A stretch of DNA of 63,628 bases, the filler included, from Collodictyon triciliatum (taxonomy: Eukaryota): NCBI GenBank assembly GCA_043381765.1. It is 12 parts of 12 records of this genome, joined end to end, with 100 filler letters (N's around TTAATTAATTAA, not from the genome) between each part and the next. Parts side by side here need not be neighbours in the genome. Positions count along the whole stretch, not along the records: positions 45,390 to 50,952 come from JBHJMP010005112.1; 11 more parts are not named here. One strand, given 5' to 3'. The translations under genes were made by a program, and so were the position numbers. This document shows positions 1 to 63,628 of the stretch, in pieces. Below the pieces are notes generated by a model. That model was not told the origin of the DNA, did no database searches, and saw nothing but the letters and a program-made list of their open reading frames with translations. Position 1 is the first letter of the stretch. Every line of letters starts with the position of its first letter.

Positions 1-345
1 AAAAAAAAAAAAAAAAAAAAAAAAAAAAGAAACAGAAAAAGAAAAAGAAAAAAAAAAAAAAAAAGAAAAAAAGAAAAAAAGAAAAAAAGAAAAAAAAAGT
101 AATCAGTCAAATGATTTTAATATTCACGTTTCTATTCCAGTGCGTGACCTGTTGGTTTTATGAATCTGGTCATAAGAACAGAGAAATCCCGAAAAGAGGG
201 ATGAGAACCATGTTTTTCAACATATGGCTCAATATTGATTCAAACCTTTAATAGTTAATCTTTCTCAGCAACCAAGAAAGCAACAAAACCTCTCGCTTCT
301 CAGCTTTTCGATACCTTAAGCATACCATACTGACCTGCATCAAGA

Positions 346-3300
346 ATGGACCGCAGAAGAAGGCGATCTTCTATCACGCACAGTGGCCACTGGAAGCCCC
401 TCGACGTTGAATCACTCTCCTACAAAAAACCCGAGAATCCCACCACAAGAGAAGGAAAAATATATGGACCCGTAATATGGCTATGTAAGTCCGGCCTATC
501 GACAGTACCGGAGACCGTAACGAATACACCCGATGTTGTATACTTATTTTTACAAAAAAACGCCATATCTTCCGTCACAGAATCCATCAAGAAATTGGTT
601 GATCTTGAGATCATCGACTTATCATTCAACAAGGTTTCAGAACTGCCTTTTGATTTTTCCAATCTTTCGCGCTTACAAAAAATATGGCTTCGAAATAACC
701 GTATCTCTCACATCCCCGACAGTTTCTCTGTTCTAACTTCCATAGAAGTGCTTGATGCTTCCAATAATCTTATTTCAAAGACCCCCGTTTTCCTCTCAAA
801 CTTGATCAGACTGAAACATCTGAACCTCTCAGCCAACCAGTTATCTACATTACCAGAGAACATAAACTTACACACAGGCATTCTGTCTCTTCAACTTTCT
901 GTGAATAATATTAATCTAGTGCCGAATAGTTTTTCATCCTTGCATTTACTTCAGGTTCTCAATTTGTCCTACAACCGTATTTCCAGCCTTGATCTGATTA
1001 CACCTGGTCTCTCTTCTCTAACCTTGCTGGACATATCGGGTAACCAAGTAGAGCGTTTCATTACACAGGATGTCAACCTACCCTTTCTCAAGGAAATCTA
1101 TGCACCCGATAATCTCATCTCTGACCTGCCTGCCTCGATGTCCCTGGTGACGTCTCTTGTTGTGTTGGACTTATCAAGAAATACGAGACTGTGTGAATTC
1201 AAGGTCAGGACAAAGAACATGAAAGACCTTCGATACTTGAGTCTATCTGACTGCAACCTAAAGAATATCCCCCCTGTACTCACGGAATCCCCACACATTG
1301 GATACTTATTACTTAAAGGCAACGCCATTCAAACTCTGAGCACAAACATCGCCATGATTAAGTCTCTCGAAGAACTGGATCTGTCCTACAACTACATCTC
1401 TCATGTCCCCTCTGACATACAGCAGCTCGCCAAACTAAGAGTTCTCCGACTATCCAGCAACTTTATATCTTCTCTTCCACGATCGATAACTGTCCTAAAG
1501 AACCTCGAGCAGCTCGACTTGCGTGAAAATGCGTTTGACCAAGGGGAGGATATCGTAATGGAGGCATATCTTTGCGACCTGGAAACATTAGACTTGTCCA
1601 ATAGTAATCTAACCCATGTACCAAGACTCATCAGCCAGCTCACAACCATACAAAAGCTGGATCTTTCTCACAATATGATATCGTCCATACCTCCTTTTGT
1701 CTCCAAGCTCTGCAGATTGACCAGTTTGAAGGCCAGCCACAACCAGTTATCCATCTTGCCCGATATCTTTGATGACATGCCATCATTAGTAGACCTGAAC
1801 ATCGACCACAACCCTTTGACACCAGAGGATTTGATGCTTTGGAAAAACATGGATATTCAGTCATGCTCTCTTAAAATCAAAGATTACTCGTTGATCGAAT
1901 TTCCTCAAAACATATCGCGTTATACATTCTTCAGGTCGATCAATCTAACCGGAAATAAAATAACTGCGATTCCAGATTTTTTGAGGCAATTTACCTTGCT
2001 GACTCACCTCGACTTATCTAGAAACTCTATCGGTGACCTACCCGATTTTATGAGTACCCTTCCCTTGAAACACTTTTCTGTAGAGGATAACGGCATGACC
2101 CCAGCCCACACAAAAGCGTGGTATGCTTTTGTATCGAGAAACACGTCACTGGATTTTTCATCTCAAGGACTAGCAGCCATTCCTGATTGCCTATCAAAGG
2201 TAACAACCTTATCGGAACTCGATATCTCCCACAACGAGTTGACACATATCCCTGAGACCATTTTGCCCATGATACACCTTGTCCGATTCTCTGTTCGAAG
2301 TAATCGCATTTCGTCTATTCCTCAGTTCATCACCAATTTGACAAACCTGGTAACCTTCGATATATCTGGCAACGCAATAAGCACTCATGAAGAAATAATG
2401 TGGTCTTGTTGCCTTCAAAAAGGGCTGTTCTTAAACTTGCATGGACAAAACCTACCAACCATGCCAAAGCTGATTGATAAGATGACCCATGTTGTATATC
2501 TAAACCTTGAAAGCAACAAAATAGTGTATCTACCAGATTCAATAAGTCATTTGATTAACCTGGAAGAACTGAATGTTGCTGATAACTTTATCGAGTGGTT
2601 ACCGCATGCACTGGGGAAATTGAAGGGTCTCAAAACTCTAAATCTCAACAATAACGATCTATCAATACACAAAGTCGATAACATCCCAGACGAAATCAAC
2701 CCCAACATCCCAAGTTCTCCCAAAGAAAACGACTCTGCCTTTACTGCATCCTATATCCAGTTCGTCCCACCATCGGTACTTGATACGCGGGGATGCAAAA
2801 TATCTATCCTAGGAAATATGAAGCTCCCGTCTGAGGTCATCCAAACATTCACAAAGTCGTCTAAAAGTGATGTCGATTACATAAAAAAGGCACTAATTAT
2901 TCTGGCTTCCATACGAAGAGTGCGTGACCATGATTCCAGTATAGCTGACGCATACGAAATTGCGGCAGAGCAACAACTAGCATTCCACTCTCATGCAAAC
3001 TCAGAGGCGAGCGAGTCTCTAGATTCTCAGATGCAGTCAATAGCGGACCTTGCTGTTAAGGCAGATGCTGTCCGACTGCTGTCTCCTTCATTTGTAGATG
3101 AGGTGGTCAGTAAAATGTGGAACAACGATGCAAATATGACCGAATATCTCATGAAAACAAAAAGGAAAAGCTCTTGGTGGGATGACGGGTTCTGGATGGG
3201 TTTGGCTTACTTTATCCAAGCGTTGAGAACTGAGTTCCCAAAATTCAGTACATCCCCGGCAGCGAAATTTTACTTGTCCTCCTTTGGCTATGCTATATAT

Positions 3301-5304
3301 CTGCTCTTTTTAACGATATACGTTGTCAATTACAACCAGACATACTCCACTCCTGTCTACTATATGTCCCAAGCTTTAGACAATACATTTGACCCGAGTG
3401 GGGTGACCAATGATTCCGATTTTTGGGATTACATTCACGATGTTTTAATACCCGGGCTATATGAGCCATCTAGGGATTCCAGGTTTTCTAATTCCGATTC
3501 AAAGATATATATCGAGTCTTATTTTAAACTGGCAGGGCAAGTGCAGTTTCGCCAACTGCGAGTGAAGCTGAGAAATTGTGACGCAGGAGCTCTGAATGAT
3601 TTTTATTCACATGCCTTGCCTTCATGCATTCCTCCGTACACTCCAGGCTTTGAGGAAAAATCAGCTTTCGTCACAAAGGATGGTAGCGTATGGGATTACA
3701 AAGAATACTCGGGATCAGCATCATTTATCAGCCCCACCGCAACATCATATCCTGGGAGTGGTTTTATCTACAAAGTCCCTGTAAATAAAACTGAGGGTAT
3801 TCAAAGCATATATAATATGGAAACCTCGGGGTGGATGGATCTGCAAACACGCGTTGTATTCATCGAATTCTTTGTTGTAAACCAAAATACAAACACATTC
3901 ACGCTCGCCCAGCTAATTTTCGAGTTCCTGGCATCTGGGAATGTTGTTGCCTCTAGTAAATATCACATTTTTCCAAACAGTTTTCTCGAGTGGAAATGGG
4001 GACAGACTGGCTCATCATGGGGCAATGCGATGTTTGGAATCCAAGTTGCCCTGATGATATACACGTTGGGATTCATTCTTCACGAAGGCCATCAATTTAT
4101 GGAAGACCCTAAAGACTATTTTGGAAACTTTTGGAACATGTTTGACATATCTCTTATTGTGTTGTTGATATCAATGATTACATCCCACGTGCAAGTCTAT
4201 CAACTTGCTCAAGATTACAATATGTTTGATGCGAACAGTGAGCCATCCACAGAGGATTTTATGTCCCGTATGCAACGGATAACTGTGTACATCTCATATC
4301 AAAAGGACATTTTCGCTGCCCTTTTATTCATGTCATGGGGACGTGTTTTGTTCTATTTTGGTATTCATTCATCCTTCGGTCCCATGCAGCTTGTTGTCAA
4401 ACACATGTTGAAAGATTTGCTTCAATTCCTCATACTCTTGATGGTATTTTTCTGTGCATTCACCACCGCATTTTATGCTGTCTATGGATCTTCTTTAAAA
4501 AATGTGTCCAGTATTCAGTCATCAAGCTATCTGTTGGCAGTGTTTCTCTTTGGGAATAGCGACTTTGACCCTCTTCAGCATGAAAACCCCATCATGGCCC
4601 CGCTCCTGTTTTTTGGATATGGACTTACTTGCTGCATTCTCCTTATGAATTTCCTCATCGCTATACTCACCAGCACATATGACAATATATATCGTGTTTC
4701 TCAAGATAGATACCGCCAACTTTTCACAGCCACCGTGCTGGAATTGATTCAAAGTCCTTTGCCGGTACCCTTCAATGTTTTGTATCCTGTCACATGGGCA
4801 TTACGCCCTCTGTGGGTTATGGCGAAGCCAGTAGGCTTTGAATTCCTTAGGATGTCTGGTGCAGCATGGGAAGACCGCTCAAGGGGTTGGGGTTTTATTT
4901 GGGATAATAAGCAGATGATAGCCTTGCTCGCTCACTTAGACCTCAAAAGCTTAGCGAACTTTTTTAGAGACTACAATGACATATTTGGGACCATATACAT
5001 CACAATCTGGATTGATCATATTGTGTTTGTATCGATGGGGGTTTTATCCTTTCTTGTTCAAGTTCCGTACTTTCTTTTCTCAAATGCAAGGGGTGCCGCG
5101 CACTTTTTGATATATCGAATTAGGTTCAAGAAGTCGAAAGTGCAGTCAAGGAGGCAGCTCCCAGTGAGCATAGATATAGACCTTTTTCAGTTAGTTCTTG
5201 TCCATATAGCGCTTTTTTTATTTCGACTTGTTTATCTTCTTAGCTTTATACCTTGGCTCTTGGTCTTCTCCTTCCGCTTTGTTATCGCCTGGAAAAAGGT
5301 TTGA
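346..5304 (+). CDS. LRR-containing TRP/polycystin-like cation channel; a single long exon, possibly continuing after a GT donor at about 5299
   Basis: 1652-aa ORF. About 770 aa of LxxLxLxxN repeats, then a pre-S1 'SPAAKF', a polycystin TOP domain (RQLRV, YPGSGF, WMDLQTRVVFIEF), 'YFGNFWNMFD', S5-pore-S6 'NFLIAILTSTY' and 'LPVPFN'. Confidence 0.88.
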   Translation: MDRRRRRSSITHSGHWKPLDVESLSYKKPENPTTREGKIYGPVIWLCKSGLSTVPETVTNTPDVVYLFLQKNAISSVTESIKKLVDLEIIDLSFNKVSELPFDFSNLSRLQKIWLRNNRISHIPDSFSVLTSIEVLDASNNLISKTPVFLSNLIRLKHLNLSANQLSTLPENINLHTGILSLQLSVNNINLVPNSFSSLHLLQVLNLSYNRISSLDLITPGLSSLTLLDISGNQVERFITQDVNLPFLKEIYAPDNLISDLPASMSLVTSLVVLDLSRNTRLCEFKVRTKNMKDLRYLSLSDCNLKNIPPVLTESPHIGYLLLKGNAIQTLSTNIAMIKSLEELDLSYNYISHVPSDIQQLAKLRVLRLSSNFISSLPRSITVLKNLEQLDLRENAFDQGEDIVMEAYLCDLETLDLSNSNLTHVPRLISQLTTIQKLDLSHNMISSIPPFVSKLCRLTSLKASHNQLSILPDIFDDMPSLVDLNIDHNPLTPEDLMLWKNMDIQSCSLKIKDYSLIEFPQNISRYTFFRSINLTGNKITAIPDFLRQFTLLTHLDLSRNSIGDLPDFMSTLPLKHFSVEDNGMTPAHTKAWYAFVSRNTSLDFSSQGLAAIPDCLSKVTTLSELDISHNELTHIPETILPMIHLVRFSVRSNRISSIPQFITNLTNLVTFDISGNAISTHEEIMWSCCLQKGLFLNLHGQNLPTMPKLIDKMTHVVYLNLESNKIVYLPDSISHLINLEELNVADNFIEWLPHALGKLKGLKTLNLNNNDLSIHKVDNIPDEINPNIPSSPKENDSAFTASYIQFVPPSVLDTRGCKISILGNMKLPSEVIQTFTKSSKSDVDYIKKALIILASIRRVRDHDSSIADAYEIAAEQQLAFHSHANSEASESLDSQMQSIADLAVKADAVRLLSPSFVDEVVSKMWNNDANMTEYLMKTKRKSSWWDDGFWMGLAYFIQALRTEFPKFSTSPAAKFYLSSFGYAIYLLFLTIYVVNYNQTYSTPVYYMSQALDNTFDPSGVTNDSDFWDYIHDVLIPGLYEPSRDSRFSNSDSKIYIESYFKLAGQVQFRQLRVKLRNCDAGALNDFYSHALPSCIPPYTPGFEEKSAFVTKDGSVWDYKEYSGSASFISPTATSYPGSGFIYKVPVNKTEGIQSIYNMETSGWMDLQTRVVFIEFFVVNQNTNTFTLAQLIFEFLASGNVVASSKYHIFPNSFLEWKWGQTGSSWGNAMFGIQVALMIYTLGFILHEGHQFMEDPKDYFGNFWNMFDISLIVLLISMITSHVQVYQLAQDYNMFDANSEPSTEDFMSRMQRITVYISYQKDIFAALLFMSWGRVLFYFGIHSSFGPMQLVVKHMLKDLLQFLILLMVFFCAFTTAFYAVYGSSLKNVSSIQSSSYLLAVFLFGNSDFDPLQHENPIMAPLLFFGYGLTCCILLMNFLIAILTSTYDNIYRVSQDRYRQLFTATVLELIQSPLPVPFNVLYPVTWALRPLWVMAKPVGFEFLRMSGAAWEDRSRGWGFIWDNKQMIALLAHLDLKSLANFFRDYNDIFGTIYITIWIDHIVFVSMGVLSFLVQVPYFLFSNARGAAHFLIYRIRFKKSKVQSRRQLPVSIDIDLFQLVLVHIALFLFRLVYLLSFIPWLLVFSFRFVIAWKKV

Positions 5305-5492
5305 TTTTTTTTCTTATGAAATTATTATGTACGAATAATTATTTTTCTAAAAAAATTCTTGAGGAGGTTTAACTTTTTTTCTCATCCGTTGCCACATCGG
5401 CATGTGTATCAACAGATAATAAAAGGTGAGAACTTCACATGTTTGTTTTTGTTTTTATTTTTATTTTTATTTTTATTTTTATTTTTGTTTTT

Positions 5493-5578
<86 letters not shown>

Positions 5579-5678
5579 NNNNNNNNNNNNNNNNNNNNNN
5601 NNNNNNNNNNNNNNNNNNNNNNTTAATTAATTAANNNNNNNNNNNNNNNNNNNNNNNNNNNNNNNNNNNNNNNNNNNN
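5579..5678. other. Artificial contig-joining spacer (N44-TTAATTAATTAA-N44); repeated at 11256-11355, 16931-17030, 22604-22703, 28277-28376, 33961-34060, 39626-39725, 45290-45389, 50953-51052, 56565-56664, 62233-62332
   Basis: Identical 100-nt spacer with stop codons in all frames, occurring about every 5.6 kb; genes are truncated at these spacers. Confidence 0.97.
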
Positions 5679-8600
5679 GAATTCAATTACGCTCGCTGAT
5701 GTTTCTTTGACAAAATCGTTCACCATCTCCGCTGTATCCTAAATGAAAGAACAAAATATGATTTCAATAATGATGATTCCGTCTATATGAAAGAAAAAAA
5801 AGATAAGTCATTCAGAAAGTATATTCTTACCAAACGAACTTTGGTGGGCACAGAAGTTCCCTGCAGAAGCGTCGAAAGAACCGTTTGGATGTACGGCATG
5901 GTGATTGTGGCATTCTTGACAGAAAGGGCCTGGTATTTGAGAAAAGTATTAAATCGGGATACAATAATTGGTAGTATATCAGGTCGATATACATGATTAA
6001 GTATGGTATTGGGATTCTGCAAAATAGTATGGTTTACTTGATTCTGAAGGATATAGTTTCGTGTATCCAGTAAGTCGCGATACTGTCTACGAGATGACTG
6101 TTCCTCTTATAAATAAATGATTTCAGCAAAATAATGACTTCAGAACAAAAAAAATTATCGAATTTGAGGACAAGAAATATAATGATAGTTTACTTTACTT
6201 CTCATTCAAAATTTCTGCAAGAAACACAAAAGCTGTTAATCCAGCGCATACGTAGTCATAATTTTTTTATAAGACGTACCAGAGTTCAAACTTGACAAGA
6301 TAAGTGATGCTATTTTAGATGCACTGAAGTAATCGAGGGCCTTGACAGCTAGATTGTAATCAATATCTACCAACTCAGCAATCAGCTCTGCAGCGTTCGA
6401 TACAGTGCCAACTTGGATTGTAACAGAATCTGTCGTAGAATCGCCAATCACATCCTTAACCTGAAATGAAACATGTTTTGTTAACTCATCATATTTAATC
6501 TTAAATTGAAGATTTTCATCGAATATGTTTAAACAGAATGTCAACATTTTTTAAAAGAAATCATTTTCAATCTATAAATAGATAACTAATAAAAATGAAG
6601 TATATGAAGTTATTGCAAGAGGAAAATTTAAAAGTCACTTGAGCGAAAATGGTGACACTGGATGATTTTGTGATGGGTATACGCGTTTGCACAAAGTTTA
6701 CTATGTCATCGTAGAGAAGGCTAACTCTTACGCCCTAGCCAAGAAAAGATAGTCATTTATTTGTAAAGTAGCTGTAAATATGCTCGATTTATCGTAATCG
6801 TGCATTATTTTAAGCTTCAATAAACCCACATCCGCAACGGCGTAGAAGGAATATGTAAGTGGATAGTCTTCCAAATCGTCGGTGTAGTCTTGTGCAATGA
6901 CAGTGGTCTCATCCTTCAATGGTAGCACAGAAGCGAGACTCGATGAGGTTTGGCCTCGTCTGGGTGGTGTGTTTGTCCTGACCTCAATATATGCTGAACC
7001 AATTGAGCCTAAAACCACAATCGGTTATAAAAAAAAAAGAAAAAAACAGGATAGAAATGAAATGAGTCCTGGTTTTATTGTGTAATTTTTTAATCACTGA
7101 CCAATCTCTGAAAACGCAAATTAAGAAAATGTGGTTCATTAACAAACCGCTCTGGTCAGTAGCATTCAAAGAGAAAACATATGTGGTCCCGGCAATCAAG
7201 GTATTTGCGCGGATAACAAGTGTCTTGCTATTTACTCCAAATGCATTTGATGAGTTCTAGATAATAGGTTAACCGTTTTTAATATGAATATGAATTGGTT
7301 ATCAACCAAGCTATTAATTCAGCAAATTGTATTGGATTATATTAATGAATGGTGGACAAGTCTATATGGCCAACTTCCAAAGATTTTGAAACCTTGAGGT
7401 CGATAATATTTGGGGTCACAGCCCAACTGTATGACAATGCTGTTGTGGCAGATGCAAGACCCTGTAGAATGAAAGACAAAAAGTTGATGTAAGCTTCAAT
7501 TAGGTGGTATGTAAGAGGTGCTCAATTTTATCAGTTTCATGAAATCACAAACGCTATCATTCATGTGTGATGGTAGCGACTAATATAAACCATACTTCAA
7601 GTACAAGTTGCTGGCTGAGAGCGACTTTGCGGTAGTCGCCTCCTTTGATTGTCACCACAGGTGGAGCTCCGGCAACCATAGTGAGAGTGGTGGACGAAGT
7701 TATCACCGTTTCCTGGATAATTAATAAATTATTAATGACAACATGACGTAAAATAGTAGTTTGTGCTTCAGTTTTTAAAACTTTTCAAGAAATATTATTA
7801 TTTTTTCAAAAATGTTTAGCTAGTCATTAGGGAAAAACACGGCAAATATTATCGTATGCAAACCCCGTCTACTATAGTCGCAAAGAATGTGTGTTTCCCT
7901 GTGTTATATTTAGTTCCTTCTACCAACAATGAGGCCGATTGAGTATTCAATCCAGCACAAAATCCTAACGTGTCCACCCCATCATACTTGCAAGTCCACT
8001 TGGGAACCAGCTATTGATAACAGATATTTATCAGTGAGCATGAAATTCAGTCTGTTGGATGGAATACCATTTATTTTTGGAGCAAAATAATAGAAATCTT
8101 TCAAAATAAATTTACCGGGGAGGAGGACTTTGTTGATGGGACGTCTCGATCAATTAATGTAGTTGTCAGAGTTGCGTTTTGAAGCTTTGAGATTTTTGTA
8201 TTAGAAAATAAGGATTTATTGATACAAAAAAATGCATGACGCAAAAAAAGGAGGACTCTGCCATAAATAAAAGTTATATAATCGTGTAATTACTTGTCCT
8301 GTTATTCTGTTTCCTCCGTTAATGACGAGAACTGGCTCACTCTTGTAAATAGAAACAGTATAATATGTCGAGGAAGTTTCCTTTGTGTTGGTATTTGTTG
8401 CCTATAATGAAACACCATCGTTTAATACAACGTCCTGGCAAATGATATTAGAGTTTATGGATTCATAATTGAATTGATGTTGTCAGGTTAGATTGTTAAG
8501 CCTTACATTCACACGCAACACAAATTCCTTGCCGACAAATTCACTCAAGGTGTATGGAGGGAAGGTGATTTGTTGTTGATCAGTTTTCTGGTTATTATAT

Positions 8601-11255
8601 AGACATTAAATGAGCAAAATTCTAATTAGCTATCAAGAACTAATATAGCACGATAATTTTGCTTTCTTTTGGCAATCTACCTGAATTCCGAGCTGTGATA
8701 ACGATTTACCGAGCCCCTCGACTGACCATGTGTATCGAATCAAACCATCTTGGGAGCAAATGGGCAATGAGCCAGTTACCACGAACGAATTTTGTCTCCA
8801 TACATAGATAAACTGTATGATTAAACCGTGTTGCAATTAATCACCCCATCTTTTCATATAATATTTAAAAAGACATTTAAATACGATTACACTCGAATGT
8901 ATTCTCCCTAAACCATTCAAAATCGCTCGCATTTGTGACATGATGAGAACTTGCATATATAATACCTGAGTCTGTCCTCCAAGCAAAAACAAAGATGGGG
9001 GAGTGGCTGATGAACGATATATGGACACATCTTTGGAACTAGACGCCCCGAGGAAGTTGCTGATGATGACTCGGAATTCATAAAACACATTGGTTGGCAG
9101 CAGGGTATAATTTAGGCCTGATTTTCTATCGAGAATGAGCTCCGGCCCGTTTGTAGCCTCGACGACTTCCTTGAGGAGCAACAGAGCGCTTCTTTGGCTA
9201 GTGTAAGAAATCAAACTTTAAGTGACTATGTCTAAAAATAAAATAAAAAAGTGACCGTCAATATTATTAAGTACTGTATTAAAATGTTTAATATCATCAA
9301 TTTACGATTCACTTACGCATCACCATCCGCATCAGGCATCTTCAACAGCTCCCATCGGTAGTTAAGAGGCTGTCCTCCAGTCTTGTATGTTTGGAAGGTT
9401 TGCAGGCGTAGTGGAACGCAGTATCCCAAAGCTGTGTTTCCCTGTGATTTTGATGTTGATTTTTAAATTTTTCTTTTTATATGCTCGTTTTCTAGGGATT
9501 GAAATCAAAATTTTCATTATTGATATAAAATTCATCAATTGGAGATATTCATATAACTATTGGTGTTATATTTTTACAAAAACAATTCAAATATTTATGT
9601 ACCTGAATGATGATGATTGGGGATATATCATCTTTGATTGTGGTGGGCTGTGTTCCAGTAACGAACGGATAAAGTCTTCGGTTGAGCTGTTCTCCTCCTG
9701 CTCTGAAAATGGCATCCGGACGAATTGTAATCGGTGCTGACAGTGCAGGAAGCACCCTTGCAGATATCTCAAGTGTCTTCGAATCAATCCACACGCACTT
9801 TGGCTCCACAAACAGGCTGATTGTTCCCGAAGTCAAAAAGAAAGCACAATCTGAACCTCCAGGGTTGATAGCAGGGCCGTTTGTTTCTCTATCGAATGTG
9901 ACAATGACAGAGCTCAGACTTGAGGAGTAGTAGGCGCCAGTGTAGGAAGGAGGTTTCTCTGCAAAGTATAGATAAATGAGAATAATATAATTTCCATGGG
10001 TGCTATTTTATGTTTCAAAGAAAAAAAGAAAGGATTTTTGATTATTTGCCATATTTGTGAGTCTAATAATAAAACAACCGTAAAGGGCCAGCTTGGTGTT
10101 TGAAGTGATATTTCGCTGCTTATCAAATGATATGGTGATGTCAACCAGCGCTGGGTTTTGTGTCGAGGAACAGCGACAGACAGCATGAGTCGAGTTCTTG
10201 ACGACCAAAGCACCCTGTTATCGAATTCAAGTTGTAAAATTGAGATGTTGTTTACGAATTTTGGAGATATTTACAAAATAAGGGTTTAATTAACAGGTTT
10301 ACTTGATTTTGTCCTTCGATTGAGCAGACGGCGTACTTTGGGAACATCTCCACGAAATTGGACCCGACCAGAGTTACGTTAAAGGATTTGGTGTGGTCCT
10401 CGTCGGTAGGCTGGAATGATGACAGCACAGGTACTGAGTAGATGTAAAAGAGCTCCGGTCCGAGAGATTGCGAGTCGGAAAGCGATATATTAATCTAAGG
10501 TTTGCAGATTTTTTTTTGTACTTTGTTAGGAATGTATAAAAACATGATTCTTATAATTTTGAGAGGATATATAGGAAATAAGCAATGGTCAATTAAGTTG
10601 TTGTAAGCGCAGATTTAAATCGAATCGAAATCACCTTTGCGGTTTGGTTTGAGTAGAACTGTTGAGTTGGAGATGGAATGTTAAAATGAACGACATTATT
10701 AACAAGTTCTGCGCCATTAATAGTTGTAGATTTTTCTGCTCCATCTTCCACATAATGAAATTCAATCGGGTATGTACCGTCTGAGACTTCTTTTGTGACA
10801 ATGGTAACCTTTGTTCCACCCTCGGCCGAACCTAGGTTGGGTGTAATGGACAAAATACCGCTTTCAAAGTACTCAAATAAAACAGTAGTATTTGGCATTT
10901 GCCCTCCTACCGTAACTATGACTGCACCAGTAAAAGGAAACTGAGCAGCACCCAAAATACAAACTAGATTTGTATCGCTGTATCGCAAAACATTTGCGCA
11001 AATGACATCTCCGATGGCCACCGAGGGATTGGGTGAAGAAGGCGGTCCGAAGTTTTCACCGGTAATAGTGGCAGGAAAGTTTCCGGATAAAGAAGTCCTC
11101 GATGGATTTATAGAGCTGACAATAGGAGGGTAATAATCCCAAGTAGAAGAAGCTTCGAGAACATAGCTCCCGCTTATGACTTTGATGGGAAGGTCTCGAC
11201 CTATACCGGGAGGAGAGATGCAAGATATCAACTTTCCAGTGTGGAACCCAACGAT
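5679..11255 (-). CDS. Multi-exon IPT/TIG + REJ-domain (PKD1-like) cell-surface protein, partial at both ends
   Basis: IPT motifs (PPIVSSINP..ITGENFG; SITPNLGSAEGGTKVTI) at 10593-11231; REJ-like motifs (TYVFSLNATD; VRTNTPPRRG...DYPLTYSF; VKDVIG) at 6236-7260; many GT-AG introns. Confidence 0.75.
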
Positions 11256-11509
11256 NNNNNNNNNNNNNNNNNNNNNNNNNNNNNNNNNNNNNNNNNNNNT
11301 TAATTAATTAANNNNNNNNNNNNNNNNNNNNNNNNNNNNNNNNNNNNNNNNNNNNCCCCCCCCCCCCCCCCCCCCTCTTTTTTTTTTTTTTTTTATTATT
11401 ATTATTGTTATTATTATTCTTTCCTATTTAAATCCAGTTCTTATCCGATAGTAATCCATTTTCTTTTTCATTAAAAAAAATTCTTTTCATTTGTCCTCTT
11501 CGCTCATAG

Positions 11510-11970
11510 TGGGCGGAGGAGAAAGTTCACAGGTTGGGGCGCTTCCCAGTTTTCAACAAGGCAGTCACGACCCACGCTTGATGGGGATAGTCGAAGGCCT
11601 ACAACCCAATCCTGACTCCATAGAGCCGTCTAGCGAGAAAAATGCAGTCGATAGAAACATGGCATCACCGCCCAACTTTAACTCTATCGGAATCGATACA
11701 ACTGAAAACCCGCCCCAATCCTCAAAAAAATCAAGCAAGTACAACCAGGTTCCTCAAACCAACTCAGGTAAGTGATGCAGATATAATTTTTATTCTGCTC
11801 ATATGAAGCAATACATGCATGTCTAATTTGATAAGGATTACTTAGCATTGCAATAACGACATGAATTTTTCCCTTTTTTTTTCCCTTCTTTTTCTTTGTT
11901 CGTGTTTTGTTTAGATTTACCCACATCAAGTAGTAATAAAAAGTGTATGGGTTGCTGTACTGTATCATAG
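11510..11970 (+). CDS. Last two exons (11510-11767, 11915-11970) of a protein with a low-complexity tail ending KKCMGCCTVS* (CaaX box)
   Basis: TAG acceptor at 11509, GTAAGT donor at 11768, TTTAG acceptor at 11914; the phase-1 join is in frame and ends CTVS-stop. Confidence 0.6.
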
Positions 11971-41444: not shown

Positions 41445-44400
41445 TTAAGAAGAAACAGAGTAATTGGTCGTTGAGTTTCTCAATTTTTCTTAGGCTTAAG
41501 GCTTAAAAGTAAGAGGAATAGGATTCTACAAAACCATGTAAGAAAAAGGGAAACATAAAATTTATCCTCACAGATTTGACACCAACACACAAATGATAAA
41601 ACATAAAATCGATAATTCAGCCCATTCCAACAATACAGAATGCTTTAATACCATGCAATATATATATATTCAAACAAACCTCCGCCGAAACGCTGCGGGT
41701 AGTAGCTTCCGAACACTGTATCCCCTCCATGCAGCCTTTATTATTATTATTATTATTTTAAAAAAGGATGCAAATGGCGGAGGAGAGAAAGGTTTCAATT
41801 ATGAAGCCCATGCTCCTTTTTTTTTTTAAATTCGTTCATGTTCTAATCAAAAAACTCTTTCCAAAATTGTGTATTATCAACAAAATAAACCTGTATCACT
41901 GTTGCTGCAGCTTCGAATAAAGACTCCATTTTTTGTTTGTAGCGATGGTCTCTATCAAAATATTTGGGCATAAGCGTGTTTCAGTTACCATTTATGGTAT
42001 TGGTATTGTAATATCAAAATCTAACCACATCCATGTATTTTTCGGTTTCTAACACAAACCAAGCCGGAAGAGAGAAATATTACAATAAGATTGTATCAAT
42101 CACCTTATACGCTCGATTCTTCGTGCGTAATCCTCATACTTTGTTTCAGATGCCAATCTAGTTTCTCTAAGCGTGTCGAACTTGTGCTTCAAATGGGTCA
42201 ACTCAGCATCTTTAATGGCAAATTCCTGCTCGAACATCATTTCCTTTTTTTTAAAATCATGGAAATGACATTCTTTTAAAAATAATCAAGGTCGCTAAAG
42301 CACATCACGAAAAAGTAAATCAATTTGATTTTTTCTCTACGGTACCATCGCATATTTTTCTTCCCATAATTTTCTCTCTTGGTCATACCCGTCTTTTTTT
42401 CTATTGTAAAATCATCTGACGGTCAGCTAGTTTCATGAGATTTAAAATATCAAAAAAGAAAAATGCAAGCTGCAATTTTTTTTCAAAACCCAACCAGGCT
42501 ATTCGTTTCGGAAAAAGAAAGAAGACTATGGAAGAGGTGTATTAACATACTTGAGTAGGAAGTCAATCATGTATGTTTCATTCTTTTGTTCCATCATCTT
42601 CCTACACATTGAAAAGTATATTTCTGGTGGATGGTAGGCTTATATTAATTCAAAAAACTAATAAAGAAACAGTAATTATTGGAAGAGAGAAAGAGTGAGA
42701 AAACTTAAACCAACTTTTTCACCACAGTATCCTTTTTTTCTGTGAGCAAGCCTAGTTTATGGTCTTCAATTCTGGCAACCTATCCGTAGTATATTCGGCA
42801 TATCATATATACGGATTCAAAAAAGGCTGTGAAACGAAGGTATTTATGAATATATGAAGAAGAAAAGCACGTCCATTCGTGGAACACAAACCGTCTCATA
42901 GTCCATTTCATATTGACGTTGTGCATATTGGTCGAATACTGAATTAATCTATTAATACAAAGGTAGAATGGTGAGAATCAAATATGAAATTATGACCACA
43001 AACTAATTTTTTATATCCAAATTGATTTTTTGATTTACACCTTGCGGTGAAAGTTCAGTTTAAGCTCCAAGTCGGCTATTGTCTTATCCATATCGTGAAA
43101 GTCTCTCACAGAATCTTCCATTATGGAACTTGCTTGTGCTCTGTGGAAAAAAAAAGCTCTTATGTTGAAATATTCTTTTAATGAAGGACGAGAATTTCAT
43201 AGATGATTTATCTTGAATACCGGAGTTGCTTTATTTGATCAATAAGATTTGATTCTTCGGCGATGAAGGACTAATAAAATGGCTTTTAGATACTACCAGT
43301 AAAATCATGAACTAAAAAAAAAACTTTAAATATGAAAAAGAAAGACTGATGACCATGAAATTTCTTTGAAGATTCATCCGCTCATCCGCTATTGAGTCTA
43401 TTATAGACATGAATGAACCATCTCGATTAACCTAAAAAAAATTATTTTTTTTGGAATAGTACGTTAAATTTGAGTCTTTCATACTAAATTTTTCTTGTTT
43501 AATTCAGGATAATAGCAGTAAGATGAACCTCTTTCATCAAAGAAACCATCGATCTGATAACCATGTTGATTTGGCGAGATATCTTGCCTACGTACTGTTG
43601 GATATCTGGAGCCCTTTTCTCAAAATACTGATCCAGCATATCCCTAAAAAAAACCCATGAAGTTTTAGGCTATTTATTTAATAGAAAAACACATAATAAA
43701 AAACCCACACCTTTTTCTTCTAATTTCCTCTCTAATTTCTTCCCGGTGCTTTTCATTTTCTTTCAATTGCTGAGTAACTCTGGTTATGTCCTCTACCATA
43801 AGTTTCTGTGACATCTTAAGGTATATTTTTAATCATTTTTTTGTAACATACGTTTTGATTAGAGTGACCAAAACTTAGTAAAACAATAGCAAATAAATAT
43901 ATGTTTATTAATCTTCATCACCAGAGTTTAATCTCATGCAAGCCTTCTATATGCATTCACTTCGTCGAGAATTCTCATCAATATAAATTAAAGCAATATT
44001 AAATTCAAAAGAGAACCAATTTCATCGCGTGTTTTTTCTCCTCAATCAATTTGCTATATCGCTTCTCTAGCATTTGTTGATGAGCAAGCACTTTATCAAT
44101 CTCATCTCCAAAACGGAGTTCAAATTCCTTCTTTTCTTGTGTAATATGGACACCAACATCTTGTATCAAAGATAGTCTTTCAATCTAAGTTAAAGCAGAT
44201 CCATAATTAAATAAATTAAGAGGGAGATTATTCATTGAACAAGATTTATCTCACAATTTTTTTATTATTAAGATAACATATGACTTTGAATCGAATAAAG
44301 GAAAAAAATTAAGATAACATATGTGGTTGATATTAATTCCACTTACGCTCTCTTTTAATAAACCAACGACCATATTGCGCTCCAGCATATCCAAAGCCTG

Positions 44401-45154
44401 AATTGAATGTCTGTATCTCACAGAGGAGGACCTCCTAAGGATTTATTCACACACACGATTTAATCTGTAACTTTTTGACTCAACGAAGCCCCACAGAAAA
44501 TAGGAATAGTAATATGTCGATGAACCATACAAAGCGTTATAACAAACCCAGTCGCACCATCTTCACTCAGTCGGTCACCTGTTGGGAATCGTCCAATCTG
44601 ATTCTTCTTCTTCTTTCCTGAGCGTGCCGTGTTTCCGGTGCGTGAGGACGGCCGGGCTGACAAACCTGTACTTCGGAATGTGGTTCTTTGGCTGTCCAAC
44701 GATGGAAGAAGAAAAGCGTCGCTCTGGTCATCATCAAAGTATGCCGCTACCCGAGAAGAAGGCCGCGACGAAAGGATCTTCAAGCACAACGAAGAATATC
44801 GAATCAGTACTTTGCGTTTGTTACGTTGTGGAAGGAGAAGGCCACTTTGACAATCTTTTCTTTCGTTCTGAATGCCAGCATTCCTTTCGCCGTGTGCAAG
44901 CGAATTGATTATTTTTTTTTTATCGATGCGTACATGTTTATATTTTTAAAGGAGAAAAAAATAATAAAAACCTCGTTGATGATGTCCATTTCCTCTTTTT
45001 GCCAAAGTCCAATACTGCTTGTGACGTTCTCAAGGGATCTCGTCTTGGCGATCTGATGAAGGTCGGTGATGTCTGATGGCTTTTGGGCTTTGCGGCTTTC
45101 TGCAACGCGCGTTTGACTTTCATAAAATCCAGAAATGGACACGGTTTGATTCAA
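41445..45154 (-). CDS. IQ-motif coiled-coil protein, DRC9/IQCG-like (flagellar dynein regulatory complex); multi-exon, start uncertain
   Basis: Spliced GDEIDKVLAHQQMLEKRYSKLIEEK, LWEEKY, AAATVIQ|AAWRGYSVRK (IQ motif) and a basic tail KPKKK. Confidence 0.65.
44267..44323 (+). mobile_element. 25-nt 5'-truncated LINE insertion (44283-44307) flanked by a 16-bp target-site duplication, inside an intron
   Basis: ATTAAGATAACATATG at 44267-44282 and 44308-44323 flanks ACTTTGAATCGAATAAAGGA6, which is identical to the reverse-complemented LINE terminus near 62140-62163. Confidence 0.85.
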
Positions 45155-45725
45155 AATGGCATGAATACGATGCTCCTTTTTTAATCTGCAATCGATTGAT
45201 CTGTGAGACTTGCAACAGTGAAAGTGGCGATAAAGAATAAAAAAGGAAAGAGAAAAGAGAAAAAAGAAAAAAGAAAAGAGAAAAGAGAANNNNNNNNNNN
45301 NNNNNNNNNNNNNNNNNNNNNNNNNNNNNNNNNTTAATTAATTAANNNNNNNNNNNNNNNNNNNNNNNNNNNNNNNNNNNNNNNNNNNNCTGAATTCAAT
45401 GTTTCATATACAAAGGACAAAAAATAGCCTGTATTTCTGCTTTTCACCATTTTGATTTTCTTGCCTTTTGTTGTAATAATATTGTTATGTTGTGGGTAAT
45501 GCGGTAAAATTTTCTTAGTTGGTATGTTGTATGACACTCAATTATGAATAATAATACTCACATAATAATCCTTCGAAATTATCTAAAGAATTGTAATTAA
45601 AGCTAAGTAGTATTGAGAGTTTTTTTTTACTTCATTCATTTCCTAATATTGTTCATAGACCTGAACTTTTCGATTAGACATTCGTATCGACTTCATTCTT
45701 TTGTTGTGTTGAGTTTTTGCCGTTA

Positions 45726-45799
<74 letters not shown>

Positions 45800-47162
45800 T
45801 GAATCTACCAGTGTTTGACAAAATGATACGATATTTTTTGGGAAACAACCGGACTTATTCATAACAGGATAGAACTTTAACATGATTACGTTTTATGTAA
45901 TATTAATATTTATTTTGAAGTAGCTGGTCAAATGATAACAAAGTGTGCATGAAAGGTTCTTGGATTCAATCAAAAGCACTTTTTTTTCGTTTTTCAAAAT
46001 AGTTTTCTATCTTTAGTTTGAATTCACTATATCTCAAAACCAAAATTTATCACCAAGATGTTTCCTTTTTTTTTTCGTTTCAAAGACATGAACAAGTGTT
46101 ACTTTATATACTTCCTCTATTATTTTTTTATTATATCCAAATATATCACCTTATTTCCTTGATATATAGTTATGGAAAAAGGGAAATAACCTATCAATCA
46201 AAACTAAATAATAATGGTAATTTAGGCATTTGAATACCGTCATTTCATTTCTGATATCTTAAAATTTTTTTTTGGAAAAGACTAAGATTTGAAATAGTGC
46301 TTATTGTTACATGATTTTTCAATTTATGAATAAAATATTCGGCTATATTTTTTGAAATGATAGTGAGGAGTTTGGTAATTTACGAAATCAGGTTTATTTG
46401 AATTTTAAAATGAAAAATCAATAAAAAAAAAACTAACATTATGTAACAACATTGATAATTGATAATTCAGTGAGTTATTGCAGCAAACTTTAATATCAAG
46501 CTGATCAAATAGAAATGATGGCTAATTGTAAATTCATATGAATGGTTGATAACATAACGCTATGAACGAATGAAATCCTCGGGTTTTTATTGTTTATTCA
46601 TTGATTTCAGAAATCCAAAAAAAATAAAGGTTACATCATTTATCAATAATGCCTTAGTAAAATAAGACATAGCCAGATTATGAGTATTCAGACTGATTGG
46701 GTTAAGGAGTAAAATCAATTATAATATAGTCGAATGAAGATATAAAACTCAAGTACATAACCAAAAAAAATAAAAAGTGTTACAAACGAATACATTTCTG
46801 CCCACAAAGAAATTTTAGCAGTTGACTACTATTTTAAAGAGGGATGCTGAGTAAATTTATATTTCGAGTATAAAATTTTGTTATTTCATGGAAATTAATG
46901 GAAATATGTTAACTTTAGATATTAACACAGAGTTCATTTCGATGTGGGCAATATTTTGCTTGCTGTTGGGTTTCCATGAAATAAAGTCCTCAGGGACTTA
47001 TTGTATCTGGTTTGTAAAAATTATCAAATTCATAATTTACACATTTTTAATTAATCTAATAATCTTGATAGGAACGGGGTGTCCATGCCTGATGAAAATA
47101 GAAGCATTTTTCGACGCGTTGAACCTTTCGAACCTAAAAAAAGTTCTCTGAAGAAAGCCGCA

Positions 47163-50100
47163 ATGTATGGTTCATATTCAAAAATATTAAAATCAAATTC
47201 AATTGAGCATATTTGCGCTGGATTATATTAATATATCTATCTAGGTTTTCAAAACTGTTTTTTGCATGTGTTGCTATCACTTCCATGATAACACCAGCAT
47301 TTTCCTCACATCCTCATCAAAGGTAATTTAAATACAATTACAAATTAGCTCGAGTTGTTCATTTCAAATAATGAAAGCAGGTGCCAGTACTCCAGAGAAG
47401 AGTTGCTATCGATGAAAGTCGAAGATGCATTCCAAATTCTTTTGAGCTATTATGATGAAACATGTGCATCGTTAAAGGGGAATGAAGAAATTTTTTCAGA
47501 AATGAATATTAGCCAAAAAAGTGAAGAATATTCATATCAAAATAGAATAAAGGCTGAATTGAATAACAAAAGAAAAATCCCCGCTATTGGAGCCGATTTC
47601 TATGAATTAAATCAATTACTAAAAAGCGGCGATGGCAGAAATAATTTTGTGAGAAACGAAGAGAACCGTAATTTGGTGCAGGGTGGTAATAAGACTCAAT
47701 ATGAGCTTCTTGTTCAGCTTTATGATGTCCTGGGCGGAGATGATTGGTTGAAGAACATTGGATGGAGGAATCAAAGCATTCCAATTTGCAAGTGGTACGG
47801 GATATCGTGCCATCAAAGCTGTCTTCTAGAAGAATATAAAGTACTTTATTCAAAAATATTATAAATTTATTGATTTATATCTAAATAATTTTCTTATAGA
47901 AAAACACATGCCCCGTCCTAAAAATCAGAATGTCAAAAAACAATCTTTATGGTGATATTGGAATTGCAGCAGCGATTTTTGAGAGACTTCCATTATTGAA
48001 TTATTTGGACTTGAGTTATAACTCAATTTTCGGAAATCTCCCAAACTTTAATCTTCCAAGTATTTCGTACTTGAACCTTTACGTAAATCGGATGACTGGA
48101 ACAATTCCAGACTTTCAAGGGATGCCGAATATTGAGCATCTTAAAGTTGATGGAAATGTATTAGAGGGCACAATACCTGATTTTTCAGCGATTTCAAGGA
48201 TAGAGAAATTATGGATAGGCATCAGCAATAAGATTACAGGTACTTATTTTAAACAGCATTTATTCTGAAATCTATTAACATATCCATTTTTCTTTATTTA
48301 AGGAACCCTACCTGATTTCTCGGGATTACCAAATGTTCAGATTCTTGTTATTTACGGATGTAAAGTTTACGGTTCGTATGTATTTCTTTGACTTAAGCAT
48401 TATCAAGTTTTAATTTAGATCATTTTAGGAACCATTCCAAACTTTATTGGAATTCCGAGCGTTGAAATAATTACTCTTTACAACAATAAATTAACAGGTA
48501 ATAATTATGATCGTTTCACATATTGTCAAAATACAAACTAACATCAAATATAGGAACCGTTCCTGAATTCAGTGGGATTCCGAATGTTGAAATTATCGAA
48601 TTTTCTAGAAATCTATTGACTGGTAACTCATGATGTTATTTCCTACAATATTCACGAAAGGCTAACTTTTTTTTTTTACAGGAACTATCGCAAACTACAA
48701 TAGCATTCCAATCGTCAAAATAATTGATTTATCTAATAACCTACTAAATGGTCAGTTTCCAAAAATAAAAAATTGCTCATATGTTTTGATTCGGATACTA
48801 ACTTTACATCGCAGGAACGATTCCGAACTTTAGTGGAATACCGAATATTTTATGGATTTATCTTTACAATAATAACTTGACTGGTAATATTTATGATTAT
48901 TTGACATACTGTCAAAGTACAAACTTACTTTTGTTTAGGAAGTATCCCTAATTTTAGCGGAATTCCGAGTGTTAAAATAATATATATCCACAGCAATCGA
49001 TTGATAGGTAAGACTCATAATTGTTTCATAGATTTTACAGCGCTAACTTTCTATCTCAGGTACCGTTCCAAATTTCAGTGGTATCCCGAATTTGAAAGTG
49101 ATTCATATTTCTAGTAATCAACTGAACGGTAAATACTTTTTCATATCCCAGTTTTCGAATAATAGCTAAGTTTTCCTTACAGGAACGGTTCCAAACTTCA
49201 GTGGAATTCCGAATGTTGAGATGATTTCTCTTCCTATCAACCAGATGATAGGTAAATTATATAATCGTTTGATTTCATGGTGATAAATACTGAGTATTCT
49301 GATAGGGACGGTTCCAAACTTCAGTGAAATTCCAATGGCTTTGTGGATTTCTCTAGGATATAACAAATTGATAGGTACATTACATAACTATTTCATATTT
49401 TTTGGCATAATAATAAAATTGTATCACAGGAACGGTGCCAAACTTCAATGGAATTCCGAATATTTTGGGGATAGACCTTTATAACAATCAACTGATAGGT
49501 AACTTATGCACTCTTATCTATGATTGATGAATAAAAATAACCCTATATTACAGGGACAATTCCAGACTTCAGTGGCTTTCCCAAAATTCTGAGGTTATAT
49601 CTTTTTAGCAACCAGCTGAATGGTAAGTTTTATGACTATTTTAAAAATACTCTGTAAAAGCTAACTTTATATTACAGGCACAGTTCCAAATTTTGATAAG
49701 ATACTAAAAGTTAGAAGAATCTACCTTGACATAAATATATTAAATGGTGAGTTTGATACATTTTTCTCTTGTTATTCCTGAAGACTCTCTCATTAGATTT
49801 TAACTATAGGCACAATTCCAAACTTCTCCAAAATAAGGAATTTAGAGGTTTTCTCTGCTTATGAGAATCAGTTAGAGGGGGAAATCCCAGATTTCAAATA
49901 TTGTGAAAACATCAAAGAAATAGTATTGTCTCGAAACAAGCTGACAGGTACATTGCCAGAGTTCAATCTTGAAAATCTTTTTAGATTGGACGTGAGCGAA
50001 AACCAAATCAGTGGCTCAATACCTGAATACTGGAAATTACCTTCAATTAAATACATGGATTTGTCTTGGAACAAATTGAAAGACACAGTCCCTATACGTT

Positions 50101-50952
50101 TTCAGGAATTATCAGAGTTAAAATCGCTTGTCTTATCAAATAATCAATTTTCTGGAACTATGCCTATTTACTTTTGGAATTTGCCAAATTTAGCTACGAT
50201 CGATTTGAGAAACAACACATTTTCAGGAGATGTTGGTATTTTCATTGTTCCATCTTCAAAAGATTATGATTATTCATATGACTATTTCTATGAAAACCTT
50301 TTGCTTGATGATAATAAGCTCTATGGAGAACTAAATTGGAGGATATATAACTTTATAGCTAATGTGAAGACTTTGAGCTTAAAAAACAACAATATCACAA
50401 AGCTTGATGAACTCACAAAATTATTGAAATGGACTTCCTTTGACCTTACTGGCAATCCGATTGTTGGAAGCATTCCTGAATCATATTTTGGGTTTTCAAA
50501 GCTTGAGTATTTGGGATTGAAAAACACATTAATGAATCGTGGGGCAGGTAACTTTCTTCCTGATTTCATGACTTTTACGACATCTTTCAATCTTCAAGAC
50601 TTGACGAAGCTTTACCTTTGTCCTTCGATTATTTCGAAATCTGGTTTGATTGAATTGGATGTTGACTTGAATCCGGAATACTATGAATTTGAATTTTGTA
50701 AATGCTTGCCTGGCTATTTTGGATTCGGAAATAATTGTGTTCGGTGTCCAAGCGGATGCGAATGTCTTGATGGAACGTCTTTGAGATTCTGCCATGCTTC
50801 ACCAAACATTACTGCAGTGAAATCAATAACACCTTGTTCACGACCAGAGTCATGTGATGCATCGATTCCAAAGAAAATTTCGAATTCAAGTGCGACAGTC
50901 GAAATCACAGACCTTTGTCAAGAGGGTTACGAAGGATATGCATGCTCTAAAT
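47163..50952 (+). CDS. Secreted or surface LRR receptor-like protein (signal peptide, LRRNT, plant-type LRRs, Cys-rich region), 3' partial
   Basis: MFSKLFFACVAITSMITPAFS signal-like segment; cap LVQLYDVLGGDDW...ICKWYGISC; LxGxIP LRRs; CKCLPGYFG..CVRCP and CQEGYEGYACS at the contig edge. Confidence 0.88.
48303..49746 (+). repeat. Tandem array of twelve 69-nt LRR exons separated by 52-64-nt phase-1 introns
   Basis: Exons start at 48303, 48429, 48554, 48682, 48815, 48939, 49060, 49183, 49306, 49430, 49554 and 49678; each is AG|69 nt|GT and encodes one 23-aa GT(I/V)PNFSG-type LRR. Confidence 0.92.
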
Positions 50953-51052
50953 NNNNNNNNNNNNNNNNNNNNNNNNNNNNNNNNNNNNNNNNNNNNTTAA
51001 TTAATTAANNNNNNNNNNNNNNNNNNNNNNNNNNNNNNNNNNNNNNNNNNNN

Positions 51053-54000
51053 AAGCTGATGAGCCATTTGAAGTTAATCCATCTTTCAAATGCATCGTCA
51101 TTGCGACTACTCAAGATGCACTTACCAATCCCCCAAGAGGACTTCCGCCTCCGTTTTTGAATAGATTTGAAAAACAGATGTTGAATTCTGCAGTTGTTAT
51201 AGAATCGTTTAAACTTCAAGAATTGAGAGAAACCTTCAGGGTTTGTGATATAAATGAACAATAAAAACATCACTATTTCAAAATGCTATTTTCCTTCTTA
51301 ATATTACATTTTCTAAATATAGGAAAGGGTTAGAGAGCTGGTTCAAAAATGTGGACTAGAAAATGAATCTCTCTCCATTTTCCCAGGAGTGAATGAAGAG
51401 TCTATTGATTCTTTAGTTATTGTAGAATTTTCAAAAGTAAAGGACGCTGAAAAAGAAACTGATGCTAAAGGGGTAAATTTTCCTTTTTCATAAAGCCAAT
51501 TCAAATATATAACTTAAAAAACGTTGATTGAGATACTTACATGACACAGATTGTTAGAGCATGCTACAAATCTCTTGTGAATGTTGCATCTACACCAGAT
51601 ATTGTGATTTGCAAAGGAACAAAGGTAAGCCTCATCCCAGACTATACGGTATGTTATTTAGAGCATCAAAATTTATAATACCTGATTTTTTAAAAGAAGG
51701 CTTCATTCAATTTAGGAGAAAGAATTATATTTTGAAAAACAGGAGCATGACAGTCTATTGAAGTTTATTGAAAAAAAGAGAAGAGGAAATGCAGATTCCC
51801 GCCCAAAATGGGGTCACCTTGTTCAAGTAACCACCAACACTCGACTCCTGACTAATTTACAACTCAGACGTTCGCTGAACCCATTAATGAGCGAGAACCA
51901 AGTATGGATAAATTTGATATAAAGCCTTTCAAACAGCTCTGCATTTTCCTTCTATTTGGTGTTTTTTAGTGGGATGCTATTTTTTGAAAGAAGAATCTAA
52001 TTTTAGGTATCATGTATTGACTTGCATCTACTTGGTTCATCGGATAGACTCGAGGAAAATGTATACACCTTTTTGCAATCAGCCGATGGTGTAGTCCTCT
52101 TCGTAAACTGTGATATGAGCACAATCAGGAATATGAGAGTCAACCATTGCAAATTCATATGTAGTAAGTTGATGGCCGATTGGTTGGAAGATGAAAATGA
52201 TGTTGATAAATATATCATCTTACTTTGTTACTCACCTTCGCAGCCTGGTAATAGAGAGTCCCTTAAAATTGGGTTTGACCCTGTATGGGAAAATGTTTTC
52301 CTGGACTCTCTTCTTGCCTCTACATTTACTCTTTTATCAACTGTTTCACCTTCACTGGATGAAATTATCAAGTCTATATTGGAAGGCGATATTCAAGGCC
52401 TGATACAACATGAATATGTCAACGCCTTGAGCCGACTCGAATATCCTGAAGGATTTGACTTTAAGGAAAAGCTGAATACATCATTACAAATCCTTGGAGA
52501 GATGCAAGTTAGCCAAGCTTTTGGTTCCAAGCTTCACTATCTGATGGCAAAAGAGAAGAAGGGAGGATTTGGGACCGGACTATCAACTATGGCACTCGAT
52601 GTCGCTAAAGATAAAAATATGCTGACTTCATACGGAAGCTTCAGAGATTCCATGATGGCGAAATTGGAGAGGCATATATATGTTTATATTCAAAAGCTTA
52701 TTTTCATCGTTGACCGATACGAAAATATGAATCTTTTGAGCCCAGGCCAAGCCCAAAATAACATAAGGGCTGGATTCCTTCAGTTTATGGAATCTACAGA
52801 CTTTTGGAATGCATCGGCTGAAATTTATGAAGGATACTCAAGAATAGCGACACACCCAGATTTTAGAACTGAATTTCCTTTTAGCTATCTGATCTTTTCA
52901 TTTGTAGAGACTTTTAAAACTCAGGAGTTTGCCTCTCAGCTGGACAAGGACATTTTGAAAGGGTCCGGAAGACTTCAAACACGCTTACAATCTTCTCTTA
53001 GACTTGAGGACATCGACCATGACATGGAACTTGCCTATGTGAAAGATTTCTTATTTTATCACAATCTATCATCCCCTGGGCGGTTGAAACGTCATCAAAC
53101 AGTCAGTGTCAGGATTATTGAGCTCATATCATCCTGCTTTGAGTGCAATGTTTCGTTCGGAGATGTTCATTACATTTATTGGGCATTCGAATCGTGGCTC
53201 AGAAAGCTCATTCTATCTTTATCTCAACTTTCTCAAAGAACCTTGGTGGCTGTGGAGAAAAATTTGACAGAATTTACTCAAGGGCGATTTTCTGAAGTAT
53301 TGGACACTTTATTTAGTGCAATATATACAAACTATATCGGTAATCAAGAAAACAGTACCAGATGGATAATTGAATTTGAAAATGCGATACAATCACTGCA
53401 TGCCATTGGTTTGGGACTTGACTCGCTGAAATCTTATCCAACACAAAGAGCTGGCTCAAAAATAGAGTCTCTCAGACTAAAGCTCAAGAATGCTGCCCTT
53501 TTATTTTCTCTTACTCAACTCGGGACTTCATTGAATATTGTAGAACCATCTGACTTAAATGTCGTTGGGGAGACAATTAACCGTCACTTCGAAGCAGAGA
53601 AAGATTACGAAAACATCGAAAATGTTTTGCATGTCATAAATGCAATCAAATCTGTCGGCTTAAAAGGGGATGAACAGAGAAAGAGAGAATTTAATTTTGA
53701 GTCCATTCAGCTTGTGTTTTTTGACTTGGTTTTACCTAAAGACCAAAGACCAAACCCTGATGTTGTTCAATCTCTGTTGGAGTTTTTCCTTGGTAGAAAG
53801 GGTGAATTTATGGCTTTGATTGGGGACACTCTGAAAGATGACAGCTTTGTCTTTAGTTGTCTCAGCATACTATTTAGACTCCTAGAACAAGGCTTGATTA
53901 CGTATGCAGATGGAATAAACATATTGTTTAAAAGCTATTGTGAGACAAAGTCTTCTGAACTTCTTGATTTGGAGCCCATGGTTTTATATGCTCATGCATA

Positions 54001-56349
54001 TGAAAGGGTAGTATACGAAAATATAACTGATTGGAGTCAGGTAGAAGAACCAGAAAATATCGACGGTGCTCCGTTAGTATCGACGTTGCATCAAATCGCA
54101 TACCTGAAGGCTCGGCTTCATATATATGCTTCGGAATTGGTACACACATTCCAACTGGGCAATACTATGGATACAAAGTCAATCGAAGATGTATGCAACC
54201 TATTGGAACGCTTCCCTGAGTTGACCATGAATGGAGTCTGCTACTTGGTTAAATGTGTTGAAATGAATGTTGGAACTATGGTTGCTTACGATTACCTCAC
54301 AAAGAAGAGCCTTGGTCAAATAAGGACATGGTTCTTGAGATTTATTGGAACAGAACACACAGATAACCAAGCAACCCTGAACGTGCTTCCTTTACATCTA
54401 AAATCTTCTGTAGAAACTGTCAATATTATTTCCTCAATTTCGAGACTGATAATTGAAATCGGTAAAGGCTCAGCAGAAGCGAAGGCAGGTTTTGGAAAAA
54501 TAAAAGCTGAGAGAAAGATACCTGGTCTGTCATTCCCTCTGATTTTCTCAGGAGCACTTTTTGAAATCAAATTCAATGTAACCCACGCGATGCTTTCATC
54601 AATACTATCTGTTTTCAAAGAGGAAATTAGATTAAATACTGTCGAGGAAAAAATCGTCGCCAATCTCTTATGCCCTCCTCAGACTATTTCTTCGTATCAA
54701 CTCCTTCAATCTCCCGCCGATATCGGTCTTGACACAAACTTCAAGATATCATTCGTTGTTCGCTATCTTTTGCTTAGCTTGACTAAGGCAGAATGGCCAT
54801 TGAGGGTTATATTCTCGAAGCCGCGGGAATCCCAAAACTTGTTCATTCCGACCATGCCGGACGACCCAAGAAAGATCGAAATCAGTAAGTTTGTCCTGTA
54901 TTCGCATTTTCTATGTACAAAGTAAAGTTATTTGTCCTAACCACTGAATGATTAGCCAAAATGATAAATGCCGGATTGGGAGCATATTTGTGTGATAATG
55001 GTCACCTTTATGAAATACCTCCGTGTACCTGGCCTGTGGAAATCGGAAAATGTGTTAATTGTACAGCCAAGATTGGTGGATTAAATCATATTGCGGTAGC
55101 TCAATTATATTCAAAATCGCAATATTTTTGATTGACATGTTAAATTTTATGAAGGATAAGCAACAAACCCGCCATATATTTAATTATATAGGTACCAGGA
55201 AATGTTCGTGTGTTTATCGATGCCAACGGTCAGATAAAGCCAAATGAATCCAGGTTGGCTCCTATTATTCTTATTTTAATACATATATACTAACTTTCAC
55301 ATGGATGTATTTAAATTAGGGCAAAAACGAGATATTTGAAGGATGTCATTGAATATACGCCAAAAGGATACGAGGTATCAGACTAATGATTAAATGATTA
55401 GACTTTTTCTGTAATTTTTAGAATGAATAACATTAACTAATTTATACAGCCCGTCACCAGTCATGACGCAATGACCGAGAGAAATATGAATCAAAGGCAC
55501 TACCGAGTGCTTAGGATTCTTATTCATACGTCGTATATCCTATCATCCATCAGCGAAAATGCAGATGTTTGTTTAACTACATATTTGATGAATATCAATA
55601 TAATACATATATATGGATTATTATTATTTGCTCTTATAAACCTCCATTTAATGAATTTAGTTTTCTAAAATCCCTGAACAACCGGCCCACGAGTTCTTTT
55701 GGAGAAATTATTCAAGCGATTGGGAATTTTTGAAGACGTCCCTCAATCTTAATGACCAACAATTATTTTATGCGCTCATAGGACTACTGGATACTCTATC
55801 AGGTTTTTTTCCCTATGCTATATGAAGAGAAGAAAAAAACCATCCTAGTACCCATTTGAAAACTATTAATGCCTTATTGAATTTAAAGACTGGTGCAAAA
55901 TACTAAATATTAATGAACTTCCAGAATCTCAATTACCTCCAGCCTCCTTGTCAACGATTGAGGGAAGAGACAAGTGGGAAAGGGATATTTCTGGTGTAGT
56001 GAACGGATGGTTTGGTAGAATCTCGTCGATTGTGGCCACAAAGGTACATAAACTTTGAATAATATTTATTTAAGTGTATCTTAACAAGAACTAAAACTCA
56101 AAAAAAAAAATAGGCAAAAGAAGCTGAAGTGGAGGCTGGCGTCAATTTTTTGGAAAGGAAAATCACAGAAACATACGACAAGGGAAAGGAAGAATCCCGC
56201 GCGATTTTCATGCCCTGTTTATTCAATCCCATGGTTAAGGTCACTAAAAGATTAGTGGTCACTTCGTTTGTATCTGAAGAGTCCAATAAGAGAAAGGCAC
56301 ACTTAATTGATGTGATATTCAGTCACCTTGAAAAGATAAAGCCTTTGAG
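51053..56349 (+). CDS. RNF213 (mysterin)-like AAA+/E3 ligase, internal fragment including the RZ zinc finger
   Basis: VNPSFKCIVIA...PPPFLNRFEKQ (AAA end); FPFSYLI; FIPTMPDD; exon 54956-55095 CDNGH..IPPC..C..C..IGGLNH; YRVLRILIH. Confidence 0.82.
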
Positions 56350-56687
56350 GTATGACATCCATTGTGACATATATTTATCTTTGTTTTTCTTTTTTCGTTT
56401 TCTTTGTTTTCTTTGTTTTCTTTTCTTTTCTTTTTTTCTTTTTTCTTTTTCTTTTCTTTTTCTTTTCTTTTTCTTTTCTTTTTCTTTTCTTTTTCTTTGT
56501 TCATTTTCTTTTTTTTTGTTTTCTTTTTTTTTTGTTATCTTTTTTGTTTTCTTTTCTTTTTTTTNNNNNNNNNNNNNNNNNNNNNNNNNNNNNNNNNNNN
56601 NNNNNNNNTTAATTAATTAANNNNNNNNNNNNNNNNNNNNNNNNNNNNNNNNNNNNNNNNNNNNAAAAAAAAAAAAAANNNNNNNNN

Positions 56688-56754
<67 letters not shown>

Positions 56755-56866
56755 GGAAGAAAAATAAAGAAGGACATCTCACGAAAATTGGGGGTATAAA
56801 CTAAAAAGAAGAGAAACTAAATGCCAGGGACAGAAGAGGAAAGAGAGAAGACAGGCAGGAAAGCAT

Positions 56867-59800
56867 ATGTACGGCCGATCAGTCACGCTTTCGGGCGAAA
56901 CAGTTGCCCGCAATGGTCTGATGACTGCGCAAGACATACATCAGGTTAATCTCTACAATAGAAAGGCTTTTCCTTTTTTTCCTCTTTTCCTCACGCAACG
57001 AGTCCCTCTTAGAAACCTTCTCTAATCTCGTTGAATACTGCAAAGCTGCGCGAGTGCTTCTACGAGATGGAAGAGAAAGCCCAGAGGACCATAGCAAGCA
57101 AAAACAAGCACGTAATAAAGACCCGTCCAACTGATTCCATTCTTTTTTTTATTCAACAAGACAGAGTTCATAAAACATATCTCCCATGAAAAAAAAATAA
57201 TCATAGTATTCCGAGTTGAAAGCTCTTTTTATGCTCTCTTTTTTTGAACGTAGTGTTATGATTATTTCTTTATTTCTTTATTTCTTTATTTCTTTATTTC
57301 TTTATTTCTTTATTTCTTTATTTCTTTATTTCTTTATATAATTTTCTGCTTACGTGCACGGGTCTGGTATTTTTTTTTTTTTGTTAGGTTCAAGATTTAG
57401 AAGCTGAACTTCAAGAGCTAAAAGAAGCGTTCGAGCAAAAGTCTCGGCAAGGATATGCTCTGTCCAAAGATATCAGTGGCGCTAAGCAAAAGTTGAAAGT
57501 GGTACGCATTTTTTTAATTGAAATGCATCTAGTCATTGAATACCTACCAACTTGTGCACAATATGATATTCATTCTTTTGTAGTGCATGTAAATAGAAGA
57601 AATTCATATTTTTTTCATATACCTTGTTGTCATGTACCCTTAAAATAAAATAAAATAAAATAAAAACAGTACCTTACAAATCAAATTGCAATTTACAGTC
57701 CATGAATAATGAATTAAATTGCCCTTATCCGATTACATGACTCTCTTCAACAAGTATGGAGCCTCGTCACCAAACGATGATCTACTTGATATGATTGACT
57801 TGTACCACCAAATGGCGACAGAGCAGCTCAAAAGTAAATCTGAAGACATGGCACAACTGGAGGGCAGATTGGCTCAGGTATCCTATAATGAATATTTTCT
57901 TCGATAAGTTAAATGAAGGCCCACATCGCCGTGAATTGGCATACCTCATATGATAAAGCAATCATATTAAATTAATCAACAATCATATCTGATATATACC
58001 CTTAAATGGCCGGAATATGCCCACAAATTCGATGAGGTTAGATAGAGAATGACAAACTAGCTCTAAGAATTCACATGGAAAAATACAACCGAGCCATTGA
58101 AGAAATGAAAGATATTATTCTTGAACGAGGATTTGAAGGGGTATGGTGTCCAATTTTTTTTCTTGGTATTTAATATTTTTCGTCCAAAGCTCTATTGTGT
58201 TTGTGTTTGGAATGGACAAGAATTGCTTAATTATTCATCTATTTCCTACCACTCTAATAAAATCCTTTCTCACACTCACTTAATTAATCGCATAGCCGAA
58301 TGACAGAGAACGCAGCTTGCTTGAATTACTGGAGAAGAGGATTAATTTTGAAATCCAGCAAATAGATGAAAAGGAGGATATAATCCATCGAAAGGGTGCA
58401 CAACTAAATGAACTCCAGGTTTAGTTATTGTGCTTTAAAGTGAAACTGTACATAATTCATTACCTAAAATATCTGGAAAGAGTTTTTTTTTTTTTTTTTT
58501 TTCAGGCCCAGAGTGTTTTTGGCTAGGACTATTTTGAATTAAATGGCAATGTTCTTCTGATAAATATTTTACTCTTATTTAATTTATCTAATTCACATAG
58601 CTGACTCTTCAAGAGAAAGTAAAGCACATTCAAATATTACAACTCGAGCGCAAAGATGCAATTGAAAGAATACGAGGAGCGAAGGATATGATTATAAAAA
58701 CTAAAATATATGAGAGGTTCCGATTCTCCTTGAAATCACACGTGAGATATAAATCTATTCTATGTATGTGATGCTAATGTAGTTTTGTGGAATACTATTA
58801 TAAATTATACAAATTTGAAATTATAATTTCTCACAATAAATCCAGGAAAACAGTGGAGACCTGGATATAATGACCTTAATTGAGTCGTTGGACAGCGATT
58901 TGATGTCTGAGCTTAATGCATGTGACGATGAAGTGAATGACGTACGAAAAAGACTTACCTCGGTTGAAAGCACCGTCGTAGATAAAACGACGGAAATCGA
59001 AAAACTTAAAAAGGATTTAAAGCAACTTCAAGATGAAAAGTACAGCTGTGCTTATTTTTACCTATCTATTTAATTTAATAAATAAATTTGTGGACAAATC
59101 CTCGTAATTCACTCTACTGGGCAGAATTATATTATTCTTTTATCTATCCAAACTGCCACAGAAAGCTCACTATTCTCAGAACCATGAAACTAGAATCTTA
59201 TTATTAGAGAGTCAAAAGTCCAGGAAATCAGCCGGATGAATGACCAACTGAAGATGCAAACGGCTGCAGTAAGAAGAAAGATAGAACAGCTGGAAGCCAA
59301 GGATAAAGAAATTGAAGAACTTAAGAAATCCACCATAACGATGGAAACTGAAATAGAAGAAAAAGTAGCACGATTATTCGATTGGCTTTGTTTTATATGT
59401 TTTTGGTTTTACTATGATATAGTAGTGCATATTATATGATATTTTATATATTCAATATAGACTAGAGAAACAGAGCAAATGGAAAGAGAGATAGCACATC
59501 GTGAGTCCAGCATTGTTTCTTTACAGGAGCAGGTTCAAGAATCACAACAACACGTTGGCGAGAAGGTCTTGATTCAAAATCAATTATATTCATATGTCTA
59601 ACCAAACCAAGTGTTTATCGTTCATATGGCATTCATCACTTTTATTGCGCAGTTCATTTTCTTCACTCGTGAATCATGCTGGTTTGTGTGTATGAGTGTG
59701 ATTTACCAATTCATTTGGGTAATCTTGTCCAGGTTGTCATGCTGACAGCATTATTAGAGAAAATGCAATCTGCCAGAGAAGATTTTGAGATTCTCGATGA

Positions 59801-60906
59801 ACAAATTGAGGAAATCGACACTCAACTTGAAAAAATACAAGCTGCTCGACTTTCTACTGAAGAGCACATGCGTAGAATCCGAAAGGAGGAAGAGCACATG
59901 GTACTGATATACCCATATTTACTTGTTAAAGAGCCCCTTTATTTTGTTTGTTGGCTCTAAATGCATATGAATCCTCGGTTGGATTGAGTGAATTTTAAAT
60001 AACGATCATGTTAGGATATTGATTTGTTGTTTGATATGAAAACTTAGAGTACCCGAAGTACTGTGAGAGGATACGAGAATGAGATACCACACTCGAGGAC
60101 ACCTGCTCGTACACAGGAGCGCACATATGTAACTATACACCGATTGTTGATATCAACAGAGAATCTCAATCGTATTGGCTTTTTTTTTTTTTTTTTTTTT
60201 TTTGCTCGTGATTACAGAGATTTCCATTCCTTTATTTATCATTCTTTTCGTGCTTCAGGCGGACGACGAATTAAATGTGCTTTTCAAGACAGCAAAGAAA
60301 AGTTTACATGAACTAGGAGAAAAAGCCAGTATAAGCGTGGTTAGCATCCGGTCCAAGGTGAGAATAGTATATATTCATATGCTTATCGTATATGCTTGTT
60401 CATTCCCAACTAATTGTGGGTGGATGTTTGGATGAACCGCAAGCTTATTGTCTCCTTTCTTTAATTTTTCTCATATCTGTTTTACTACTGAAATGCTGAA
60501 AGTATTTATATGTCAGTTTATAGTGCCCTCTAATTGGCTTTGTTTCTGTTTTTCTCCCTCCCTTTGCATATACACATGCCCTTGTGTGTAACAGTCATCT
60601 GCAGATACGTTGTTTCAGGAGCAGATGAGCGTGAGTGGTGCAGAGACCAAGATACGCGAGCAAAAAATCAGCATACTTGCCGATAAGGTAATGCGTTGCG
60701 CCGCCACCTAGAGCTTTACAAAACAATAAGAATGGAATATTGTGTCACTACTGTGAAGATGATGGCCTCTTTAGTACAACTGACACGATGACTTTTTTTT
60801 TCTCACCCAGCTCGGCGTTGTGGAGAAATGCATGAGCGAGATTCTAAACATCCTTGGCCGAAAGCTTCTTTATCAATACCCCAGCACCCGTTCATCACTG
60901 CGATAA
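56867..60906 (+). CDS. Multi-exon long coiled-coil protein of unknown function
   Basis: More than 12 GT-AG bounded E/K/Q/L-rich exons join in frame (VQDLEAELQELKEAFEQK ... LGVVEKCMSEILNILGRK...SLR*). Confidence 0.7.
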
Positions 60907-62133
60907 AATCATCATCATCTGTCGGTACATCGGCATAATTTGCATCATCCTCGCTGTGGCCATCACCCTATCAGTCAACCTATCAACCAGCAGCAGCAGC
61001 TACATCAGAATCGTCCACTCAACCCATTAAACCAAAGAACAGAACAGAACAGAACAGAACCAGCAATCCCTTAGAATCCCCTTATCTGTCCACTCTCAAG
61101 CGCGTGGTTGGGCCTCTAATGCACATAGAAAATCCCATCCGCTACACTGCACTTGTGTATTGTTGCATATTTTAGTTTCGTTTTCGTCATAATTGTCTGG
61201 TATACCTCTTTGGATATTCCTCGGTGACTTGCGGACTCACAACGAACTAGAGACAAACGACTCTATGAGGAGAACCGGAACAGCCAGGGAAATGCCAGAT
61301 AGCCTCGAAGCTACTGAATGAGTTTTACCCAATATGTTGCACTCGACACCGCTCAAACTTATGTGTGCTCTGATAACAATAAGCGACAATTGACCCCTTG
61401 CCTTTCTTTACATCGAACTCAGCTCCAGAAGTTGCAACTCAGCGGCAACGCCATGGCCAAACTCTCGATGCCAACTTCTTTGCTGGTCTCGATCACAGAT
61501 AGCAACCTCACCAGGAACAGACTGAAACCGTTCCTTTGCCAAATCTTTTTGCTTCCTAACATGGTGTCTTAGTCTCTCCGGCAAAATGCCCTGAACTTTG
61601 TTGTATCACGAATATCCGTTCTCTCAAACGCATACAGCCTCAACGTAAGCAAAAAACACAATCCAGTGAATTATACAAGGGGTATATATCTTAGCACGCT
61701 TCCATTTTCTTTCTCTTTGTAACAACTCCATTTAGTATCCAAGAGAGAGGGGTTCATCCATGGTGAATATGGTTACACATTTGCTTGGCAGAAATTGTTC
61801 TTCGTAATTCCTACTGCCATTTCTCCCTTAGACAGGTTGGGATGCTTCAACTAGATGATAATCATATGGCTATTTTATTACACCAACTTATCGAATTAAA
61901 ACGTAAACCCTTCCTATATCTTTAATCAGTACTTTTTTTTATATATATTGAAGGAATCCTCTATATCATTTAATACTCGATTTTAGATATTGATATCAGT
62001 CAACTTTATGACGAGATTTATGTCATATATCACCCAAACACTACTTCAATAGGTTAAATTCCTACCAGAGGGAGTAGGTACCTTGACCCTCTTACAAGAA
62101 CTTGACATAGAAAGGGAAAATAATTTATTTTTA

Positions 62134-62232
62134 TTTTTTTTTTTCCTTTATTCGATTCAAAGTGTAGCGAGGTTATGCCATACAAAGGGGCGGGATGGGA
62201 GCGCATGGGAGAGAGCAAACGCGAGTAGGAGA
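62134..62232 (-). mobile_element. 3' terminus of a second copy of the LINE family, at the contig edge
   Basis: GATGGGAGCGCATGGGAGAGAGCAAACGCGAGTA and TTCCTTTATTCGATTCAAA are shared with 27770-27862; T11 tail on the + strand. Confidence 0.8.
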
Positions 62233-62332
62233 NNNNNNNNNNNNNNNNNNNNNNNNNNNNNNNNNNNNNNNNNNNNTTAATTAATTAANNNNNNNNNNNN
62301 NNNNNNNNNNNNNNNNNNNNNNNNNNNNNNNN

Positions 62333-62570
62333 TTTTGTTTTGTTTTGTTTTGTTTTGTTTTGTTTTGTTTTGTTTTGTTTTGTTTTGTTTTGTTTTGTTT
62401 TGTTTTGTTTTGTTTTGTTTTGTTCTGTTTTGTTTTGTTTTGTTTTGTTTTGTTTTGTTTTGTTTTGTTTTGTTTTGTTTTGTTTTGTTTTGTTTTGTTT
62501 TGTTCTGTTTTGTTCTGTTTTGTTTTGTTATGTTTTGTTATGTTTTGTTATGTTCTGTTTTGTTCTGTTT
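62333..62570. repeat. (TTTTG)n microsatellite; also at 33863-33960
   Basis: Directly visible. Confidence 0.95.
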
Positions 62571-63628
62571 ATTATTCGAATAAAAACAGCGTTATTAAAG
62601 AAAAATGCATTCTGACTGACTGAATCAAGATAAACTGTGAAGTTGCATTAGAAAAGCATTCAAACACACATATGCACCAAGCAGCAGTGTGCTGGATTTT
62701 GCCGCAATGCGGCTCCAGCGAGCGCGCTCCATAAAACCATGAAAAAAAAAATGGACTGAATAGGCAGAGAAGGATTGCGTGTCGTGTTGATTTAGTGTGT
62801 TCATTGTGGCGCATGTTTCTGCTTGGCACCGAGAACACAACTCTGCTTCTTGAGAGATGCTGACTCTGCTTCTTGACAGCTTTATTACACACTGCATTTG
62901 TCCCCTTCAAACTCTTTTATTTCGAACCACGAGACTTCACACGTTTCTTGCCAAACATACGAAAAATAACTACGCCTTGAATCTGTTGCGTCACATAACG
63001 CCTCTTAATTGCGTCACTTTGTGCTTGTTGCTTCCTGGCTAAGATGGAATACTATTTGTGCAAAGATTATGTTATTGATACATATTCTATAAAATATATA
63101 AGTATGAGGGGAATACCAATTAACTTGAATTATATATATTAATTTCCATAAATAGAATTAGATGTTTCTCTCATTTCTGGAAATCAATTGATCTGGCCCG
63201 TTCTTTTTTATAACCTTCCTCCTTACAGGTGCTTGCGAGGTGGGAGGTCTTCGACGTGACAGGGCAGGAAAGGAGCGAGAGGTGAAAAACTCAATTCCAA
63301 CAGGATACTGGTTGGGAATAGCGATAAAACCCAGTATTAGATAACAATGTTTCCCGGCATACTTTTTACTCGGATCAAGTTATCTTTTATTGTGTCTGAT
63401 TTTTATTCCTTTTCTTCTTTTCTTTTTTCTTTTCCTTTTCCTTTTCCTTTTCCTTTTCTTTTTCTTTTTCTTTATCCTCTTCTTTTCCTCTTCTTTTCCT
63501 TTTCCTTTTCCTTTTCCTTTTCCTTTTCCTTTTCCTTTTCCTTTTCCTTTTCCTTTTCCTTTTCTTTTTCTTTTTCTTTTTCTTTTCCTTTTCCTTTTCC
63601 TTTTCTTTTTCTTTTTCTTTTTCTTTTT

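Follow-up and report, generated by a model that had tools for sequence, protein, structure and literature searches.

An LRR array joined to a polycystin-2-type channel in Collodictyon triciliatum

A gene that joins an LRR array and a polycystin-2-type channel in one polypeptide was identified in Collodictyon triciliatum, and its sequence relatives indicate that the fusion is real. The original prediction that cytoplasmic-type LRRs and a complete 6-TM TRP channel share one open reading frame was borne out: the frame encodes 31 LRRs followed by a TRPP/PKD2-type channel, with nothing hydrophobic before S1. The classic examples of a cation pore tuned by cytosolic repeat arrays, whether ankyrin or MHR, are the TRP channels. 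On balance, we favour the reading that the frame belongs to a real diphyllatean (CRuMs) gene, of which it forms the large first exon, and that it encodes a PKD2/TRPP-type subunit whose LRR array would be a platform for partners coupled to the S6 gate.

Gene structure

The window, which is the whole stretch of DNA analysed (63,628 nucleotides), consists of about 12 short contigs with artificial spacers between them (11 spacers at ~5.6 kb intervals). The spacer at 5579..5678 contains 44 N, a 12-base six-frame-stop linker and another 44 N, and the contigs adjoining it are unrelated. No gene neighbourhood can be read, because the window is made of unrelated short contigs joined artificially. The open reading frame at 346..5304 is a single open frame of 1652 codons (1652 aa) and the sole long frame on its contig. 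All gene features described here lie on the plus strand.

The first, large coding exon (346..5298) encodes aa 1-1651, comprising the LRR array, the linker, the PKD2-type channel and the post-S6 helices. The cDNA-like contigs of sequencing runs X1 and X2 are gap-free and collinear with 346-2492, 3446-4266 and 5144-5298. The X2 contig matches the window up to 5298 and then diverges into other letters. A probable GT-AG intron of 117 nt (5299..5415; GT at 5299, AG at 5414-5415) follows the point of departure, and the stop codon of the frame (5302-5304) probably sits inside it. Beyond the divergence point, the next 10 letters of the X2 contig are identical to 5416-5425 of the window, a stretch preceded by AG and followed by GTGAG that is a probable 10-nt micro-exon (5416..5425). 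The start of the next intron (5426..5578) enters a poly-T tract and then reaches the contig end. This tract (5442-5578) is the only DNA-level tandem repeat on the contig, and the LRR part has none.

The gene is truncated at the 3' end, as it runs past the end of the 5578-base contig, and its downstream exons and C-terminus are absent from the assembly. The rest of the X2 loose end beyond the micro-exon was not found anywhere in the window. Of the 19 pattern matches to aa 940-1651 in a scan of metagenome contigs, none was confirmed, and the ESM Atlas gave no usable match. The other 11 contigs of the window contain no second PKD channel; the sole tblastn finding there was LRR similarity at 26734-27333. 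A diphyllatean origin is also favoured by another contig, where a TM9SF exon shows 79% identity to D. rotans, against no more than 69% for the other 119 matches listed.

Evidence for the fusion

The order of LRRs, spacer, linker, channel and post-S6 region recurs in seven independently assembled transcripts of Diphylleia rotans. A single BLASTP HSP with one of them, P0003, covers query residues 242-1651 (E 3e-138): it starts within the LRRs, crosses the junction and ends at the final codon of the exon. A single alignment with P0004 covers query residues 596-1647 (E 1e-127). An assembly artefact is excluded because these collinear homologues cross the junction, and the exclusion owes nothing to reads. 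Eight sequencing runs share part of the stretch, each with less than half of its words, and there is no RNA run among them.

The contrary explanation is an assembly chimera or gene-model artefact in which assembly would have placed two unrelated genes in one frame within a short contig. The assembly is fragmented (the window is a chain of ~5.6-kb contigs), the GC skew shifts near nt 3000, and nt 2711-3446 is bridged by no read or contig in the four sequencing runs compared. This explanation is already disfavoured and extremely improbable, given the seven D. rotans transcripts, the single alignments across the junction, the frame open over 1652 codons, and the presence of both halves in one cDNA-like run (X2) at 99% identity. 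It had been argued that an uninterrupted frame rules out a gene-model artefact. The fusion is indeed real as judged from the collinear homologues, but a frame alone cannot exclude an assembly chimera. A check for misassembly had been proposed at 2700-2900, a region overlapped by the short spacer (aa 786-808, 2701..2769) between the last LRR and the linker. This spacer is collinear with P0003 and P0004 inside the single BLASTP alignments, so that homology answers the check in favour of the fusion, whereas bridging reads do not contribute to it.

Gene family

Seven Trinity genes containing LRRs, a polycystin domain and a channel (P0002, P0003, P0004, P0006, P0007, P0008 and P0012) were identified in D. 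rotans, in the unannotated transcriptome ORFs of EukProt EP00002. In an exhaustive search with 3237 matches, the best six score 259-343 bits and the next scores 168. All six best matches are D. rotans proteins with LRR, Polycystin_dom and PKD_channel. The D. rotans relatives are 23-32% identical to the window protein and their LRR arrays are mostly shorter. A C-terminal SPRY domain is present in four of the seven.

In a quick maximum-likelihood tree, the window protein and the seven D. rotans proteins form a clade (SH-aLRT 99). The ankyrin-bearing protein P0029 is the sister of this clade (SH-aLRT 97) and the nearest outgroup among the rows sampled. It shares the post-S6 motif P-V-P-F-N with the window protein, and BLASTP homology to it begins ~5 residues before S1 (fragment residue 166, equal to aa 966), short of the body of the linker.

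PKD2-like channels with N-terminal ankyrin or WD40 arrays were detected in Amoebozoa and in environmental protists, and an unrelated metagenome protein combines LRR, ankyrin and a PKD channel. The Pfam domain survey covered 57 of the 150 listed representatives (ranks 1-150 of the 3237 matches), picked for a long C-terminus or for at least ~160 residues ahead of the channel. Judged from these sequences, the LRR-bearing family is small, paralogous and lineage-restricted, with almost all members known so far in Diphylleia and its relatives. The LRR array would be best read as a swap of the cytosolic repeat module on a PKD2-like channel, because such channels elsewhere carry ankyrin, WD40 or LRR plus ankyrin N-termini.

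In a full-text literature search, supplements excepted, no description of an LRR-PKD2 fusion was found; the accessible parts of PMC3879662, bioRxiv 2024.02.19.579948 and PMC11015965 have no bearing on this architecture. The view that LRR plus PKD_channel is unusual is therefore upheld for the literature found but not as uniqueness, in view of the seven D. rotans genes and the metagenome protein. Similarly, the contrast drawn between this protein and the usual N-terminal repeats of TRP channels applies to the repeat type, LRR, whereas N-terminal repeat arrays as such (ankyrin or WD40) are already known on PKD2-like channels.

Channel part

According to the structural model, the protein is a complete PKD2/TRPP-type channel with pore helices. 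Pfam detected Polycystin_dom (PF20519) at aa 1020-1205 (E 3.5e-25, 89.2 bits, cut-off 23.6) and PKD_channel (PF08016) at aa 1225-1447 (E 6.6e-21, 75.2 bits, curated cut-off 22.4). A phmmer search against solved structures gave PKD2L1 at E 1e-40 and PKD2 at E 1e-36, each aligned along aa 983-1450. An AF2 model of aa 781-1651 has a pLDDT of 84.4 and a pTM of 0.78. Foldseek aligned this model with PKD2 9dwq (E 7e-22, TM 0.83 on the target), and the predicted channel was superposed on human PKD2 with Z 31.6 and an rmsd of 2.5 A over 449 aligned residues.

The hydropathy scan shows S1-S6 and two more C-terminal hydrophobic helices. The S1 helix (aa 971-996, 3256..3333) was located by hydropathy and as an AF2 helix at model residues 191-216. 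The extracytoplasmic polycystin/TOP domain between S1 and S2 (aa 997-1223, 3334..4014) corresponds to PF20519 and contains a beta-sheet in the AF2 model. Its Cys1078 and Cys1094 are invariant (alignment A1), and it carries three N-x-S/T sequons. S2-S6 with the pore helices (aa 1224-1469, 4015..4752) were assigned by PF08016, alignment with PKD2L1 and superposition on PKD2. The S6 motif contains a near-invariant Asn1435 (alignments A1 and A2). The post-S6 region (aa 1470-1651, 4753..5298) contains two hydrophobic helices (nt 4981-5082 and 5182-5295), which are AF2 helices at model residues 770-799 and 833-870. This region is kept in P0003 and P0004, where BLASTP reaches query residues 1651 and 1647, respectively.

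The filter triplet is F1402-G1403-N1404 (nt 4549-4557), where PKD2L1 has L-G-D, and an Asp lies two residues further on. The L-G-D type of filter with an acidic residue is thus absent from this triplet; among the paralogues, the triplet is FGN, FGE, FGD or FAD (alignment A1). The subunit presumably forms a tetrameric cation channel. The pore is expected from its sequence to be non-selective for cations, with a weaker Ca2+ preference than that of PKD2L1, because its filter is F-G-N rather than L-G-D. The triplet lacks the acidic residue of PKD2L1, and therefore the conduction properties, even conduction itself, could differ.

LRR array

The N-terminal 63 aa (346..534) are hydrophilic and Arg-rich by translation and hydropathy, and have no hydrophobic stretch resembling a signal peptide. 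They are followed by 31 contiguous LRRs of 22-25 residues each (aa 64-785, 535..2700), assigned by Pfam (LRR_8, LRR_4 and LRR_14) and by repeat register. The repeats were counted in a hand-laid, scripted register and lie back-to-back. A 25-residue variant is found at every fourth repeat, with starts at aa 387, 481, 574 and 668. The Pfam matches of the LRR part are LRR_8 (E 3.5e-58), LRR_4 (E 8.8e-55) and LRR_14 (E 2.2e-46). The closest solved structures are LRRD1 (E 2.6e-50) and SHOC-2 (E 1e-40), and the repeats are tandem LxxLxLxxN units that belong to the scaffold type of SHOC2/LRRD1, with its repeats of 23 residues.

Hydropathy scanning by Kyte-Doolittle (window of 19 residues, threshold 1.5) detected no hydrophobic segment within aa 1-975 and thus none ahead of the LRRs, the absence of a signal peptide being judged from this hydropathy. 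We infer that the LRR solenoid is cytosolic, because an internal N-terminus is part of the PKD2 topology and the protein has no hydrophobic segment ahead of S1.

A relative is 99.2% identical to the window gene over 3119 covered bases. Of the differences between the two, 14 of 20 in the LRR half change the residue, compared with two of six in the channel half, a contrast that at 26 sites is not significant. The pattern bears on a quite unlikely explanation, the originally proposed one-component intracellular sensor, in which the concave face of the LRRs binds a specific cytosolic ligand, for example a molecule from prey or a pathogen, or a protein with a bound second messenger, and binding directly opens the pore. 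Such a sensor would be functionally comparable to plant CC-NLR resistosomes, in which recognition by the LRRs leads to Ca2+ influx. An LRR surface that is large and changes fast would suit a sensor, as would the expansion of the family, which has at least seven paralogues that differ widely in LRR number; such expansion is often seen in sensor families. However, the substitution contrast lacks significance, the repeats are similar to the scaffold-type LRRs found in SHOC-2 and LRRD1, and no ligand is known. In addition, a Pfam scan at E <= 0.01 found no NB-ARC, NACHT or other switch or sensor domain.

Linker and coupling to the gate

The spacer after the last LRR is poorly ordered in the AF2 model, with pLDDT mostly below 50 (segments below 50 are model residues 1-5, 7-11 and 15-23 of 1-28). 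It is followed by a helical linker or pre-S1 domain (aa 809-970, 2770..3255), recognised by family-wide conservation (alignment A1) and AF2 helices. In ten-residue blocks, the pLDDT of the linker is 74-96 over most of its length and lower in the first dozen residues; folded alone, the linker has a pLDDT of 79.5. Pfam has no match inside it.

When the linker alone was compared with 48,161 chains, the best six matches were TRPM pre-S1 regions with Z 8.6-7.0, values which helical bundles reach by chance. TRPC4 scored Z 6.3 and TRPY1 Z 5.7. Of the 50 best rows among these chains, 13 are pre-S1 regions of TRPM, TRPC or TRPY1. Foldseek with the linker alone gave no match at E <= 0.001 (best E 1.7). 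A search with the whole model gave TRPM4 at Z 14.2 and TRPC1/4 at Z 13.9, the aligned part beginning at model residues 18-23. All these Z values are of a size that helical bundles commonly reach. If the likeness to TRPM and TRPC is real, it ties the cytosolic design of group-I TRP channels to the TOP-domain core of group II.

In the favoured reading of a partner platform, the LRR solenoid would take the role of the ankyrin or MHR arrays of other TRP channels and would bind cytosolic partners such as regulators, the cytoskeleton or the axoneme. Occupancy or position of the LRRs could then be relayed via the linker and pre-S1 helices to the S6 gate. Control of gating by the LRRs is proposed by analogy with ankyrin-bearing TRP channels.

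It is quite improbable that the array solely targets or scaffolds the channel in trafficking, clustering or the assembly of signalling complexes and leaves gating unaffected. The scaffold-type repeats are in keeping with this role, and a protein-binding hub is suggested by the C-terminal SPRY protein-interaction domains that four of the seven paralogues with LRRs possess. Against it stand the conservation of the linker that leads from the array to S1 and its confident AF2 fold, which suggest structural coupling.

The mechanical counterpart is a tether or gating spring, in which the 31-repeat solenoid anchors the channel on the cytoskeleton or the axoneme, so that force is transmitted to the gate. 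NOMPC, with 29 ankyrin repeats, is an analogue. Chlamydomonas PKD2 is another, being attached to the axoneme according to the abstract of PMC7265326. The long unbroken solenoid, the short spacer and a folded linker resembling the TRPM/TRPC pre-S1 region would fit such a device, and the organism is a flagellate. A tether is nevertheless very unlikely: no microtubule-binding element was identified, and array length is not conserved as a spring would require, because paralogues such as P0002, P0006 and P0008 have far fewer LRRs.

A true one-component receptor-channel, in which the solenoid either senses an intracellular ligand or bears load and gates the TRPP pore via the TRPM/TRPC-like linker, is considered unlikely. 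If it were true, the protein would be an LRR-gated cation channel of independent origin from plant NLR resistosomes and LRRC8. It would also mean that the design of a repeat array, linker helices and a TRP pore tolerates the wholesale replacement of one kind of repeat by another, be it ankyrin, WD40 or LRR.

Comparison with known systems

The window protein shares with PKD2 and PKD2L1 the 6-TM core, the S1-S2 polycystin/TOP domain with its cysteine pair, the pore helices and the Asn motif of S6. It differs from PKD2, whose N-terminus is short, by ~970 cytosolic residues ahead of S1, and from PKD2L1 by the F-G-N filter. Two extra hydrophobic helices after S6 distinguish it from both, and no EF-hand was found by Pfam in the part of the protein that is present.

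Polycystin-1 (PKD1) also combines LRRs with a PKD-channel-like C-terminal membrane domain. The LRRs of PKD1 are few, extracellular and located behind a signal peptide, whereas those of the window protein number 31 and are placed in the cytosol. The REJ, GPS and PLAT domains and the 11 TM helices of PKD1 are absent from the window protein. Ten Pfam families were found in it, with no REJ, GPS or PLAT among them, and the PKD1-like matches carrying these domains are separate proteins.

In LRRC8/VRAC, a cytosolic LRR domain is attached to an anion channel and influences its gating. LRRC8 has a pannexin-like 4-TM hexameric pore and C-terminal LRRs, whereas the window protein has a PKD2-type 6-TM pore and N-terminal LRRs, and the membrane parts of the two are not homologous. 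NLR-type LRR sensors differ in having an NB-ARC or NACHT switch adjoining the LRRs.

The oomycete PKDRR channels are lineage-specific PKD2-type channels with captured ryanodine-receptor R domains, functionally uncharacterised according to the accessible part of PMC7399828. As far as that part goes, both systems are lineage-specific PKD2-type channels with captured extra cytosolic domains and an uncharacterised function; the captured domains (R domains and LRRs) and the eukaryotic lineages are different.

The domain order of the D. rotans relatives is identical, and collinearity begins in the LRRs and lasts until exon 1 ends. Four of the seven end in SPRY, and the equivalent region of the window gene would fall in its missing exons, where a SPRY domain is predicted on the basis of these four. 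With this family, CRuMs, a deep eukaryotic branch that has been little sampled, gains an example of signalling genes expanded within one lineage. The ankyrin- and WD40-bearing PKD2-like channels of protists, such as the Balamuthia mandrillaris 'TRP-like ion channel Pkd2' and proteins of Cavostelium and metagenomes, likewise have N-terminal cytosolic repeats followed by a PKD2-type core, but the repeats are ankyrin or WD40 instead of LRR. The LRR-bearing TRPP clade beside these channels is a natural domain-swap experiment, and their comparison can test whether a repeat array is a generic gate lever or a specific sensor.

Domain organization of the protein

The frame at 346..5304 (+) is uninterrupted over 1652 codons, has no other long frame nearby, and carries Pfam matches to LRRs and to a channel in the same ORF, as the original prediction had it. 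It encodes a pore subunit of the PKD2 type, in which a 31-LRR solenoid, taken to be cytosolic, and a folded linker precede the channel and extra helices follow at the C-terminus. The Pfam families LRR_8, LRR_4 and LRR_14 match the region of aa ~60-785 with E-values of 3.5e-58, 8.8e-55 and 2.2e-46, respectively. The repeat register divides aa 64-785 into 31 contiguous LRRs of 22-25 residues each, and every fourth LRR in the distal half of the array is a 25-residue variant. No DNA-level tandem repeat was found in the LRR array, which argues for an old array rather than a stutter of the assembly.

A hydropathy scan detected no hydrophobic segment in aa 1-975; beyond this point follow the transmembrane helices S1 and S2-S6 and then two extra hydrophobic helices (aa 1546-1579 and 1613-1650). 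The LRRs had been described as cytoplasmic-type without a signal peptide. The scan agrees with this, and the cytosolic side is assigned from PKD2 topology, in which the N-terminus lies inside and the TOP (polycystin) domain between S1 and S2 lies outside.

Channel domain and pore

Two Pfam domains score far over their curated cut-offs: polycystin/TOP at aa 1020-1205 with E = 3.5e-25, and PKD_channel at aa 1225-1447 with E = 6.6e-21. In phmmer, aa 983-1450 match solved PKD2L1 (E = 1e-40) and PKD2 (E = 1e-36). AlphaFold2, given 71 aligned sequences, modelled aa 781-1651 with a mean pLDDT of 84.4 and a pTM of 0.78. The model matches human PKD2 in Foldseek (E = 7e-22, TM 0.83 on target) and superposes on PKD2 over 449 residues in VIA-align (Z 31.6, rmsd 2.5 A, model residues 190-674). 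With S1-S6 and both domains in place, the predicted 6-TM TRP channel is complete.

The TOP-domain cysteines C1078 and C1094 are invariant across the LRR-PKD2 family, and nearly all of 71 PKD2-like sequences share the asparagine N1435 of S6. The filter triplet (aa 1402-1404) is F-G-N, the PKD2L1 equivalent is L-G-D, and the paralogues carry FGN, FGE, FGD or FAD. By sequence, the pore architecture is intact, but conservation does not extend to the acidic residue of the filter; the pore is therefore expected to conduct cations with a changed preference for divalents.

Linker preceding S1

The array and S1 are joined by a linker (aa 809-970) of ~160 residues with conserved helices. Its pLDDT per ten-residue block is mostly 74-96, lower in the first dozen residues, and the linker folded alone reaches 79.5. 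The PKD2 structure alignments begin at model residue ~190 and leave it uncovered. A structure search of 48,161 chains without a prefilter gave as the best six matches the pre-S1 regions of TRPM3, TRPM7, TRPM8, nvTRPM2, TRPM3 (again) and TRPM2, with Z 8.6-7.0, a range that helical bundles can reach by chance. The next TRP matches were TRPM4, TRPC4, TRPC1/4, TRPM5 and TRPY1, and TRP channels occupy 13 of the 50 best rows. Whole-model matches to TRPM4 (Z 14.2) and TRPC1/4 (Z 13.9, 394 residues) start at model residues 18-23, and Foldseek returned no significant match to the linker. The modelled linker may resemble the pre-S1 region of TRPM/TRPC channels, a suggestive likeness with Z values within the chance range for helical bundles.

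Integrity of the fusion

The window consists of about 12 contigs of ~5.6 kb cut by eleven spacers (5579-5678, 11256-11355, 16931-17030 and eight more sites), each made of 44 N, a 12-base six-frame-stop linker and 44 N, and is not one continuous locus. Many contigs terminate in homopolymer runs. The gene stands alone on the first contig (1-5578) and the sequence past 5578 is unrelated context; as the spacers join separate contigs, gene neighbourhood across them is meaningless.

A misassembly near 2700-2900 had been named as a danger to the original prediction. Contigs from four public runs cover 346-2492, 2561-2711, 3446-4266 and 5144-5298 of the gene, and none among these runs bridges 2711-3446, so the reads do not decide the matter. 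The junction is crossed by single BLASTP alignments with two Diphylleia rotans transcriptome proteins in EukProt, P0003 (query 242-1651, E = 3e-138) and P0004 (query 596-1647, E = 1e-127), both of which keep one order throughout: last LRRs, spacer, linker, channel, post-S6 helices. This homology decides against an assembly chimera, which would not share its architecture with transcripts assembled independently from another species.

One public run, X2, contains both halves of the gene at ~99% identity. At 1613-1621, its contig and that of a second run, X1, both end and continue with 15-16 unrelated letters, presumably from a template-switch adaptor that primed where the gene happened to match it. 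This adaptor-like loose end suggests that X1 and X2 are cDNA libraries, the 'RNA' of their records being only a guess.

Incomplete 3' end

The X2 contig matches the window up to 5298 and then diverges; its next 10 letters equal 5416-5425, a stretch with AG directly before it and GTGAG directly after, and a GT starts at 5299. The simplest reading of this one low-depth contig from one run is a 117-nt GT-AG intron holding the ORF stop codon, then a 10-nt micro-exon and a second intron. The second putative intron continues into poly-T up to where the contig stops, and the following exon was found neither in the window nor in JGI metagenome contigs. The D. rotans paralogues have 500-700 residues more beyond the equivalent point, and in four of the seven LRR-bearing ones (P0002, P0004, P0006 and P0008) this extension contains a SPRY domain, 200-300 residues beyond the post-S6 helices. 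Ryanodine receptors are the other channels known to carry SPRY.

Other frames in the window

Three more LRR-coding frames lie on other contigs (26725-27456 (-), 47900-48265 (+) and 49926-51008 (+)), which suggests an LRR-rich genome; the first shows 25-33% identity to the channel's array. A 1749-aa frame on its own contig (34345-39594 (-)) encodes WD40 propellers (aa ~1-470) and many Sel1 repeats (E = 4.3e-86); as it extends to the contig end on either side, it probably represents part of a longer gene. A TM9SF/EMP70 gene is represented by two exons, 23322-23690 and 24997-25530 (+). The second shares 79% identity with a D. rotans protein, and none of the other 119 matches listed exceeds 69%, which puts the organism close to Diphylleia, most likely as a diphyllatean distinct from D. 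rotans. A frame with an IPT/TIG domain (10593-11231 (-), E = 6e-15) runs off its contig end, and for a 967-aa frame (52022-54925 (+)) Pfam returned nothing at E <= 0.001.

Relatives and distribution

An exhaustive HMMER search with aa 940-1652 against 1.84 billion cluster representatives (E <= 0.001) gave 3237 matches, the best six at 259-343 bits and the seventh at 168 bits. All six are EukProt D. rotans proteins with LRR, Polycystin_dom and PKD_channel. The same clade also holds another LRR form of D. rotans, the seventh (P0012), and an eighth gene of this species with no detectable LRR (P0009). A quick IQ-TREE analysis of 42 channel domains unites the window protein and the eight D. rotans proteins in a clade (SH-aLRT 99) whose sister is an ankyrin-bearing metagenome protein, P0029 (SH-aLRT 97). 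The LRR-PKD2 family is expanded and lineage-restricted, with a repeat module unlike that of its sister group.

The Pfam scan covered 57 of the 150 listed representatives. LRRs were present in 8 and ankyrin repeats also in 8 (Balamuthia and Cavostelium among them), one LRR + ankyrin form entering both counts; a WD40 propeller occurred in one (Cavostelium), and several were PKD1-like with REJ, GPS and PLAT domains. The sole other LRR-bearing match scanned, P0052 (ENA metagenome; LRR, ankyrin and channel), was placed outside the LRR clade and so looks like an independent LRR capture. P0069 of Cavostelium apophysatum (EukProt) combines a PKD2-type channel with ~800 N-terminal residues of WD40 propellers, another unreported repeat-array swap on a PKD2-type pore.

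Proposed mode of action

The subunit would tetramerise as PKD2 does, and the LRR array would bind cytosolic partners as a platform, where other TRP channels have ankyrin or MHR arrays, its state being passed through the linker and pre-S1 helices to the S6 gate. The original prediction suggested a direct ligand sensor. The gene differs from its 99%-identical relative in X1/X2 at 26 of 3119 covered bases (346-5298), with 14 non-synonymous and 6 synonymous changes in the LRR half and 2 and 4 in the channel half; the contrast is not significant, and faster evolution of the LRR part is suggestive at most, giving a sensor a weak hint. However, Pfam found no nucleotide-binding switch domain, and by type the repeats belong with the scaffold LRRs of SHOC-2 and LRRD1. 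Rivals to the partner-binding platform are such a sensor, a mechanical tether, which might act by analogy with the NOMPC ankyrin spring, and a pure targeting scaffold.

Comparison with known channels

Full-text literature searches on LRR + polycystin/TRP channels found no description of an LRR-PKD2 fusion, and the D. rotans proteins are present in EukProt unannotated. LRR-PKD2 is a TRPP channel with its cytosolic repeat module exchanged, which is of interest both for the TRP field and for the biology of CRuMs. It fits the domain shuffling already known among protist PKD2-like channels. The closest published analogue found is the oomycete PKDRR family (PMC7399828), in which PKD2 is joined to ryanodine-receptor domains, whereas the PKD2-type channel of the window protein is joined to LRRs.

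Follow-up and report, generated by a model that had tools for sequence, protein, structure and literature searches.

An independent array of twelve 69-nt, phase-1 LRR exons in a gene for a probable protist surface receptor

Plant genes of the ERECTA type devote one exon to each LRR, and extracellular LRRs of the plant type follow a 24-residue consensus, LxxLxLxxNxLxGxIPxxLxxLxx. The germline VLR gene of lampreys is incomplete, without the LRR core, and has flanking donor cassettes, and exon clusters of the Dscam type contain a docking site with selector sequences that can pair with it; with lamprey VLR and insect Dscam, the locus described here shares only the idea of combinable repeat modules for receptor diversity. 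Closer in architecture are the exon arrays of brown algae and ciliates. The type I LRR exons of Ectocarpus and other brown-algal ROCO genes are given as 72 nt long (Zambounis et al. 2012, PMC3341825; Teng et al. 2024, PMC11378527), and the LRR arrays of Tetrahymena are described as exons of exactly 90 bp with phase-2 introns, numbering tens of thousands of exons (2019, PMC6564038). For both, fast exon shuffling has been proposed. One-LRR-per-exon arrays are thus already known, and what is new here is an independent case with 69-nt exons in phase 1.

The array lies in a 63,628-nt stretch of joined genome pieces (hereafter the window), whose source is probably a free-living relative of Diphylleia rotans (Collodictyonidae, CRuMs). 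A regular-expression search for AG, 69 nt with an open frame and GT returned exactly twelve exons on the plus strand between 48303 and 49746 (Table 1). This is the span given in a preliminary description of the locus, which had reported twelve consecutive 69-nt exons in phase 1-1, each encoding one 23-residue LRR, and that account proved accurate. In all twelve exons, the first two bases finish a Gly codon begun by the last G of the preceding exon, and each exon encodes one repeat of the form G-T-[IV]-P-N-F-S-G-I-P-N-[VI]-x-x-I-x-L-x-x-N-x-L-x; the β-strand heptapeptides listed earlier (QILVIYG through RRIYLDI) were all correctly read, as judged by translation. Exons of uniform length and phase can be gained or lost without a frameshift, as had been pointed out, and the flanking LRRs do lie in long exons, the downstream one at least 1,143 nt in length. 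A repeat search recovered a 56-nt core in 14 copies, which lie 121–133 nt apart within the array, and a degenerate two-unit pattern matched twice in the window and never in 100 shuffles. Tandem Repeats Finder reported no array between 47000 and 51000 because the units are too diverged.

Table 1. Exons and introns of the receptor gene model, in window coordinates
Feature	Position	Strand	Remarks
Provisional first coding exon	47285..47322	+	ATG at 47285; donor AG|GTAATT
Exon 2	47381..47840	+	N-terminal domain and LRRNT-like cap (…CKWYGISC…)
Exon 3	47900..48239	+	340 nt, ~4.5 LRRs; ends at the Gly-codon position of the array exons
Array introns, all 13	48240..49809	+	52–64 nt, all phase 1, same Gly codon of the repeat
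Array intron 1	48240..48302	+	
69-nt LRR exon 1	48303..48371	+	GTLPDFSGLPNVQILVIYGCKVY
Array intron 2	48372..48428	+	
69-nt LRR exon 2	48429..48497	+	GTIPNFIGIPSVEIITLYNNKLT
Array intron 3	48498..48553	+	
69-nt LRR exon 3	48554..48622	+	
Array intron 4	48623..48681	+	
69-nt LRR exon 4	48682..48750	+	
Array intron 5	48751..48814	+	
69-nt LRR exon 5	48815..48883	+	73% nt identity to 69-nt exon 2
Array intron 6	48884..48938	+	
69-nt LRR exon 6	48939..49007	+	
Array intron 7	49008..49059	+	
69-nt LRR exon 7	49060..49128	+	
Array intron 8	49129..49182	+	
69-nt LRR exon 8	49183..49251	+	conserved 5′ core 49177–49217, match site of paralogous metagenome contigs
Array intron 9	49252..49305	+	
69-nt LRR exon 9	49306..49374	+	
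Array intron 10	49375..49429	+	
69-nt LRR exon 10	49430..49498	+	
Array intron 11	49499..49553	+	
69-nt LRR exon 11	49554..49622	+	
Array intron 12	49623..49677	+	
69-nt LRR exon 12	49678..49746	+	
Array intron 13	49747..49809	+	
Last exon in window	49810..50952	+	~9 LRRs, irregular island (FSGDVGIFIVPSS…), Cys-rich module (CKCLPGYFGFGNNCVRCPSGCEC…)

The spliced gene model is open across all 16 exons, each of its 15 introns is bounded by GT..AG, and GC content is 0.353 in exons and 0.253 in introns. Because a hydrophobic stretch in the same frame just 5′ of 47285 resembles the core of a signal peptide, the true start of the gene probably lies further 5′; in D. rotans, homologue P0005 carries a signal peptide ahead of the conserved C.Y..ELLSMK.EDAF motif. 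Pfam recognizes the LRRs on both sides of the array above its cut-offs (LRR_8 at 37.1 bits against 27 in exon 3; LRR_4 at 76.8 against 27, LRR_1 at 61.4 against 20.6 and LRR_8 at 62.8 against 27 in the last exon) and matches the cap weakly (LRRNT_2, PF08263, 17.7 bits against a cut-off of 20.7), with the motif CKWYGISC present. At 50952 the gene is interrupted by a linker of the window, which joins pieces of ~5.6 kb, and its 3′ part is absent.

The gene belongs to a family otherwise found in D. rotans, where it comprises at least 12 expressed gene clusters built from an LRRNT cap, 23-residue LRRs, a Cys-rich module and a multi-pass membrane domain. All of the gene’s best database matches are D. 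rotans transcripts, and full-span family matches have phmmer E-values of 1e-118 to 1e-134. The last exon aligns colinearly with four D. rotans proteins over 380 columns at 35–44% identity, with 12 Cys among the invariant columns. Other full-length colinear matches come from eight more D. rotans clusters and from the metagenome fragments P0170 (49%) and P0221 (60%). Both fragments extend beyond the point at which the window cuts the gene, with C-x-x-GYG-x-QGR-x-C and then a hydrophobic helix, and the frame of P0170 opens eight residues before GTIPSF, at the exon start equivalent to 49810. By comparison with these relatives, the missing 3′ part would encode the multi-pass membrane domain. The earlier proposal of a protist surface receptor is thus supported by colinear D. 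rotans homologues with a signal peptide, LRRs, Cys-rich module and membrane domain. In the 4 of 13 proteins in which these distances could be measured by motifs, the cap and the irregular island are 421, 449, 542 (window) and 735 residues apart, a range of ~1.7-fold, and the distance from island to Cys-rich module is constant at 155–161 residues. When metagenomes were searched with family alignment A2, 89 matches to the pattern came up, and tblastn confirmed none of them. As a separate observation, a piece of a TM9SF gene elsewhere in the window is 79% identical to its D. rotans counterpart and was counted toward the protist reading of the receptor.

Read in order, the protein would contain an N-terminal domain, the LRRNT-like cap, ~23 plant-like LRRs of 23 residues (LxxLxLxxNxLxGxIPxF…), the short irregular island, a few more LRRs, the Cys-rich module and, past the window’s cut, the membrane domain. 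Its LRRs may form one long solenoid whose concave face, made of the x positions of xxLxLxx, would bind a ligand. The repeats have the LxxLxLxxNxL core with conserved hydrophobic and variable x positions, and match the Pfam LRR clan above cut-offs. They resemble those of plant LRR receptor kinases and receptor-like proteins in their GxIP consensus, and a static multi-exon ectodomain like those of plants is likely here; plant LRR-RLKs and RLPs give many distant matches to the last exon, at 26–36% identity. The repeat, however, has 23 residues rather than 24, being one shorter in the variable segment, and the homologues have no kinase domain, carrying a Cys-rich module and multi-pass membrane domain in place of a single helix and kinase.

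The comparison with brown-algal ROCO genes, as these are described in the reports cited above, is closer at the level of exons than of proteins. Both have one LRR per exon, equal symmetric exons and a plant-like G..P…LxxLxLxxNxL repeat with varying concave-face positions, in an array built by exon duplication. The exons here are 69 nt in phase 1, whereas those of ROCO genes are 72 nt in phase 2 (PMC11378527), and the array introns contain none of the non-coding or reversed LRR exons described for the algal genes. Moreover, ROCO proteins are cytosolic LRR-ROC-COR GTPases, whereas the present gene would encode an extracellular receptor: a Cys-rich extracellular module follows the LRRs in the window, a multi-pass membrane domain follows in the homologues, and Pfam finds no Roc or COR domain in four full-length homologues. 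The Tetrahymena arrays (PMC6564038) likewise consist of equal LRR exons of uniform phase in a protist, read in that report as clonal expansion of exon+intron units by unequal crossing-over. They differ in exon length and phase (90 bp, phase 2) and in supergroup, and in comprising tens of thousands of exons, against one array and hints of paralogues here.

A metagenome search with a two-unit DNA pattern returned 24 loci (L001–L024) but no intron-bearing relative. These loci, which are probably bacterial, share the 23-residue G-T-I-P-N/D-F repeat and an LRRNT-like cap (C.W.G[IV].C). By contrast with the array, 20 of the 24 have spacings that are multiples of 66 or 69 nt, hence no introns between units, and all eight that were translated are long uninterrupted ORFs; their repeats are also far more uniform, and nothing in them corresponds to the protist family’s Cys-rich module or membrane domain. 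We rejected L005, L017, L020 and L021, with 126-nt spacing, as LRR arrays, each being two copies of an unrelated repeat.

Within the array, entropy over the twelve units is at most 1.6 bits at V12, I15, L17, N20 and L22 and 2.1–2.6 bits at positions 13, 14, 16, 18, 19 and 21. It is at the usual x positions of LxxLxLxxN that the units vary. Thus, the variation at the binding face noted in the preliminary description is real, but it is the same x-position variability seen in any such repeat. Mean amino-acid identity among array units is 0.50 (66 pairs); it falls to 0.30 when they are compared with the flanking LRRs (96 pairs) and to 0.28 with those of D. rotans (744 pairs), and the nearest neighbor lies within the array for 10 units and is tied for the other two. 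Given this greater similarity within the array than to flanking or Diphylleia LRRs, all twelve appear to have expanded from one founder unit, which would have borne the signature …NFSGIPN…. Pooled pS between units is 0.69–0.78, and synonymous sites are saturated. Between-unit pN/pS is 0.29 for the scaffold and 0.64 for the x positions; both values are below 1 and, with saturated pS, uninformative as to positive selection between units. Block duplication (for example, of units 2–4 to give 5–7) finds no support, as the exon identity matrix has no block structure.

The introns tell a less uniform story. The gene’s two non-array introns (58 and 59 nt) are similar in size to those of the array, and none of the 13 array introns permits in-frame readthrough, nine having an in-frame stop and four a length that is not a multiple of three. 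The array introns had been called homologous to each other on the strength of one pair, 48498–48553 and 48884–48938. This pair does align, with a score of 29, where 2,000 shuffles gave at most 18, and with 38 of 46 bases identical at the 5′ end, and it is the sole clearly alignable one. For the set, the claim is not visible in sequence: only 2 of 78 pairs reach a score of 17, and the mean among array introns (7.73) is not raised over that of the two non-array introns against array introns (7.58). Homology of the whole set is instead suggested by identical position and phase. Duplication of exon+intron units, also proposed earlier, is upheld by the shared intron position and phase, the one alignable pair and the similarity within the array.

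We consider it probable that this is an ordinary germline receptor gene, in which tandem duplication of units produced the array and constitutive splicing yields a static LRR ectodomain. The twelve exons would be the trace of tandem duplication of one ~124-nt exon+intron unit, most likely through unequal recombination, and these events may have extended the variable-length N-terminal LRR block of the family. Most duplications would be old. The exception would be a younger event linking units 2 and 5, with 8 of 46 intron bases changed (17%), a scaffold pS of 0.36 and an x-position pN of 0.42; after this event, exposed β-strand residues may have changed faster than either scaffold or intron. Constitutive inclusion of all twelve exons, through intron definition across the very short introns, is most likely, and for the array gene a static structure like that of ERECTA is the more likely one.

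Another reading, which we regard as unlikely, is fast germline shuffling of exons among paralogous 69-nt arrays, with ectopic recombination generating receptor diversity at the level of the population. Eight sequencing runs, all of them metagenomes and none RNA, contain part of the stretch, with at most 0.10 of its words. Four of these gave contigs of 145–355 nt, some with short, exact and unrearranged segments of the locus and others paralogue-like, none spanning more than two units. The paralogue-like contigs match only the conserved 41-nt unit core, with 1–4 mismatches, then have different β-strand codons and continue into AT-rich intron-like sequence with CTAAC, and two contigs join unit-like pieces at an exon-to-exon spacing of 124 nt. 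The shared core, differing β-strands and 124-nt unit suggest that a set of such paralogous arrays exists, and this set could evolve fast. Shuffling would also fit the ~1.7-fold variation in LRR-block length across the family, the expression of at least 12 family clusters in D. rotans and the greater divergence of x-position codons than of intron in units 2 and 5. The metagenome pieces, however, cover ~150–270 nt, are 90–95% alike over ~40 nt, may come from other species and cannot demonstrate exchange. The array units are, moreover, old, with saturated pS and with 76 of 78 intron pairs scoring below 17, and neither a block structure in the identity matrix nor stray or reversed LRR exons within the array introns were found.

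We judge it improbable that the 69-nt exons are skipped variably as cassettes, which would yield receptors that vary in how many LRRs, and which ones, they contain. Any subset of equal-length phase 1-1 exons would stay in frame, and precedents are described in the 72-bp LRR exons of Ectocarpus ROCO genes, with up to nine splice variants (PMC11378527), and in the alternatively spliced, exon-modular LRRs of human NLRP3 (PMC6642158). Introns as short as those of the array, however, are typically recognized by intron definition, whose failures result in retention and not in skipping (PMC6142364). None of 47 isoform proteins from 12 D. rotans family clusters has a repeat-sized internal gap (gaps are of 1, 5 and 13 residues), and the isoforms differ only by truncations and retained-intron tails, although cassette skipping could be missed here, as the isoforms come from a short-read Trinity assembly, which is poor on repeats, and were read as proteins from clusters at 90% identity. 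At four LRR junctions in three D. rotans genes, isoforms diverge exactly at the Gly of the repeat, then stop within 7–21 residues or begin with unrelated residues. Such differences resemble frame-ending retained introns and would place an intron at the position used in the array gene. An inverted-repeat search of the array found no convincing docking/selector complementarity or conserved intronic element; 17 weak AT-rich pairs, at most 28 nt long and 71–92% complementary, do not recur before each exon. Finally, removal of LRRs from the middle of a solenoid would alter the whole binding surface, and few subsets would be expected to work.

The preliminary description had gone further, proposing a candidate combinatorial recognition system. 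Ordinary x-position variability, pN/pS below 1 with saturated pS, the failure to find docking/selector pairing and the absence of an LRR-cassette difference from all 47 D. rotans isoforms do not bear this out, and combinatorial use of the exons is indirectly disfavored. In its broader form, that collodictyonid-like predatory flagellates use 69-nt arrays combinatorially, via regulated skipping or recombination between paralogues, to diversify recognition of prey or self, we find the idea very improbable. Were it true, it would represent an LRR-cassette diversity system in CRuMs, a deep-branching lineage of eukaryotes, independent of VLR and of brown-algal ROCO.

Somatic assembly of LRR cassettes in the manner of VLR, or a pseudogenized or mis-modeled, unexpressed repeat region, is extremely improbable: the array does look cassette-like and the gene model is a prediction, but the germline gene is open across every modeled exon and, in contrast to VLR, through all of its LRRs, all 15 introns have canonical splice sites, only the 69-nt segments show coding conservation, expressed proteins of D. 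rotans are colinear homologues and the exact short pieces in four metagenome runs are unrearranged. We found no evidence for mutually exclusive or somatic exon choice of the lamprey VLR or Dscam kind, no flanking reservoir of cassettes and no stray LRR units outside the gene in its 5.6-kb piece, in which 1.9 kb upstream and nothing downstream is visible.

More broadly, the array does not by itself demonstrate a new mechanism for generating diversity. As the product of unit duplication in an ordinary germline gene, it would instead illustrate that tandem exon+intron duplication is a recurrent way of lengthening LRR ectodomains, here within a family of extracellular receptors from a deep branch of eukaryotes near Diphylleia that has been little sampled. 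The array further draws attention to an expanded, uncharacterized receptor family, which combines LRRs and a Cys-rich module with a multi-pass membrane domain lacking a clear solved fold, and which could serve the study of prey and environment sensing in phagotrophic protists. An AF2 model of the C-terminal membrane domain (D. rotans P0301, 14-row alignment) has a pLDDT of 75 and a pTM of 0.70. Foldseek found nothing in the PDB with E ≤ 0.001 for this model, and a wide VIA-align search gave a best Z of 8.5, over 80–181 residues, to pannexin, Hrd1 and helical bundles; because such a Z is common for helical models, we assign no fold. An ESM Atlas feature search with the family membrane domain returned unnamed eukaryotic clusters, which we treat as leads only; in some of these clusters, PF06011 (TRP) is annotated on 12–13% and Ephrin_rec_like on 48–78% of members.

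The twelve 69-nt exons of the receptor gene form a strictly regular array, each encoding one 23-residue LRR of the form G-T-[IV]-P-N-F-S-G-I-P-N-[VI]-x-x-I-x-L-x-x-N-x-L-x. Scanning for open-frame segments of 69 nt bounded by AG and GT returned exactly these 12 exons, a repeat search found 14 copies of a conserved core spaced 121–133 nt apart, and a two-unit pattern (a unit being one 69-nt exon plus its intron) matched twice in the window and never in 100 shuffles. At each junction a Gly codon is split, with its G ending the preceding exon and two bases opening each 69-nt exon, so that all of these exons are phase 1-1. The introns before exon 1 and after exon 12 occupy the same repeat position as the inner ones, and thus 13 introns (52–64 nt) split one and the same repeat codon. 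None of the 13 could be read through, as nine contain an in-frame stop and four have a length that is not a multiple of three. Across the gene model, 15 of 15 introns have GT..AG borders, GC content is 0.353 in exons versus 0.253 in introns, and the array and its flanking exons make a single unbroken frame of 936 codons to the cut. The flanking LRRs lie in one 340-nt exon and one of at least 1143 nt. The preliminary description of twelve one-LRR exons between long LRR exons was right in every checkable detail.

Duplication of whole exon–intron units, also proposed earlier, is supported mainly by this identity of position and phase, by one surviving intron pair and by the closer mutual identity of the units. 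The pair said to be homologous clearly is: its alignment score of 29 exceeds the null maximum of 18, and 38 of 46 bases at the 5′ end are the same. The remaining array introns have diverged. Among all 13, 17 of 78 pairs score ≥11, against 5.3 expected, but this excess mostly reflects shared composition and splice signals, because the gene's two non-array introns score as high on average against the array introns (mean 7.58, maximum 14) as the array introns do with one another (7.73).

Mean amino-acid identity among the 12 array units is 50%, compared with 30% when they are paired with LRRs of the flanking exons and 28% when they are paired with LRR units of Diphylleia rotans (62 units, four proteins). 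Ten of the 12 units are closest to another unit of the array, and the signature …SGIPN… is confined to the array. This mutual similarity and exclusive signature indicate that one founder unit was multiplied in this lineage; the same pattern would result if gene conversion had homogenized the units. Most of the duplications are old, with pooled pS between units saturated (0.69–0.78) and no block pattern in the unit identity matrix. Units 2 and 5 are a younger pair, differing at 17% of intron bases and with a scaffold-codon pS of 0.36; their pN of 0.42 at the x-position codons, of which there are just eight, hints that exposed residues diverged fast after duplication.

The gene belongs to an uncharacterised family with LRRs, a Cys-rich module and a multi-pass membrane domain. 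Pfam LRR models match its exons far above their cut-offs, with a weak LRRNT_2 match in the cap. At 26–36% identity, the last exon (380 amino acids) matches plant LRR kinases as well as many LRR proteins from metagenomes; its best matches are full-length ones to EukProt transcripts of D. rotans (34–44%). Its colinearity with four D. rotans proteins extends from the C-terminal LRRs across an irregular island (FSGDV…) into the Cys-rich module with its invariant cysteines. An exhaustive HMMER search brought in eight further D. rotans clusters, each matching across the full span, along with two metagenome fragments that are 49% and 60% identical. Both fragments extend past the cut point of the window, through C..GYG.QGR.C and then a membrane helix, and the frame of one opens eight residues before GTIPSF, corresponding to the start of the last exon. 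Full-length D. rotans members carry a signal peptide, an N-terminal domain, the cap, 23-residue GxIPxF repeats, the Cys-rich module and ~8 hydrophobic C-terminal helices, with no kinase or Roc/COR domain by Pfam. This architecture supports the view that the array gene, with its duplicated exon–intron units, encodes a protist surface receptor. In one family member, D. rotans P0129/P0005, a NIDO (nidogen-like) domain (PF06119, 1.7e-32) precedes the LRRs, indicating that the family is modular at its N-terminal end. For the membrane domain of one D. rotans member (AF2 model, pLDDT 75), no solved structure matched convincingly, and its look-alikes by features are unnamed eukaryotic clusters. In the 4 of 13 proteins measurable by motifs, the cap-to-island distance varies (421, 449, 542 in the receptor gene, and 735 residues) whereas the island-to-Cys-rich-module distance is steady (155–161 residues), placing the array in the length-changing block of the family.

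Variation at the binding face had been singled out as a special feature, which it is not. The high-entropy repeat positions (13, 14, 16, 18, 19 and 21) coincide with the ordinary x positions of LxxLxLxxN, while structural L/I/V/N/G/P residues hold the conserved positions, a pattern found in any LRR. As to selection at these sites, pN/pS between units is 0.64 at x positions and 0.29 at scaffold positions, both below 1; with pS saturated, these values say little in either direction.

Probably the receptor is static and its exons are spliced constitutively, the array being a fossil of tandem exon duplication. Rapid shuffling of units between paralogous arrays in the germline is an unlikely alternative, on which metagenome data bear in part. 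Freshwater and subsurface runs contain short, exactly matching stretches of the locus, and some matching contigs share only the 41-nt conserved unit core, with other beta-strand codons following or AT-rich sequence with CTAAC preceding; two contigs connect unit-like pieces with an exon-to-exon spacing of 124 nt. These paralogue-like contigs indicate that more arrays of the 124-nt-type unit exist, in the same organism or close relatives; the contig pieces are too short to reveal exchange or copy-number change. Two JGI metagenome contig scans recovered no intron-bearing relatives. The second yielded 24 loci, 20 of which are without introns, since their GTIPNF units recur every 66 or 69 nt or a multiple thereof, and all eight translated loci have a long uninterrupted ORF; the 23-residue LRR subtype is therefore widespread. 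Four loci (L004, L014, L018 and L008), probably bacterial, encode very long intronless proteins that repeat one module several times per chain, an LRRNT-like cap (…C.W.G[IV].C…) followed by 3–20 near-identical 23-residue GTIPNF repeats.

Combinatorial exon skipping, the mechanism of the recognition system first envisaged, is improbable. The array exons are symmetric and equal in length, as such a system presupposes, but nothing further speaks for it. The array introns contain no recurring element and no docking- or selector-like pairing, and are no longer than the gene's other introns, all of which are short. In short-intron genes, splicing errors and regulation usually show as intron retention. 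Splicing was assessed indirectly in the D. rotans transcriptome, using 47 isoform proteins in 12 family clusters, 18 compared by alignment and 22 by BLAST against seven references, and excluding P0130, P0137 and, from one cluster, the 54–55-residue members that are bacterial or unnamed. These isoforms come from short-read Trinity assemblies, which collapse repeats, and the proteins were clustered at 90% identity; among all 47, none has a repeat-length internal gap. Internal gaps span 1, 5 and 13 residues, and the isoforms differ in N-terminal truncation and in which C-terminal tail they carry. Three D. rotans genes have between them four LRR junctions where a tail begins, or an unrelated head ends, exactly at the repeat Gly, and the diverging tails stop within 7–21 residues. 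This pattern is what one would expect if a phase-1 intron splitting the Gly codon were retained, so both organisms seem to share that intron position, and the alternative events seem to be retentions, not skips. The indirect evidence tends to speak against a combinatorial recognition system, which is still unproven. Somatic assembly or a mis-modelled gene, set beside the unbroken frame and canonical borders, is highly improbable.

In Ectocarpus and other brown-algal ROCO genes, each LRR is reported to occupy its own exon, always 72 nt long and of uniform phase; exon shuffling and diversifying selection are described for these genes, as are several splice variants (PMC3341825, PMC11378527). Human gene families, too, reportedly have exon-modular LRRs (PMC6642158), and the 2024 ROCO paper recalls those of gonadotropin receptors (PMC11378527). 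The receptor array resembles the brown-algal genes in having one LRR per exon of equal length and uniform phase, but differs from these LRR-exon families in exon length, phase, protein architecture and lineage. It is thus a new case of a known sort, outside the families just named.

Coordinates of features in the window
Feature	Position	Strand	Remarks
69-nt exon starts	48303, 48429, 48554, 48682, 48815, 48939, 49060, 49183, 49306, 49430, 49554, 49678	+	Pattern search
Homologous introns	48498-48553, 48884-48938	+	
Last exon	49810-50952	+	Cut at piece boundary
Receptor gene piece	45390-50952		1.9 kb of upstream sequence
Poly-T tract	45713-45815	+	~70 nt; 1.5 kb 5′ of receptor gene
LRR–polycystin ORF	334-5304	+	1656 codons, uninterrupted, intronless
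TM9SF/EMP70 gene	23322-25860	+	Several exons
LRR ORF	26725-27456	-	Pfam LRR_14, LRR_4, LRR_8; same piece as TM9SF gene
WD40/Sel1 frame	34348-39669	-	1774 codons, open into linker; many WD40, then many Sel1 repeats
Coding sequence	51053-51240	+	…PPFLNRFEKQ…; opens the piece of the next ORF
ORF	52007-54925	+	972 codons; no Pfam match
Linkers (3 of 11)	5579-5678, 11256-11355, 16931-17030		N44 + TTAATTAATTAA + N44
Other N runs	14346-14465, 56679-56687		N120, N9

The window, 63,628 bases in all, consists of joined pieces of ~5.57 kb each; adjoining pieces need not be genomic neighbours, genes at their ends are interrupted, and the receptor gene ends where its piece does. Other LRR genes in the window have LRRs of a different type. 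The LRR–polycystin ORF combines a long run of intracellular-type LRRs with polycystin and PKD cation-channel domains (PF20519, 3.5e-25; PF08016, 6.7e-21); this predicted channel gene, intron-free unlike the receptor gene, is 22% identical to the receptor model. The shorter LRR ORF was not matched by tblastn with the receptor model and is therefore not a close paralogue. The best pointer to the organism's affinity is the neighbouring TM9SF protein, which makes it a relative of Diphylleia (Collodictyonidae, CRuMs) provided that the pieces belong to a single genome: the C-terminal piece of this protein is 79% identical to its D. rotans counterpart, with every other match at ≤69%.
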